Source: Gammaproteobacteria bacterium (lineage in GTDB: Bacteria; Pseudomonadota; Gammaproteobacteria; Xanthomonadales; Xanthomonadaceae). From it: a stretch of DNA of 64,000 nt. The notes under the pieces were generated by a model, which saw nothing but the letters and a program-made list of their open reading frames with translations, was not told where the DNA came from and searched no databases. Position 1 is the stretch's first letter, and every line of letters starts with the position of its first letter. The stretch lies in NCBI GenBank assembly GCA_025352045.1, contig JANXUD010000028.1:10206-74205 (forward strand), read 5' to 3'. Of the stretch, positions 1 through 64,000 are shown one piece after another. Both the position numbers and the translations under genes were made by a program.

Positions 1-170
1 CCTTGGGCGCCGTTTTCCATGACGGAGGCGGTTCTTTGATCAATTGTTAGCCAAGTGTTTTTTGCGTTCAGAAAACATACACCCGCTTCAGCGCAAATTA
101 GCTCCGCCTGATCCTGAGTCAATGACTGACGGCGCGCAAGAAAACGGAATTTCACCCAAGGAGAGTGTGT

Positions 171-440
171 ATGAACCTGATCATCTGGCTGGTAATCGGT
201 GGTGTCGTTGGTTGGCTGGCGAGCATCATCATGAAGCGTGATGGACAGCAGGGCATCCTGATGAACATCGTGGTCGGCATCGTTGGCGCGCTGCTCGCTG
301 GTTGGCTCATCTCGCCGCTGGTCGGCGTGGGCACCATCAACAGCGGCCTGAGCATCGGAACCTTCCTGGTCTCCCTGCTGGGCGCGGTCGTGCTGCTGGC
401 GATCGTCAACCTGTTCACCCGTGGCCGCGCTCGCAACTGA
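171..440 (+). CDS. GlsB/YeaQ/YmgE-family small membrane protein (transglycosylase-associated)
   Basis: ORF 165..440. The preferred ATG at 171 is preceded by AAGGAGAG (155-162). The Gly-rich TM sequence IWLVIGGVVGWLASIIM...GIVGALLAGWL is typical of this family. Confidence 0.85.
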   Translation: MNLIIWLVIGGVVGWLASIIMKRDGQQGILMNIVVGIVGALLAGWLISPLVGVGTINSGLSIGTFLVSLLGAVVLLAIVNLFTRGRARN

Positions 441-460
441 GCCCGCCCTGGCGAAAAGGA

Positions 461-490
461 AAAAGCCCCGCTCCGGCGGGGCTTTTTTTT
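461..490 (+). terminator. Rho-independent terminator
   Basis: Stem AAAAGCCCCG (461-470) pairs with CGGGGCTTTT (477-486) around a 6-nt loop. A T-run extends to 490, just after the stop at 438-440. Confidence 0.8.
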
Positions 491-572
491 GGGCCCGCGC
501 CCGCTTTCCCGCCGACTTGCGCCGGCCCCGGCGCGTTGCGACACTGGCTTCGCCCCGTCGCGAGCCCGAACC

Positions 573-1604
573 ATGCCCGGTCCCCGCCGCACCTGCGCCA
601 CCATGCCGCACCACTTCCATCTTGCCGCCACCGACCCGGCCTACGTGGCCCGCCGGCTGCGCATCGAGGGGCTGACCCGAGTCTCGCGCCCGGCACCGCG
701 CGAGCGGCCGGCGATGATCCCCGTGGTCGTGCACGTCGTGTCCGTGGACGATGCCAGCGACATCGACGACGCCCAGGTGCGCAGCCAGCTGGACGTGCTC
801 AACGAGGACTTCCGCTTCCACAACGGCGACCGCGAGCGCATTCCCACGGCCTTCCGCGACGAGGCTGGCGACGCCCTGGTCGAATTCGCCCTGGCCACGC
901 GCGACCCGTCCGGCCGGCCAAGCAGCGGCATCAATCGCGTCCGCAGCAGCGCGCGCTTTGCCTGGGACGCCGAGGATGCCGAGGCGACGCGCAAGCTGGA
1001 CGACCTGCTGAAATTCGCGCCCAACGGCGCACCGGCCTGGCCGCGCGAGGACTTCCTCAACCTGTGGGTCGCACCGCTCGAAGGCGGCCTGCTTGGCTAC
1101 GCGCAGTTTCCCGGCGGACCGGCGGAGACCGATGGCGTGGTGATCCGCTGCGATGCCTTCGGCCGCGTCGGCCGCGTCAGCGCGCCCTTCCATCGCGGAC
1201 GGACCTGCACGCACGAAGTCGGACACTGGCTCAACCTGCTGCACATCTGGGGCGACGACGGCAACGGCTGCCAGAACTCCGACAACATCGCCGACACGCC
1301 CAACCAGGGCGGGGCGAACTTCGGCGCGCCCGACTTCCCGCACGTGAGCTGCGGCAACGGGCCCGACGGCGACATGTTCATGAACTACATGGACTACGTG
1401 GACGACGAGGCCATGCACATGTTCAGTCGCGGCCAGATCGAGCGCATGGGCGCGACGCTGGGGGGGCCGCGCGCTTCGCTCGCCAGTTCCGCCGCCCTGG
1501 GCCAGCCCCGCGACGACAGCACGCAGCGCTTCCGGGACGCCGGCCTGCTCACCCTCGCCCCCGCGCAGCGCCGCTTCGACGGCGTCCACTGGCGCCAACC
1601 CTGA
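573..1604 (+). CDS. M43-family (pappalysin/ulilysin-like) zinc metallopeptidase
   Basis: HEVGHWLNLLHIWGD zinc-binding motif in ORF 489..1604. The ORF opens inside the upstream terminator, so ATG 573 (or 603) is more plausible. No obvious Sec signal. Confidence 0.8.
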   Translation: MPGPRRTCATMPHHFHLAATDPAYVARRLRIEGLTRVSRPAPRERPAMIPVVVHVVSVDDASDIDDAQVRSQLDVLNEDFRFHNGDRERIPTAFRDEAGDALVEFALATRDPSGRPSSGINRVRSSARFAWDAEDAEATRKLDDLLKFAPNGAPAWPREDFLNLWVAPLEGGLLGYAQFPGGPAETDGVVIRCDAFGRVGRVSAPFHRGRTCTHEVGHWLNLLHIWGDDGNGCQNSDNIADTPNQGGANFGAPDFPHVSCGNGPDGDMFMNYMDYVDDEAMHMFSRGQIERMGATLGGPRASLASSAALGQPRDDSTQRFRDAGLLTLAPAQRRFDGVHWRQP

Positions 1605-1623
1605 ACGGGGCCGGTTCTCTCAC
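1604..1623 (+). repeat. REP-like element copy (AACGGGGCCGGTTCTCTCAC)
   Basis: Same core as the copies at 7561-7606, 8357-8405 (reverse complement) and 16991-17010. Lies between convergent genes. Confidence 0.6.
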
Positions 1624-1644
1624 AATCGTGAACGGATCGCGTCG

Positions 1645-2097
1645 CTAGGCCGGCGCGCGCAAACCAGCCACCGCCAACGCAGCCAGGGCCTGCGCCTCCG
1701 ACAGCCCCTGCGCCGCTGACGCCACCCCATCGGGAAGCCAGTCCGGGAACGGCGTGACGACATTCCGGTGCGCGCCGCCCGCCCTGTGCTCCTGTCGCAC
1801 CCTCGCCACGCGTTCGGCCGGAAACCGGGACGCGCAGCGTGCGAGCGCGGGCCAGAGCCGCCGATGCACCAGCGTCTGCTTGCCATCCACGAGCTTGCAG
1901 AACAGCACGTCCGGCGACGACCCCAGCACCTGCAAGGCCGCGAAGATCGCCTTGCCCCGCGGGTGCGACCACCAGCTGCCGCGGGTCTGCTCGCCCGCAA
2001 CGGCGTCGGACAGCCGGGGCACGGCACCCTGCCCCGACACCAGCACGATGCCGTGCTGCTCGACGAAGGCGACCGGGTCAAACTCGGGCGCGCTCAT
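1645..2097 (-). CDS. hypothetical protein
   Basis: C-terminal 151 codons of ORF 1645..2385, starting at MSAPEFDPVAFVEQHG. The ATG at 2097 overlaps the stop of the upstream gene (ATGA). I recognise no family. Confidence 0.6.
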   Translation of the reverse strand: MSAPEFDPVAFVEQHGIVLVSGQGAVPRLSDAVAGEQTRGSWWSHPRGKAIFAALQVLGSSPDVLFCKLVDGKQTLVHRRLWPALARCASRFPAERVARVRQEHRAGGAHRNVVTPFPDWLPDGVASAAQGLSEAQALAALAVAGLRAPA

Positions 2098-2264
2098 CCG
2101 GTCGTTTCGCGACGGAAGTAGTGCGCAGCCACCAGGCCAATGAGTTCCGCGTTGGCCTTGCCGTCCACCGGCGGCGAGCGCAGCGTCGCGATCCAGTCGC
2201 CGTCGTCGGAATGCGCAAGCGCGCTGGTTCGCGCGTTGGGCTTGACCTTCACCACCAGGATCAT
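2094..2264 (-). CDS. short DUF167 (YggU)-like protein, apparently C-terminally truncated
   Basis: MILVVKVKPNARTS...PPVDGKANAELIGLVA matches the DUF167 core (VKPnA...PPvdGkAN). It is only 56 aa, whereas the members I recall are about 95 aa. ATGA overlaps at both ends. Confidence 0.55.
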   Translation of the reverse strand: MILVVKVKPNARTSALAHSDDGDWIATLRSPPVDGKANAELIGLVAAHYFRRETTG

Positions 2265-2803
2265 GGGGTGGGGACCTTCGTGCGCGGCCGCTTCGGTCCC
2301 GGCGCGTAGCCGGCGCCGGTCTGCGCATCGAGGGCGTCGATCCAGCCGGCGGCGGCGTCCGGAAACGCGTCCGCATACGGCACATAGGGCTTGATATCGA
2401 TCACCGGCGTGCCGTCGAGCAGGTCGAGGCCACGCACCCGCAATGCGCCGTCCTCCACGCCCAGCAACTCGACCGCCGACAGCCCGATCGGATTGGGCCG
2501 GTGCGGCGAGCGCGTCGCCAGCACTCCGCGCTTGCCGCCACCGCGGGGCGGGCGCACGCGCGGCGTCCAGCCCTGGCTGCGGTCGAACACGAAAATCAGC
2601 CAGACCCGCGAAAACCCGGCCAGGTCCGCCAGCGCCCCCGGGGGGAAGCCGGGCACGAACTCGATGCGCGCCTCGGCCGCGACGCCGGTCTCGGTGCCGG
2701 CGGTGACTGTCGGCTGGTGTGGCGCATCGATGCGCGTGCGGTAGGGCGAGCGCACATGCGCGATCGCCTGCATCGGATACGCCGGGCCAGGGCTGGATTC
2801 CAT
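2261..2803 (-). CDS. tsaA: tRNA (t6A37) methyltransferase TsaA/TrmO (YaeB family)
   Basis: SRVWLIFVFD...ATRSPHRPNPIGLSAVELL...LDLLDGTPVIDIKPY is characteristic of the YaeB/TsaA fold. ATG at 2803 (alternative 2773). Confidence 0.85.
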   Translation of the reverse strand: MESSPGPAYPMQAIAHVRSPYRTRIDAPHQPTVTAGTETGVAAEARIEFVPGFPPGALADLAGFSRVWLIFVFDRSQGWTPRVRPPRGGGKRGVLATRSPHRPNPIGLSAVELLGVEDGALRVRGLDLLDGTPVIDIKPYVPYADAFPDAAAGWIDALDAQTGAGYAPGPKRPRTKVPTP

Positions 2804-2956
2804 CGCGGCGATGATACGCGCCCACCAAAAGACGGCCACAACCGCCGACGGACACGACCGGCACCCCCTGTCCAAAGGTAGGCAACACTTTCGGCACTCC
2901 GCCCGCGGTCGCCGTCCGTGGTCCGATACGCCCCATCGATCAGGGGATTTGGACGG

Positions 2957-4237
2957 ATGAAAAAGCGCACTCTCATTATCCTGGTGGCCGCGGGGATCAT
3001 CGTGCTGGGCGGCGGCGGATTCATGGCCCTGCACGGCAAGGGCGACAAGGCGGCCGACGTCGAGGTCCTGCCGGTCAAGCGCGCGACGATCGTCCAGAAG
3101 GTCAACGGCACCGGCAAGATCCAGCCCAACACCGAGATCAACATCAGCGCCGACGTCAGCGCCAAGATCACCCGGCTCGAGGTGAAGGAAGGCGACCACG
3201 TCGAGAAGGGCCAGTTGCTGGTCGAACTCGACCGGCAGAAATACCTGGCCCAGGTGCAGAGCCAGGAGGCCAACGTGCGCTCGGCCGAGGCCAACGCCCG
3301 CCTCTCGCGCGACAACCGCGACCAGGCCGAGCGCGTCTACAAGCGCGCCAAGGAACTGGTGGCGCGCAAACTGCAGTCGCAGTCCGACCTCGACGCGGCC
3401 CAGACCACCTTCCAGACCGACAGCTCGCGCTTCCAGGCGGCCACGGACCAGGTCCAGCAGGCCATCGGCGCCCTGAAACAGGCCCAGGACGACCTGTCCA
3501 AGACCACCATCTACGCGCCGATTTCCGGCACCGTCGCCGACCTGCGCAAGGAACTGGGCGAAATCGCCATCGGCTCGCAGTTCCAGGAGGACGTGATCAT
3601 GGTCATCGCCCAGCTCGGCGCGATGGAAGCCGTGGTCAACGTGGATGAGAACGACATCAACGCGATCAAGATCGGCCAGCCGGCCGACATCACCGTGGAT
3701 GCGGCGCTCGGCGAGAAGATCACCGGCAAGGTGAGCGAGATCGCCAGCAGCGCCACCGCGCCGACCGCTGGCTCGACCGTCCAGAAGACCGAGTTCGAGG
3801 TCAAGATCGCGATCACCAGCCCCACCGCCAAGCTGCGCCCGGGCATGACCGCCAGCGCGGACATCGTCACCGCCACCCAGCCCAACGCCATCAGCGTGCC
3901 GATCCAGTCTGTCACCGTGCGCACGCCCGAGCAGCTGGCGCCCAAGGACGCGAAGGACGGCGCCAAGCCCAAGTTCACCGCAGGCAAGGACGGCTTCGTC
4001 GAAGTGGTGTTCGTGGTCGACGACGGCAAGGCCGTGGCCAGGCCGGTCACCACCGGCATCCAGAGCGACGACGCGATCGAGATCAAGACCGGCGTGTCCG
4101 AAGGCCAGCAGGTCGTGTCAGGCAGCTACCGAGCGATCTCGCGCGACCTCAACAACGGCGACACGGTGACCATCAAGAAGCCCGGCGACAAGTCCGTCGG
4201 CGACAAGGATGCCGGCGCGGCCGCGGGCGGCAACTGA
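2957..4237 (+). CDS. HlyD/MacA-type periplasmic adaptor (membrane fusion protein)
   Basis: [19 protein letters not shown] anchor, then lipoyl/coiled-coil/beta-barrel layout ([30 protein letters not shown] ... [10 protein letters not shown]). First gene of a 4-gene module. Confidence 0.9.
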
Positions 4238-4238
4238 G

Positions 4239-5060
4239 ATGTCCGCCCAACTGCGCGACCCGGAAAGCGGTGGCAAGTCCGACCGGCCGCCGCATGACGG
4301 CCCGCCGCGCGACGGGATGGCGCCGGTCATGCTGTCGCTGGACAACGTGGTCAAGACCTACGTCATGGGCGACCAGCAGGTGCGCGCCCTCGCCGGCGTG
4401 TCGCTTTCGATCCGCCGCGGCGAATACGTCGCCATCATGGGTCCCTCCGGTTCCGGCAAGTCCACGCTGATGAACATCATCGGTTGCCTTGACGTGCCGA
4501 CCACCGGCATCTACAAGCTCGACGGCCAGGCGGTGAACGCGATGAGCGAGGACGCACTGGCCGAGATCCGCAACCTGAAGATCGGCTTCGTCTTCCAGAC
4601 CTTCAACCTGGTGCCGCGGGTGAACGTGTTCAAGAACGTCGAGCTGCCGCTGATCTACGCCGGCAAGCCGCGCGCCGAGCGCAAGCGCATCGCCGAGGAG
4701 GCGATCCGTTCGGTCGGGCTGCAGGAGCGCATGACGCACAAGCCCAACGAGCTGTCCGGCGGCCAGCGCCAGCGCGTGGCGATCGCCCGCGCCCTGGTCT
4801 GCAACCCCTCGATCATCCTGGCCGACGAGCCGACCGGCAACCTCGACTCGGCCACCGGCGCCGAGATCATGGGCGTGCTGGGCGAACTGCATGCGCGCGG
4901 CAACACCATCATCCTGGTCACGCACGAGGACGAGATCGCCGCGCACGCGCACCGCGTGGTGCGGCTGCGCGATGGCCTGGTCGAGAGCGATGTCGAGAGC
5001 GGGTTTCGGCAGAGGACCCCACCGTCGGAACTTGAATCCAACGGACCAGAAGCTTCATGA
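4239..5060 (+). CDS. ABC transporter ATP-binding protein (MacB/LolD type)
   Basis: Walker [10 protein letters not shown], signature LSGGQRQR, Walker [12 protein letters not shown]. The ATG lies 1 nt after the upstream stop. Confidence 0.92.
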
Positions 5061-6295
5061 AGCTCTCGCTCGACCTGTCCGAATCCCTGAAGATCGCGCT
5101 CGGCGCGCTCGCCGCCAACAAGAGCCGCGGCGCGCTGACCGCGCTCGGCATCATCATCGGCATCGTCGCGGTGATCACCACCATGACCGCCGCCAACGGG
5201 TTGCAGAACACCTTCCGGCAGACCTTCGCCTCGGTCGGCTCGGACGTGATCTACGTGTCCAAGCGGCCCTGGGTGCAGATGGGCCAGGATTTCTCGCTCA
5301 ACAACCGGCCCGAGATCACCCTGGCGGTGAGCGACGCTCTGACCCGCAGGCTGCGCGGCCGGGCCGTGGTCAGCCCGAGCATCAGCGGCCAGAGCAACGT
5401 CAAGTTCGAGACCAACGAGCTGGATTCGATCAACATCATCGGCAGCACCGACAAGCAGGTGCAGGTTTCGAGCATGGTGCCGTCAAGCGGCCGCTTCCTG
5501 ATGCCGTTCGACGTCCAGTACAAGCGCCGCGTGGCGGTGATCGGCTGGGACGTGGCGGACGGGCTGTTCGGAAAGTCCAACCCGCTGGGCAAGGTGTTCA
5601 AGATCGGGCGCTTCGACTTCACCGTCATCGGCGTGATGGAAAAACAGGGCGGCAGCTTCTTCGGCGGCCCCAACTTCGACCGCCAGGTCAGCATCCCGAT
5701 CTCCACCTTCGCCAAGACCCTGGGCACCTCGGGCGGGCGGATCAACGTCAACGTCGCGATCAAGACGCCGGCGACCGAGCGGCCCGAGGACTTCGAATTC
5801 GAGGCCAAGGGCATCATGCGCTCGATCCGCGGGCTCAAGCCGGTCGAGAAGGACGATTTCTCGATCAACAAGCTCGACACCCTGCTCGATGCCTACAACA
5901 ACACCATGGGCGTGGTGGTGCTGGTCGGCCTGGCGATCACCGGCCTGTCGCTGTTCGTCGGCGGCGTCGGGGTCATGAACATCATGCTGGTTTCGGTGAC
6001 CGAGCGGACCCGCGAGATCGGCATCCGCAAGGCGATCGGCGCCAAGCGGCGCAGCATCCTGCTGCAGTTCCTGTTCGAGTCCTCGATCATCTGCCTGTTC
6101 GGCGGCATCCTCGGCCTGCTGATCGCCGGCGGCATCACGGCCATCATCAACGCCAAGCTGATGCCGGCCAGCCTGTCGCCCGCCATCATCCTGATCGCGC
6201 TGGCGGTGTCGGTGTTCGTCGGCGTGGTGTCGGGCATGATCCCGGCCTGGCGCGGTGCGCGGCTGGATCCGATCGAGGCGCTTCGCTATGAGTAA
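5057..6295 (+). CDS. ABC transporter permease, FtsX/MacB type
   Basis: N-terminal TM, large periplasmic domain, and C-terminal FtsX block ([20 protein letters not shown]). ATGA overlap with the ATPase gene. Confidence 0.9.
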
Positions 6296-7559
6296 GTCCG
6301 GCAACCGCTCCGGAATGCGCGTGTCCGACGTGTTCGTGATGTCGCTGGGCGCCATCGGGAGCAACAAGCTGCGCAGCTTCCTCACCCTGGTCGGCATCGT
6401 GCTGGGCGTGGCCTCGATCATCGGCGTCATGACCGCGATCTCGGTCATCCAGACGACGATGGAGAAGGAGATGACGGTGCTCGGCACCCAGACCTTCCAG
6501 GTGCAGAAGTGGCCGAACGGCTTCAACGGCCCCGAGCAGCAGCGCGCGGCACAGAAATGGCCGCCGGTGACCCTGGCCGAGGCGCAGGCGATCCGCGAGC
6601 AGGTGCCTTCGGTCGACTTCGTCGGCACGGAACTGTGGGACGGCGGCAAGGTGGCGTCCTACAAGGGCATCACCACCGACCCGATCGTCTCAATTTGCGG
6701 CGGGTCGCCGGAGTATTCGGAGAACAACACCCACTACATCGAGGAAGGCCGCAACATCTCGCGCATGGACATGCTCGCCGCGCGCCGGGTGGTCGTGATC
6801 GGGCATGCGCTGGCCGAGCAGTTGTTCCCCTTCACGGACCCGATCGGCAAGTCGATCATGCTGGACGGGCGAAGGTTCGAGGTGATCGGCGTGTTCATCA
6901 AGAAGGTCTCGGCCTTCGGCGGGCCGTACGAAACCCTGGCGCTGATGCCCAGCGGTGCCTATACCCAGATCTACGGCCTGGTCGATCCGCAGGGCTTCCC
7001 GCGTTCGGTCAACGTCACCGTGCACGCGCGTACCCCGGCGCTGCTCCAGGACGCGATCGAGCAGGTTCGCCAGGTGATGCGCAATGCGCGCCACCTCAAA
7101 CACGACCAGGCGGACAACTTCTACTGGTTCACCTCCCTCAGCCAGATCGAAAACTTCAACAAGACCACGGCGGGCGTCAAGCTCGGTGCCTTCCTGATGG
7201 GTGGGGTGGCGCTGCTGGTGGCAGGCATCGGCATCATGAACATCATGCTGGTGTCGGTGACGGAACGGACCAAGGAAATCGGCATCCGCAAGTCGCTGGG
7301 CGCCAAGCGGCGCAACATCCTGCTGCAGTTCCTGCTGGAGGCGGTGGTGCTGTGCAACGTGGGCGGGGTGATAGGCATCGCGCTGGGCTTTGCACTGGGG
7401 AACGTGTTCACCTTCTTCACGACCTTCGAGGCGCGGGTGCCACTGGGCTGGGCGGTGTTCGGCGTGGTCTTCTGCAGCCTGATCGGCGTGGTATTCGGCA
7501 TGATCCCCGCGCTGAAGGCCTCGCGCCTCAACCCGATCGAAGCCCTGCACTACGAATAA
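6288..7559 (+). CDS. ABC transporter permease, FtsX/MacB type (second copy)
   Basis: Paralogous architecture, with [20 protein letters not shown] and C-terminal PIEALHYE. Start MSKSG at 6288 overlaps the upstream stop. Confidence 0.9.
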   Translation: MSKSGNRSGMRVSDVFVMSLGAIGSNKLRSFLTLVGIVLGVASIIGVMTAISVIQTTMEKEMTVLGTQTFQVQKWPNGFNGPEQQRAAQKWPPVTLAEAQAIREQVPSVDFVGTELWDGGKVASYKGITTDPIVSICGGSPEYSENNTHYIEEGRNISRMDMLAARRVVVIGHALAEQLFPFTDPIGKSIMLDGRRFEVIGVFIKKVSAFGGPYETLALMPSGAYTQIYGLVDPQGFPRSVNVTVHARTPALLQDAIEQVRQVMRNARHLKHDQADNFYWFTSLSQIENFNKTTAGVKLGAFLMGGVALLVAGIGIMNIMLVSVTERTKEIGIRKSLGAKRRNILLQFLLEAVVLCNVGGVIGIALGFALGNVFTFFTTFEARVPLGWAVFGVVFCSLIGVVFGMIPALKASRLNPIEALHYE

Positions 7560-7560
7560 A

Positions 7561-7606
7561 TCGGGGCCGGTTCTTTCACGTTCCTTAACGGGGCCGGTTC
7601 TGTCAT
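7561..7606 (+). repeat. REP doublet (two direct copies)
   Basis: TCGGGGCCGGTTCTTTCAC (7561-7579) and AACGGGGCCGGTTCTGTCAT (7587-7606). Confidence 0.7.
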
Positions 7607-7613
7607 CTCCCGC

Positions 7614-8315
7614 TCACCGTAGCGACGCGGAGAGATGCGGCGATAACGGCCTTTGCGGGACCGAGCCGGCCTTCAACGCTGCGCGCAACTCCGACAGCTC
7701 CTGCGCCGGGACTTCCGAATCCACGATTGCGCGGTAGGCGGCGAGACGGATCCGCGTATCGCAATCAAGCGCTTCGTACACCGGATGCGGCCTGATCAGC
7801 GGATTGCGCACGCCAAGCGCGTTGCGGCGGTAGCTGCTCCATGGATAGTCTGCGGCATCCGCCACGATGCCTGCGCGCACCGGATTGCGCTCGATGTAGC
7901 GATGGCAGCGCAACAGGTAGGCGTCGGAATCGACGACGCAACTGCGAAAGCGTCCTTCCCACAGCGAACCAGTGCGCCCGTGCCTGGCATTGAAGTAGCG
8001 GACATACCGCGAACCGACGTGATGCAGGAGCGCCGAGGCCGACCAGGGCCCGTCCGGCGTCAGGAGCAGGTGCACGTGGTTGCCCATCAGCGCGTACGCG
8101 TGGACGGCGCAGCCGGAATGCGTCGCCGCCGCGGAAAGCAGCTGCAGGTAGACCAGATAGTCGCCGGCAGCCACGAAGGTCGGCGTGCGGTTGTTGCCAC
8201 GCTGAACGATGTGCAAGGGCTGGCCGGCAATGGCATATCGCCGGGGACGTGGCATGGCGGTGGATCCGCTGGACGAGGTAGGCGCAGCCTCGCGCACCCC
8301 ATCGAGTGGATCCAT
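7614..8315 (-). CDS. REP-associated tyrosine transposase (RAYT, IS200/Y1 HUH-type)
   Basis: QRGNNR, HUH motif in GNHVHLLL, and RCHRYIERNPVRAG with a candidate catalytic Tyr. Alternative start at 8255 (MPRPRRY). Confidence 0.85.
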   Translation of the reverse strand: MDPLDGVREAAPTSSSGSTAMPRPRRYAIAGQPLHIVQRGNNRTPTFVAAGDYLVYLQLLSAAATHSGCAVHAYALMGNHVHLLLTPDGPWSASALLHHVGSRYVRYFNARHGRTGSLWEGRFRSCVVDSDAYLLRCHRYIERNPVRAGIVADAADYPWSSYRRNALGVRNPLIRPHPVYEALDCDTRIRLAAYRAIVDSEVPAQELSELRAALKAGSVPQRPLSPHLSASLR

Positions 8316-8356
8316 CGGGATACTCCGAGTCTTTCGTCAGTCTACGCCGCGCCGAT

Positions 8357-8405
8357 GTGAAGGAACCGACCCCCTTCAGTGATGTGAAGGAACCGGCCCC
8401 GTTCA
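8357..8405 (-). repeat. REP doublet (two copies, inverted relative to 7561-7606)
   Basis: GTGAAGGAACCGACCCCTTCAG (8357-8379) and GTGAAGGAACCGGCCCCGTTCAG (8383-8405) are reverse complements of the left-hand copies. Confidence 0.7.
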
Positions 8406-9239
8406 GGGTTTGCGGTAGAGCTGGACGAAGCGGTCGGTCTTGCCGCGGATCGCCGGGTCGAACACGTTCTTGGAATGGTCGTCGTCGGGATTGCGCAGCA
8501 GGTCGAGCGAGCCGACCAGCTTCAGCCCGTGCGCCTTGAAGTCGGCTGCCGCGAAGCTGTCCTCGATCCGGTGCAGCGCCTGCGTGTCGGCCTTGCCGCT
8601 GCCCGGTCGCGCCTCGTGGTCCACGATCAGCAGCACGCCGCCCGGCTTCAGGCCGGCCACGATCTGGTCGATGAACTGCCCGGCGTCGATCGCCGGCCAG
8701 CCTTCGTTCGGCTCGACCACGTACAGGTCGTGGTAGGACATCACGATCAGCGCACCATCCAGCGTGCCCTTGCCCAGGTTCATCGCCGACGGCGGTAAAA
8801 CCTCGTAGCGCACGTTCGGCAGGCGGTTGCCGGCCAGGCGCGGTTCGCGGCCCTTCTTGGAGAATCCGTCGTAGGGCTGGTTGTTGATCAGCCGCACCGA
8901 TCCGGACGGACCGACGATGTCGGCGATCAGTTCGCTGTAGTAGCCGCCGCCGCCGAAGATGTCGGCGATGGCATCGCCTTCCTTGAATCCCGCCAGCGTG
9001 AGCACTTCCTGCGGGTGGTCGCGCAGGTCGCGCTCGCGGTCGGTGTCGATGCGCTTGGGATCGGCGATCGCAGCGGCAACGCGCGATGCCACGGACTGCG
9101 CCGCCATCGCGGGTGCTGCCGAAGACGCGTCGGCCGACCCGGCCGGGCTGGCGGTCGTTCCGCGCGCGGGGCCACCCGTCGAGGAGCAAGCCGCCAGGCA
9201 CAACAGGCCGGCGGACAACAGCGGAAACAGGATGCGCAT
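8403..9239 (-). CDS. class I SAM-dependent methyltransferase with lipoprotein-type signal
   Basis: MRILFPLLSAGLLCLAAC lipobox. DIFGGGGYYSE glycine motif and LKPGGVLLIVDH are typical of class I methyltransferases. Confidence 0.8.
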   Translation of the reverse strand: MRILFPLLSAGLLCLAACSSTGGPARGTTASPAGSADASSAAPAMAAQSVASRVAAAIADPKRIDTDRERDLRDHPQEVLTLAGFKEGDAIADIFGGGGYYSELIADIVGPSGSVRLINNQPYDGFSKKGREPRLAGNRLPNVRYEVLPPSAMNLGKGTLDGALIVMSYHDLYVVEPNEGWPAIDAGQFIDQIVAGLKPGGVLLIVDHEARPGSGKADTQALHRIEDSFAAADFKAHGLKLVGSLDLLRNPDDDHSKNVFDPAIRGKTDRFVQLYRKP

Positions 9240-9399
9240 GCGGTCTCTCCGGGGAATCGAGACGCACAGCATGCCACGCCCGGGTGCGTGCCGGAACTGG
9301 CCCCGGAAGTTGCAGGGCTGCGACGGGCAACCGGCAAGCCTTGGACGCCGGCGCCGCCCCGGCGTAGTCTGTGGCGGCCTTCTAGGGGGAGAGACGGCG

Positions 9400-9957
9400 A
9401 TGGCAAACCTCATGCAACTCTGGCTGCCGATCCTGGTGGCCGCGATCGGCGTGTTCGTGGCGTCCAGCCTCGTGCACATGGTGTTCAAGTGGCACAACAG
9501 CGACTACCGCCCGCTGGCGAACGAGGACGAGGTCCGCGCCGCGATCCGCACCGGTTCGCCCGCGCCGGGCCAGTACGTGCTGCCGCACTGCAAGGACCAT
9601 CGGGACGTCAAGGGCGAGGCCATGCAGGCCAAGTTCCGCGAGGGGCCGGTCGGGCACCTGACCATCGTGGGCAACGGCATGCCGTCGATGGGCGCGATGC
9701 TGGGCAAATGGTTCGTCTTCAACCTCGGGGTGGCCGCGATCGCCGCCTGCCTGGCGCTCCAGGTCCTGGGTCTGGCCGCCGACCGCCATGCCGCCGGGCA
9801 TCTGGTGGGCATGGTGAGCTTCCTCACCTATTTCGGCGGCAGCGTGCAGAACGGCATCTGGATGGGCAAGCCCTGGAGCGCCGTCGCGAAGGACCTGCTC
9901 GACAGCCTGATCTACGGCACCGTCAGCGCCCTCACCTTCATGTTCCTCTGGCCCTGA
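9400..9957 (+). CDS. membrane protein, unknown function
   Basis: ATG at 9400 follows GGGGGAGAG. Several predicted TM helices (LWLPILVAAIGVFVASSLV; FVFNLGVAAIAACLAL; TVSALTFMFLW). Confidence 0.7.
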   Translation: MANLMQLWLPILVAAIGVFVASSLVHMVFKWHNSDYRPLANEDEVRAAIRTGSPAPGQYVLPHCKDHRDVKGEAMQAKFREGPVGHLTIVGNGMPSMGAMLGKWFVFNLGVAAIAACLALQVLGLAADRHAAGHLVGMVSFLTYFGGSVQNGIWMGKPWSAVAKDLLDSLIYGTVSALTFMFLWP

Positions 9958-9963
9958 GCAAAC

Positions 9964-9990
9964 CGGGGCCAGAACCGGCCCCGATTTGCT
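9964..9990. terminator. GC hairpin between convergent genes, containing a REP core
   Basis: CGGGGCC (9964-9970) pairs with GGCCCCG (9977-9983) around loop AGAACC, then ATTTG. Contains GAACCGGCCCC. Confidence 0.5.
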
Positions 9991-9992
9991 GC

Positions 9993-10766
9993 CTAGAAAC
10001 GGAGCGACAGGCAGGTCAGCGCGCCGTCCATCTTCTCGTACTCGCTCATGTCCAGTGCCAGCGGCGAATAGCCCAGCGCGCGCAGCTGTGCCTCGACGCG
10101 CGGGAATCCCGCGGCGACCAGCACGCGATCGTTGACGCGCACGGCGTTGGCGGCATACAGATCGTCGTCGTCCACGACGACGCGCTCGAAATCCGCGAAT
10201 TCCGGATGTCCGGCAAGCGCCCCCATCACCAGCAGGCGACCGTCGCCCAGCCAGCTCAGCCCGCTCTTCAGGTGCAGGATCGTGTCGATGCCGTGGATGG
10301 ACACCAGGCGCGGCTCGTAGCCCAGGCCACGCAGCCATTGCGCCAGCTGTGCCGCGCCCTCGGCATTGGTGCGCGGCGACAGGCCGATGAAGACCACCCG
10401 CCCCGCCTCGCAGATGTCGCCGCCATCCACGGTGCCAGGCTCGGTAATCCGCGCCAGCACGGGCCAGGCGTTGGCCAGCGACGCCCGGATCCCCTCGACC
10501 TCGCCCCGGCGACTGTCGGCGCCCGGCCGCGTCAGCATCGCGCCCTCCGGGAGCAGGACCGCCGTGTCCTCGACGAAGCAACTGTCCGGATAGGCGGGAT
10601 CCGCAGGCAATGCGATCAGCGTGAGGCCACAGGATTGCAACGCGCGGCAATAGGCCGCGTGCTGTTCCAGCGCCAGCGGCAACGAGGGGACGCCCAGGTC
10701 CATCCGCGTCAACCCGTCGGCAAAGCTCGCCGGTGGCGGGCGCACGATCGCGCGGGTGAATTGCAT
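9993..10766 (-). CDS. dimethylarginine dimethylaminohydrolase / amidinotransferase-family protein
   Basis: 257-aa tail of ORF 9993..11099, from MQFTRAIVRPP. Has CFVEDTAV, HLKSG and a C-terminal DGALTCLSLRF with the family active-site Cys. Confidence 0.8.
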   Translation of the reverse strand: MQFTRAIVRPPPASFADGLTRMDLGVPSLPLALEQHAAYCRALQSCGLTLIALPADPAYPDSCFVEDTAVLLPEGAMLTRPGADSRRGEVEGIRASLANAWPVLARITEPGTVDGGDICEAGRVVFIGLSPRTNAEGAAQLAQWLRGLGYEPRLVSIHGIDTILHLKSGLSWLGDGRLLVMGALAGHPEFADFERVVVDDDDLYAANAVRVNDRVLVAAGFPRVEAQLRALGYSPLALDMSEYEKMDGALTCLSLRF

Positions 10767-10908
10767 GCTGGTCCCCTCGGACTGGACTCCCCGGCAGACG
10801 ATAGCCGGTCCGGCGGCGGCGCGCACGACGTGATGGCGCGCGCCAGCAACGAGGGACTGGCCAAGATCGCCTTGGTCCAGCCCGGTGACTGAGCTGCCGC
10901 GACCGCGG

Positions 10909-11877
10909 TCAGGGCACCAGCAGGACCTTGCCCGCGGTGCCGCGTCCTTCCAGCAGGGCGTGGCCGCTGGCGCCGTCGCGCAGCGGGATGCGCGCGGCGA
11001 TTTCCACCCGCAGCGCGCCCGCGCGGACCGCGGCGAACAACTGGTCGGCCCGCTGTTGCCGCTGGGCCGCGCTGTTGAGCACGTTCCACAGGTCGCCACC
11101 GGTCAGCGTGAGCGAGCGGTCCATCAGCAGGCGCGGGTCCACCGGCGACGGATCGCCGCCCGCCATGCCGTAGAACACCACCGTGCCGCCCGTGCGCGCG
11201 AGCGCCAGGCTGTCGGCCAGGGTCGCGCCGATCGAGTCGTACACAACGTCCACGCCCTCCGGCGCCAGCGCGCGGACCCGATCGACCCAACCGTCCCCCG
11301 TGGCCACCGCATGCGCGGCGCCGGCCGCAAGGGCCGCGGCGCGCTTGGACTCCGACGAGGCCAGCGCGATCACCTCCGCACCCGCGGCGCGCGCGAGTTG
11401 CACCAGCAGCAGGCCGACGCCGCCCGCGGCCGCATGCACCAGCAGGCGCTCGCCGGCCTGCACGCGGTGGCTGTCGGCGAGCAGGTACTGCGCGGTCAGC
11501 CCCTGCAGCAGCAAGGCCGCGGCCGTGTCGAAGTCGATGTCGCCAGGCAGTACGATCAGCTTGTCGAGCGGGACGGCGACCAGTTCCGCGTTCGCGTAGG
11601 GACTGTCGGCAAAGGCGACACGCTGCCCGACCGCCAGTCCGCGCGCCGCGTCGCCGGCGTGCAGCGCGACGATTTCGCCCGCCGCCTCGTAGCCCGCGAT
11701 CCACGGCGGCGAACCCGCCAGGTGGTAACGGCCTTGGCGGCGATAGACGTCGGCGAAATTCAAGCCAACGCAGCGGGTACGGACCAACGCGGTCCCCGGC
11801 GCGTGGACGGGGTCTGGCAGGCGCGTCCACTCCAATACCTCCGGCCCACCGAACCGCGAGAACGTCAGCGCGTGCAT
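10909..11877 (-). CDS. NADPH:quinone oxidoreductase (zeta-crystallin/MDR family)
   Basis: VGLNFADVY, AAGGVGLLLVQLA Rossmann motif, and a C-terminal GKVLLVP typical of Qor-like MDRs. Confidence 0.9.
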   Translation of the reverse strand: MHALTFSRFGGPEVLEWTRLPDPVHAPGTALVRTRCVGLNFADVYRRQGRYHLAGSPPWIAGYEAAGEIVALHAGDAARGLAVGQRVAFADSPYANAELVAVPLDKLIVLPGDIDFDTAAALLLQGLTAQYLLADSHRVQAGERLLVHAAAGGVGLLLVQLARAAGAEVIALASSESKRAAALAAGAAHAVATGDGWVDRVRALAPEGVDVVYDSIGATLADSLALARTGGTVVFYGMAGGDPSPVDPRLLMDRSLTLTGGDLWNVLNSAAQRQQRADQLFAAVRAGALRVEIAARIPLRDGASGHALLEGRGTAGKVLLVP

Positions 11878-11896
11878 GCCGTAGGACCCCGCTCCC

Positions 11897-13996
11897 TCAC
11901 CACACCCGGCAAGGCTTGGCGCTGACCATCGGATCGCCGGCCTTGCAGGAGAACGCCTGCTGGAACTCCGGCATGTTCACCATGAGGCCGTTGACCCGGT
12001 ACTGCCCCGGCGAATGCGGATCGGTCGTCGCATTGAGGCGCTTGTTCTCCGGACGCTCGTCCTCGCAGGCCCATTGCGCATAGCCGACGAAGAAGCGCTG
12101 TTCCGGCGTCAGGCCATCGGCGTCCTTCGCCGGTTTGCCCGCGAGCTCGGCCTTCCATGCCACCCAGGCCAGCATCAGGCCGCCCAGGTCGGCGATGTCC
12201 TCGCCCGCGGTGAGCTTGCTGTTGATCTTGATGTCGTCGATGACGGTGTACTGCGCGTACTGGTCGATCACGCACTGGGCGCGCTCGGTGAAGGCCTTGG
12301 CACTGCCGGGGGTCCACCAGTCCTTGAGGTTGCCGTGCGCGTCGAACTGCCGGCCTTCGTCGTCGAAGCCATGCGTCAGCTCGTGGCCGATGGTGCCGCC
12401 GGTATTGCCGTAGCCGGGAGCGGCGTCCATCTTCGGGTCGTACAGCGGCGGCTGCAGCACCCCGGCCGGGAAGTTGATGTCGTTGAACTGCGCATCGAAG
12501 TAGGCGTTGACCGTGGGCGGCGTCATGCCCCATTCACTGCGGTCCAGCGGCTTGCCGATCTTGGCGACCTGGCGGGCGCTTTCGAAGCGGCCGGCGCGGG
12601 CCACGTTGCCGGCGAAATCGCCGCGCTCGATGCGGATGCTCGAATAGTCGCGCCAGCGATCCGGGTAGCCGATCTTGTTGACGATCGCGTGCAGCTTCTC
12701 CAGCGCCCGGACCTTGGTCAGCGCATCCATCCAGTCCAGCGACTGGATGTCCTTCTCCATCGCATCCTCGATCTGGCGCGTCATGTGCAGAGTCTTCGCC
12801 TTGAGTTCGGGGCTGAAGGTGCGCGCCACGAACTCCTGGCCGAGTGCTTCGCCGAGCTGGTCGTCCACCAGGGCCACGCAGCGCTTCCAGCGCGGCTGCA
12901 GCGTGGGCACGCCGCGCAGGGTCTTGCTGTAGAAATCGAAGTTGGCGTCGACGAAGGCGCGGGTGAGATACGGCGCCTGCGCATGCGCCACGTGCCAGCG
13001 CAGGTAGGTGCGGACGTCGGCAAGCGGCGCCGTCGCCAGCTGGGCATCGAGCGCCTTGAAGAACAAGGGCTGGGCGACGTTGAACTTGTCGTAGCCGGCG
13101 ATGCCGGTCGTGGCGAGGAAAGGCGTCCAGTCGAAGCGCGGCGTCAGCTTGGCGAGCCCTGCGCGATCGTAGGGATTGAACTGCTTGTGCGGGTCGCGGC
13201 GCTCGACCCGGGTGAAGGAATGCCGGGCCAGTTCGGTCTCCATCGCCAGCACGGTGGCGGCTTCCTTCGCGGCCACCGCGGGGGCATCGCCCAGCAGTTC
13301 GAACACCTGCTGCACGTGCGCTCGGTACTGCGTGCGCAGGGTCTGGGAGCGCGCATCGTCCTTGAGGTAATAGTCGCGGTCCGGCAAGCCCAGCCCGCCC
13401 GCGTCCAGCCCCGCGATCACCTGCGAGGAATCGGCGTAGTCCGGTTGCGAACCGAACCCGAAGAAGAAGCCGCGGGCGCCCAGGCCCTGCTGCAGCCGTG
13501 CCACCAGGGTCGGCAACTGCGCGCGCGACGTCAATGCCGCGACCTGGCCGAGCCAGGGTGCCAGCGGCTGGACGCCGGCGGCTTCCACCGCGCCCTCGTC
13601 CATGCAGGCGGCGAAGTAATCGCCGATCAGGGCCTGCGGCGCCGTGCGTGCGGGCGGCGCCTTGGCCAGGTCGGCAAGAATGCCCCACAAGTAGCGCTGG
13701 TTGTCCTGGCTCAACTTGCCGTACACGCTCCAGGACGCCTGGTCGGCCGGGATCGGATTGTTCTTGCGCCAGCCGCCGCAGGTGTACTGGTAGAAATCCT
13801 CGCAGGGCTTGGCGCTGCGATCCATGGCCGTCACGTCCAGGCCCGGGGTGTAGGGGAAGACGGTCAGCGGCGTATCCGCCGCCTGTTCGGGCGCCGGGGC
13901 CGGTGCTGAGACCGGGACTGCGGGCGCCGCGCCCGCCGGGGGCGCGGCAGAGGCGAGGACGAGCAGGATGGAACTGGCGACCTTGCGAAGAAGCAT
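11897..13996 (-). CDS. M13 family metallopeptidase (endothelin-converting enzyme/PepO-like)
   Basis: NAYF, HELTHGFDDEGRQFD (HExxH), GEDIADLGG (ExxxD), and a C-terminal CRVW. Signal peptide from MLLRKVASSILLVLASA (ATG 13996). Confidence 0.92.
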   Translation of the reverse strand: MLLRKVASSILLVLASAAPPAGAAPAVPVSAPAPAPEQAADTPLTVFPYTPGLDVTAMDRSAKPCEDFYQYTCGGWRKNNPIPADQASWSVYGKLSQDNQRYLWGILADLAKAPPARTAPQALIGDYFAACMDEGAVEAAGVQPLAPWLGQVAALTSRAQLPTLVARLQQGLGARGFFFGFGSQPDYADSSQVIAGLDAGGLGLPDRDYYLKDDARSQTLRTQYRAHVQQVFELLGDAPAVAAKEAATVLAMETELARHSFTRVERRDPHKQFNPYDRAGLAKLTPRFDWTPFLATTGIAGYDKFNVAQPLFFKALDAQLATAPLADVRTYLRWHVAHAQAPYLTRAFVDANFDFYSKTLRGVPTLQPRWKRCVALVDDQLGEALGQEFVARTFSPELKAKTLHMTRQIEDAMEKDIQSLDWMDALTKVRALEKLHAIVNKIGYPDRWRDYSSIRIERGDFAGNVARAGRFESARQVAKIGKPLDRSEWGMTPPTVNAYFDAQFNDINFPAGVLQPPLYDPKMDAAPGYGNTGGTIGHELTHGFDDEGRQFDAHGNLKDWWTPGSAKAFTERAQCVIDQYAQYTVIDDIKINSKLTAGEDIADLGGLMLAWVAWKAELAGKPAKDADGLTPEQRFFVGYAQWACEDERPENKRLNATTDPHSPGQYRVNGLMVNMPEFQQAFSCKAGDPMVSAKPCRVW

Positions 13997-14232
13997 TGGG
14001 AAACACCTGGCGGAAAGACCCGATCTTACCCGTGCCGACCGCTGCCGCGCATCCTTCCAAATCAACCGCTTGAACCCAGTCCTGAATTCTTCCCCAGGTC
14101 GTGTCGATTACCGCCCTGCCCGTTCGTCGCCATCGACAGGACGGGGTGCACCCGGCCTGCGGTGCGGGCAAGCGGCTGTTTCCGCCGCGGCGCACCGCTC
14201 CTACAATCCACCCACGACACGAGGAGACGAAC

Positions 14233-14658
14233 ATGCGATTCATGGTGATGGTGAAGGCCACGGACGATTCCGAAGCGGGCGCGCTGCCCACTCAGCAACT
14301 GCTCACCGACATGGGCAAGTTCAACGAGGAACTGGTGAAGGCCGGCGTGATGCTCGCGGGCGAAGGGCTCAAGCCCAGCAGCCGCGGCGTGCGCGTGCAT
14401 TTTTCCGGCAGCAGCCGCACCGTGGTGGACGGCCCCTTCAGCGAAACCAAGGAACTGGTCGCCGGTTTCTGGCTCTGGGAGTGCAAGGACCTGGACGAGT
14501 GCATCGCCTGGGTTCGGCGTTGCCCGAACCCGATGCTCGGGCCGTCGGACATCGAGATTCGCCCGGTGTTCGAGGCGGAGGATTTCGGCGAGGAATTCAC
14601 CCCGGCCCTGCGCGAGCAGGAAGCGATGATCCGCGCCCGATCGGAAGGAAACCGCTGA
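14233..14658 (+). CDS. YciI-like (DGPF domain) protein
   Basis: MRFMVMVKAT...VVDGPFSETKELVAGFWLWE. GAGGAG RBS upstream of ATG 14233. Confidence 0.85.
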   Translation: MRFMVMVKATDDSEAGALPTQQLLTDMGKFNEELVKAGVMLAGEGLKPSSRGVRVHFSGSSRTVVDGPFSETKELVAGFWLWECKDLDECIAWVRRCPNPMLGPSDIEIRPVFEAEDFGEEFTPALREQEAMIRARSEGNR

Positions 14659-14659
14659 C

Positions 14660-15079
14660 ATGCAGATCAATGCCTACCTGACCTTCGACGGCAACTGCCG
14701 CCAGGCCTTCGAGCAGTACGCACGCGTGCTGGGCGCGACCATCACGATGGTCTCGACCTTCGGTGAGTCGCCCGCGGCCGCGCATGTGCCGGCCGCGGCC
14801 CACGACCAGCTCATCCACGTGCGCATCGAGCGCGACGGCTGGGTGCTGATGGGCTCGGACAGCGGCGGCATGCCCTACCAGGGCATCCACGGCGTGTCGG
14901 TGTCGGTCAACGTGGACTCGGCCGATGAGGCCGAGCGCGTCTTCAATGGCCTGTCCGACGGCGGCAAGGTCACGATGGCGCTGGGCAAGACCTTCTGGGC
15001 GGAGCGCTTCGGCATGCTGGTGGACCGGTTCGGCGCAGCATGGATGGTCAATTTCGAAGGACAGGGCGCACAGGCTTGA
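14660..15079 (+). CDS. VOC/glyoxalase-fold protein (PhnB/YjdN-like)
   Basis: MQINAYLTFDGNCRQAFEQY...TFWAERFGMLVDRFG. Starts 1 nt after the upstream stop. Confidence 0.85.
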   Translation: MQINAYLTFDGNCRQAFEQYARVLGATITMVSTFGESPAAAHVPAAAHDQLIHVRIERDGWVLMGSDSGGMPYQGIHGVSVSVNVDSADEAERVFNGLSDGGKVTMALGKTFWAERFGMLVDRFGAAWMVNFEGQGAQA

Positions 15080-16326
15080 GTGAGTCGCACCGCGCGGTCG
15101 AGGCGGTGTGGCGGATCGAGCGCGCGCGACTGATCGGCGGCTTGCTGCGCCAGGTCCACGACCTGGACCTGGCCGAGGAACTGGCGCAGGACGCGATGGT
15201 CGCCGCGCTCGAGCGTTGGCCCGAACTTGGCGTGCCCGACAATCCCGGCGCCTGGCTGATGACCACGGCCAGGCATCGCGCGATCGACCACCTGCGTCGC
15301 CGCGGGCGCTTCGACGCGGGCCAGGGCGAACTCGTGCACGCCGCGGAAGCGGCCCAAGGAGATGCCGCCGACGCCATCGACGCAGCGCTCGACGACGAGA
15401 TCGGTGACGACCTGCTGCGCCTGGTCTTCATCGCCTGCCATCCGAGCCTGGCCGCGGAAGCGCGTGTCGCGCTGACGCTGCGCCTGCTCGGCGGCCTGTC
15501 CACCGACGAGATCGCGCGGGCCTTCCTCACCGCCGAGCCGACCATCGCGCAGCGGATCGTGCGCGCCAAGCGCCAACTGGCGGACGGGCGCATCGCCTTC
15601 GAGGCACCGCGGCGGCGGGAATTGCCGCAGCGCCTGGATGCGGTGCTGGTCGTGCTCTACCTGGTCTTCAACGAGGGCTATTCGGCTAGCGCCGGCGAGG
15701 ACGTGCTGCGGCCGCAACTGTGCGAGCAGGCGATGCGGCTGGGTCGCATCCTGGTCGGCCTGCTGCCCGGCGAGCCGGAGGTGCAGGGCCTGCTCGCCTT
15801 GATGGAGTTGCAAGCCTCGCGCTTCCGCGCGCGGGTGGCGGCCGACGGCGCGCCGGTGCTGCTGCTGGACCAGGACCGCGCGCGCTGGGATCGCCTGCTG
15901 ATCAGCCGTGGCCTGGCCGGACTGGCGCGTGCGCAGTCACTGGGCGGTAGCGCGGGCCCCTACACGCTGCAGGCGGCGATCGCCGCCTGCCATGCGCGCG
16001 CAAGCACGGCCGCGGCCACCGACTGGCGAGCGATCGTCGCGCTTTATTCCGCCCTCGCCGTCGTGGCGCCCTCGCCCATCGTCGCGTTGAACCGCGCCGT
16101 TGCCGTCGGCATGGCCGATGGGCCAGCCGTCGCGCTTGCCCTGGTCGACGCCTTGCGCGCCGAACCGGTGTTGCGCGGCTACCACTTGTTGCCGGCGGTG
16201 CGTGGCGACCTGCTGGCCAAGCTCGGGCGTCACCCGGAAGCGGCACAGGCCTTCCGCGACGCCGCCGCACTCGCCGGCAACGCGCGCGAACGCGATTTGT
16301 TGCTGCGCCGCGCCGACGGTCTGTAG
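15076..16326 (+). CDS. ECF-like sigma-70 family factor with long C-terminal extension
   Basis: Sigma region 2 (AQDAMVAALERWP...PGAWLMTTARHRAIDHLRRR) and region 4 (LGGLSTDEIARAF), plus a C-terminal domain of about 200 aa. Probable TTG start at 15076 overlaps the upstream stop (TTGA). The ATG at 15040 is an alternative. Confidence 0.85.
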   Translation: MSESHRAVEAVWRIERARLIGGLLRQVHDLDLAEELAQDAMVAALERWPELGVPDNPGAWLMTTARHRAIDHLRRRGRFDAGQGELVHAAEAAQGDAADAIDAALDDEIGDDLLRLVFIACHPSLAAEARVALTLRLLGGLSTDEIARAFLTAEPTIAQRIVRAKRQLADGRIAFEAPRRRELPQRLDAVLVVLYLVFNEGYSASAGEDVLRPQLCEQAMRLGRILVGLLPGEPEVQGLLALMELQASRFRARVAADGAPVLLLDQDRARWDRLLISRGLAGLARAQSLGGSAGPYTLQAAIAACHARASTAAATDWRAIVALYSALAVVAPSPIVALNRAVAVGMADGPAVALALVDALRAEPVLRGYHLLPAVRGDLLAKLGRHPEAAQAFRDAAALAGNARERDLLLRRADGL

Positions 16327-16330
16327 GGTT

Positions 16331-16855
16331 TCAGAAGATCCGCGCCACGGCCTCGGCCAGGACCACGCCGATGCCCGCTGCCGCCAACACATCGCTGGGG
16401 TAATGCATGCCCAGCACGACCCGCGACGCGGCCACGCTCACCGCGAATGGCACCAGCAGCCATCCCAGCCACGGAAACCACAGGCAGGCGGAGAGCGCGA
16501 ATCCGACCGCATGCAGGGTATGTCCCGATGGAAAACTGAATTCGTCCAGCGGCGCCACCCAGGCGCGGATGCGACCGTCCGCGGCGAACGGACGCGGCCG
16601 GCGCGCCCAACCCTTGAGTCGCCCGTAGAGCAGCGTCGCGATGCCGCCAACCAAGGCCATGTGCGCGGCGGCCAGCAGGCCGCGCGCACCACCCGACACC
16701 GCCAGCACGCCCATCAGCGCGTACCAGAACGCACCGTCGCCAAGTCTGCTGACGGCGCGGAAGTACCCGCGCACGATGCGATGCGCGCCGCATCGATTGG
16801 CGCGCAGGCACCAGGCTTCCTCGCGGGCGACCAGCCGGCCCGCCTGCCAGTTCAC
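16331..16855 (-). CDS. PAP2-family phosphatase
   Basis: The three PAP2 motifs are present: K...RPRP, SFPSGHT, and SRVVLGMHYPSD. Confidence 0.85.
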   Translation of the reverse strand: MNWQAGRLVAREEAWCLRANRCGAHRIVRGYFRAVSRLGDGAFWYALMGVLAVSGGARGLLAAAHMALVGGIATLLYGRLKGWARRPRPFAADGRIRAWVAPLDEFSFPSGHTLHAVGFALSACLWFPWLGWLLVPFAVSVAASRVVLGMHYPSDVLAAAGIGVVLAEAVARIF

Positions 16856-16990
16856 CTCGCGGCTCCGTGCGTGTTGCCAGTCGCTTTTTCGCTGCGCATG
16901 GCCAATCTCCGGGCGTGGTGATAGTCACCATGCTCGGCGATCGCTGTTGCACCCTCGCGTCACGCAAATGTCGATTGCATGAACGGCATG

Positions 16991-17010
16991 AACGGGGCCG
17001 GTTCTTTCAC
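16991..17010 (+). repeat. REP-like element copy (AACGGGGCCGGTTCTTTCAC)
   Basis: Identical core to 7561-7579, in the intergenic region between the PAP2 and S41 genes. Confidence 0.6.
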
Positions 17011-17029
17011 GTCGATGGACAAGGCGCCT

Positions 17030-18577
17030 CTAAGGGGCGGCGCGGACGGCTTCCAGTGCGGCGGCCAGCTCGGCATCGCGACCCGCGGCGATATCAGCCA
17101 CGGTCACCGGCACCAGCACATCCGGCACGATGCCTGCATCCGGCTGAGGCGTGGTCGAGAATTGCCCCACCAGGGGCAGGTCCAGTTCGATGCCGGAATT
17201 GGGCAGGCGCAGGAAGTAGAAGGCACCACCATTGATTCCACGCAGGTTACCCCCGGTCGGCTGGCCGACGAGCAGGCCCAGCCGCGCTTGCCGGATGGCC
17301 CGCGCGAACTCGAACGTCGCCGAGCTGTTGCCGGCGCCCACCAGCACGGCAACCCCGCCGGCGAAGCGCGACAGCACGGGCGCGATCCGCTCGCCATCCG
17401 CGCGCTCGCCCTCGCTTTGCAGGCGATAGAAGCCGTCGCCAAGCGCGGTGGCGCTGGCGCCCCAATCGTCGAACGAACGGTCCCAGGTATCGAGGAAGGG
17501 CCGCAGGTCCGCGGGAATGCGCCGGTAACGAGTCTTGCGCAACACGCCAGGCAGCACGAGCGGTCGGTCCACCAGGTGTGCAAGGATGGCCTGGCCCACG
17601 TCCAGGCCGCCTTCGTTGCCGCGCAGGTCGATGACAAGCGCAGGCGCCGCGCGCAGGTCGGCGCGCGCGAACATCGCATCCAACCAGCCCTGCCAGTCGC
17701 TGGCATCGTCGTACAGGGCCCAGGTCGGCATCTGCAGCAGGGCCACGCCGCCGTCCACGAAGCTCAGCGTCCAGGGTGGCGCGGGCTTGGCGCCAGCGCT
17801 AGCCGCGGGCGACGCGGTTGATGCCGCGGGCGCGTCGCGCGAGGCCAGCCGTTGCGCCTGGGTCAGGGCCACCACCGTGATCGTGCGCGGCGCGCTGTCG
17901 CCCGGCGATTGCAGTCGCAGCTGCTGCCGGCTGCCGACCTGCGGGAACAGCAGCGGCAGGTAGACGTCGAAGGTCTCATAGCGGTCGAAGCCGCGCACTT
18001 CCAGGCTGGCGATGCGCTTGGCGTCGTTGCCGCCGTCGGCGCGGGCGATCGCCATCATCGCCGCGAGGATGCGTGGCGTCGGCACGCCGTCGATCGCCAG
18101 CACGCGCGTCCCCGGCACCAGCGTCGCATCGACGGACATGTTGCGCGTCACCACCATCGTCCCGTCCAGCCAGCGGAACTGGAACGGCACCCGCGTCGGC
18201 GATTCCAGCAGCGCCGCGGTCACGGTTTTGGACTGGTTGTAGAAGTTGGCGTAGGTATGGCCGCAGCGCACGGTCGCCGCGAAACGCGAGAACGCCAGGT
18301 AAGCCTCCGCCAGGGTGGCATCGTGGTCCAGCGCGCGGCGCAGCGTGGCGAAGTGCGCGTGCACCTGCGCAGGCGTGTTGTAGCGGTACAGGCCGGGGTG
18401 CAGTTGCAGGTAGGCGCGCTCGAGGATGTCGATGTCGCGCTGGAGGCCCGCGGCCGGCAGGCGCGTGGCGGCGGAGGACGCAGGTGTCGGGGCGACGGAC
18501 GCTGGCGGCGTCAGCGTGGCAAGCGCGCATGTCGGAACCAAGGCCAGCGCGATCAGCAGGATGCGTGTCAGGCGCAT
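17030..18577 (-). CDS. S41-family serine peptidase, secreted
   Basis: Signal peptide MRLTRILLIALALVPTCALA. LVIDLRGNEGG and VLVGAGNSSATFEFA are characteristic of S41. Confidence 0.85.
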   Translation of the reverse strand: MRLTRILLIALALVPTCALATLTPPASVAPTPASSAATRLPAAGLQRDIDILERAYLQLHPGLYRYNTPAQVHAHFATLRRALDHDATLAEAYLAFSRFAATVRCGHTYANFYNQSKTVTAALLESPTRVPFQFRWLDGTMVVTRNMSVDATLVPGTRVLAIDGVPTPRILAAMMAIARADGGNDAKRIASLEVRGFDRYETFDVYLPLLFPQVGSRQQLRLQSPGDSAPRTITVVALTQAQRLASRDAPAASTASPAASAGAKPAPPWTLSFVDGGVALLQMPTWALYDDASDWQGWLDAMFARADLRAAPALVIDLRGNEGGLDVGQAILAHLVDRPLVLPGVLRKTRYRRIPADLRPFLDTWDRSFDDWGASATALGDGFYRLQSEGERADGERIAPVLSRFAGGVAVLVGAGNSSATFEFARAIRQARLGLLVGQPTGGNLRGINGGAFYFLRLPNSGIELDLPLVGQFSTTPQPDAGIVPDVLVPVTVADIAAGRDAELAAALEAVRAAP

Positions 18578-18651
18578 GGCTCCAACCCTCCCCGGGGGAG
18601 GGTCCAGTGTCGCTAGGAGCTGTCGCTATTGTGTGAACATCCGGAACCGCA

Positions 18652-19323
18652 CTACCAGGGCAAGGCGGAGCCGTTGGAATGCCAGAAGCTGCCGGTCTGG
18701 TCGAGGCCGAGCGTGTCGAGCCTGGCGACCAGGCGTTCCGCGGCTACCTCGGGGCGGATATCGCCGCTGCCGCCCACCATGTCCGTCGCCACATAGCCCG
18801 GATGCATCAGGTACACCGCGACGCCGCGCGGTTTCAGGTCTATCGCCAGCGACTTGCCGATCGCATTGACCGCCGCCTTCGACGCGCGGTAGCCGTAGAA
18901 GCCGCCGGAATCGTTGTCCGACACCGAGCCCATGCGGCTGGTCATGATCGCCAGCTTGGCCGGGTTGGCGAGATGGCCCAACAGGGACTGCGCCACGCGC
19001 AGCGGGCCCAGCGCATTGACCTCGAACTGCAGGCGCAGGCTGTCGAAGCCCGCGGCATCGATCGCGCCCAGCGATTCCCGCGCCAGGATGCCGGCATTGA
19101 GCCAAAGCACGTCGATGCGGGTCTCGCCCAGGCGCTGCGCCAGCGCGTCCAGCGCGCCTGCGTCGGTGACATCGACGCCCGACTCCACGCGCGCCCCGCT
19201 GTCGCCGAGATCGCGGCTGGAGTGCCGGCACACGCCGATTACCGCGTCGCCGCGCGCCAGGTAGTGTCGGGCGAGCGCCAGGCCGATGCCGCGGTTGGCG
19301 CCAGTGATCAGGATCGTTTGCAT
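18652..19323 (-). CDS. SDR-family oxidoreductase
   Basis: ITGANRGIG cofactor motif and YRASKAAVN catalytic motif. ATG at 19323 with a GGAGG RBS. Confidence 0.9.
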   Translation of the reverse strand: MQTILITGANRGIGLALARHYLARGDAVIGVCRHSSRDLGDSGARVESGVDVTDAGALDALAQRLGETRIDVLWLNAGILARESLGAIDAAGFDSLRLQFEVNALGPLRVAQSLLGHLANPAKLAIMTSRMGSVSDNDSGGFYGYRASKAAVNAIGKSLAIDLKPRGVAVYLMHPGYVATDMVGGSGDIRPEVAAERLVARLDTLGLDQTGSFWHSNGSALPW

Positions 19324-19436
19324 GTTGCCTCCAGGGAACGCAGGGACCGTCGCAGGACGGTCAGGGCGCCATCGTAGTCCCCGCCGCATGAACCGCGTGG
19401 CCGCGGGGAGCCGTTCCGCGTGCCCGCCTGCGCCTC

Positions 19437-20375
19437 TCAGTCGCTGTCATCGGCCTCGAAGAAGGACCAGCGGATTTCGGGGAAGGCGGCGCGCATGTCG
19501 GCCTCGATCGCGTTGACCTGCGCGACCAGGGCGCCGGCCGACTGCGCATCGTCCATGCGCGCCTGCACGGCGACCATCACGTCGGGTCCCATCTGCAGGG
19601 TGATGACGTTGAAGATCTCGAGGATTTCCGGACGTGCGTCGAGGAAGGCGCGGATCGCCTCGCGCCGCGCCGGCGCCACAGACTGCCCGATCAGCAGGGC
19701 CTTCACTTCCACCGCGACGAACACCGCCACCACGATCAGCAGCACGCCGATGCCCAGCGTGCCGACCGCATCCCAGGTGACGTTGCCCGTGGCCATGCTC
19801 ATGGCCACCGCCGCCAATGCCAGCACCAGGCCGAGCAAGGCAGCCACCTGTTCGCCGAAGACAACGATCATCTCGGAGTTGCGGCTTTCGCGGAACCAGT
19901 GCCACAGCGATTCTCCCGGCGATTGCTCGGCGCGCACCTCGGCAAGGCAGGCGCGCAGGCTCCACCATTCCAGCGCGGCGCTGAATGCCAGCACGGCGAT
20001 ACCCAGCCAGGGCCGCGCCAGCGGCTCGGGATGCTGCAGCTTGTGGATGCCTTCGTACACCGAGTAGGTGCCACCGACCGAGAACAGCATCAGCGCCACC
20101 AGGAAGGACCAGAAATAAACTTCCTTCCCGTAGCCCAGCGGATAGTCGGGCGTCGGCGGTAATTTCGCCCGCTTCATGCCCAGCAGCAGCAGGCCCTGGT
20201 TGCCGCAGTCGGCCAGCGAGTGCACGGCCTCGGCCAGCATCGCGCCCGAGCGGGTGAGCATCGCCGCGATCGCCTTGACGATGAAGATGCCGATGTTGGC
20301 AGCGAGCGCGTAGAGGATCGCGCGGGTGGAGTTGCCGTGGCCTGACATGCCTGTCCCGTCCGGGTTTGCCGACAT
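19437..20375 (-). CDS. cation diffusion facilitator (CDF) family transporter
   Basis: LAEAVHSLADCGNQ in TM2, six TM segments, and a C-terminal cytoplasmic domain. Start MSANPD (20375), with alternatives nearby. Confidence 0.9.
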   Translation of the reverse strand: MSANPDGTGMSGHGNSTRAILYALAANIGIFIVKAIAAMLTRSGAMLAEAVHSLADCGNQGLLLLGMKRAKLPPTPDYPLGYGKEVYFWSFLVALMLFSVGGTYSVYEGIHKLQHPEPLARPWLGIAVLAFSAALEWWSLRACLAEVRAEQSPGESLWHWFRESRNSEMIVVFGEQVAALLGLVLALAAVAMSMATGNVTWDAVGTLGIGVLLIVVAVFVAVEVKALLIGQSVAPARREAIRAFLDARPEILEIFNVITLQMGPDVMVAVQARMDDAQSAGALVAQVNAIEADMRAAFPEIRWSFFEADDSD

Positions 20376-20432
20376 GGTAGCGCCGCGGGCGGAGGCGAGT
20401 CTCGCCAGGAGGCGCACGCGCGCCGCCGCGGT

Positions 20433-21911
20433 TCAGGCAGGCCGTGCCGCGCCAATGCGCGCAAAGCGCAGCACGCCGTCGGCAATCGGCGCGTCGCGCA
20501 ACAGCCTGCGATCGTGGAACAGGTCGTGGCGCAAGCGCCAGGGATCGTGCCTGCCCTGTCGCGGCAGGCGATCGTGGGCGCGTGCGACGTAGCCCGATTG
20601 CAAGGGCATCAGACCGACGTCGCCGGTCGCCACACCCTCGGCCACGGGCACGCACCAGTCGTCACCGCTGCGGTCCATGTGCGCCAGGATCCGGCAGGCA
20701 AAGCCCACGCACAGCTCCGCCTTCAGCGTCCAGGACGCATTTGCGTAACCAAAGGCGGACACCAGGTTGGGCAGGCCGGAAAACATGCAGCCCTTGTAGC
20801 TGACCGTGTCGGCCAGCCGGACCGGCGCGCCGTCCACCCGCAGCGCCAGGCCCGGCATCAGTTCCATGTCCAGCCCCGTTGCGCTGACCACGATGTCGGC
20901 GGCCAGCTCGCGGCCGGAGTCCAGGCGCAGGCCATGGGGCGTGAAACCGGCGATGGTGTCGGTGACCACGCGTGCCTTGCCCTCGCGCAAGGCCGCGAAG
21001 AAGTCGCCGTCGGGAACCAGGCACAGCCGTTGCCGCCAGGGCGGATAGCGCGGCGTGAACGGCGCCATGTTGGCCCCGGCGCCCAGTTCTCGACGCGCGA
21101 GCAGGCGCAGGATCCAGCCGGTCGGCGACGGCAGCCAGGTCGCGGCGCGATAGAACAGCCAGTCGCGCAGGATGTATTTCCCGCGCAGCAGTCGTGCCAG
21201 CGTCGCCGCCGGAAGCACGCGGGACAAGGCGCGCGCCATCCAGTCCATCGCCGGCCGCGCCACGATCCAGCTCGGCGAGCGCTGCAGCATCGCCACGCTC
21301 GCGGCCTCGCGCGCCATCGCGGGCACCAGGGTGACGGCGGTGGCGCCGCTGCCGATCACCACCACGCGCCTGCCGCGCCAGTCGAGTTCGGGCGGCCAGT
21401 GTTGCGGGTGCACGATCGCGCCCTGGAAGGCATCCTCGCCGGGAAAGCGCGGGCGGTATCCGGCGTCGTAGCGAAAGTAGCCGGCGCACACCAGCAACAG
21501 CCGGCAGCGCAGGATGTGGATGGCGCCGCCCGCGCCAGTGGCGATGCGCGCCGTCCAGCGCGCGGTGCTGCTGTCCCAGTCGGCCGCCATCAGGCGCTGG
21601 CCGAAGCGGATGTGCCGGTCCAGGCCGTGCTCGCGCACCGTGTCCTGCAGGTAGTCGCGGATCGTCGCCGCGTCCACGATCGCCCGGACGCCGGTCCAGG
21701 GCCGGAACGAGTAGGCATAGCTGTACATGTCGGAATCGGAGCGGATGCCCGGGTAGCGGAACAGGTCCCAGGTCCCGCCGATCGCGTCGCGCGCTTCGAT
21801 GATCTCGAAGCGCTTGCCGGGGCAGTCGCGTTGCAGCAGCGCGCCGGCGGCGATGCCGGACACCCCGGCACCGACCACCAGCACGTCCAGTTCTTCGTTC
21901 GCCCCCGGCAT
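20433..21911 (-). CDS. flavin-dependent (Baeyer-Villiger type) monooxygenase
   Basis: GAGVSGI FAD motif, GGTWDLFRYPGIRSDS, the BVMO fingerprint FQGAIVHPQHWP (FxGxxxHxxxWP), and a second dinucleotide motif GSGATA. Confidence 0.9.
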   Translation of the reverse strand: MPGANEELDVLVVGAGVSGIAAGALLQRDCPGKRFEIIEARDAIGGTWDLFRYPGIRSDSDMYSYAYSFRPWTGVRAIVDAATIRDYLQDTVREHGLDRHIRFGQRLMAADWDSSTARWTARIATGAGGAIHILRCRLLLVCAGYFRYDAGYRPRFPGEDAFQGAIVHPQHWPPELDWRGRRVVVIGSGATAVTLVPAMAREAASVAMLQRSPSWIVARPAMDWMARALSRVLPAATLARLLRGKYILRDWLFYRAATWLPSPTGWILRLLARRELGAGANMAPFTPRYPPWRQRLCLVPDGDFFAALREGKARVVTDTIAGFTPHGLRLDSGRELAADIVVSATGLDMELMPGLALRVDGAPVRLADTVSYKGCMFSGLPNLVSAFGYANASWTLKAELCVGFACRILAHMDRSGDDWCVPVAEGVATGDVGLMPLQSGYVARAHDRLPRQGRHDPWRLRHDLFHDRRLLRDAPIADGVLRFARIGAARPA

Positions 21912-21920
21912 CGCGGCAGT

Positions 21921-22421
21921 CTATGCCAGCGTGAGCTTCCGCATGCGCAGCGCCAGCCCGCCACCGTTGACTAGGTAATACCCCACCATCGTTGCGGCGA
22001 TGCCCAGGGTCAGCGGGCTCGCGTTCTGTCCCATCTGCGCTGCGCCGCCGGTGAACACGCCGCTGCCCATCCGCCATGCAAGCCGGGCAACGAGCAGCAG
22101 CGATAGCGCGCCGCCGATCCAGGGGTTGGGCGTGTAGTAGCGCTGGCCGTCGCTGAGTTCGACGTGCGTGTGGCGCAGGGCCAACAGGGCGAGCAAGCCA
22201 CCGATCGCCAGGCCGGCGCCGACCGCGAGCGCGGCATTGGGCACGAACACCGCCGCCGACAGCAGTCCGAGCAGGGCCAGTCCGAGCAATCCGAGCCGAA
22301 TGGAAACGCGCGTTGGCCGCCAGGGCTGGCGACCGAAACTGCCGCGGATGCGCCGGTAGTAAACCCAGCCAAACAGGCCGGAGAACAAAAGGGGCTGGAT
22401 GCTGGCGGGCGCAAAGGCCAT
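21921..22421 (-). CDS. membrane protein, unknown function
   Basis: 166-aa ORF with four hydrophobic helices. I recognise no family. Confidence 0.65.
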   Translation of the reverse strand: MAFAPASIQPLLFSGLFGWVYYRRIRGSFGRQPWRPTRVSIRLGLLGLALLGLLSAAVFVPNAALAVGAGLAIGGLLALLALRHTHVELSDGQRYYTPNPWIGGALSLLLVARLAWRMGSGVFTGGAAQMGQNASPLTLGIAATMVGYYLVNGGGLALRMRKLTLA

Positions 22422-22491
22422 GGAATCGGATCCGGTCGGAAGGTCGCGGACGACTGTAGCGCCCCGCGCCAGCGTCCGCCGGTGCCGGATG

Positions 22492-23037
22492 TCACCTTTT
22501 CCCGTCGCCCGCCACCGGCCAGTTGCGCACGGCGGCCCAGGCCGGCTGCACCGACGGCGGCAGCTTGTCCATGTGCTTGAGGAAGGTGGCGATCGTCCAG
22601 ATCTGCTGGTCGCTGAGCGTTCCGCGGAACGACGGCATGGCGGTCAGGCGGATGCCGTGCTGGATCTTCCAGAACGAGCGGCCTTCGGGATCGTCCTCGA
22701 CCCCTTCGCTGGCGAATTGCGGGGGCTTTTGATAAAGACCGCGGGCGATGGGCGAGGCCGCCTCGTCACCCTTCGACGAGCCATGGCAGACCGCGCAGTT
22801 GGTGGCGAACAGGGCGATGCCGGCGCGCAGGTTCTCGTCGGTCGGGGCGACGGGATCGGGCATGGACGGTGCTTCGCGCGCCAAGGTCGCATCAAGCGAC
22901 GTCGAGGCGGCCCAGGTCTCGAGCTTTCCCGGGACCGCGTCGGCATTGGCAGGCACGCGACCCGAACGGACCAGGACAAATGCGAGCAGGGCGCCCGCCG
23001 CCAGCGTCACCACGATTCCCAGCAGGAAGGATTTCAT
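22492..23037 (-). CDS. membrane-anchored c-type cytochrome
   Basis: N-terminal TM and a single CAVCH haem-binding motif, with Met in the downstream LTAMPSF. Confidence 0.8.
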   Translation of the reverse strand: MKSFLLGIVVTLAAGALLAFVLVRSGRVPANADAVPGKLETWAASTSLDATLAREAPSMPDPVAPTDENLRAGIALFATNCAVCHGSSKGDEAASPIARGLYQKPPQFASEGVEDDPEGRSFWKIQHGIRLTAMPSFRGTLSDQQIWTIATFLKHMDKLPPSVQPAWAAVRNWPVAGDGKR

Positions 23038-23144
23038 GTTTCGTCACCATTTGCCGGCGCCGAACGGCAGGGATTGCCGTTGGCGGAGGCCAACGATGCA
23101 CCACGGCGGCTTAACGGTTCATGGCGAACCCCCCCTGACCGGCC

Positions 23145-23184
23145 AAAACATGGCGGGCCCGGCCCTGCGAAGGACCGGGCCCGC
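23145..23184 (-). terminator. Rho-independent terminator of the fasciclin gene
   Basis: 10-bp stem GCGGGCCCGG (23154-23163) pairs with CCGGGCCCGC (23175-23184). On the minus strand it is followed by TTTT (23145-23148). Confidence 0.6.
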
Positions 23185-23226
23185 GGGTCACAGCCTCCGG
23201 CGGCCCTTGGGGTGCCGGAAAGCGGA

Positions 23227-23781
23227 TTACGGCATCAGGACTTTGTCGACCACCTGGATCACGCCATTGCTCTGGTACACGTCGCCGATGGTCACATTGG
23301 CCATGCCGCCCTTGGCGTCGGTGACCATGTACTTCTTGCCCATGCGGCTGACCGTGAGCGACTCGCCCTGCACCGTCTTCAACTTGGTGCTGCCGTGGCC
23401 GGTCTTGATCAGCTTGTCCAGCGCCTTCGAATCCAGGCGGCCCGGCACCACGTGGTAGGTCAGGACGCTGGTGAGGGTGGACTTGTTCTCCGGCTTGAGC
23501 AGGGTGTCGACGGTTCCGGCGGGCAGCGCGGCGAAGGCGGCGTTGGTAGGCGCGAACACGGTGAACGGACCCGCGGACTTCAGCGTGTCCACCAGGCCGG
23601 CGGCCTTGACGGCGGCGACCAGGGTGGTGTGGTCCTTCGAGTTGACGGCGTTGTCGACGATGTCCTTGCTGCTGTACATGGCGGCGCCGCCGACCATCGG
23701 GTTGTGCATGGTCTTGGCATCGGCGCAGGCGCCGAAGGCCAGCGTGGTCGCAAGGACGGCGCTCAGGATGGTGGTCTTCAT
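23227..23781 (-). CDS. fasciclin (FAS1) domain protein, secreted
   Basis: Signal peptide MKTTILSAVLATTLAFGACA. TVFAPTNAAFAALP and NGVIQVVDKVLMP are FAS1 hallmarks. Confidence 0.9.
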   Translation of the reverse strand: MKTTILSAVLATTLAFGACADAKTMHNPMVGGAAMYSSKDIVDNAVNSKDHTTLVAAVKAAGLVDTLKSAGPFTVFAPTNAAFAALPAGTVDTLLKPENKSTLTSVLTYHVVPGRLDSKALDKLIKTGHGSTKLKTVQGESLTVSRMGKKYMVTDAKGGMANVTIGDVYQSNGVIQVVDKVLMP

Positions 23782-24060
23782 GGGAATGTCTCGTGGGTGC
23801 ACTGCGTCGTTGCAGTGGGCGCATCCTGGACATGGGCCAGTGCAGGCCCCGTGAGTTTATGCCGGCGAATTCCTGGTCGCGTCAGCGGCCGTTGTGCATC
23901 GTGCAGCGCGCGTGCACGCGGGATGAGCGGCGCGTGAAACCTCCGCGTCGTTCAACGGGCAGTGGGCATTCCATGCACATTGCCCGGGCGGGTTAGCGCG
24001 CCTTAAGCCGCGCCGTCCATCATGGCGCTGCGACATTCCTGCCGCGCACGAGGACCACCA

Positions 24061-24729
24061 ATGAAAAAGCTGCTCGCGATCACTTCCGTCCTGCTGCTCG
24101 CCGGCGGCATGGCGACCTCTGCCAGCGCGCAGTCGCGCGACTCCCAGGGATACCAGGGCTACCAGGCCTACCAGGGCTATTCCAACGGTGACGACCAGGG
24201 CGAGGATTCGCAGTCTGACGACAATGACGATTCCGACCGCAACGATGGCCAGTCCTATGACCAGTATGGCGACGGCCAGCGCCAGGTGCAGGTCGACCAG
24301 TACGGCAACGTGATCCGCCAGGCCCGGTACGACCAGTACGGCAATGCACAGCGCCAGGTGCAATACGACCGCGATGGCGAGCGGGCCGCTTACGGCGACG
24401 ACCGCGACGACGGCCGTGACCAGCGCGACCACCGCGGCGCATACGGCAACGGGCACGACAGCCGCGATTTCGGCCACTCGCACAATGCTCGCCATCGCTA
24501 CCAGGCCGGGCGTTACGCGGGCCCGCGCGGCTACCGGGGCAATCGCTGGAACGTGGGCACCCGCCTGCCGGTGGGCTACTACGGCTCCTCGTACTACCTC
24601 GAGCCGCGCAGCTATGGCCTGAGCTATCCGTCGCGTGGCTACCGCTGGGCCCGGGTCGGGAACGATGCCTACCTGGTGTCCACCAGCAACGGCCTGATCC
24701 GGGACGTCATCTACAGCCTGTTCCGCTGA
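24061..24729 (+). CDS. RcnB-like periplasmic protein with Asp/Gln/Tyr-rich repeat region
   Basis: Signal peptide MKKLLAITSVLLLAGG. The C-terminal GTRLPVGYY...YGLSYPSRGYRWARVGNDAYLVSTSNGLIRDVI matches the RcnB-type domain. The middle is low-complexity. Confidence 0.75.
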   Translation: MKKLLAITSVLLLAGGMATSASAQSRDSQGYQGYQAYQGYSNGDDQGEDSQSDDNDDSDRNDGQSYDQYGDGQRQVQVDQYGNVIRQARYDQYGNAQRQVQYDRDGERAAYGDDRDDGRDQRDHRGAYGNGHDSRDFGHSHNARHRYQAGRYAGPRGYRGNRWNVGTRLPVGYYGSSYYLEPRSYGLSYPSRGYRWARVGNDAYLVSTSNGLIRDVIYSLFR

Positions 24730-24749
24730 TCCCTGGCGGATTCACGCAG

Positions 24750-24779
24750 GAGGGCCGGCGATTCGCCGGCCCTCTTTGT
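24750..24779. terminator. bidirectional hairpin between convergent genes
   Basis: Perfect 11-bp stem GAGGGCCGGCG (24750-24760) pairs with CGCCGGCCCTC (24764-24774), then TTTGT. Confidence 0.7.
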
Positions 24780-24798
24780 CATGGCGCGGCCGCCCGGC

Positions 24799-25746
24799 TC
24801 ACGCCGCGAACGACGCATCCTCCAACGGCGCGACGTCCCCGGCCGGCTGGTCGCCGAGGAAGCTCTTCCACATGCAGTAGCCGCTGGCGAACATCAGCGG
24901 ATACATCACCAGCGTCAGGGGCAATTCGAGCAGCAGCACGCCAGTCATCAGTGCCTTGGGGCCCACCAGCGACAGCGCCGAGCCGAACACGGCCAGCAGC
25001 ACGCCAAGCACGACCACGGCGATGACCAGGGCGACGAACAGGCAGACCCCGAACACCAGCAGCTTGTGCGCGTTGGCCAACAGTTCCAGGGCCGCGCGGC
25101 CCAGCGAGGCCCAGACACCGGTCGGGCGGAGCGCCACTTCGTTGAAGGCGATCATCAACGTCCACTGCCACAGCACGAGCACTCCGAACAGCAGGAAGTA
25201 GCCCAGCACCAGGGCGCCCAAGCCGCCCGGCAAAGTCGCCGGGGCGCCGAGTTGGCGCGCGGCGCTGGCCTGGATGAGCTGCATGATCGTTCCCCAGAAG
25301 GCCAGTCCGAACAGCGCGAACACGACCAGGAACACCAGCAGGCCAGCCAGCGCGAGCCCGATACCACGGAACCAGGTCGCGCTCTCACGGAACGGCGCGA
25401 AGATGTCCAGCGCCGATGCACCGGCCCCCGTATCCACGCGGCGGCAAAGGCGCGACCAGCCGAGCACGATCGGCGGGTACAGGACCAGGTAGAGCAGCAG
25501 CACCACGGCGTAGGCAATCCCCAGCCTGCCGAGCATCGTCCCGGGCTGCGCCGCGATCAATTGCGACATGTTCGGGTCCAGCGGATTGAGTCCGGCGATC
25601 AGCCACACCGGCAGCATCATCGCGAAGCCGATCAGCAGGGTCAGGACGCTGGCGCCCGCAAAGCCCGGCAGGGCGCGGCCAACCAGGCGGAAGGTGCCCG
25701 GGATCCAGCCAAACATGGCGGACAGGCTGACGCTGCGTGGAGACAT
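24799..25746 (-). CDS. polytopic membrane protein, unknown function
   Basis: ORF 24799..25803. The start at MSPRSVSL (25746) is preferred. There are at least six hydrophobic helices. Confidence 0.65.
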   Translation of the reverse strand: MSPRSVSLSAMFGWIPGTFRLVGRALPGFAGASVLTLLIGFAMMLPVWLIAGLNPLDPNMSQLIAAQPGTMLGRLGIAYAVVLLLYLVLYPPIVLGWSRLCRRVDTGAGASALDIFAPFRESATWFRGIGLALAGLLVFLVVFALFGLAFWGTIMQLIQASAARQLGAPATLPGGLGALVLGYFLLFGVLVLWQWTLMIAFNEVALRPTGVWASLGRAALELLANAHKLLVFGVCLFVALVIAVVVLGVLLAVFGSALSLVGPKALMTGVLLLELPLTLVMYPLMFASGYCMWKSFLGDQPAGDVAPLEDASFAA

Positions 25747-25890
25747 GGTGGCACCTTTGTTGGTCGCGCCTCCCCGGCGCTGGAAAAGGCTAGCACGTGC
25801 CATTGGTCATGGGGCGTGCGGAGGACTTTCCCGGCTATGCTCGGCGGGCGCGGCCGCGCCGCGCGTCCCTCCTTATTGCGATCCGAGCCC

Positions 25891-28566
25891 ATGGCCCTGC
25901 ATCCCCGCTTCGGCGTCCCGCGTCTTGCCGCCCTCTCGCTCGCCCTTGTCGCCACGGCGGCTATGTCTGCAACGCCTGCGCCGGCCACGCCGCCCGCCTC
26001 GGGCGCTCGCGCGGCCAATGCCTACCTGTCGCGCGAGGATGCCGCCGCCCGCGCCGCGCGCCTGTCCAACCTCGCCTACACGCTCGACCTGCGGCTCAGC
26101 GGCGAGCCGACCTTTGCCGCCACGGCCCGCATCGCCTTTGACCTGGGCGACGCTTCCACGCCGCTGACCCTGGACCTCGACAAGGCGACGATCGCCACGC
26201 TGGTCGTGAACGGCCACGCATTGAAGCCCGACTACAACGACTGGTTCATCACCCTGCCGGCCGCCGTGCTCAGGAAGGGCCACAACCAGGTCGACGTCGC
26301 CTACACGCGCACGCACAGCACCAATGGCGAGGGCCTGCACCGCTACGTGGACAAGGCCGACGGCCGGGTCTACCTGTACACGCACTTCGAACCCGCCGCG
26401 GCGCACCAGATGTTCCCGTCCTTCGACCAGCCCGATCCGAAGGCGACCTACACGCTCACCGCGACGGCGCCCAGGGACTGGGTGGTGATCTCCTCCACGC
26501 GCGAAGCGAAGGTGCAGGACCAGGGTGCGCTGAAGAAGTGGACCTTCCCGACCACGCCGAAACTGAGCGCCTACAACTTCTCGATGCACGCCGGCCCGTA
26601 CCGGATGTGGGAGGACGACAGCGGCAAGTACCCGATGCGCCTGTTCGCCCGCCAGTCGGTCGCCGCGCAGGTGGCGCCCGCGGACTGGTTCAAGTACACC
26701 AAGGCGGGCCTGGCCTATTACGACGATTACTTCGGCATCCCCTACCCGTTCAAGAAGTACGACCAGGTGCTGGTGCCGCAGTTCATCTACGGCGCGATGG
26801 AGAATGCCGCCGCGATCACCTTCACCGAGACGCGCTTCCTGTCCGAGAAGCCGATGACCGCGCAGCGGCGCCAGGGCCTGGCCTCGGTGATCCTGCACGA
26901 GATGGCGCACCAGTGGTTCGGCGACCTGGTGACCATGCGCTGGTGGAACGGCCTGTGGCTCAACGAGAGCTTCGCCTCCTACATGGCAACGCTCGCCAGC
27001 GCCAAGTCCGGCGAATTCCCCAATCCCTGGCTGGCGCAATACCGGTCCAAGCAGGGCGCCTATCGCCAGGACGAGAGCCTGACCACGCACCCGATCGAGG
27101 TACCGGTGCCGTCCACGCTCAATGCCTTCGACAACATCGACGCGATCACCTACAACAAGGGCGCCTCGACCCTGCACCAGTTGCGCATCCTGATCGGCGA
27201 CGATGCCTTCCGCCGCGGCGTGCACGACTACCTGGTCGCGCACTCCTACGGCAATGCCACGCTGGACGATTTCATCGGCGCGCTGTCGAAGTCATCGGGC
27301 CGCGACCTCCGGCCCTGGGCCCGCGAGTGGCTGTACCAGCCGGGCGTGAATACGCTGGCCGCCGACTTCGCCTGCCGCGACGGCAAGATCAGCCGCTTCG
27401 CGCTGACCCAGGGCGCGGCCAACCCGGCCAACCCGACCCTGCGCTCGCAGCGGGTGCAGGTCGGCCTGTTCGCGATGGCGGACGGCAAGCTCGCGCTATC
27501 GCGCAAGCGGACCGTAGACTACAGCGGCGCCCGCACCGAGATCCCGCAACTGGTCGGTAGCGCCTGCCCCGAACTGGTGTATCCGAACTACGAGGACTGG
27601 GGCTTCGCCAAGGTCGTGCTCGATCCCGCGTCGTTCGCCACCGCGCACGCCCACCTGGCCCAGGCCGAGGATCCGCTGCTGCGCTCGATGCTGTGGCAGG
27701 GCATCAGCGATGGACTCGACGACCAGCGCATCAGCCTCGAGGATTATGTCGACGCGACCGTGGTCAACCTGCCAAAGGAAACCGACTACACCCTGCTGCG
27801 CCAGGCGCTCGCCAACCTTGCGACGGCGCGCGGCTACCTGCGCGTGTTCGGCGGCCCGGCGGCCGACCGGCTGACCCTGCGCATGGAGGACACGCTGTGG
27901 ACCGGCGTGCTCGCGAGCCACGGCGACCGCGACCGGAGCCAGGCATGGCTGTCCTACTACGTCACGATCGCCGGCAGCCCGGCGGCGCTGGCGGAGCTGC
28001 GCGGCATCCTGGATGGCAGCGTGGACACGGGTGGCGCGGACGTCGACCAGGAAATGCGCTGGTCCATCCTCGAAGCACTCAATCGCAACAACGTGCCCGG
28101 CGCCGACGAACTGATCGCGAAGGAACTCGAGCGCGACGCCAGCGAAAGCGGCCAGCTGTCCGCACTGGGCGCGACGCTCGCCCGGCCGGATGCCGCGCGC
28201 AAGCAGGCCTGGCTGGCGAAGATCCAGTCGCTCGATGGCTCGGAACCATTCTCGCGCCTGCGCGTGGCCATGAACGGGCTGTACCCGGGCGGCCAGGAAG
28301 CACTCGACGAGGCGACGGCCGCCCAGCGACTCGACAGGCTGGCGGCCATCGACGCGAAGGCCGACCGGGTCTTCATGCGCGGCTATGCCGGCGCCATGAT
28401 CCCGGCGACCTGCACCGCGGCCAGCGTGGCGCGCCTGCAGGCCGCCATCGACGCTGGCGCCGGCCTCAGCGCTGGCACCCGCCGCAGCCTGGTCGAGGCC
28501 CGGGAAGGCGATGCGCGTTGCGTCGCGATCCGCGCGGGCTGGGACAAGGAACAGGCCGCGCACTGA
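25891..28566 (+). CDS. pepN: M1-family aminopeptidase N, secreted
   Basis: GAMEN exopeptidase motif and HEMAHQWFGDLVTMRWWNGLWLNE (HExxH-x18-E). Signal peptide from MALHPRF at 25891. The upstream part of ORF 24781..28566 is antisense to a membrane-protein gene. Confidence 0.92.
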   Translation: MALHPRFGVPRLAALSLALVATAAMSATPAPATPPASGARAANAYLSREDAAARAARLSNLAYTLDLRLSGEPTFAATARIAFDLGDASTPLTLDLDKATIATLVVNGHALKPDYNDWFITLPAAVLRKGHNQVDVAYTRTHSTNGEGLHRYVDKADGRVYLYTHFEPAAAHQMFPSFDQPDPKATYTLTATAPRDWVVISSTREAKVQDQGALKKWTFPTTPKLSAYNFSMHAGPYRMWEDDSGKYPMRLFARQSVAAQVAPADWFKYTKAGLAYYDDYFGIPYPFKKYDQVLVPQFIYGAMENAAAITFTETRFLSEKPMTAQRRQGLASVILHEMAHQWFGDLVTMRWWNGLWLNESFASYMATLASAKSGEFPNPWLAQYRSKQGAYRQDESLTTHPIEVPVPSTLNAFDNIDAITYNKGASTLHQLRILIGDDAFRRGVHDYLVAHSYGNATLDDFIGALSKSSGRDLRPWAREWLYQPGVNTLAADFACRDGKISRFALTQGAANPANPTLRSQRVQVGLFAMADGKLALSRKRTVDYSGARTEIPQLVGSACPELVYPNYEDWGFAKVVLDPASFATAHAHLAQAEDPLLRSMLWQGISDGLDDQRISLEDYVDATVVNLPKETDYTLLRQALANLATARGYLRVFGGPAADRLTLRMEDTLWTGVLASHGDRDRSQAWLSYYVTIAGSPAALAELRGILDGSVDTGGADVDQEMRWSILEALNRNNVPGADELIAKELERDASESGQLSALGATLARPDAARKQAWLAKIQSLDGSEPFSRLRVAMNGLYPGGQEALDEATAAQRLDRLAAIDAKADRVFMRGYAGAMIPATCTAASVARLQAAIDAGAGLSAGTRRSLVEAREGDARCVAIRAGWDKEQAAH

Positions 28567-28647
28567 TCGCCGGACAGGCCGGGTTCCGTGCCCGGCCGGT
28601 AAAGTGCAGCGATTGGCCCCACGTCACGGGGCCGGGACCGGTCACGG

Positions 28648-29529
28648 ATGATCGTCGTGTGGTGCGCGCTTGAAGTCCTGCTGGTCCTTGCCGCGGTGCA
28701 ATGCATGGCGCGGACACCGCTGCGCCTGGCCGCAACGGTCGCGCTGCTCATCGGCGCGATCGCGCTTCCCTTCTGGATGCCCGCCGCGGCGATCCCGCGC
28801 GCACTGGCCTCGGCGCTCAGCCTGCTGGCGCTGGTGAAGGTGCTGCGCGTTGGCGAGGATCCGGCGCGCTGGCCGCCGCGCCTGCGCACCTGGCACGCGC
28901 TGGCGCCGTTCGACGTGGACAAGGCCAGCGTCGTCGCGCCCGGGCTCGACCGGCGCCTGCTGGCCTGGACCCTGGGGCACGCGGCGCTCGCGGTGGGCGC
29001 GCTCGCCCTGCTGTTCGTGTTGCCTCGCGCCCTGCCGATCTGGATGCAGGCCTTGCGCCTGTTGCTGGGAGGCGCCGTCGTCTATGCCGGCATGGAAGCC
29101 ATTGCCGGCGCCCTGCGCATCGGGCATCGGCTGGTCGGCATCGAGGTGCCGCCATTGCAGGATCGCCCGCTGCTGGCCCTGTCCATCCGCGAATTCTGGA
29201 ACCGGCGCTGGAACCGGCCGGTCAGCGGCTGGCTCGACGCGTATGTGTTTGGCCCGATCGCCAAGCGCCGCGGCGCCACGGTCGGCCTGCTTGCAGCCTT
29301 CGTCGCCAGCGGGCTGCTGCATGCCTGGGTGTTCCTGGCCTCGGTCGGTTGGATCGCGGCGATTTCGGCGGCGCTGTTCTTCGTCTTCCAGGGCTTCTTC
29401 GTGCTGGTCGAGAGCTTCGTCGATATCCGCAAGGCCTCCGACGGCCTGCGCCGCATGTGGACGCTCGGCCTGCTCGCGCTGTCGTCGCCGCTGTTCGTGG
29501 ATCCCGTCTTGCGGGTGATCGGCGTCTAG
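28648..29529 (+). CDS. MBOAT/wax-synthase-like membrane acyltransferase (tentative)
   Basis: Polytopic, with REFWNRRWNRPVSGWL and a conserved-looking His in SGLLHAW, as in membrane-bound O-acyltransferases. The family assignment is from memory only. Confidence 0.6.
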   Translation: MIVVWCALEVLLVLAAVQCMARTPLRLAATVALLIGAIALPFWMPAAAIPRALASALSLLALVKVLRVGEDPARWPPRLRTWHALAPFDVDKASVVAPGLDRRLLAWTLGHAALAVGALALLFVLPRALPIWMQALRLLLGGAVVYAGMEAIAGALRIGHRLVGIEVPPLQDRPLLALSIREFWNRRWNRPVSGWLDAYVFGPIAKRRGATVGLLAAFVASGLLHAWVFLASVGWIAAISAALFFVFQGFFVLVESFVDIRKASDGLRRMWTLGLLALSSPLFVDPVLRVIGV

Positions 29530-29536
29530 GCGCGGC

Positions 29537-31477
29537 TCAGATCGCCACGCGCATCCCCAGTTCCACCAGGCGGTCGCCCGGGATGCCGAAGAACTCCGTG
29601 GCCGGCGTGGCGTTGCGCGCCAGGAACAGGAACAGGGTATCGCGCCAGAGCGGCATGCCCTGGTCCTTGCGCGCCACCAGGGACTCGCGACTGGCGAAGA
29701 ACGAGGTGCGCATCGGGTCCAGCGGCGGCCCGGGGATATCCCAGCGCGCCAGCGCGCGCGGCACGTCAGGGTCCTCCATGAAGCCGAAGCGCAGGGTCAG
29801 CCGGCAGAAGCCGTGGCCCAGGTCGGTGCACACGACCCGCTCCGACGTCTCGGCGCGCGGCACGCCCAGGGTCTCCACGCTCAGGATCACGTTGCGCTCG
29901 TGCAGAACGATGTTGTGCTTGAGGTTGTGCAAGAGCGCCGGTGGCAGGCGGTCGTTGGACGGCGTCATGAACACGGCGATACCCGGCACCCGGACCGGCG
30001 GCTCGGTCATGATGCTCTGCACGAAGTGCTCGATGCGCAGGCTGTCGCGATCCACCTGCTGCCGCACCAGGTCGCGGCCGCGGCGCCAGGTGCGCATGAT
30101 GGTGAAGGCCAGCACGCCCAGCAGCAGCGGGAACCAGGCGCCCTCTGTGAACTTGACCAGGTTCGCGCTCAGGTAAGCCACGTCGATGGTCAGGAACAGC
30201 AGCGCCGCCGGCCAGAGCAGCAGCGGCCGCACCCGCCATTTCGACGCCGCCAGGATGATGGTCAGCACCGCGCTGATCAGCATGGTGCCGGTGACCGACA
30301 CGCCGTAGGCGATGCCCAACGCGCTGGAGCTCCGGAAGCCGAGCACCGTGAGCATCACCGCCAGGAACAGCGCGCGGTTGATCCAAGGGATATAGACGTG
30401 GCTGATCTCGGCCGACGAGGTATGGATGATCCGCATGCGCGGCAGGTAGCCCAGCTGGATCGCCTGGCGCACCACGGAGAAAGTGCCGGAGATCAGGGCC
30501 TGGGAGGCGATCACAGTCGCCAGGGTCGCCAGGACCACCATCGGCGACTGCGCCCAGGCGGGCACCAGCAGGTAGAAGGGATTGCTGACCGACGTCGGGT
30601 TGTCCAGGATCAGCGCCCCCTGGCCGAAGTAGTTCAGCAGCAGGCAGGGCAGGACCATGCCCAGCCACGCAAAGCGGATGGCGCGCAGCCCGAAGTGGCC
30701 CATGTCGGCATACAGGGCTTCGCCACCGGTGATCGCCAGCACCACCGCGCCCAGCGCCAGCCAGGCGGTGACGCCGTGCACCACGAAGAAGCGCAAGGCC
30801 CAGGTGGGATCGAGCGCCAGCAGCACCGACGGGTTGCCCGCGATGCCCACCAGGCCACAGGCGCCGATCGCCAGGAACCACGCGACCGTGATCGGCCCGA
30901 ACAGGCGACCCATGCCGGCCACGCCGCGGCGTTGCATGGAGAACAGCAGCACCAGCACCACCAGCGTCAGCGGCAGCACGTAGCGCGCCATCGACGGCGC
31001 CGCGACCTGCAGGCCCTCGATGGCCGACAGCACCGAGATGGCCGGGGTCAGCACGCCATCGCCGAAGAACAGCGCGGTACCGAACACGCCCAGGATGCCG
31101 ACGCCATAGGCCAGCGGCGAGGCCAGGGGCAGGCTGCGCTGCACGACGGCGGTCAGGGCCAGGATGCCGCCTTCACCGCGGTTGTCCGCGCGCATGATGA
31201 TCAGCACGTACTTCACCGTCACCACCAGCACCAGCGACCAGAACACCAGCGACAGCACGCCCAGCACATTGCCGCGATCGGGCGCCAGGTGGTAGGCCGG
31301 GCCAAAGGCCTGCTGCAGCGTGTACAGCGGGCTGGTGCCGATGTCGCCGAACACCACGCCCATGGCGCCGACCACCAGCGGAAGCATGCGGCGGGCACCT
31401 GCCGCGTGGCGGGCGCCCGCCTTGCTGTCGGCGCCGGCCGCGCTGTCGGCGGAGGGATTGGAAAAGGACGTGTCCAT
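29537..31477 (-). CDS. kup: KUP-family potassium transporter
   Basis: [19 protein letters not shown] near the N-terminus, 12 TM segments, and a C-terminal cytoplasmic domain. ATG at 31477 (MDTSF). Confidence 0.93.
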
Positions 31478-31632
31478 GCAGGATCCAACGGCGGCGACGG
31501 TGCCGCGATGGCGCGCAGTATTGGCTTTGCCGACCGGTCGCAGCGAAAAAACGCCAGGGAATTTACGCACTTGTTATGCCCGCGCGCCCGCCCGGCGCTG
31601 GCATTCGCGGGCCAATCATCCGACCATGCGCC

Positions 31633-33195
31633 ATGCCCGACGACGACGCGCCCGCAAGCTCCGCACGCAGCATGCCCGTGCTGCGCGAACTCGCGTACGC
31701 CAGCCTGCTGGCTGCGCTTGCGGTACTGGCTGGCATGGGCCTGGAACGCGGCCTCGGTTTCCGCGACCAGTCCCTGCTCTTCCTTACTGCGGTGCTGTTC
31801 GCGGCGGTGCGGACCCGCCTGTCGGTGGCGGCCTATGCGGCGGTGTTGTGCTTCCTGGCCTACGATTTCTTTTTCTTCCACCCGCGCTACAGCCTGTACA
31901 TCGCGGCGGGCCAGGGCGTGGCGACGGTGGCGATCTTCCTGCTCGCCGCCCTGGTCTGCGGCCGGCTTGCCAGCCGCCTGCACGAGCAGGTGTTGCTGCT
32001 CGGCGCAGCCAAGGCCCGCACCGAGGCGCTGCAGATGCTCGGCCAGCAGCTCACCGGGGCCGTGGACGAAGCGGACGTCGGGCGCGTCGCCACGGCCCGA
32101 CTGAGCGCGGCGCTCGGTGGCGATGCCGCCTTCCTGCCCTACGACGAGGCCAGCCGGCGACTGGGTGCCGCGCAGACATTCCCCGGACGGATCGAGCTCG
32201 ATCGGGTCACCCGCACGGCGGCGGAAGCCTGCCTGGACGACATCGCCGACATCGATGCCGGCCATGCGACCCGGCTGGACTTCGGCTGGTGGTGCTTTCC
32301 GCTCGCGGCCGGCGAGCGTGCGCTGGGCGCGGTGCTGTTCCGTTTCACCGATCCGCTGCCGACCATCCCGGCCGAGGTCGCCGGCTTGGCGCAGGCGATG
32401 GCCCGCGGCGTTGCCCAGGCCCTGGCGCGTATCCGCCTTGCCGGTGAACTGGAGGCGGCGCGGTTCGCCGCCGAAACCGAGCGGCTGCGCGCCGCGCTGC
32501 TGTCGTCGGTCTCGCACGACCTGCGCTCGCCCCTGTCCACCATCATCGGCAGCGCGGAGAGCCTGCGCCTGTACCAGGACCAGCTCTCGCGCGAAGACCG
32601 CGCCACCCTGGCCGGCGACATCCTTGGCGAAGGCCTGCGCCTGGACCGCTACATCCAGAACCTGCTCGACATGACGAGGCTGGAACACGGCGGGCTGGCG
32701 ATCGAGCGCGAATGGGTCGGCCTGGACGAAGTATTCGGCATGGTCCTGCCGCGCCTGCGCCGGCAATTCCCGGACCTGCCGGTCACCCTGCAGCTGCCGT
32801 CCCCGCCGCCCCTGCTGCATGTGCAGCCGGCCCTGGTCGAGCAAGCCTTCTTCAACATCCTCGAGAATGGCGCCAGGTTTTCGCCGCCGGGCGCCGGCCT
32901 GGCCGTGGTTGCGTTGCGCGAAGGCGCGCGCTGGCGAATTGACGTGGCGGACCGCGGGCCGGGCATCGCCGAAGCGGAGCGGGCACAGGTTTTCGAGCGC
33001 TTCTACTCGGTCGAGCGCGGCGATCGACGCCCAGCCGGCACCGGCCTGGGCCTGACCATCTGCCAGGGCATCATCGCCGCACACGGCGGCAGCGTCGAAG
33101 CCCTGGCCGGCGAGGACGGCATCGGCACGCGCCTGCGCGTGTGGCTGCCCGCCGAGGAGCCACCCGCGGGACTGGCGCGCGAGGACGGCGAATGA
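31633..33195 (+). CDS. kdpD: KdpD-like sensor histidine kinase lacking the N-terminal KdpD/Usp sensor module
   Basis: Begins with the KdpD-type 4-TM block (FLAYDFFFFHPRYSLYI), followed by a GAF-like region, HisKA (LSSVSHDLRSPLSTI) and HATPase (DRGPGI, GTGLGL). It is about 520 aa, against about 900 aa for full-length KdpD as I recall. Confidence 0.85.
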   Translation: MPDDDAPASSARSMPVLRELAYASLLAALAVLAGMGLERGLGFRDQSLLFLTAVLFAAVRTRLSVAAYAAVLCFLAYDFFFFHPRYSLYIAAGQGVATVAIFLLAALVCGRLASRLHEQVLLLGAAKARTEALQMLGQQLTGAVDEADVGRVATARLSAALGGDAAFLPYDEASRRLGAAQTFPGRIELDRVTRTAAEACLDDIADIDAGHATRLDFGWWCFPLAAGERALGAVLFRFTDPLPTIPAEVAGLAQAMARGVAQALARIRLAGELEAARFAAETERLRAALLSSVSHDLRSPLSTIIGSAESLRLYQDQLSREDRATLAGDILGEGLRLDRYIQNLLDMTRLEHGGLAIEREWVGLDEVFGMVLPRLRRQFPDLPVTLQLPSPPPLLHVQPALVEQAFFNILENGARFSPPGAGLAVVALREGARWRIDVADRGPGIAEAERAQVFERFYSVERGDRRPAGTGLGLTICQGIIAAHGGSVEALAGEDGIGTRLRVWLPAEEPPAGLAREDGE

Positions 33196-33920
33196 GCCAC
33201 CCCGAGGCCCCGCGGGTCCTGGTGATCGACGACGAGGCGCAGATCCGCCGCTTCCTCGCGATCAGCCTGCGCGCCCAGGGCTATCGCGTCGCCGAGGCGG
33301 CGAACGGCCGCGCCGGGCTCGATGCACTCGCCGCCACCGGCGCCGACCTGGTGGTCCTGGACCTGGGCCTGCCGGACATGGACGGGCGCGAGGTGCTGCG
33401 CGAACTGCGCGCGTTTTCCACCGTGCCGGTGCTGGTGTTGTCCGTGCGTTCGGCCGAGTCGGAAAAGGTCGCCCTGCTCGATGCCGGCGCGAATGACTAC
33501 GTCGGCAAGCCGTTCGGGGTGCAGGAACTGTCGGCGCGGCTGCGCGCGCTTCTGCGCCAGCAGCCCGATCCCGGTGCGGCCGCCGCCTTCGATGACGGCC
33601 ACCTGCGCGTGGATGTCGGCCGGCGGAACGCCTGGCTGGACGGCGAGCCGATCCCGCTCAGCCGCAAGGAATGGGCCCTGCTGGCAATGTTGTTGCGCCA
33701 CGCCGGCCGAGTGCTGACCCAGCCGCAACTGCTGCGCGACCTCTGGGGGCCCACGCACGTGGATGACACGCACTACCTGCGCATCCTCGCGGCCAGGCTG
33801 CGCACCCGCCTGGGCGACGATGCTTCGTGCCCGCGCTACATCGCCACCGAGCCTGGCGTTGGCCTGCGCTTCATCGGCGTCGATGGCGGCGGGCCGGCGG
33901 ACGCGTCCGTGGTCGCGTAA
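33192..33920 (+). CDS. kdpE: KdpE-type OmpR-family response regulator
   Basis: Receiver (VLVIDDE...DLGLPDMDG) plus a winged helix with the KdpE-like LLRDLWGPTHVDDTHYLRI...TEPGVGLRF. ATGA overlap with the kinase gene. Confidence 0.88.
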   Translation: MSHPEAPRVLVIDDEAQIRRFLAISLRAQGYRVAEAANGRAGLDALAATGADLVVLDLGLPDMDGREVLRELRAFSTVPVLVLSVRSAESEKVALLDAGANDYVGKPFGVQELSARLRALLRQQPDPGAAAAFDDGHLRVDVGRRNAWLDGEPIPLSRKEWALLAMLLRHAGRVLTQPQLLRDLWGPTHVDDTHYLRILAARLRTRLGDDASCPRYIATEPGVGLRFIGVDGGGPADASVVA

Positions 33921-33994
33921 CACCGTCCCGTGCCCGGATCGAACGACACCACGGGCCTTGCAACCTTTCCGCACCGCGGCGCATCCCAACCCGC

Positions 33995-34213
33995 ATGACC
34001 CCTCTCGAGACCGGGCGGATGCGAAGCATGGCGCCGATGCGAGCCCCCACGCACTACCTGCGGGTGGACCTGGATGACGCGGCCGAGGCCGAATACTGGC
34101 TGGTCGTCTTCGACACCACCCGCGACCAGCTCGAGCGCGCGGTGGCGACCGTCGGCCGGGATGCGCAGGACGTGCGCTCGGCGCTGGTCGGGGCCTGCCT
34201 GCCGGCCAACTGA
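33995..34213 (+). CDS. small DUF3606-like protein
   Basis: The C-terminal AEAEYWLVVFDTTRDQLERAVATVGRDAQDVRSAL resembles DUF3606. The start is uncertain (33995, 34019, 34028 or 34037). Confidence 0.55.
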   Translation: MTPLETGRMRSMAPMRAPTHYLRVDLDDAAEAEYWLVVFDTTRDQLERAVATVGRDAQDVRSALVGACLPAN

Positions 34214-34427
34214 CCCGCCCCGGCGGATTGCGGACCTGTCCGCAGTTTCGAAAACCATCTCGCGCCCGGCAACCGGGCGGGGTCGATTGCCTGCCAGCAG
34301 GCTGGATTCCCACCGTCGCTGGGACCAAAATGATGGCGCTGCGCCCGGACCCGCGGGCGTCAAGCGTCGCGATCGCTCCCCCGGCGTGCGGCAGGTAGCG
34401 CATGGCCCAACCCCGACGGTGAGCGAG

Positions 34428-36404
34428 ATGGATCTCCAGCGCGTCTTCCAGCACCTGCGCGGCAAGTTCCTCGTCCTGCGTGCCGACGATGGCTTCACCA
34501 TCGTGGCCGCCAGCGAGGAACTGCTGGGGGCATCGCACACCGATGCAGGCATCCTCGGCCGGCCGCTGTTCGAAGTCTTCCCGGACAATCCGCAGGACCC
34601 CGCGACCAGGGCCGCGGCGAGCCTGCGCGCCTCGCTGGCGCGGGTGATCGCCACCGGCCAGGCCGACACCATGGGCCTGCAGCGCTACGACGTGCTGCGC
34701 CCGGCGGCGCGCGGCGGCGGCTTCGAGGAGCGCTACTGGCTGCCGGTCAACTCGCCGGTGCTGGGCGAGGACGGCGCAGTCGAATACATCGTCCAGCAGG
34801 TCGACGAGCCCCGAGTGCGCAACCAGCGGGAGGCCGCCGCCGACCTGTCCAGCCTGGACGAACGCGAACGGCTGGTGTTCGAGTCGGAACGCCAGCGCCG
34901 GATGTACGAGACCACGCTCGACGCGACTCCGGACTTCTTCTACGTCTTCGACCTGGACCATCGCGCCATCTACGCCAACCAGGCATTGCGCACCGTCTGG
35001 GGCGTGGAGGACGTGCGTGGCAAGACCTGGATGGACCTGGGCTACGAGCAGTGGCACGCCGACATGCACGATGCCGAGATCGACCGGGTGATCGCCACCC
35101 GGGCACCGATCCGCAGCGAGATCCCGTTCACCGGCACCAATGGCACGCGGATGTACGACTACATCTTCGCGCCGGTGCTCGGGCCGGACGGCGACGTTGT
35201 CGCGATCGCCGGCGTCACCCGCGACATCACCGAACGCCAGGCGGTCGAACAGGCGGTGCGCGAGCAGGCCGTGAGCCTGTCGGAGGCCGACCGGGCCAAG
35301 GACGAATTCCTGGCGACCCTGGCCCATGAGTTGCGCAATCCACTGGCGCCGCTGCGCAATGCCCTCGAACTGCTGCGCCGCGGCGGCATGGATGCCAGCG
35401 AGTCGGCGCCCGTGCACGCGATGATGGAGCGCCAGGTGCACCACCTGGTGCGCCTGGTCGACGACCTGCTGGAGGTGTCGCGGATCAGCCGCGGCGCCTT
35501 CACCCTGCGCAAGGAGCGGATCGAGCTTGCCACCGTGGTGCGCAATGCCGTGGAGACCAGCGACCCGCTCATCCGCGGCGGCAACCACGCCCTCAGCGTG
35601 CAACTTCCGGCCGAGTCGCTCTGGCTGGAGGGCGACCCGGTGCGGCTGGCCCAGATCCTGGCCAACCTGCTCAGCAACGCCGCCAAGTACACGCCCGACA
35701 ACGGACGGATCGCCGTGCACGTGCAGCGTCGCGACGGGCACGTCGCCATCAGCGTGCAGGACGACGGCGAAGGCATCGCGCCGGACCAGCTGCCGCGCAT
35801 GTTCGAGATGTTCAGCCGCGGCGACCGCGACAGCGGCCGCAGCCAGGGCGGCCTCGGCATCGGGCTGGCGCTGGCGCGCCGGCTGGCGGAAATGCACCAG
35901 GGCACGCTGGAGGCGCGCAGCGACGGCATCGGCCGGGGCAGCGAGTTCACCGTGCGCCTGCCGCTTGCCGACGCGGTCGTCGCCGCCAGTGGAAAGACCG
36001 CCGCGGCCAGCGTGGATTCCGCGGCGCTGGCGCGCACCCGCGTGCTGGTCGTGGACGACAACCACGACGCCGGAGACAGCCTGGCGATGGTGCTGGACCT
36101 GCTCGGCGCCGAGGTCCGCGTGGTCCGCGATGGCGCATCGGCGGTCGCCGCCTTCGACGCCTGGCGGCCGACCGTGGTGTTGCTCGACATCGGCATGCCC
36201 GGCATGAACGGCTACGAGGTCGCGCGCACCATCCGTGCACGCTTCCCCGACGCACGGTCGTCACTGGTGGCGCTCACCGGCTGGGGCCAGGACGAAGATC
36301 GCCGGCGCGCGCGCGATGCCGGCTTCGACCACCACCTGGTCAAGCCGGCGGAGCTGGAAACCCTGCAGAAACTGCTCGCGACCTTGGAAGCAGAGCGCGC
36401 CTAG
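34428..36404 (+). CDS. PAS-domain hybrid sensor histidine kinase/response regulator
   Basis: Two PAS-like regions, HisKA (LATLAHELRNPLAPL), HATPase (DDGEGI, GLGIGLALA), and a C-terminal receiver (VLVVDDNHD...LLDIGMPGMNG). Confidence 0.9.
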   Translation: MDLQRVFQHLRGKFLVLRADDGFTIVAASEELLGASHTDAGILGRPLFEVFPDNPQDPATRAAASLRASLARVIATGQADTMGLQRYDVLRPAARGGGFEERYWLPVNSPVLGEDGAVEYIVQQVDEPRVRNQREAAADLSSLDERERLVFESERQRRMYETTLDATPDFFYVFDLDHRAIYANQALRTVWGVEDVRGKTWMDLGYEQWHADMHDAEIDRVIATRAPIRSEIPFTGTNGTRMYDYIFAPVLGPDGDVVAIAGVTRDITERQAVEQAVREQAVSLSEADRAKDEFLATLAHELRNPLAPLRNALELLRRGGMDASESAPVHAMMERQVHHLVRLVDDLLEVSRISRGAFTLRKERIELATVVRNAVETSDPLIRGGNHALSVQLPAESLWLEGDPVRLAQILANLLSNAAKYTPDNGRIAVHVQRRDGHVAISVQDDGEGIAPDQLPRMFEMFSRGDRDSGRSQGGLGIGLALARRLAEMHQGTLEARSDGIGRGSEFTVRLPLADAVVAASGKTAAASVDSAALARTRVLVVDDNHDAGDSLAMVLDLLGAEVRVVRDGASAVAAFDAWRPTVVLLDIGMPGMNGYEVARTIRARFPDARSSLVALTGWGQDEDRRRARDAGFDHHLVKPAELETLQKLLATLEAERA

Positions 36405-37750
36405 CCGGGTCCTTTCGCCAGGCGGTAGAGCGTGACTGCGGCGCGCATCGCCTGCGAATCCAGGGTCGCCAGGTCCGCCTTTTCCTCGACGGTGTGGTTG
36501 CCCGGGCCCTTGAGGCCCAGTCCATCCAGCGCCATGTCCACCCGGCCCGCGACGAAACTGATGTCGGCGGCGCCGGCGCGGCGCGGATCGAGCGCGGCGA
36601 CCGGGCCGAAACCGAGGTCGCGACTGGCGCCGTCATAGACCGCCAGCAGCCGGGCATTGCCTGGCGTCGGCGCCATCGGCGGGTAGCCGTCGTCGAACAC
36701 CAGGGTCGCGTCGGTGCGGGCGAGGTGCCGCGACACCACGTCCTGCATCGCCTTGCGCGCCATCGCCAGTTGCTCCGGCGAGATCGCGCGCAGGTCGCCG
36801 TCCACGCGCAGCGACTGCGCCACCACGTTGGACTTGCCGAAGGCCGTGCCGCGCGAATTGTCGTGGTCCAGCGCGACGTCGGTGCCACCCACGATCACGC
36901 CGGGATTGAAGGTCAGCATCGGCTCGGCCGACAGCGCCTGGCGAAAGCCATCCAGGATGCGTGCCGCCTCGAACACGGCGCCGTAGCCCACCTCGGGCTG
37001 GAAGACCTGCGAGGAATGCGCGGACGTGCCGGTGACCTCGAGCCGCCAGCCGCTGGCGCCGCGGCGCGAGGTCGCCGCTTCGCGCGGGTCACCGCTGGCG
37101 TTCTCGAAGCCCATCGCGATGTCGGCCCAGTCACCGGCGGCCAGCAGGTCGGCATTGGCGAGCGCGACCGGTTCGCCGCGGTCCTCCTCGTCGCCGGCCA
37201 GGAAGACGCGCACCTGCATCCGGTCCAGTTGGCCGCTGGCGCGCAGCGCGCGCAGCACGGTCAGCATGATCACGTCGCCGCCCTTCATGTCGGTGCTGCC
37301 CGGCCCGCGGCCGGCCTCGGGACCGTCGAGCTGCATGACCTGGAAGGGACTGTCCGCGGCAAATACCGTGTCCATGTGCCCGATCAGGAGGACTTTTGGT
37401 CCCTTGCTGCCGAAGCTGGCGACGAAATGCCCGGCGCGGTTGAACGGCGCGCCGTCGACCCAGCGAGTCTTGAAGCCCAGCGCCTTGAACTCGCGGTCGA
37501 AGATCGCGCCGACCCGCTTCACGCCGGCGAAATTCATCGTGCCGCTGTTGATGTCCACTGTTTCCTTGAGCAGGCTTCGCGCCCGGTCATGGTCGGCCTT
37601 GATGCTGGCGACGAGGCGCGCCTCGACGGGATCGAGGGTCGACGCAGGGGCCGCGAGGGTCACAGGCGATGTCGGCGCGGCGCCGAAGGCGACCGCCGAG
37701 ACGCCCAGCAGGACGAGGGCGGCCAAGCCGCGGAGTTGGGGTCGATGCAT
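36401..37750 (-). CDS. M20-family peptidase (glutamate carboxypeptidase-like), secreted
   Basis: Signal peptide. LLIGHMDTVF and GPGSTDMKGG metal/catalytic motifs, plus DEEDRG. Confidence 0.88.
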   Translation of the reverse strand: MHRPQLRGLAALVLLGVSAVAFGAAPTSPVTLAAPASTLDPVEARLVASIKADHDRARSLLKETVDINSGTMNFAGVKRVGAIFDREFKALGFKTRWVDGAPFNRAGHFVASFGSKGPKVLLIGHMDTVFAADSPFQVMQLDGPEAGRGPGSTDMKGGDVIMLTVLRALRASGQLDRMQVRVFLAGDEEDRGEPVALANADLLAAGDWADIAMGFENASGDPREAATSRRGASGWRLEVTGTSAHSSQVFQPEVGYGAVFEAARILDGFRQALSAEPMLTFNPGVIVGGTDVALDHDNSRGTAFGKSNVVAQSLRVDGDLRAISPEQLAMARKAMQDVVSRHLARTDATLVFDDGYPPMAPTPGNARLLAVYDGASRDLGFGPVAALDPRRAGAADISFVAGRVDMALDGLGLKGPGNHTVEEKADLATLDSQAMRAAVTLYRLAKGPG

Positions 37751-37865
37751 GGGTCGTCGTTGCGGCTGGGGCGGGACCGGAAGCGTAGCACCCGCGCCGG
37801 CCAGCACTGGCGAGCGAGCCCGAGCCGGCTATAGTGGCGGCTCACGCTCTGTCGGGGAATGCGTC

Positions 37866-39890
37866 ATGCGCCAATCCAGGCTGTCGCTCGCCGTGCTGCT
37901 CGGCGCCTTCTCGCTCACCGCCACCGCCGGCCAGCTGCACGGCATCGATCCCGGCGACATCAACGGCAAGGGCGATGCCTGCACCGATTTCTTCGACTAC
38001 GCCAACGGCGCCTGGCGCGCGAAGAACACGATTCCGGACTACATGGACCGCTGGAGCCGCCGCTGGCAATCAGGTGAGGTCAACAAGGAACACGTGCGCG
38101 ACATCCTGACCGGCGTGTCGGCGCGCAGCGACTGGCCCGCGGGCAGCGCGCAGCAGCTGTCGGGCGATTTCTACGCGGGTTGCATGGACGAGGCGAAGGT
38201 GGATGCGCTCGGCCTGAAGCCCGTGCAGCCGCTGTTCGACGAGATCGCCGCGATCAAGTCGAAGGCGACGCTGGACGCCAGCATCCGGCACCTGGGTGCG
38301 ATCGGCATCGGCGCGCCGTTCGCCCTGTATTCCAACCAGGACCTGCACGACCCGGCCAATGTCATCGCACAGCTTGATGCCGGCCGGCTCGGCTTGCCCG
38401 ACCGCGACTACTACCTCAAGCCCGATGCCCGTTTCGTCGAGGCGCGCGCGAAGTACCTGGCCCACGTCGCGAAGATGCTCGAACTGTCCGGCGAGTCCGC
38501 GACGGCAGCCGGCGCCGATGCGAAAACCGTGATGGCCTTCGAGACCCGCCTCGCCGCGGCCACGCTGGACAATGTCGCGTCCCGCGATCCCGCCAACTCC
38601 GACCACAAGATGACGTTCGCGCAGTTGCAGGCCCTTGCCCCGGCCTACGACTGGGGCGCGCACTTCGACGCCGCGCACCTGCCGCGGATCGCTCTGAACG
38701 TGGCACAGCCGGCCTACCTGACCCAATTCAACAAGGAACTGGCGTCAACCCCGCTGGCGCAATGGCGCACCTGGTTGCACTGGACCGTGCTCAACAACGA
38801 GGCCGACCTGCTCTCCACGCCGCTGGTCATGCAGAACTTTGCCTTCTATGGCACCTACCTGAGCGGTGCGGCCCAAATCAAGCCGCGCGCAATCCGCTGC
38901 GCGCAGATGACCGACGCCGACCTCGGCGACGCCCTGGGCCACGCCTACGTCGAGAAATACTTTCCGCCCGAAGCCAAGGCGCGCATGCAGGACATGGTGA
39001 AGAACATCCTGCTGGCCATGCACGACACCATCCAGGGCCTGGACTGGATGACGCCGCAGACCAAGACCCGCGCGCTCGAGAAACTGGCCGGCTTCAACGC
39101 CAAGCTGGGCTACCCCGACACCTGGAAGAGCTACCACGGCGTCACCGTCAAGCGAGCTGACTTCTTCGGCGCCTCGACCTCCGCCGCGCGCTGGAACGTG
39201 GCCGACGACCTGTCCCAGGTCGGCAAGTCGGTGGACCGCACGCGCTGGGGCATGACGCCGCCGACATCGAACGCCTATTACAGTGCCTCGCTCAACGAGA
39301 TCGTGTTCCCGGCCGGCATCCTGCAGCCGCCAGCCTTCGACGTGAACGCCACCGACGCCGTCAACTATGGCGGCATCGGCGTGGTGATCGGGCACGAGAT
39401 CAGCCACGGCTTCGACGACCAGGGCGCCAAGTTCGACGCCAAGGGCCGGCTCGAGAACTGGTGGACGCCCGAGGACCACGCCAAGTTCGAGGCGCGCGGC
39501 GCCTGCGTCGTGAAGCAGTTCGACGGCTACTTCATCGAGCCGGGCATCCACCACAACGGCAAGCTGGTGCTGGGCGAGTCGATCGGCGACCTGGGCGGCG
39601 CCAAGCTGGCGTACCGCGCCTACCAGAAGTCGCGCGAGGGCAAGGGCCCGGAGCCGACCATCGACGGCTTCACGCCGGAGCAGCAGTTCTTCCTGGCCTG
39701 GGGCCAATGGCGCGGCGATGAAACGCGGCCGGCCACGCAGCGCACGATGGTGCAGACCGATCCGCATCCGGTTGCCAAGTTCCGCGTCAACGGGCCGCTG
39801 TCGAACCTGCCCGAGTTCCAGGCCGCCTTCCACTGCAAGCCCGACGCCCCGATGGTGCGCCCGGCCGCCGACCGCTGCGAGGTGTGGTGA
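37866..39890 (+). CDS. M13 family metallopeptidase (second copy), secreted
   Basis: Signal peptide MRQSRLSLAVLLGAF. NAYY, HEISHGFDDQGAKFD, GESIGDLGG, and a C-terminal CEVW. Confidence 0.92.
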   Translation: MRQSRLSLAVLLGAFSLTATAGQLHGIDPGDINGKGDACTDFFDYANGAWRAKNTIPDYMDRWSRRWQSGEVNKEHVRDILTGVSARSDWPAGSAQQLSGDFYAGCMDEAKVDALGLKPVQPLFDEIAAIKSKATLDASIRHLGAIGIGAPFALYSNQDLHDPANVIAQLDAGRLGLPDRDYYLKPDARFVEARAKYLAHVAKMLELSGESATAAGADAKTVMAFETRLAAATLDNVASRDPANSDHKMTFAQLQALAPAYDWGAHFDAAHLPRIALNVAQPAYLTQFNKELASTPLAQWRTWLHWTVLNNEADLLSTPLVMQNFAFYGTYLSGAAQIKPRAIRCAQMTDADLGDALGHAYVEKYFPPEAKARMQDMVKNILLAMHDTIQGLDWMTPQTKTRALEKLAGFNAKLGYPDTWKSYHGVTVKRADFFGASTSAARWNVADDLSQVGKSVDRTRWGMTPPTSNAYYSASLNEIVFPAGILQPPAFDVNATDAVNYGGIGVVIGHEISHGFDDQGAKFDAKGRLENWWTPEDHAKFEARGACVVKQFDGYFIEPGIHHNGKLVLGESIGDLGGAKLAYRAYQKSREGKGPEPTIDGFTPEQQFFLAWGQWRGDETRPATQRTMVQTDPHPVAKFRVNGPLSNLPEFQAAFHCKPDAPMVRPAADRCEVW

Positions 39891-40696
39891 TGCGCGCCCT
39901 GCACCCGGCGTGGCTGCTGGTTCCGCTCGCGATCACGGCGGCGACGGCACAGGCAAGCAACCCGTTGGCTGCCCAGTCCCTGCGACCCGTCGCGCCCGCC
40001 GCAACCGTGCTGCAGCGTCCGATGCTTCGCCTGGCGCAACCCGTCGGCAGCCCTGCGTCCGACTTGCAGGGTCAGAACGCGGTCATCGACGGGGCGCTGG
40101 CGCATTTCGCCGCCGCCAACGCAGGCAATCCCGGCGTCGCCGCCGCGCTGGAGGCCGCCGCCGCCGACCTGTTGCGCAATCCCGGCGCCTACCTCAACGG
40201 CGACGGATCGGTGAACAAGAATGCGATGCAGGGCCTGGTCGGCAAGCAGTTCCAGGACGCGGGTCCGGTGTCGTTGCCGTCGGCCGGTGGTGGCGAGGCC
40301 GGCTTTCCCAACCTCGGCGCCGCGGGCGATGACGACATCGCCGCGCTGGCGACGATCGTGATGATGGAGGCTGCCAAGTCCTCGCGCGATGACCTGAAGG
40401 CCGTCATGGACGCAGTGAAAGCGACCAACGACAAGAAGGCCGCCCAGCGCGACGCGATGCGCGCCAGGACGCAGGCCATGCAGGACGTGAAGGACGCAAA
40501 GGGCGCGGAGGATGCGAAGAAGAATGCGCAGGCCGGCGCGCAGGTCGACAAGGACTCCCTGTCGGACATGGGCGAGCAGGACCAGCTCCGCCTGCAGATG
40601 GCGATGGACCGGTATTCGAAAGCCATGGCGACCCTGTCCAATCTCATGCAGAAAAACAGCGACACCTCCAGCGCGATCATCGGCAACATGAAGTAG
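39890..40696 (+). CDS. secreted Ala/Gly-rich helical protein, unknown function
   Basis: The ATG at 39890 shares its A with the M13 stop TGA (GTG 39884 is an alternative). Sec signal MRALHPAWLLVPLAITAATAQA. The C-terminus is charged and helical, ending LSNLMQKNSDTSSAIIGNMK. Confidence 0.7.
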   Translation: MRALHPAWLLVPLAITAATAQASNPLAAQSLRPVAPAATVLQRPMLRLAQPVGSPASDLQGQNAVIDGALAHFAAANAGNPGVAAALEAAAADLLRNPGAYLNGDGSVNKNAMQGLVGKQFQDAGPVSLPSAGGGEAGFPNLGAAGDDDIAALATIVMMEAAKSSRDDLKAVMDAVKATNDKKAAQRDAMRARTQAMQDVKDAKGAEDAKKNAQAGAQVDKDSLSDMGEQDQLRLQMAMDRYSKAMATLSNLMQKNSDTSSAIIGNMK

Positions 40697-41069
40697 GTTT
40701 CCAGCGCCCTCGTCCATTGCACTCGCTCTGTCCCTGGTCGCGGCGACGCCCGCCCTCGCCGGCAATGGCACGCCCGCCAACATAGCCTCGGCCAATGTCC
40801 TGACCCTCGCCGTTTACGAGCGACGCACCCTACGGCACGACACCGGCCGACACTTCGGAGCTCGAGGCCACGCCCGCCTTCATCGCCTTGGTGAATGCCG
40901 ATCCGGCGGTGGACCTGGTCGTGCACGTCGGCGATATCCATCCGGCAAGCAGTACTGTACCGAGGCCTACAGCCGCGTCGGCGAGGCGCTGACGATCCGA
41001 ACACTTCGGCCCACGCCCACATCATCCTCACGCGTTTCATGCCGGAAGTGCGCAGCTGCCACGACCTGA
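40692..41069 (+). pseudogene. frameshifted, truncated calcineurin-like metallophosphoesterase remnant
   Basis: No start codon. A signal-peptide-like SSIALALSLVAATPALA reads in one frame. DAPYGTTPADTSELEATPAFIALVNADPAVDLVVHVGDIH reads in a second frame, with a shift near 40818. SGKQYCTEAY returns to the first frame, with a shift near 40942. Similarity is lost after that. Confidence 0.55.
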
Positions 41070-41307
41070 TGCGCGCGCACAAGCTGGGGTTCAAGGCCGC
41101 TGCCTGATCCAACCGCGGAAACCAGCGCCCGTCCGGTTAGCGGGGCGGGCGTTTGCGCGCCATCGGCATGGCTCAACGCCGCGTCTGCTGCCAGCAGCTG
41201 TCGACTGCCTGAACGCGTTTCGGCAAGCGGGCCTGGTTAAGGATTCGTAGGAGATCGCGCTCGTACTGTTGGCCTGCGCCCAATCACGGACGACAGGAGC
41301 GACCCTC

Positions 41308-41574
41308 ATGACCTACGCCAGCACCAGTGTTGACCGCCGGGCCGAGTACTACGCCCGCTCCGCCGCCGTGATCGCGGCCGATCCGCTCGACTTCTACACC
41401 CGCGCCGAGCGCGGCCGTCGCTTCCAGGCCAGCAGGCAGTGGATGGGCGTGCGTCCGCCGCAGTCCAACTCGGTCGTGCACTACCTGAGCGATGCGCGCC
41501 GCGACGCCTTTGCCCCACTTCCCAGCGACGCGGTTGCGCTGCTGCCGTTCCGGCGTAGCGCCGCCGCGCAGTAA
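41308..41574 (+). CDS. hypothetical small protein (88 aa)
   Basis: ATG 41308 is preceded by AGGAG (41293-41297). I recognise no family. Confidence 0.55.
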   Translation: MTYASTSVDRRAEYYARSAAVIAADPLDFYTRAERGRRFQASRQWMGVRPPQSNSVVHYLSDARRDAFAPLPSDAVALLPFRRSAAAQ

Positions 41575-41620
41575 CCCGCGTGCGACGCCGGGGCCGCGCC
41601 GTTGCGCGCCAGGCCCCGGA

Positions 41621-43054
41621 TCAGTGTCCCCGGCTATACAGATCGATGATGTCGCTGATCGCGTCGCGGCAGACCTGGCAGAAGCTGTCGGCGCGGCTGA
41701 ACATGATGCATTGCATCTGCGGCCGGTAATACCCGGTCGCCTCGTAATTCGCGCCCTCGAAGGCGCCCACCGCGCGCCGGTAGGGGCTGCGGTCGAACAA
41801 CTCCCCTTCATGCGCCTGCTCGGTGCGGAACAGCGTGGTCATTTCCGATTCCGGCCGGCGATCCTTGCGCAACTGCTGGCGCGTGGCCTGCACCGTGCGT
41901 TCATAGGCCTCGAACTCGGCCTTCGACCAGGGGGTGGGGATCGGCGTCCCCCCGGTCACGCGCTTGCTCCACTTCACCGCGGCGGGATCGTGCAAGGCCG
42001 TCACGTTGGGCTCCCACGGCTCCACGCGCACGGCGCCGGCAGGCGCATAGGCGACCTCCGAGGTGTAGTACTCGTCCGCCAGGCCGGCGAAGTGGTGGCC
42101 GAACTCGTGCACGAACAGGTAGTTGGCCCAGTCGCTGTCGGCCGCCGCGGTGCTGAATTCGCCGAAGATCCCGCCGCCGCCATAGGTTTGGCCATTGAAC
42201 AGGATCTCGACGAACTCGTAGGGTGCGTACTGGGCCAGGTCGCGGAAGGCGCGATTGTCCAGGGTCAGGGCATAGCGCTCGCTGCCGAAGATGTCGTAGC
42301 GCAGGCCAACGGCGCTGGCACGATGGATGCCGGTCGAGGGCCGGCTGACTCCCGACACCGGCACCGGCACGGTCAGGGCCCAGACGTTGAAATCGCCGGC
42401 CCGCTCCTTGAACGGTGACACCGTGAACAGGTGCGCGCTGAGCGCCCTGGCCTGGCGCTCGAACTTGTCCAGTTCGTTCGCCGCATAGCCGTCGCCCAGG
42501 ATCAGCAAGTCCACCTTGGTCGCGGAGTCCCCGCTGTGGTGGATCGGAATCAATTTCCCGCGTGCGGGCCAGGCGACGCGCTCGACCGCCATGTCGCCGG
42601 GATCGATGCGCACGGTCCACAGCGGCGCGAAGGCATTGTTGGCATCGCGGCCGAGCACGCGCACGTCCACCGGCCTCGCAGGCATCGGGAAGCGCAGCGA
42701 TTCCTGGAAGCTGCGGCGCATGCCCTTGGCCTCGTCGGTGCTGCGCCATTCGCCGAAGATCGTGCTGTAGCCACGCGAATACAGGACGTTGCCGCTGGCC
42801 GGATCCACGACCTCGAACTTGTTGTTGCCGCGGTTGGTGTCGTCGATCGGACGCTCGGGGTTTCCCGGCCATGGCAGCGGTTCGACCACCACGCGGTCCA
42901 GCGCGAACGTCTCCGTACTGGCGTCGCCCGCGTGCTGGATGTCCACCCTCAGAGTGGCGGGCGCGGCGGCCGGCTTCAGCGAGGCTGATGCCGGCGAGGT
43001 GGTTGGCGACGATGCCGAGGCGATGGCCAGCAGGGCGGTGAGGACGAAGGACAT
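41621..43054 (-). CDS. M64-family (IgA-peptidase-like) zinc metallopeptidase, secreted
   Basis: LFVHEFGHHFAGLADEYY (HExxH...E), VDLLILGDGY, and a signal peptide from MSFVLTALLAIASA (ATG 43054). Confidence 0.88.
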   Translation of the reverse strand: MSFVLTALLAIASASSPTTSPASASLKPAAAPATLRVDIQHAGDASTETFALDRVVVEPLPWPGNPERPIDDTNRGNNKFEVVDPASGNVLYSRGYSTIFGEWRSTDEAKGMRRSFQESLRFPMPARPVDVRVLGRDANNAFAPLWTVRIDPGDMAVERVAWPARGKLIPIHHSGDSATKVDLLILGDGYAANELDKFERQARALSAHLFTVSPFKERAGDFNVWALTVPVPVSGVSRPSTGIHRASAVGLRYDIFGSERYALTLDNRAFRDLAQYAPYEFVEILFNGQTYGGGGIFGEFSTAAADSDWANYLFVHEFGHHFAGLADEYYTSEVAYAPAGAVRVEPWEPNVTALHDPAAVKWSKRVTGGTPIPTPWSKAEFEAYERTVQATRQQLRKDRRPESEMTTLFRTEQAHEGELFDRSPYRRAVGAFEGANYEATGYYRPQMQCIMFSRADSFCQVCRDAISDIIDLYSRGH

Positions 43055-43176
43055 GCGCAGCACTCCAGTCGGGGGCGTCGACCCGGGGCGGGCCCTTGCC
43101 CGCCGGGGTCGTACGACGCAGGAAAGCACTCCTGAGCGCAAAAGCCAAGCCCTGCCGGACCGGTACCGCGCCCGGA

Positions 43177-43833
43177 TCAGAACTTCGCCGGGAACTGCTT
43201 GGCCAGGGCCCCGGTGAGCGCATCGGCGATGGTGAACATGTGCACGCGCATCGCCGCCCAGGTCTTCGCCTCGGCCGCATCGTCGCCGCGCGCCAATTGC
43301 TGGATCTGCGCGATGTGGTGCGCGCCGTGCGCCGACAGCAGCCCGACCAGGGTCGCCTCCGGCAGGTTGGGGTTGGCCTTGGCCAGGAAAGCCGCGATGT
43401 CCCTTGCGTTGGCGAGCAGCGTCGTCGTCGCCGCGGCCTGGCCCTTCGCGTCATTGGCGAACGTGGCGTCGGAATACGCCTTCACCGCGCCCCAGTGCCC
43501 TCCCAGCAGGCTGAGCATGCGGTCGCCTGCGGGCTTGCCGTAGAAGCTTCCCACCGCGCCGGCGATCGAAGTTGCGTTGGCGATGACTTGGGCGGTCGCA
43601 ACCTTCTGCGCGTTCGCATCGTGCGCGTGGCTGGCGACGACATAGTTGCGGATCCAGAACACGTGCTCGACCCACAGGTCGCGCATCGCGGCCTGGGTCG
43701 CGGCCTGCTTGGGCGAGACCGCTGCCGCCGCGGTGGCCGCTGGAGCCGTGGCGTCATGGCCTTCGTGTGCGAAGGCGGCGGGAGTGGCCGATAGCGCGGC
43801 CAGCAGCGCCAATGCGGGGGATGGGAATTTCAT
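43177..43833 (-). CDS. secreted His-rich helical protein, unknown function
   Basis: Signal peptide MKFPSPALALLAALSATPAAFA followed by HEGHD. There are repeated His pairs (SHAHD, GGHWG, SAHGAHH). Confidence 0.7.
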   Translation of the reverse strand: MKFPSPALALLAALSATPAAFAHEGHDATAPAATAAAAVSPKQAATQAAMRDLWVEHVFWIRNYVVASHAHDANAQKVATAQVIANATSIAGAVGSFYGKPAGDRMLSLLGGHWGAVKAYSDATFANDAKGQAAATTTLLANARDIAAFLAKANPNLPEATLVGLLSAHGAHHIAQIQQLARGDDAAEAKTWAAMRVHMFTIADALTGALAKQFPAKF

Positions 43834-43948
43834 GGACTCTCTCCGAAGGATGCGTCGCCGCGGTCGCGGCGCGTGGAGGGGACCATAGCGATCGCAACAT
43901 GGCGACGGAATCCACCCATGTGCAAAGGCCCTGCGGCGCCTGCGCTGC

Positions 43949-44584
43949 TCAGGACTTGCGGACGCGGAACCGGCATACGTGGTCGCCGCGCAACATGCAC
44001 GCCACCTGCTGCACGTTCTCGCCGCTCACCGCCTCGAGGAAGGCCAGGTCGAACTTGCACACCTGCGGGTTCTGCCGGGCCAGCGCGTGGAAAACGCAGT
44101 TGAACGCCTCGACCTGCCACTCGCCGCCATTGCGCGCCGGCACCGCCTCGTAGCCGAGCGCATCGAGCCGCTCCGCCAGGGCGCGCGACATGCCCTCCTC
44201 GCCCGGCGCGGGCGCCAGCGGCGCCTGCGAGGCGGCGACACTGCGGCCCAGGTCTTCCAGCATGCCCCCGACCGCCGCCTCGCCAAGCCGCGCACCCACC
44301 GAGGACAGCAAAGCGCCGGCAATGGCGTCGTAATTACGCGGGAACAATTCGCGCCCGATGGCCGTGATCGCATAGCGCGACTGCGGCCGCCCGCCCGTGG
44401 CGATCGACTCGACGCGCTCGACATATCGTTGCGCGGTCAGCGCCGTCAGGTGCTGGCGCACCGCGTTGTGCGTCACCTTGAGCCGCAGGCAGAGGTCCTC
44501 GACGGTGCAACCGGGCTGCGACATCAGCAGTTGCCGCAGCAGTCGCTGCTGGGTGCCACCAAGGCTGAGCAAGCCATGCGCCAT
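43949..44584 (-). CDS. winged-helix transcriptional regulator with C-terminal four-Cys motif (SufR/ArsR-like)
   Basis: 211-aa tail of ORF 43949..44773, from MAHGLLSLGG. wHTH region (TVEDLCLRLKVTHNAVRQHLTAL). C-terminal C-x12-C-x19-C-x7-C. Confidence 0.8.
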   Translation of the reverse strand: MAHGLLSLGGTQQRLLRQLLMSQPGCTVEDLCLRLKVTHNAVRQHLTALTAQRYVERVESIATGGRPQSRYAITAIGRELFPRNYDAIAGALLSSVGARLGEAAVGGMLEDLGRSVAASQAPLAPAPGEEGMSRALAERLDALGYEAVPARNGGEWQVEAFNCVFHALARQNPQVCKFDLAFLEAVSGENVQQVACMLRGDHVCRFRVRKS

Positions 44585-44865
44585 GGTCCGAACCTCGTCG
44601 CGGCTGGGGGACGCTACCCTGGCCCCGAACGCAGGGTAAGGCAAGGCCCGCATGTGCAAAGTCGCACCAGGCCGTGGACCCTCGCGGCTGGAGGGCGTGC
44701 CTGGTGTCCGAAACCGACCTCCCGCTGAACGGGTTCCGCGCTGGCTTGCTGGCAGCTGTCTCGGCCCGTGCAAACGGCAGCAAACGTGACCGCGTCCATA
44801 TTGCGATTTGCCCGGCAGGTCGCATGATTGCCTCGTGCCAATGGTGGCGCGGAAAGAGAGAACCC

Positions 44866-45543
44866 ATGAACAAGACCCTTGCAGTGACTGCGGCCCTGGT
44901 GCTTGCCGGCGCGTCCAGCGTTGCCAGCGCCCAGTACTACGGTGGTGGCTACGCCGGTAGCGGTTACTTCGGCGGCAACACCAGCAGCCGTTACGACGAT
45001 CGCTACGACAACCGCTATGCCTACGACAATTGCAGTGGCCGCTCGGGATACCGCGACGATTCGGGGACGAAGGTCGCGGGCGCCCTGATCGGCGCAGCGC
45101 TCGGCAGCCAGTTCGGCAACAACCGCAATGCCCGGGCAGGTGGCGCCGTCGCCGGCGCGGCCATTGGCTATGCCATTGCCGACAGCGCGAACAACGGGCA
45201 CTGCGACAGCCGCTATCGCCGCAGCAGCCGCTACGACCATCGCTATGACAACCGCTACGGCTACGCCTACAACGGCGGCTACGATAGCGCGTATGGCAAT
45301 GACGGTTACTACGACGACTACGACGGCGCGTACAACAGCGCCTACGGCAGCGGCTACGACAACAGCGGTTACTACAGCGGCTACAACAGCGCCTATGGCG
45401 GCGGTTACAACGGTTACAACGGCTACAACGGCTACAGCAATGGCGGGATCACGGTCACCATCGGCAGTGGCAGCCGCGGCTACGGAGGCTACGGCGGCCG
45501 TTTCTACGGCTACGACCGCTACGGCCGGCCGATCTACCGCTAA
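44866..45543 (+). CDS. glycine-zipper (17-kDa-antigen-like) protein with Tyr/Gly/Asn/Asp-rich tails
   Basis: Signal peptide MNKTLAVTAALVLAGASSVASA. Glycine zipper GALIGAALGSQFG...GGAVAGAAIGYAIA. The flanks are low-complexity (RYDNRY, GYNGYNGYNGY). Confidence 0.75.
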   Translation: MNKTLAVTAALVLAGASSVASAQYYGGGYAGSGYFGGNTSSRYDDRYDNRYAYDNCSGRSGYRDDSGTKVAGALIGAALGSQFGNNRNARAGGAVAGAAIGYAIADSANNGHCDSRYRRSSRYDHRYDNRYGYAYNGGYDSAYGNDGYYDDYDGAYNSAYGSGYDNSGYYSGYNSAYGGGYNGYNGYNGYSNGGITVTIGSGSRGYGGYGGRFYGYDRYGRPIYR

Positions 45544-45563
45544 GCTTTGCTCCACTTGTACGG

Positions 45564-45590
45564 AAGGGCTCTTCGGGGCCCTTTTTTTTT
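45564..45590 (+). terminator. Rho-independent terminator
   Basis: AAGGGC (45564-45569) pairs with GCCCTT (45578-45583), followed by a run of nine T ending at 45590. Confidence 0.75.
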
Positions 45591-45597
45591 ACCCGGC

Positions 45598-46473
45598 ATG
45601 CTGTCGTACCATGGCGCGACTCCCGGGGGGCAGGATGGACTTCGAGCGCGCTGGGCCGCACCCGGCAGGGGATGGCTGAGGCATGTCTGCCCCGCCGCCG
45701 GACGCCACCTCCCGGCCATGGGCGGCCTGTGCGAAGACCTTGCGGCCTGGCGCAGAATCGGCGCGGACAACGATACTTTGATCGCCAGCAACATCAGCAC
45801 GGCTTTCGTGCGGCAGGACGTTGCGCTCCTGGCCAAAATGCTTTCGGAACTGCCCGCGCACGCACGCCTACCCGCGCCATGCGAGGCCGCTCTGGGGCCG
45901 ACGACCGATCGGGAGCTCAACGCCTGTCCTGCGATGCGCCAAGAATTCAGGTATTCCCTGGCAGCGTTCGACGGCCCCCGGCTTCCTGGTGAAACCACGC
46001 TCCGCGAACGAATTGTCTTGCGTACCGTGGACCGCCGGCAGTTGATCGCCCGAAGTGCCTTGCAGTCGGCGGTGTTCTGCACTCCACGCGCACTCAGCCA
46101 GGCGCGCGCCGACCACTCCTTGCATGCGATGGCCGTGGCCGAGCCCGCGACGTGCTCCGCGTTCCGCGTCGCGATCGATCCGTTCGGTTGCCTGCTTGTG
46201 GAGATCCGAGGCGAGGATCCGTTGTCCCGCTACGTGGATCGTCGCATCGACCAGGCTGCCGCCTTGTCGCTGTTGCGAACCGTCATCTGGCTGCGCCGCC
46301 AGCCCGGTGGGCCCGACGCCTGGCCCCTTGCGTTGGAGAGACGGCCGGGGTCGCTCGGCCTGAGGCGCGCGCCGCGACTGTCGCCGGACGGCAAGCTTGT
46401 TTCAATTTCCTTGCTGTACGCGGGCAAGGGCGAGCGGCTGGCGTTGCCGATCGGTCCGCCCGGGGCTGACTGA
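45598..46473 (+). CDS. hypothetical protein (orphan)
   Basis: Long ORF 45547..46473. The first ATG after the terminator is 45598, and ATG 45718 is an equally plausible start. I recognise no motif, and codon choice is less GC3-biased than in the neighbouring genes. Confidence 0.5.
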   Translation: MLSYHGATPGGQDGLRARWAAPGRGWLRHVCPAAGRHLPAMGGLCEDLAAWRRIGADNDTLIASNISTAFVRQDVALLAKMLSELPAHARLPAPCEAALGPTTDRELNACPAMRQEFRYSLAAFDGPRLPGETTLRERIVLRTVDRRQLIARSALQSAVFCTPRALSQARADHSLHAMAVAEPATCSAFRVAIDPFGCLLVEIRGEDPLSRYVDRRIDQAAALSLLRTVIWLRRQPGGPDAWPLALERRPGSLGLRRAPRLSPDGKLVSISLLYAGKGERLALPIGPPGAD

Positions 46474-46576
46474 GCCACTGCGTGCGGGCCGCGCTGCGGC
46501 GGTTCGCGTGCTAGTCGATCGGCCAGGGCATCTCGGCAGGCAGGATCTCCGGCGCCGGCGGCGCGCGTGCCGGCTC

Positions 46577-47134
46577 TCACTTCTTCTTCATCGCCTGCAC
46601 GGCGGCGAGCGTCTCTTCCACATGGCCGTGGGGATCGAGGTTGGAGTGCACGTGCACGATCGTGCCGTCCCGGGCGATCACGTACGACGTGCGATCGGAC
46701 CACTCCGGCTTCTGCGCGAGGATGGCGTCGTACTGTTTGGCGATCTTCGCCCCCGGATCGGCCGCCACGGCAAACTTGCCGCTGCAGTGCTCGGTCTCGC
46801 TCGAGAACGCAGCCAGCTGGTCGATGTTGCCCGCGGTGACGCCGATCACCGTCGCCTTCGCGGCCTTGAACTTCGGAATCGCCTGCGAGAACAGGTGCGC
46901 TTCGACGTTGCAGCCCGAGGTGTGCGCTGCGGGGAAAAAGTACACGACGACCGGACCCTTCTTCAGCGCATCGGCGAGATGGAAGCTGGACTGCTTGCCG
47001 GCGAGGAAGGACGGCGCCGTGAAATCGGGCGCCTTGCTGCCCTCCTTCAGCGCGGCCATGGCCGGGGTCGGGAAGGCGGCGACGATGGCGAGGACCAGCG
47101 CGGTTGCGGCGGCGGGGGCGGCGGCGGATTTCAT
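46577..47134 (-). CDS. secreted peroxiredoxin (AhpC/TSA-Bcp-like)
   Basis: Signal peptide. VVVYFFPAAHTSGCNVEAH carries the peroxidatic Cys in the typical context. Confidence 0.88.
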   Translation of the reverse strand: MKSAAAPAAATALVLAIVAAFPTPAMAALKEGSKAPDFTAPSFLAGKQSSFHLADALKKGPVVVYFFPAAHTSGCNVEAHLFSQAIPKFKAAKATVIGVTAGNIDQLAAFSSETEHCSGKFAVAADPGAKIAKQYDAILAQKPEWSDRTSYVIARDGTIVHVHSNLDPHGHVEETLAAVQAMKKK

Positions 47135-47320
47135 GGCGGTTCTCCGTTGGGAAATCAGGGATGCATATTACACCAGCCCGATGCGCCACGCTGTCGCCGC
47201 TCACGCGGATCGGGCGCGCAGGGAAACTGTGAAACTTCATTCTTGACTTTCCCGCTGCCCGGATCAATCTTGGCCGCGAGTCAGGCTTCATTGCAGCTTC
47301 CGACGACCGTCGTGGGGGAG

Positions 47321-48310
47321 ATGGGTATGCACGGGAACTCCGCGGATCGCGTGTGGCCAACAGCTTTCTGCGCGCTCCTGCTCGCCGCATGCGCCTGCTC
47401 GCCACAAGCCAGTGCACAGGCCTGGGTGCCCGGCAAGGGCCAGGGTTCCTTCGGGATGACCTACCAGCAGAAGCAGAGCACCAAGCTCACGAATGCGGAT
47501 GGCAGCTCGGAGCCTTTCGGCAAGGTCATCGCCCGCACCCTGACGCTCGACCTCGATTACGGCCTGTCCGGCCGATGGGCGGTCAGTGTCGGCATGCCCT
47601 TCATGCGCAATCGCTATACCGGCGACGATCCGCACGATCCGCGCGGGTTCCCGTTCCCGAACGACCAGCGCTTCCTCGACGATGGGCAGGACCATGGCGG
47701 CTGGTCCGACTGGAGCGTGGGCCTGCGCTACCAGTGGCGCAAACGGCCGTTCCTGGTCACTCCCTTCGTCGCCTACCTGCAGCCGAGCCACGACTACACC
47801 TTCTTTTCCCACGCCGCGTTGGGAACCCACCAACGGGCACTGCAGCTTGGCGTCCACGTCGGCAACTGGTTGCCGCTGCCGTGGCAGGCCATGTACTGGC
47901 AGGCCGGATACGCCTACACGATCGAGCAGTCCACCAGGAACCTCGATCACGCGGCCTACCCGTTCCTCCCGGACGACCGCCGCGTCAACCACGGCGCACT
48001 CAGCCTGGAATTCGGCGGCAACATCACGCCCCGACTCGGCGCGCACCTGCTGCTCAACCATACCAACTCCTACGGCAATGGCGTCCACGCGCCCGGGGAT
48101 TTCGCCAATCCGGATGGCTCGCCGAATTTCAACAACATCTTCTACCACGACCAGTTGCTGCTCTTGCGCACCACCAAGGCCAGCGCGGGCGTCGAATACC
48201 AGCTCACCGATCGCTACCAGTTGTCGTTCGACTGGGGCCGGACGCTCCGGGGCGCGGATGCGCATTTCTGGGACTACGAGACCAGCATCGGCATCAGCCG
48301 CAGCTTCTGA
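47321..48310 (+). CDS. outer-membrane beta-barrel protein, unknown family
   Basis: Signal/lipobox-like LLLAACACSPQASA, alternating aromatic beta-strand pattern, and a C-terminal ...GISRSF ending in Phe. The ATG at 47327 is an alternative start. Confidence 0.7.
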   Translation: MGMHGNSADRVWPTAFCALLLAACACSPQASAQAWVPGKGQGSFGMTYQQKQSTKLTNADGSSEPFGKVIARTLTLDLDYGLSGRWAVSVGMPFMRNRYTGDDPHDPRGFPFPNDQRFLDDGQDHGGWSDWSVGLRYQWRKRPFLVTPFVAYLQPSHDYTFFSHAALGTHQRALQLGVHVGNWLPLPWQAMYWQAGYAYTIEQSTRNLDHAAYPFLPDDRRVNHGALSLEFGGNITPRLGAHLLLNHTNSYGNGVHAPGDFANPDGSPNFNNIFYHDQLLLLRTTKASAGVEYQLTDRYQLSFDWGRTLRGADAHFWDYETSIGISRSF

Positions 48311-49713
48311 TCAGGCGGCGCGCGCCTCGCCCGGGCCGGGAAACCAGACGTCGAAGCGCGTCTCGCCCTGCCCGGTCGGCGCCAGGCGATAGGACAGGCC
48401 GTGGCGGTTGAGCACTTCGCGCACGAACAACAGGCCGATGCCCTGCCCGCCCTTCTTGGTGGTGAAGAAGGGCGTGAACATCTGTCCTGCCGGCACGTCG
48501 CCCAGGCGGTCGCCGGAATCGATGACCGACAGGCGCGGCCGGCGGTTGTCGTCGGCCACCAGTTCAAGGTGCACGTGGCCGCCGCGGCCGGCATGCTCGC
48601 GTGAGGTCGCCTCCGCCGCCTCCATCGCGTTCTTGACCACGTTCAGCAGGGCCTGCTCCATCAGGTTGCGATCCAGCGCCTGCCGCGCAACGTCGTCGCG
48701 GCGCAGCCAGCGGATGTCGATGCCGCGCGCGCGACAGGGCTCGCGGTACAGCTGCAGGATGTCGTCCAGCATTTCGGCCACGTCGGTTGGCTGTGGCTGC
48801 GCCGCCGGCATCTTGACCACCCGGGTGAAGCGCTCGATGAACTCGCCCAGTCCGGTGTTGCGCCGGCGCACGGCCTCGATCGCGGTGCCGAAATCGGCGC
48901 TGTCGGCACCGCCCTGCGCCGAGAGGTGGGCGGCCACCGATTCCAGCACCGAACCGGTCGCCGCCACGGTGTTGTTCACTTCATGCGCGAGCACGCGCAC
49001 CAGCTTTTCATAGGTCGCGCGCTCGGAACTTTCCAGCTCCTCGGTCAGTTCCTCCACCAGCAGGAATTCGCGGCCGAAACCGCGATCGAAGAACCGGCCG
49101 CGCTGGGCGCGATAGCGGCGACCGTCGACATCGACCAGCAACTGGCTCTCGCCGGCCGGCAGGTCGTCGAGGTCGGCGGCCAGCGCCTGCGCGCGCTTGC
49201 GCGCCATGGCATCCAGGCCGTCGACGAAGCCGGCACCGCCGCCGTGCCACTCCGACAGGGCATGGCCCAGCGGGTCGCGCAGTCCGAGCAGCGCCTGCGC
49301 ACTGGCATTGAGCAGGCTGATGCGGCCGTCGAAATCGAACACCACCACCGCGCTTGGCGTGGCCTCCAGCAGGCGCTCGAGGAAACCGCGCTGCTCGCCC
49401 AGCTTCATGCGTTCCTGGTACAGCGCGTCGAGCATGTCGTTGAACAGCCGCACCAGGCCAGCCAGTTCGTCATCGGGCTGGTCCTGCAGGCGCGCGGCAT
49501 AGTTGCGGTCCTGCAGCAGGTCGCGGAATCGGCGCGCATGCTCCAGCGGCTGCATGGCCCGGCCGACCAGGCGCAGTCCGACTGCGGCGCTCGCCAACAG
49601 CAATACTTCCACGCATACCACCACCAACGGCTGCTGGCGCCAGAACCACAGGGTCACGCCCAGGAACACCAGGTGCGTGCCCAGCACGTAGCCGACCAGG
49701 CGCTGGCGCAGGT

Positions 49714-49717
<4 letters not shown>
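48311..49717 (-). CDS. sensor histidine kinase (HAMP-PAS-HisKA-HATPase)
   Basis: Two N-terminal TM segments, HAMP-like DELAGLVRLFNDM, a PAS region, H-box LVRVLAHEVNNT, and an ATPase G-boxes DSGD / GGQGIGL. GTG start overlaps the regulator stop (GTGA). Confidence 0.88.
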
Positions 49718-51125
<1,408 letters not shown>

Positions 51126-51129
<4 letters not shown>

Positions 51130-52328
51130 TCGTAGTGCAACGCCTCGGTCGGGCTCATCCGGCTGGCCCGCCATGCAGGATAGAGAGCGCAGAGCACGGA
51201 TACCAGCGACATCACCGTCAGCGACACCAGCGCGGCGGCCAGGAACAGCGGCCAGCTCAGGTTTTCCCCGAACACGCCGGTGATCGGCAACTGCACCAGC
51301 AGGACCAGGCCCACCGCGATCGCCAGGCCGGTCAGCAGGAGCTGCTCGACGATGATCTGCCGGTAGATGCCGCCCGCGGTGGCCCCGATCGCCCGGCGCA
51401 GGCCAATCTCCGGGATGCGCCGGGTGGTGGACTGCCAGAGCACGCCGAACAGACCGAAGCCGACCATCAGCAGGAGGAAGGCGGCGATCACCCCCAGGAT
51501 CACCAACGGGATGACGGAGTCGTGCAGCATCGTGGTGCGCATGTCCAGCACCGGCGAGATCCGGTAGGACCAGTCGTTGCGAACCAGCTTCATGCGCTCG
51601 CTCAGGCGCGACTCGAACGCCCGGCTGGTGCCCGGCCTGACCTTCAACACGACCGTCTCCGCGCCGCGCATGCTCGACAGCGGCGAGAACCGCTTGATCG
51701 TGAAGTTGACCGGCGGCATGAACTCGCCGTGGTTGCGGAAGGCCTCGACGACGCCGGTGACGCGCATCATCGTGCGGTCCTTGCCGCTTGGCGGGCCGTC
51801 GCTGATCAGCTGGCCCACGGCCGAGCGACCGGGGAACAATGCGTCGGCCAGGCGCCGGTTGATGACCACGGGCTGCTCGGCCGCGCCCTCGTCGGAGGCA
51901 TTGAACCAGCGGCCCTCGGCAAGTTGCATGCCCAGTGTCTCGAAATACGTATCGCTGGCCTGGACGAAGTCGCTCTCGACCGACGCACCGCCCTCGGGCC
52001 GGTACATGTCGCCGCGCCAGGTCGAATTGTCGTAGAGCGGGAACGACGCAAAGCTGACCTTCTCCACTTCCGGCAGGTCCAGCAAGCTGCGGCGCAGCTG
52101 GTCGTAGAACTGCGGATCGTTCTTCGGGCCACCCTGGCTGGTCTGTTGCATCTGCACCGACCACAGCCCGGCGGGATCGAAGCCGATCGGCAGGTGGTAG
52201 AGCTGGTAGTAGCGCGCACCAGCGGCCGACACGGCGAACACCACCACGAACGCGAGCAGGATTTCCAGGCTGAGCATCAGGTTGCGCGACTTGCGCCGCC
52301 AGATCGGCTTGAGCAGGTGACGGAACAT
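51126..52328 (-). CDS. ABC transporter permease, FtsX/MacB type
   Basis: [30 protein letters not shown]..., RRIPEIGLRRAIGAT, and a C-terminal PTEALHYE. ATGA overlaps at both ends. Confidence 0.88.
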
Positions 52329-53569
52329 CAGGCAGCTCCCTTGAGTGCTTGGACAGGATGCAGTCGGGACATCTTCCAGGCCGGGATCACGCCCGACAGC
52401 AGGCCGAAAGTCACCGCGATGAGGAAGGCGTAGAACAGCACCGGCCAGGCGATGTCCACCCGCAGGTAGGGAATCAGCCCGGAATGCTCCAGCCACACCA
52501 GCGCGCCCTTGGCGAACACCAGGCCCAACACGCCGCCAAACAGGCAGAGCAGGATGTTTTCCACCACGAACTGCACCACCAAGGTCCGGCTCGAGGCGCC
52601 GAAGGCCTTGCGCACGCCGATTTCCGAGCTGCGCTCGAGGATCCGGCCGGTGTTGAGGTTGACCAGGTTCAGGGCCGGCAGCAGCATGAAGAACAGCATC
52701 AGCAGCAAGATCACCGCCAGCATGGTGCCGGCACCGGAATCGGGCTCGCGCGCATTGTTGAAGATGCCGCGTGCGAACACGTCCATCTTGGTGTCGGCCC
52801 ACAAATACGCCTTGTTGAACTCCTTCGGGTCCTTGAACCGGACCCGCGGGGCGATGCCCGCGACCTCGGCCTGCATGCGCGGCACGTCGGCCGGGCTGGC
52901 GCCGAGCAGGAGCGCGACGAAGTCGCCCGATTCCTCGCTGCGATAGGCGGTCGAGGGCTCGGTGGTGATCGGCGCCCAGATGTCGGCATAGGCATTGAGC
53001 TGCATCTCGTCCCGAACCACGCCAATCACCTGGAACTGCTGGCCGCCGACATTCAGGGGCTGGCCGACCGCCTTCGCGCCGGGGAACAACTTGCGCGCAG
53101 TGGACTGGTTGAGTACCGCGACGAAGCGTCCCTGCGCGACATCCTCGGCGCCCGGCAACCGGCCATCGAGCACCGTGAAGTCGAGGATCTTCCAGTACTC
53201 GGCATCCGTGCGCCGCAGCATCACTTCAGTGACGCGGTCGGCCTGGTACACCGACACGGTGCGCGGCCCGGTGGTGGCCGCGACCATTTGCGGTGTCTTC
53301 ATCGTCTTGAAGTAGTTTTCGATGATCCGGTAGCCCAGCGGGCCGATCCGGGTCGAGTTGCCGTCCGGGCCTTCGGACACCATGGTGTTGACCTGCACGA
53401 AGCGGTCGCTCTTGCCTTCCACGCCGCTGGGGAAGAACGCCTCCTGCAGCAGGGCAGCCACGACCAGCAACACGCCCAGCGTCAGCGTGATGCACAACAG
53501 GTTGATGGCAGTGAACAGCTTGCGCCGGGTGTAGACCTTCCAGGCCGTCAACAGGTAGTTCTTGAACAT
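52328..53569 (-). CDS. ABC transporter permease, FtsX/MacB type
   Basis: [25 protein letters not shown]..., [15 protein letters not shown], and a C-terminal PVQALKGA. Confidence 0.88.
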
Positions 53570-53578
53570 GACGACTCC

Positions 53579-54241
<663 letters not shown>

Positions 54242-54278
54242 GTCGCGGTTCCTTGGCTGGAATGTGTTCGGATGCGGG

Positions 54279-55526
54279 TCAGTGGGTGATGCGGATGTGG
54301 TCGAGGCGCTTGAACTGGCTGGTGTCGGACACGATCAGGTGGTCGCCAACGTGCGCGCCGGAGAGGATTTCGACGTCCTTGCCATCGCCCAGGCCCATGT
54401 CCACGGGCACCTTGCGCGCCTCGTCGCCATTGACGACGAAGGCCTCCTGCGGACCGCGCCCGTTGAAGGCGGGGCCGGCATCCACCACCAGCGCATCGGG
54501 CTTGCTGTCGGTGACGATGTTCACGTCCACCCGCAGCTTGTTGCGCAGCAGGGGATGGCCCGGCTGGTCCAGGCTGACACGCAGCTTCACGGTGCCGTCC
54601 ACGATCTCGGGCAGCACCGTCTGCACGCGGCCGGTGAGAACCTGGCCGCTGTAACCGACGCGCACGACCTGGCCCGGGGACAGGTAGCGCGCGTAGAAGT
54701 CGGACACGGTCGCTTCGATGCGATAGCTGTGCAGCCTGGACACCTTGGCCACCAGCTGGCCCGCGGTGACGCTGGCGCCCTCGTCGGCCAGTACCCAGCT
54801 GAGCATGCCGTCGAAGGGTGCGCGCACGCGGGTCTGCGCCAGCAGTTCCTGCTGCTGCGCAAGCTGCTTTTCATAGATGGATTTCTGCAGGCGCGCGCCT
54901 TCCATGTCCGTGGCCGTGGCCTGGCGCGTGTCGGCGACCGACTCGCGCTTCTGCCGCAGCTCGATCTCGCTGCGCTTGACGGCCAGACGTGCGGCGTCCA
55001 GGTCGGAGGCAGAGAAGGCGCCGGTCTTGCCCAGGCGCTCGTAGCGGCCCAGCTTCACCTGCGCGCTTTCCAGGTCCAGCTGCATCAGCTCGATGTCGCT
55101 GGCCACCTGCTTGAGCTTCTGGTCCATCGCCAGTTGCAGCGACTCGACGCGGTTCTCCTGCTGCGCCACCTGCTCGCGCAGGTTGTCCACCGCCACGCGC
55201 AGCGCGGTGTCGTCCAGCTCCAGCAGCAGCTCGCCGGCCTTCACTTCCTGCCCCGGCCGCGCGACGACGCGTGCCACCCGGCTCTGGATCGGGCTCGACA
55301 CCTGGGTCTCGCTGATCGGGATCACCACGCCCGCGGCGTTGATGGTGTTGGCGATGCTGCCGCGGTGCACTTCCGACACGCGCAGCTGGTCAAGCGCCAC
55401 GCTGGGGCTGACCAACCGGTTCACGCCCCATGCCGCGGTCGCCAGCGCCGCGAAGGCGCCGGCAAGGGTTAGCCCTCGCGCATGGCGGCGACGAGCGAGG
55501 ACGCGGGTGTCGATCGGCTGGTCCAC
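54279..55526 (-). CDS. HlyD-family periplasmic adaptor
   Basis: Lipoyl/coiled-coil/barrel layout (SPIQSRVARVVARPGQEVKAGELLLELD ... VRAPFDGML). The longest ORF starts at ATG 55586, but the sigma-54 promoter lies inside that extension. The in-frame GTG at 55526, with AGGAA upstream, is proposed instead. Confidence 0.85.
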   Translation of the reverse strand: MDQPIDTRVLARRRHARGLTLAGAFAALATAAWGVNRLVSPSVALDQLRVSEVHRGSIANTINAAGVVIPISETQVSSPIQSRVARVVARPGQEVKAGELLLELDDTALRVAVDNLREQVAQQENRVESLQLAMDQKLKQVASDIELMQLDLESAQVKLGRYERLGKTGAFSASDLDAARLAVKRSEIELRQKRESVADTRQATATDMEGARLQKSIYEKQLAQQQELLAQTRVRAPFDGMLSWVLADEGASVTAGQLVAKVSRLHSYRIEATVSDFYARYLSPGQVVRVGYSGQVLTGRVQTVLPEIVDGTVKLRVSLDQPGHPLLRNKLRVDVNIVTDSKPDALVVDAGPAFNGRGPQEAFVVNGDEARKVPVDMGLGDGKDVEILSGAHVGDHLIVSDTSQFKRLDHIRITH

Positions 55527-55563
55527 GGGCTGCAGGCATTCCTGGATGACTGCCAGGCATGTT

Positions 55564-55578
55564 GCAAGCGCCGTGCCA
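55564..55578 (-). promoter_or_regulatory. sigma-54 (-24/-12) promoter
   Basis: The minus strand reads TGGCACGGCGCTTGCA, an exact match to TGGCACG-N4-TTGCA with canonical spacing. It lies upstream of an operon that encodes a sigma-54 activator. Confidence 0.75.
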
Positions 55579-55708
55579 CACTTCAATCCCCGTCGATTGG
55601 CTTACCGATCAGTCACTTGCCCGGTTGTCGCGGCGAGCCGGAAACGACTGCATTGCACGCGGCCGAACAGCAGTGTCCGGAATCGAACACTGCGTTCGCC
55701 TGACGCCA

Positions 55709-56110
55709 TCAACGCTTGCGCGACCCGTCCACGGAGAAGGCGCCCGGCCCCGACGCCCAGAAGAACAGGAAAACGAAGCACCACTGCACCGCCAGCTCGC
55801 CGCCATTGAGCAGGGGCAATGCGCCATGCGGCGCGTGGCCCATGAAGTAGGCCGCGGCCATTTCGCCGGACAGCACGAAGGCCACCGGGCGGGTGAACAG
55901 GCCGATCAGAAGCAGGACGCCGCCGGCGATTTCGATGACGCCGGCCAGGCCGAACAGCGACATCAACTGCACGCCGGCCATGGCATCCACGTGCGGCACG
56001 CCGAGCAGCTTGGCGGTGCCATGCTGGATGAACATGAGGGCGGTGACGATGCGCAGCAGGCCCTGCGCCTGCGGCGCCCAACGGCTGCCCATCGCGGTGA
56101 AATCACTCAT
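55709..56110 (-). CDS. DoxX-family membrane protein
   Basis: LLRIVTALMFIQHGTAKLLG...GVIEIAGGVLLLIGLFTRPVAF is typical of DoxX. The ATG overlaps the upstream stop (ATGA). Confidence 0.85.
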   Translation of the reverse strand: MSDFTAMGSRWAPQAQGLLRIVTALMFIQHGTAKLLGVPHVDAMAGVQLMSLFGLAGVIEIAGGVLLLIGLFTRPVAFVLSGEMAAAYFMGHAPHGALPLLNGGELAVQWCFVFLFFWASGPGAFSVDGSRKR

Positions 56111-56892
56111 TGCGCTTGCTCCCCCGTGTGCTCCGGAACGGTCTTGTCCGCCAGCCGCGCCAGTGCCGACGCGGCGGTGACGAACTCCGATGGCATCATC
56201 ACGATGGTCATGGTGTTCTGTTCGGCGCCGACTTCGGTCAGCATCTGCATGCGCCGCAGCTCGATCGCCATCGGCGTCTGGGCCATCTTGGTGGCCGCCT
56301 CGGTGAGTTTGATCGAGGCCTCGTATTCCGCCTCGGCCTTGATCAGGCGAGCGCGCTTTTCCCGGTGCGCCTCGGCTTCCTGCGCCATGGCCCGCTGCAT
56401 GGTGTTGGGGATGCCGACGTCCTTGATCTGCACGCGGTCCACCGCGATGCCCCAGGGCTCGGTCACGCTGTCGATGATCTCCTTCAGCATCGCCGAGAGC
56501 TTTTCCTGCTGCTTGAGCAGCTCGTCGAGCGAGTGCTGGCCGATCACGCCGCGCAGCGTGGTCAACGCGGTCTGGCCGACAGCCGCCTGGAAGTCCACGA
56601 CCTCGATGATGGCGCTCTCGGGGTTGGCGACCTTGTACCAGACCACGGCGCGCACCTTCACCGGCACGTTGTCGTTGGTCATGGTCTCCTGGGGCTCGAT
56701 GTCCTGGGTGATCACGCGCACGTCCACGACCTGCAGCCGGTCGATCACGGGGATGACCCAGGTCAGGCCGGGCTCGCGCGTGCCCTGGTAGCGACCCAGG
56801 CGGAACACCAGGCCGCGCTGGAACTGCTGCAGGATGCGCAGGCCGGAGGCGATTACCACGGCGACGACGACGAAGACGGCAAGTTCCGGCAT
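56107..56892 (-). CDS. SPFH/band-7 (stomatin-like) protein
   Basis: N-terminal TM, then RILQQFQRGLVFRLGRY...GLTWVIPVIDR...VVWYKV... and an Ala/Glu-rich coiled coil (AEAEYEA). Confidence 0.92.
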   Translation of the reverse strand: MPELAVFVVVAVVIASGLRILQQFQRGLVFRLGRYQGTREPGLTWVIPVIDRLQVVDVRVITQDIEPQETMTNDNVPVKVRAVVWYKVANPESAIIEVVDFQAAVGQTALTTLRGVIGQHSLDELLKQQEKLSAMLKEIIDSVTEPWGIAVDRVQIKDVGIPNTMQRAMAQEAEAHREKRARLIKAEAEYEASIKLTEAATKMAQTPMAIELRRMQMLTEVGAEQNTMTIVMMPSEFVTAASALARLADKTVPEHTGEQAQ

Positions 56893-57042
56893 GGGAGGCT
56901 CCTGGATTGATGCGGACTGTGCGCCGAGCCACCGCGGGGATCAACTGCCCCCCGGCGCCGGGCGTCCGGCCCCCCGGCCCGCCGGCAAGGCGGACAGGCA
57001 AGCCGCATAATGCGCAGGCGAAGGCAACCTGGCGCAGGACCG

Positions 57043-57516
57043 ATGATCAACAACGATGTGCTGCGCAGCGTGCGCTACATGCTCGACTTGAGCGACAACG
57101 CCGTGCTCGGGCTGGCACGGCTGGCGGATCCGGGCTTCATCATCGAGCCAGAGCAGGTGCAGGCTTTCCTCAAGAAGGATGGCGAAGCCGGCTTCGAGCC
57201 CTGCAGCGACCGCATGCTGGCGCATTTCCTCGACGGGCTGGTGCTGCACTACCGCGGCCGCGACGAGACCCAGCCACCGCGCCCGGTGGCGGCGCGCGTC
57301 ACCAACAACCTGGTGCTCAAGAAGCTGCGCGTCGCCTTCGAACTGAAGGACGTGGACATGCACCAGGCCTTCGAGGATGCCGGCTTCCCGGTGTCGAAGC
57401 CGGAATTGTCTGCGCTGTTCCGGCAACCCGAACACCGCAACTTCCGCGCCTGCGGCGACCAGATCCTGCGCAACTTCCTGAAGGGCCTTACCCTGCGGAT
57501 GCGCCCGCACCCGTAA
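57043..57516 (+). CDS. DUF1456 (YehS-like) protein
   Basis: MINNDVLRSVRYMLDLSD..., with a second repeat at NNLVLKKLRVAFELKD, as in the duplicated DUF1456 fold. Assignment is from memory. Confidence 0.75.
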   Translation: MINNDVLRSVRYMLDLSDNAVLGLARLADPGFIIEPEQVQAFLKKDGEAGFEPCSDRMLAHFLDGLVLHYRGRDETQPPRPVAARVTNNLVLKKLRVAFELKDVDMHQAFEDAGFPVSKPELSALFRQPEHRNFRACGDQILRNFLKGLTLRMRPHP

Positions 57517-57527
57517 GCGACGCGGCC

Positions 57528-58559
57528 TCAAGCCCCAGGAAAGTCGAAGGTTTCCTCGCGCCCGTCGGCATGGCGGGCAAAGCGGCGCCGCCCGTCGCCG
57601 TGCACCGGTCCCGGCGCCGGCCAGGGCCAGCCACCAAATTGCGTCCGCCGGTAGTCGTCGAATGCCTGCTGCAATTCGGCCTGCGTATTCATCACGAAGG
57701 GACCATGTTGCGCGACGGGCTCGCCGATCGGGCGGCCCTGCAGCACCAGGAACTCGCAAGCCTCCGCGCCCGCTTCAAGCGTGACTGCGACCCCCGCCGC
57801 GACTTCGACTACCGCGTGGCGATTGATGCGCTGGCCGTCGATGCTGACCGCATCGCCCTTGAAGAAATACAACCTGCGTCGCGTGCCCTCGCCCCGGGCC
57901 GGTGGCAAGGTCCAGCGCGCACCAGACTCCATCGCGATCGTCCAGATCGCCAGGTCGGCGGCAGCGTTCGCCGCCCAGGAATCCGGGGGTGGTGCCGGCG
58001 GCGCGGCGCCATCGTCCATTCGCCCCGCGATGCAGGCGACCGTGCTCCTGCGCCGACCGGCATCGGTGAAATCGCACCGCGGGATGTCCTGCGACCACAG
58101 CATGGTGAAATGCGGCGGCGCCATCTTGCTGCGCGCCGGCAGGTTCAACCAGATCTGGAACAGCTCTAAGGGATTGGGGCCTTCGACGTCGAGCAGTGGA
58201 AAGGTCTCCGCGTGCACGATGCCGCGCCCCGCGGTGAGCCACTGGACGTCGCCCTTGCCGAAGCGGGCCGTCGCGCCCAGCGAATCGGAATGGTCGATCA
58301 GGCCCTTGCGCACGATGGTGACGGTCTCGAATCCGCGGTGCGGATGCGCGGGAAACCCCGGCACCGTCTCGCCGTGGTACATGCGCCAGCCGTCCTTGCC
58401 TTCGAAGTCCGATCCGATGTTGCGTCCTTCCAGCGAGGCATCCGGCCCATAGCGGCCGTTGGCCTTTGGATAGGCGTCGTCGTGGTAGACGCAGAACAGG
58501 AAGGGGTCGAGCGTCTGCCAAGGGAAACCGAGCGGCTGAACATTGAGGATGGCGGACAT
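57528..58559 (-). CDS. pirin-family protein (long form)
   Basis: HPHRGFETVTIV and DVQWLTAGRGIVHAE cupin motifs. Confidence 0.9.
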   Translation of the reverse strand: MSAILNVQPLGFPWQTLDPFLFCVYHDDAYPKANGRYGPDASLEGRNIGSDFEGKDGWRMYHGETVPGFPAHPHRGFETVTIVRKGLIDHSDSLGATARFGKGDVQWLTAGRGIVHAETFPLLDVEGPNPLELFQIWLNLPARSKMAPPHFTMLWSQDIPRCDFTDAGRRRSTVACIAGRMDDGAAPPAPPPDSWAANAAADLAIWTIAMESGARWTLPPARGEGTRRRLYFFKGDAVSIDGQRINRHAVVEVAAGVAVTLEAGAEACEFLVLQGRPIGEPVAQHGPFVMNTQAELQQAFDDYRRTQFGGWPWPAPGPVHGDGRRRFARHADGREETFDFPGA

Positions 58560-58719
58560 GCATGGCTCCGGGGCGCGGTCTGTCGTCGCAGTCTAGCGCC
58601 GGCGCAGTGTTGCGACGCCACGATTAACAGCATATTTACCCTATCGCAACATCGGATTCACCGTCGGGCGCGCACAGTGTCGCTCCGGTCCCGATCGGGA
58701 CGCTCACGGGAGAAACAGC

Positions 58720-59160
58720 ATGGCTTACATCGACGGTTTCGTGATGGCGGTTCCGACCGCCAACAAGAAGAAGTTCATCGAACACGCCAACAACATCGAC
58801 TCCATTTTCCTCGAGCTTGGCGCGCTGCGCGTCGTGGAAAACTGGGCCGATGACGTGCCCGAGGGCAAGCTCACCGATTTCCAGCGCGCAGTGCACGCCA
58901 AGGCCGACGAGGCCGTCGTGTTCTCCTGGGTCGAATGGCCCGACAAGGCCACCCGCGATGCCGGGATGGAAAAGATGATGAAGGATCCGCGCATGGACCC
59001 GAAGGCCAATCCGATGCCATTCGACGGCAAGCGGATGATCTTCGGCGGCTTCAAGCCCATCCTCGAACTGGGCGCGGGCCTGGGCCAGGACGCGCTGCCG
59101 CTCGCTGCGCATGCGAAGAAGGGCGAGCGCAGCGGCACGGGCGTGGCGCCGAAGCACTAG
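58720..59160 (+). CDS. DUF1428-family protein
   Basis: MAYIDGFVMAVPTANKKKFIEH...VVFSWVEWPDKATRDAGM...KRMIFGGFKPI, plus a C-terminal extension of about 25 aa. Confidence 0.8.
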   Translation: MAYIDGFVMAVPTANKKKFIEHANNIDSIFLELGALRVVENWADDVPEGKLTDFQRAVHAKADEAVVFSWVEWPDKATRDAGMEKMMKDPRMDPKANPMPFDGKRMIFGGFKPILELGAGLGQDALPLAAHAKKGERSGTGVAPKH

Positions 59161-59391
59161 CCACGACGCAATCTGCACAGTGCTGACAAATCGGGGCGCC
59201 AGGAGGCGCCCCGATGTCGTTTGGGGGATCGCGCTCGTGGATCCAGCGGAGCGCGTGGACGATCGGGGCTGCCTGACGCGCCGAAACCTGCCTTGAGGCG
59301 CCCGGACGACGAGTCGAGGGACCCGCGCCAATCGGTACTTTACATACTGTGTGCCGCAATGTAGTGTACGCCAAACGCTACGGGGTGGAAC

Positions 59392-59739
59392 ATGGTGGAG
59401 CTCAAGGAAACACCGCTGTCCAAGCTGGAACTGGAGATTCGCCGCGGCGCCCTGGTGCTGGCGGTCCTGACCCAGCTCAAGGAGGCGCAATACGGCTACT
59501 CCCTGCGCCAGGCCCTGGCCCAGCGCGGGCTGCCAATCGAGGAAGGGACCCTCTATCCCCTGCTTCGGCGGCTGGAAAGCCAAGCGCTGCTGGCATCGGA
59601 GTGGCGGATCGAGGACGGCCCGCCGCGCCGCTACTACCAACTGAACGACGCTGGCGAGGCACTGCTCGCCGACCTGACGGCCTCCTGGAACGCGCTCGCC
59701 GCGACCATGGCCAAACTGCTTGAAGGGAGCAAGACATGA
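59392..59739 (+). CDS. PadR-family transcriptional regulator
   Basis: GYSLRQAL...EGTLYPLLRRLESQALLASEW...RRYYQLNDAG is the PadR winged helix. Confidence 0.9.
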   Translation: MVELKETPLSKLELEIRRGALVLAVLTQLKEAQYGYSLRQALAQRGLPIEEGTLYPLLRRLESQALLASEWRIEDGPPRRYYQLNDAGEALLADLTASWNALAATMAKLLEGSKT

Positions 59740-60647
59740 ACCGCAATCCAGTCATCGAAGCGTATGTGGTCGAGGTGATGCGCCGTCTGCCGGGCAAGGA
59801 TCGCAATGGCATCGGTTACGAGCTGCGCGGCCTGCTGACCGACATGCTCGCCGAGCGCGCCGAGTCGTCCGGCCATGGCGCCGACGACGCGATGGTGCTG
59901 GCCCTGCTGCGCGAATTCGGCACGCCCGCCGAGGTCGCCCAGCGCTATCGGCCGCCGGGCATGCTGGTCATCCCCGCCGACCAGACACGCGTGTTCGTGC
60001 CCTGGGCCATCGCCGGTGTCGCCCTGCAGTGGGTGCTGACCCTGCCGCGCGTGTTCGAAGGCCAACCGCTGTCCACCTGGTGGCTGACCTGGGGCCTCGG
60101 TGCGTTCTGGTGGCCCGGCTTCCTGGTGATGACCTCGCTGGCCGTGGCCTGGCTGCGGCAGAAGGGCGTGATCAAGGTCGGCGACTGGTCAACGCGCACC
60201 TACGATCCCGAACGCGTCAACCGGGGCGTGCTGGCCTTCGGGCTGCTCTGGTTCGGCTGCGGCGTGGCGTTGGTGTCCAGCCTGCCCTGGATCGCAAGCC
60301 GGATGCCGGATCCGATGTCACACATTCTCGCCGTGGATCCGCAGTTCCTGCGGACGCGCACCTGGCCCGTCGTGCTGCTGTGGCTGGGCCAGTTCACCTT
60401 GCTGGTCACCGTGCTGGTGAAGGGCCGCTGGTCCACGCTGACGCGGCACATCGAGATGGTCATCAGCATCGGCTTCGCCGCAGTGCTGGCCTGGTGGATC
60501 AGCGCCGGGTCGATCCTGCAGGCCAAGGCCAGCAACGATGGCGCGAGGCTGGCGCTCAGCTTCGTGATCCTGGTCATTGCCATCGACGTGGGCAAGAAGT
60601 GGTACCGGGAGCGCACGCGGATCTGTACCCCCAACATCGCCGGCTAG
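59736..60647 (+). CDS. PadR-associated polytopic membrane protein
   Basis: ATGA overlap with padR. The N-terminal soluble helix bundle (IEAYVVEVMRRLP...LREFGTPAEVAQRY) resembles the anti-regulator/sensor partners often paired with PadR. It is followed by several TM helices. Confidence 0.7.
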   Translation: MNRNPVIEAYVVEVMRRLPGKDRNGIGYELRGLLTDMLAERAESSGHGADDAMVLALLREFGTPAEVAQRYRPPGMLVIPADQTRVFVPWAIAGVALQWVLTLPRVFEGQPLSTWWLTWGLGAFWWPGFLVMTSLAVAWLRQKGVIKVGDWSTRTYDPERVNRGVLAFGLLWFGCGVALVSSLPWIASRMPDPMSHILAVDPQFLRTRTWPVVLLWLGQFTLLVTVLVKGRWSTLTRHIEMVISIGFAAVLAWWISAGSILQAKASNDGARLALSFVILVIAIDVGKKWYRERTRICTPNIAG

Positions 60648-60806
60648 ACCCTCGCACCCTGGCGGCGCACCCATCCCATCGAAAGGAGAATTCCCATGCT
60701 TCGTGCATGCGCATCGTCAGCGAAACCGGGCCGATGAAACCCCGCGTGGCCTCCAGGCACCGAGGGAACAGGCCATAATCGGGGCTGATCCCCGACAGGC
60801 CAACGC

Positions 60807-61358
60807 ATGGATAGCTCGCCCCAGACCGACACCGCCGCGCACTACTCGCTGCGCGCCCGGCGTTTTCATTGGTGGTCGTTCGGGCTGGTCGCGCTGGCCT
60901 ACCTGCTGATCAACCTGGTGGACCTGTTCGAGCGCGGCACGCCGCTGCGGCGTGCCGTGCTGCAGGGCCACTTCCTGGCCGGACTGGTGGTGCTGGCGCT
61001 GGTCCTGCCGCGGCTGCTCAACCGCCTGCGCAACGCACCGCCGCCGATCGTCCCGCCGATCGCCTCCTGGGAAGCGCGGCTGTCGGGACTCACGCATTTC
61101 CTGCTCTATGCCTGCCTGTTGCTGCAGCCCATCCTCGGCCTGCTGACGGTGTGGCTCGGCGGCCGCGGGATTGGCATCCCGTTCACCGCGATCCAGCTGC
61201 CCTCGCCGCTCACCGAGAACCACGATCTTCACGAGCAGCTCGGCAGCATCCATGGCTGGGTCGGCACGGTGTTCTACTACGTGATCGGCCTGCACATCGC
61301 CGGCGCGCTGTGGCACCACGCCGTGCGCCACGACAACACCTTGCGGCGCATCACCTGA
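60807..61358 (+). CDS. cytochrome b561 family protein
   Basis: Four TM segments with conserved His (RFHWWSF, LQGHFLAG, GLTHFLLY, IHGWVG...HIAGALWHH). Confidence 0.85.
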   Translation: MDSSPQTDTAAHYSLRARRFHWWSFGLVALAYLLINLVDLFERGTPLRRAVLQGHFLAGLVVLALVLPRLLNRLRNAPPPIVPPIASWEARLSGLTHFLLYACLLLQPILGLLTVWLGGRGIGIPFTAIQLPSPLTENHDLHEQLGSIHGWVGTVFYYVIGLHIAGALWHHAVRHDNTLRRIT

Positions 61359-61391
61359 GCGCGCGGGCCGGCCCACGGGCCGGCAACGGCG

Positions 61392-62030
61392 TCACCAGTG
61401 CTTGGGCAGTTCCTTGACCAGCACCATGCGGCGCTCGTCGTCCCGATCCATGAAGCCGCCACGCGCCAAGTCCCGGAGGATGTGGTTGACCATCTCACGG
61501 GTGGCGCCGACGCGATCGGCGATTTCCTGCTGGGTGATCGCGCCCGGGATCACGCGGACCCCGTCCTCGTCCAGCGCGAGGCGGTTGAGCACGTCCACGG
61601 TGCGCTCGTACACGCCGCTGAACGCGAGGCTGCGCGTCTGCCCGGTCGCGTGGCGGACCCTGGCGATGAGTTTCAGCACCAGGCATTCGGCGAATTCCGG
61701 ATAGGCTTTCATGAACTCGCGGAATTCGGTCGGGCCAACCACCACGCACTGCGCCGCGTCGACCGCCTTGACCGAGGCCGAGCGCGCCTCGCCATCGAGG
61801 AACATCTCGCCGAAGAATTCACCCGGCTGCAGGATGTTGTAGATCAGCTCCCGCCCGCGCTCGTCGCGCGTGAACACCTTCACCTGGCCAGAGACCAGGA
61901 TATAGAGCGCGTCCGACAACTCGCCTTCGGTGATCAGCACGTCGCCGCGCGCGAACGTGCGCAAGTCGCCACGCTCGGCCAGGCTTCGCATCAGGGCATC
62001 GGACAAATGCGAGTGGTCTTCCAACGGCAT
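61392..62030 (-). CDS. Crp/Fnr-family transcriptional regulator
   Basis: cNMP-binding beta-roll (GEFFGEMFL...RSASVKA) and a C-terminal HTH (TQQEIADRVGATREMVNHILRDL). There is no N-terminal Cys cluster, so it is not FNR-type. Confidence 0.9.
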   Translation of the reverse strand: MPLEDHSHLSDALMRSLAERGDLRTFARGDVLITEGELSDALYILVSGQVKVFTRDERGRELIYNILQPGEFFGEMFLDGEARSASVKAVDAAQCVVVGPTEFREFMKAYPEFAECLVLKLIARVRHATGQTRSLAFSGVYERTVDVLNRLALDEDGVRVIPGAITQQEIADRVGATREMVNHILRDLARGGFMDRDDERRMVLVKELPKHW

Positions 62031-62163
62031 GTCGCATCCCGGGTCGTGCGGAGAGACGCCCGACGATACGCGTTTGTGCGACACCCATGACGCTCTGTGA
62101 AATATTTACATGCCCAGTGTTACCCCACCCCAGGCAAAAGTGGGGCCCGCGTCACGCCACGCA

Positions 62164-63819
62164 TCAGCCGCCGATGCGCTGCAGGATCGGGCGCAGGTGC
62201 ATCACCGGCTGGCAGGCGGAATGGGCCGCGTTGGGCGCGGTCCCGACCGGGCAGGCCATGCACGCGCCCGGACGCTGCGGATTGGGCACGGTGCTGCCGG
62301 TGCAACCGGGCGCGCAACTGCCGTCCACGTTCGTGCGTTCCGGCGGACAGGTCGCCGCGGGCGCCATGCTGCGCAAGGCGCCTGCACCGCCGATCGCGTG
62401 CAGTCCGGGACCCACGGGCTGGCAGAAGCCACCGACTTCCTCGGTGCCCGGCGCGCAGACACAGGCCATCGCGTCGTTCGCCGGATGCACCGTGCCCGCG
62501 GGACAGCTCACGCCGGGGAACCCCATGATCTTGCAAAAGTCGTCGCCGCCGTTGGAGTGCCCGCCCTGCGTGCAGGGCTCGCAGACGCCGCCCTGTTTGC
62601 GCTGGGTGTCGGGTGGGCACACCATGCATTCGCTGGCCCCAGGCAAATGTCCCAGGCCTTCGGGACAGGCATCGGCGACACAGACAGGCGAGCTGTTGGA
62701 GGTATGCGCTCCGCTGGGACAGGCTTGGCAACTGTTCTCGACCTGTTCGGTGTCCGGGGCGCACGCGGTGCAATCCTTGCCGTCCCAGATGCGGCCCAGG
62801 GGGCATCGGCTTCCGCAGGTGTTGCCGTCCTGGCTCACGGCCTGCCAGCTGGCGCAGCAGATCGCGGCCAGGCCGTTCCGGCCGTTCCAGTGCTCGTCGG
62901 CCTTGCAAGGATTGATCGGCTCCACGTGCGTCATCACGCAGGCACTGCCGTCGCGATTCGGCTCCCAGGTCTCGAAACCCGCCAGGCCTGTCTTGTTCAT
63001 GCAGGCACTGCAGTTGCCGTACTTGTCCCTGGCCGTGTTCGGCGGACAGGTAAGGCAGGTGAAAGTCGGTCCGTGGAAAAAGCCCTGGCCCAGGTCCACC
63101 CACTTGCCGTCTGCGTACGGACGCGTCGGTGCCGGGCAATTGCAGGTGCGAACGCGCAGGCCGGGCTGCAGGGCGCTGCCATCCCAGCCGTGCGTCCAGC
63201 CGGGGAATGGAACGCCCGTCGCCGGGCACATCGCCACGTCGTAGGCCTCCTGCTGCTGGCCGCCATTGCCGACACCCGCGCGCGGATCGTGGTCGCTGCC
63301 CGCCATGCCCCACAGCGTGCTGAGGCCGAGCAGTTCGCCGGCCTTCCTGGTGCCCGCGGCAACGTTGGCAACGGGATCGACCGCCTTGGCGCAGGCGACG
63401 ACATCCTCGACCAGGCCCTGGATCTTCTGCGCGATGCCGCTCTCGGCGACCGCACAGCCACAATCGAGATAGGCGCTGACCACGCTGGCGTCGGCCACGG
63501 CGAGCAACTGCTGCGCGGCCTGCGACGACGGCTTGCCCAGGATCGACGAACACTGCCCGGTCTTGAGCACACCGGTCGTGGTGAGCGTGGTCAGCGTGCC
63601 GGCAACCGCCTCGAAGCCGGGATCCTCGAGGTCGGCGAGGCATTCGCCGTGATCCTTGACGAACTGGTAGGCCAGGCCGATGTCGTTGGCGCTGAACTGG
63701 TTGACCAGCGTGGTGCAGGCGCCGATGCCGGCCTGCGCCTGGCCGATGCAGCCTGCAAAGACCAGCAGCACGGCCAGACCACGGCGCAGCCATGCCTTCG
63801 AAGCCGGTGTCGTGGTCAT
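62164..63819 (-). CDS. secreted cysteine-rich repeat protein
   Basis: Signal peptide MTTTPASKAWLRRGLAVLLVFAGCIGQAQA (ATG 63819). The N-terminal region of about 200 aa has few Cys. The C-terminal region of about 330 aa is packed with CxxC(P/A)xGT-type units. Confidence 0.75.
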   Translation of the reverse strand: MTTTPASKAWLRRGLAVLLVFAGCIGQAQAGIGACTTLVNQFSANDIGLAYQFVKDHGECLADLEDPGFEAVAGTLTTLTTTGVLKTGQCSSILGKPSSQAAQQLLAVADASVVSAYLDCGCAVAESGIAQKIQGLVEDVVACAKAVDPVANVAAGTRKAGELLGLSTLWGMAGSDHDPRAGVGNGGQQQEAYDVAMCPATGVPFPGWTHGWDGSALQPGLRVRTCNCPAPTRPYADGKWVDLGQGFFHGPTFTCLTCPPNTARDKYGNCSACMNKTGLAGFETWEPNRDGSACVMTHVEPINPCKADEHWNGRNGLAAICCASWQAVSQDGNTCGSRCPLGRIWDGKDCTACAPDTEQVENSCQACPSGAHTSNSSPVCVADACPEGLGHLPGASECMVCPPDTQRKQGGVCEPCTQGGHSNGGDDFCKIMGFPGVSCPAGTVHPANDAMACVCAPGTEEVGGFCQPVGPGLHAIGGAGALRSMAPAATCPPERTNVDGSCAPGCTGSTVPNPQRPGACMACPVGTAPNAAHSACQPVMHLRPILQRIGG

Positions 63820-63954
63820 GGCGCTGTCCCCGTGGCGCAGGCGGATCGGGATGACCGGATGCGCGAGCAAATCCTACGCCCAATTCCGCGCGGCCGCGGG
63901 ATGGCGGATGCGGCCCGGCTTGCTAAGCTGGCGTCCTGACCGGGAGTCCGCTGC

Positions 63955-64000
63955 ATGCAGTTGTATGGCCGCTCCAGCTCGCACTTCACGCGCATCCCGC
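63955..64000 (+). CDS. 5' end of a CDS running off the window (product not supportable)
   Basis: ATG 63955 is preceded by GGGAG (63942-63946). MQLYGRSSSHFTRIP could be a GST/thioredoxin-fold N-terminus, but 15 residues are too few to decide. Confidence 0.35.
   Translation, partial: MQLYGRSSSHFTRIP

What the first reader, a model, noticed from the sequence alone, without database searches (positions are those of the whole stretch)
62164..63819. Large secreted protein with roughly 40 cysteines in eukaryote-style CxxC(P/A)xGT repeats
After a Sec signal and an N-terminal region of about 200 aa with few Cys, the protein becomes a chain of short Cys-rich units. Examples are CLTCPPNT, CTACAPDT, CQACPSGA, CMVCPPDT, CEPCTQGG, SCPAGT, CVCAPGT and CMACPVGT. 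I counted roughly 40 Cys in total by hand.

This spacing recalls furin-like, ephrin-receptor-like or GCC2/GCC3 repeats and Giardia VSP-type CxxC repeats. It also recalls the Cys-rich repeats reported from myxobacteria. Repeats like these are uncommon in gammaproteobacteria.

The gene lies directly upstream of, and on the same strand as, a Crp-family regulator. Possible roles are adhesion, binding of prey or host surfaces, or metal binding. None of these can be decided from sequence.
Basis: partly seen in the sequence, partly recalled or inferred. Interest (0 to 1): 0.7.

Follow-up and report, generated by a model that had tools for sequence, protein, structure and literature searches.

The report
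Rare secreted disulfide-rich head-and-stalk protein
This is a real gene for an exported bacterial protein: a previously undescribed helical domain followed by a chain of disulfide-bonded repeats like those in animal TNF and ephrin receptors; the family is very rare and its function is untested, so the interest is modest.

Summary
Window 62164-63819 (-) encodes a 551-aa protein with a Sec-type signal, 41 Cys (40 in the mature part) and eight C[PAT]x[GDNE][TAGS] motifs against 0.9 expected. The frame is correct: GC3 is 0.85, and 176 of 292 differences from an 82%-identical homologue fall at codon position 3.

The family is very rare and unannotated: 10 proteins in 5.8 billion, 3 loci in 185,579 species genomes, 7 metagenome loci.

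Architecture:
- signal peptide;
- all-alpha domain with six invariant Cys and no sequence or fold relatives;
- highly conserved Gly-rich signature (STLWG...AGVGNGG);
- variable-length chain of about 14 Cys hairpin units;
- short basic tail.

The repeats are divergent TNFR/Ephrin_rec_like (formerly GCC2_GCC3) units. The family profile reaches Pfam-verified Ephrin_rec_like proteins (E down to 1e-12). An HMM built only from such repeats scores the window protein 23 bits, against at most 9 for shuffles. Pfam's own models give it no hit.

Cys columns are 98% conserved, and the mature Cys count is even in 24 of 26 relatives. This points to full disulfide bonding, not metal binding. There is no conserved operon; the Crp neighbour is seen only in close relatives.

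Most likely it is an exported, disulfide-stapled head-on-stalk binding protein. Function is untested.

The parts
62164..63819 (-). CDS of the 551-aa Cys-rich exported protein (stop TGA at 62164-62166)
   Evidence: ORF list and translation. GC3 is 0.85. Third-position excess against homologues. Full-length homologues at 36-82% identity.
63827..63831 (-). Shine-Dalgarno-like GGGGA, 7 nt before the ATG
   Evidence: Read directly from the sequence. By inspection only.
63730..63819 (-). Signal peptide, aa 1-30: basic n-region, hydrophobic core, AQA|G cleavage motif. It also contains a permissive lipobox, VFAG|C24.
   Evidence: The AxA motif is conserved (A28 invariant, A30 in at least 90% of 29 family sequences). 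The signal-peptide Cys is present in 5 of 8 close homologues with intact N-termini. No signal-peptide predictor was available.
63331..63729 (-). N-terminal all-alpha domain, aa 31-163, with six conserved Cys (C35, C60, C90, C120, C122, C143, including a CxC motif)
   Evidence: AF2 model of aa 31-197: pLDDT 75-89 over the first ~120 residues of the model (aa 31 to about 150), pTM 0.63, 8 helices. Cys are invariant or nearly so across the superfamily. No Pfam, NCBIfam or PDB sequence hit. No Foldseek neighbour in PDB or BFVD, best E 2.5-3.1.
63229..63330 (-). Family signature segment, aa 164-197 (GLSTLWGMAGSDHDPRAGVGNGG...). It is the most conserved stretch yet is predicted to be unstructured.
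   Evidence: 100% identical in the 82% homologue and 74-82% in the ~60% homologues. Invariant columns G165-G171 and A181-G187. pLDDT < 50 in both models.
62212..63228 (-). Cys-rich repeat region, aa 198-536: 34 Cys in about 14 short CPxGT-x(6-12)-C hairpin units of divergent Ephrin_rec_like/TNFR type
   Evidence: Motif enrichment. Family profile hits Pfam-verified Ephrin_rec_like/TNFR_ELAPOR1/NCD3G proteins. Reverse HMM gives 8 domains over aa 254-537 at 23.4 bits, against a shuffle maximum of 9.1. The AF2 model shows short beta-hairpins. Weak Foldseek hits to mastigoneme, the CaSR Cys-rich domain and TNFR family members. Cys columns are 98% conserved, and losses occur as whole-unit deletions.
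62167..62211 (-). Cys-free basic C-terminal tail, aa 537-551 (QPVMHLRPILQRIGG), with a conserved Pro
   Evidence: P544 is invariant in A1 and present in at least 90% of A2. Pro/Arg-rich tails occur across the superfamily. Segment pI is 12. There is no hydrophobic helix and no NCBIfam sorting-tag hit.
62096..62109 (-). Conserved AT-rich 14-mer GTAAATATTTCACA between the stop codon and the crp-like gene. Probably a promoter or operator of the downstream gene rather than part of the protein gene.
   Evidence: Identical in L004, downstream of the 82% homologue, while the surrounding intergenic DNA is diverged and carries a 56-bp indel. Unique in the window and in the fetched loci.
61392..62084 (-). 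Crp-family regulator downstream on the same strand. The real start is probably ATG 62030, giving 212 aa.
   Evidence: Pfam cNMP_binding and HTH_Crp_2. The GTG-start product is not in the protein collection. A 212-aa Crp gene also follows homologue P0006.

Best explanation
The gene encodes a Sec-exported, fully oxidised extracytoplasmic protein of about 53 kDa built as a head on a stalk.

Step 1, shown: a signal peptide takes it across the inner membrane.

Step 2, inferred from counts and conservation: all 40 mature cysteines form about 20 disulfides. Three of these staple a previously undescribed all-alpha N-terminal domain. In that domain a CxC motif lies on a central helix in the model; the two Cys could each link to a different neighbouring helix, but no pairing was computed.

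Step 3, shown by profile comparison in both directions: the C-terminal two thirds is a chain of about 14 small disulfide-bonded hairpin units of the TNFR/Ephrin_rec_like class. Its length varies between relatives by gain and loss of whole units.

Step 4, inferred by analogy: this chain acts as a stiff, protease-resistant rod. It presents the conserved head and the highly conserved Gly-rich signature to a ligand on a surface or another cell. The protein would therefore be a binding, recognition or adhesion protein rather than an enzyme, because apart from one Ala in the signal peptide only the cysteines are invariant across the superfamily.

How it is retained is open: N-terminal lipidation at C24, the basic C-terminal tail, or free release. 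It is an accessory gene scattered among soil and freshwater Proteobacteria. It is not part of a conserved operon.
For: Real gene and correct frame.

Export signal: the AxA motif is conserved in 29 family sequences.

Disulfide scaffold:
- The mature Cys count is even in 24 of 26 full-length relatives.
- 238 of 242 aligned Cys cells are Cys, against 58% identity at other positions. Cys are lost only in whole-unit gaps.

Repeat class:
- The family profile against 1.84 billion representatives hits multi-repeat proteins at E 1e-12 to 1e-4. Of ten such hits scanned, nine match Pfam Ephrin_rec_like and all ten match TNFR_ELAPOR1_6th. The Cys register is kept in the alignments.
- An HMM built only from 148 such repeats scores the window protein 23.4 bits over eight stretches, aa 254-537. 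The 955 of 1000 shuffles that returned a score gave mean -7.2, sd 7.9, maximum 9.1.
- Five of 10 family members give sub-threshold hits to TNFR_ELAPOR1_6th.
- The AF2 model shows beta-hairpins. Foldseek hits are all of the TNFR / CaSR Cys-rich domain / mastigoneme type.

Head domain: 8-helix model with pTM 0.63. It is shared by about 25 cluster representatives that carry different C-terminal parts.

Variable stalk length and a swapped distal module in P0008 and P0009.

No invariant polar residue across the superfamily.

Functional analogy: in Myxococcus TraA, a signal peptide, an N-terminal recognition domain, Cys-rich repeats proposed as a rigid stalk, and a C-terminal tag are proposed to form a cell-surface receptor (PMC3325183).
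Against: - No experiment bears on localisation, disulfides or ligand.
- The window protein itself gets no Pfam hit. HMMER bias terms for these Cys-rich matches are large.
- The full-length model is poor (pLDDT 54.7), and the structural matches are weak (best E 2e-4, TM < 0.3).
- There is no recognised surface-sorting tag or secretion-system neighbour, so it may simply stay in the periplasm.
- If C24 is lipidated, the head would sit next to the membrane rather than at the tip.
- The best-conserved segment (aa 164-197) is unexplained by this model.
Confidence: 0.45

Rival explanations
1. It is a soluble periplasmic resident, for example a stress or envelope scaffold or a binding protein. It is exported by Sec, oxidised by the Dsb system and never reaches the cell surface.
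For: Only a Sec-type signal is visible. There is no sorting tag, autotransporter domain or neighbouring secretion genes in any of about 10 loci. Architecture and disulfide content are equally compatible with the periplasm.
Against: Long TNFR/Ephrin-type Cys-rich rods are, from general knowledge of these families, extracellular ectodomain modules. Variation in stalk length is easier to explain for a spacer that projects from a surface. Type II secretion needs no linear signal, so the absence of a tag is weak evidence.
Confidence: 0.25
2. It is a secreted toxin or antagonistic effector. The rather hydrophobic helical head would be a membrane-active or lipid-binding module, and the Cys-rich chain a receptor-binding or stabilising part.
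For: The head has positive GRAVY (+0.37) and is all-alpha. The gene is accessory and patchily distributed. One copy sits next to a 1485-aa Rhs/YD-repeat ORF, and a near-identical copy sits inside the prs-rplY-pth-ychF housekeeping cluster, which looks like an insertion.
Against: There is no conserved adjacent immunity-like gene or secretion system. No match to toxin families in Pfam, NCBIfam or PADLOC. In polymorphic toxins the variable toxic module is usually C-terminal, whereas here the N-terminus is the conserved part (from general knowledge of those systems).
Confidence: 0.15
3. It is a periplasmic metal-binding or thiol-redox buffer protein that uses free cysteines, in the manner of a metallothionein.
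For: High Cys content (7.4%) and several CxxC motifs. A CxC motif in the head could in principle be redox-active.
Against: The mature Cys count is even in 24 of 26 relatives. The Cys spacing matches disulfide-bonded TNFR/Ephrin units. Cys are lost only in whole-unit deletions. There are no His/Cys clusters typical of metal sites and no metal-resistance neighbours.
Confidence: 0.05
4. It is an artefact: a wrong-frame ORF in GC-rich DNA, or a eukaryotic contaminant or very recent eukaryote-to-bacterium transfer.
For: Three long overlapping ORFs exist in other frames. The repeat class is mainly eukaryotic (PMC6993872).
Against: GC3 and substitution patterns fit the named frame. GC content is 0.67-0.70, like the flanks. 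The gene has a bacterial signal peptide and bacterial neighbours on an 85.7-kb contig. Homologues lie in Gammaproteobacteria and Caulobacterales MAGs. The head domain was found only in proteins with bacterial-type signal peptides.
Confidence: 0.02

Closest known systems
Ephrin_rec_like repeats (Pfam PF07699, formerly GCC2_GCC3) and the related TNFR_ELAPOR1_6th (PF23091), NCD3G (PF07562) and TNFR_c6 Cys-rich modules
   Same: Tandem short units with the CxxCPxG[TS] motif and regular Cys spacing. Profile similarity runs in both directions. The model shows beta-hairpin secondary structure, and the Foldseek hits are of TNFR/CaSR type. The setting is extracytoplasmic.
   Different: The window protein does not reach any Pfam threshold and gives no hit even at E <= 10. 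Units are shorter and less regular, and several lack the first CxxC. They are joined to a head domain that no Ephrin_rec_like hit examined here carries. The host is a proteobacterium, whereas the domain is regarded as mainly eukaryotic, with rare bacterial cases read as HGT (PMC6993872).
Myxococcus xanthus TraA (kin-recognition and outer-membrane-exchange receptor)
   Same: The same design logic: type I signal peptide, N-terminal globular domain, Cys-rich tandem repeats proposed to act as a rigid stalk, and a short C-terminal element rich in basic residues (PMC3325183).
   Different: The TraA head is a PA14 lectin-like beta domain, while this head is a novel all-alpha domain. The TraA repeats are TIGR04201, which do not match here. 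TraA ends in a MYXO-CTERM tag with a transmembrane helix, and this protein has none. No TraB-like partner is adjacent.
Unannotated bacterial proteins sharing the six-Cys helical head (P0011-P0016, P0020, P0024, P0026, P0032, P0035, P0067, P0092 and others)
   Same: Signal peptide with AxA, the same C-x24-C-x29-C-x29-CxC-x20-C pattern in a helical domain, then Cys-rich repeats and a Pro/Arg-rich tail.
   Different: Lengths range from 377 to 1048 aa with 20-84 Cys. Many lack the STLWG...GVGNGG signature. A few (P0034, P0087) carry C-terminal parts that are much less Cys-rich. None has a name or a Pfam domain on the head.
Plant nsLTP / 2S-albumin type disulfide-stapled helical bundles (recalled from general knowledge, not tested as homologues)
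   Same: A small all-alpha domain held together by several disulfides, including a CxC motif whose two Cys pair with different helices.
   Different: Different Cys pattern (no CC pair, six rather than eight Cys) and a larger size. Foldseek against PDB found no such match. This is a resemblance only.

Membership tests
Pfam Ephrin_rec_like (PF07699, ex GCC2_GCC3) | hmmscan score at or above the gathering threshold (23.1 bits) | tested here: not met
   No Pfam family for the window protein at E <= 1 or E <= 10.
Pfam Ephrin_rec_like (PF07699, ex GCC2_GCC3) | Tandem CxxCPxG[TS]-type units with regular Cys spacing | tested here: met
   Eight motif matches against 0.9 expected. About 14 units over aa 228-536.
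Pfam Ephrin_rec_like (PF07699, ex GCC2_GCC3) | Profile-level similarity to verified members, in both directions | tested here: met
   The family profile hits proteins carrying 3-22 Pfam Ephrin_rec_like stretches at E 1e-12 to 1e-4. An HMM from 148 verified repeats gives 23.4 bits and 8 domains on the window protein, against a shuffle maximum of 9.1.
Pfam Ephrin_rec_like (PF07699, ex GCC2_GCC3) | Disulfide-bonded beta-hairpin (TNFR-like) fold | tested here: inconclusive
   The model is low-confidence (pLDDT 54.7) but shows hairpins. Foldseek hits to TNFRs, the CaSR Cys-rich domain and mastigoneme are weak, with best E 2e-4.
Pfam TNFR_ELAPOR1_6th (PF23091) | hmmscan match | tested here: not met
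   Five of 10 close family members match, best E 1.2e-5. More distant relatives reach 16.7-20.1 bits against a 33.2-bit cutoff. The window protein does not match.
Myxococcus Cys-rich repeats (TIGR02232 / Pfam DUF4215; TIGR04201 of TraA) | Match to the repeat HMMs | tested here: not met
   No NCBIfam or Pfam hit at E <= 1. It was not checked that NCBIfam release 20.0 still holds these TIGRFAM models. DUF4215 appears only in an unrelated part of one distant hit, P0025.
Furin-like Cys-rich region / Giardia VSP | Match to Pfam Furin-like or VSP models | tested here: not met
   No hit for any of the 10 family members at E <= 10.
TraA-like surface receptor | PA14 head domain and a MYXO-CTERM (or other CTERM) sorting tag | tested here: not met
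   The head is all-alpha with no Pfam hit. The C-terminus has no hydrophobic helix and no NCBIfam tag hit. Only the head-plus-Cys-rich-stalk design is shared.
Sec/SPase I secreted protein | n-h-c signal peptide with an AxA cleavage motif | tested here: met
   By inspection, K8/R12/R13, a hydrophobic core and AQA|G31. A28 is invariant and A30 is present in at least 90% of 29 sequences. No dedicated predictor was available.
Bacterial lipoprotein (SPase II) | Lipobox [LVI..][AST..][GAS]C at the end of the h-region, conserved in relatives | tested here: inconclusive
   VFAG|C24 fits the permissive PROSITE pattern as recalled from memory. The equivalent Cys is present in P0002-P0004 and P0006 but absent in P0005, P0008 and P0009.
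Metallothionein-like / thiol metal-binding protein | Free, unpaired cysteines used as ligands | tested here: not met
   Indirect only. The mature Cys count is even in 24 of 26 relatives, and Cys are lost only in whole-unit deletions. Chemistry was not tested.
Operon or regulon with the Crp-family neighbour | Conserved adjacency across the family | tested here: not met
   A Crp gene lies downstream in the window and at P0006, and is inferred at L004 from a conserved 14-mer. It is absent at P0003, P0004, P0005, P0010, L002, L003 and L014. One distant locus has a convergent cNMP_binding-DUF1003 gene.

The most novel reading that the evidence does not exclude
The six-Cys helical head plus the highly conserved STLWG...AGVGNGG signature is a new extracellular recognition or ligand module with a new fold. 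Soil and freshwater Proteobacteria display it on a eukaryote-type TNFR/Ephrin-like stalk. The gene moves horizontally and is wired to cyclic-nucleotide signalling: Crp or cNMP-binding neighbours occur at 3 of about 10 loci, and a conserved operator-like 14-mer lies next to the gene. This would make it a bacterial counterpart of receptor-ectodomain cell-cell or cell-prey recognition.
Probability: 0.1. Interest if true: 0.6.

Novelty: new variant of a known kind. Interest (0 to 1): 0.35.

Why it matters
If the reading is right, this extends TNFR/Ephrin-type disulfide-rich stalks into free-living Proteobacteria. That module class is considered essentially eukaryotic. It also defines a new, very rare bacterial domain: a three-disulfide helical head with a highly conserved Gly-rich signature and no sequence or fold relatives. 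It would merit a new family entry. It could also inform how bacteria build rigid extracellular spacers, and whether such modules were exchanged between bacteria and eukaryotes. Without a phenotype, a ligand or a cultivated host, the practical impact is currently small.

Tried and rejected
- Direct scans of the window protein against Pfam, NCBIfam, PADLOC and PHROGs found nothing.
- PDB sequence searches with the protein, the family profile (A1) and the head-domain profile (A3) found nothing, even at E <= 10 for the protein and the head profile.
- The word-indexed search with the head-domain alignment returned only 4 proteins and missed known members, so it was uninformative.
- The full-length AF2 model was poor. 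Foldseek of the better head-domain model against PDB and BFVD gave no neighbour.
- The Rfam scan, and the promoter and terminator scans around the gene, found nothing.
- There is no paralogue in the window.
- The source organism could not be named. Cluster look-ups returned no names, only that the window comes from an 85.7-kb NCBI contig.
- PADLOC Pycsar hits of the Crp neighbour cover only the shared cNMP-binding domain, and the protein has a Crp-type HTH, so they were rejected as shared-domain matches.
- The alternative-frame ORFs were rejected.
- An enzymatic role for the head was rejected as unlikely. The conserved His of the DHGEC motif is replaced in several superfamily members, and apart from one Ala in the signal peptide only Cys are invariant.
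- The ARAGORN tRNA-Val call elsewhere in the window was checked and is probably false.
Full report

Yes. The - strand ORF from ATG 63819 to TGA 62166-62164 encodes 551 aa. A GGGGA Shine-Dalgarno-like element lies 7 nt upstream.

The product has 41 Cys: one in the signal peptide, six in residues 31-197 and 34 in residues 198-536.

The motif C[PAT]x[GDNE][TAGS] occurs eight times in the Cys-rich region, against 0.89 +/- 0.92 (maximum 6) in 5000 shuffles of that region. CxxC occurs seven times against 2.8 +/- 1.4.

The frame is the coding one. GC at codon positions is 0.64/0.58/0.85. Differences from the 82%-identical homologue in L004 fall 69/47/176 on positions 1/2/3, with 133 synonymous against 101 non-synonymous codon changes. 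More distant homologues show the same trend. The three long overlapping ORFs in other frames are the usual by-product of 68% GC. Base composition of the gene matches its flanks.

**2. How rare is it, and who has it?**

- The word-indexed search of 5.8 billion proteins found ten relatives including the query. None is named and none has a Pfam domain.
- One genome per species for 185,579 species gave three loci: a Gammaproteobacteria MAG (53% identity) and two Caulobacterales MAGs (31-32%).
- 241 million metagenome records gave seven loci.
- The window protein is a singleton 90% cluster from an 85.7-kb NCBI contig. I could not name the organism.
- An exhaustive HMMER search with the family profile against 1.84 billion cluster representatives gave 93 hits at E <= 1e-3, of two kinds.

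**3. Anatomy**

*(a) Signal peptide, residues 1-30.* It has a basic n-region, a hydrophobic core and AQA|G. The AxA motif is conserved through 29 family sequences. A permissive lipobox (VFAG|C24) is also present. The equivalent Cys is found in some close homologues but not others, so SPase I is favoured but lipidation is not excluded.

*(b) Helical head, residues 31-163.* This all-alpha domain carries six Cys (C35, C60, C90, C120, C122, C143). Three are invariant and three are present in at least 90% of the whole superfamily. Apart from one Ala in the signal peptide (A28), no other residue is invariant. With a 23-sequence alignment, AF2 gives eight helices, pLDDT 75-89 over the first 120 residues and pTM 0.63. 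This domain has:
- no Pfam or NCBIfam hit;
- no PDB sequence relative, even by profile at E <= 10;
- no Foldseek neighbour in PDB or BFVD, best E 2.5-3.1.

About 25 cluster representatives share this head. All have signal peptides and nearly all have Cys-rich C-terminal parts, at lengths of 377-1048 aa.

*(c) Signature segment, residues 164-197 (GLSTLWGMAGSDHDPRAGVGNGG...).* This is the most conserved stretch of the protein. It is 100% identical in the 82% homologue and 74-82% in the ~60% homologues, higher than the head or the repeats. Yet it is predicted unstructured in both models. This is unexplained.

*(d) Repeat region, residues 198-536.* It holds 34 Cys in about 14 short units of the form CPxGT-x(6-12)-C, often preceded by CxxC. 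Relatives differ by deletion or insertion of whole units, which always removes Cys in even numbers. Two relatives (P0008, P0009) have a different, Cys-poorer distal module.

*(e) Tail, residues 537-551.* This is a Cys-free basic tail with a conserved Pro. Pro/Arg-rich tails recur through the superfamily. None has a hydrophobic helix or matches a known CTERM sorting tag.

**4. What are the repeats?**

Pfam's own models give the window protein no hit, even at E <= 10. Five of its ten relatives reach sub-threshold matches to TNFR_ELAPOR1_6th.

The family profile matches large multi-repeat proteins at E 1e-12 to 1e-4. Of ten such hits scanned with Pfam, nine match Ephrin_rec_like (PF07699, the former GCC2_GCC3), all ten match TNFR_ELAPOR1_6th, and nine match NCD3G. 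The alignments keep the Cys register over several consecutive units.

As a reverse test I built an HMM only from Pfam-delineated Ephrin_rec_like repeats of nine such proteins, 148 repeats after two rounds. It scores the window protein 23.4 bits with eight stretches over residues 254-537, and other family members up to 42 bits. Of 1000 composition-preserving shuffles of the Cys-rich region, the 955 that returned a score gave mean -7.2, sd 7.9 and maximum 9.1.

The low-confidence full-length model (pLDDT 54.7) shows short beta-hairpins. Its weak Foldseek hits are all of one type: Chlamydomonas mastigoneme, the Cys-rich domain of the calcium-sensing receptor, and 4-1BB, DcR3, OPG, RANK and OX40.

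So the repeats work like, and are probably distantly homologous to, TNFR/Ephrin_rec_like units. Formal Pfam membership is not met. Furin-like, VSP and myxococcal repeat models do not match. Some of the hit proteins look bacterial, with bacterial-type signal peptides and TIG or DUF4215 domains. The class is therefore not exclusively eukaryotic, although the literature treats it as eukaryotic with rare bacterial cases ascribed to HGT (PMC6993872).

**5. Are the cysteines structural?**

Yes. In the seven relatives that share the architecture, 238 of 242 aligned Cys cells are Cys. Two of the four exceptions are the signal-peptide position. Identity at other positions is 58%.

After removing the signal peptide at the conserved AxA site, 24 of 26 full-length family members have an even number of Cys. 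By my own arithmetic, the binomial tail for that many or more even counts is about 5e-6.

This is what a fully disulfide-bonded protein predicts (20 disulfides here). It argues against a free-thiol metal binder.

**6. Genomic context**

The window shows the following downstream of the gene:
- the crp-like gene;
- cytochrome b561;
- a PadR/HAAS pair;
- DUF1428, pirin and DUF1456 genes;
- an SPFH protein;
- a MacAB-type efflux system.

Nothing here links to secretion or disulfide formation. Across about ten loci with readable flanks, the neighbours differ:

| Locus | Neighbours |
|---|---|
| L004 (P0002, 82% homologue) | GST (downstream not on the contig) |
| P0004 | PALP, acyltransferase |
| P0005 | M28 peptidase, Ser/Thr kinase |
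| P0003 | LysR, methyltransferase |
| P0010 | DUF4386, PAS histidine kinase |
| L002 | SMC-like ATPase, sigma-54 regulator |
| L003 | YceI, KARI |
| L014 | prs, rplY-pth-ychF |
| L013 | Rhs |

A Crp-family gene follows the gene only in the window and at P0006. It probably also does at L004: a 14-nt AT-rich element (GTAAATATTTCACA, window 62096-62109) is identical there in otherwise diverged intergenic DNA with a 56-bp indel. One distant locus (L013) has a convergent cNMP_binding-DUF1003 gene. Three cNMP-binding neighbours in about ten loci is a lead, not a finding.

Two near-identical homologues sit in different places. One is inside the prs-rplY-pth-ychF housekeeping cluster and one is beside an Rhs ORF. 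This fits a mobile accessory gene.

**7. How it most likely works**

- *Shown:* the protein has a Sec-type signal, a conserved disulfide scaffold, a helical head, a chain of TNFR/Ephrin-like hairpin units of variable length, and no conserved partner genes.
- *Inferred:* after Sec export and Dsb oxidation it forms a rigid rod that carries the conserved head and signature segment. It acts by binding something, such as a surface, a polymer or another cell, rather than by catalysis, since no polar residue is invariant.

The nearest functional analogue in bacteria is TraA of Myxococcus. There, a signal peptide, an N-terminal recognition domain, Cys-rich repeats proposed as a rigid stalk and a C-terminal tag are proposed to make a cell-surface receptor (PMC3325183). 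TraA's defining features (PA14 head, TIGR04201 repeats, MYXO-CTERM tag) are all absent here, so this is an analogy and not membership.

Confidence is about 0.8 for the architecture and disulfide statement. It is about 0.3-0.4 for the head-on-stalk binding function, and 0.45 for the combined statement.

Rivals are a purely periplasmic role (0.25), a secreted toxin or effector with a membrane-active head (0.15), metal or redox buffering (0.05) and an artefact or contaminant (0.02).

**8. Novelty and verdict**

The repeat class is known. Its fusion to a head domain with no sequence or fold relatives, plus a highly conserved signature segment, in a very rare proteobacterial family, is a new variant of a known kind.

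However, there is no functional handle, no conserved system around it, and no open question that it makes testable. Interest is 0.35.

Noticed in passing
window 62096-62109 (- strand); L004 6633-6646: The 14-nt AT-rich element GTAAATATTTCACA lies between the Cys-rich gene and the crp-like gene. It is identical downstream of the 82% homologue, although the rest of the spacer is diverged and has a 56-bp indel. Its half-sites resemble a CRP box (TGTAA / TCACA) but with N5 spacing. It may be the promoter or an auto-operator of the crp-like gene.
   Followed up: partly
window 61392-62084 (- strand): The Crp-family gene probably starts at ATG 62030 (212 aa) rather than at the GTG at 62084. The GTG-start product is absent from the protein collection, and the Crp gene next to homologue P0006 is also 212 aa. 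Its PADLOC Pycsar hits cover only the cNMP-binding domain.
   Followed up: partly
window 61392-62084; P0006 locus; L013 7315-8169: A cNMP-binding-domain protein lies within about 1 kb downstream of the family gene at 3 of about 10 loci: Crp-type in two, and a convergent cNMP_binding-DUF1003 membrane protein in one distant homologue. This could be chance or a weak link to cyclic-nucleotide signalling.
   Followed up: partly
L014 1002-2501 and L013 4869-6368: Two nearly identical homologues sit in different contexts. One lies between prs and rplY-pth-ychF, so it looks like an insertion into a housekeeping cluster. The other lies next to a 1485-aa Rhs/YD-repeat ORF with lower GC3 (0.70). This suggests the gene is mobile.
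   Followed up: partly
window 63229-63330 (- strand), aa 164-197: The best-conserved stretch of the family (STLWG...DHDPRAGVGNGG) has pLDDT < 50 in both models and matches no known motif. It could be a docking or processing site.
   Followed up: partly
P0008, P0009 (also P0059, P0065, P0089): A subfamily keeps the head, the signature and the first Cys-rich units, but replaces the distal repeats with a different, Cys-poorer module ending in a Gly run.
   Followed up: no
window 16567-16661 (- strand): ARAGORN calls a 95-nt tRNA-Val(tac) here. Rfam finds no tRNA at the gathering threshold or at E <= 1, so it is probably a false positive or a degenerate tRNA.
   Followed up: yes
window 52328-55586 (- strand); 59392-60647 (+ strand); 60807-61358 (+ strand): Ordinary neighbours: a MacAB-type efflux trio (HlyD, ABC ATPase, FtsX permease), a PadR regulator with a HAAS-domain membrane protein, and a cytochrome b561. 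None has an evident link to the Cys-rich gene.
   Followed up: no
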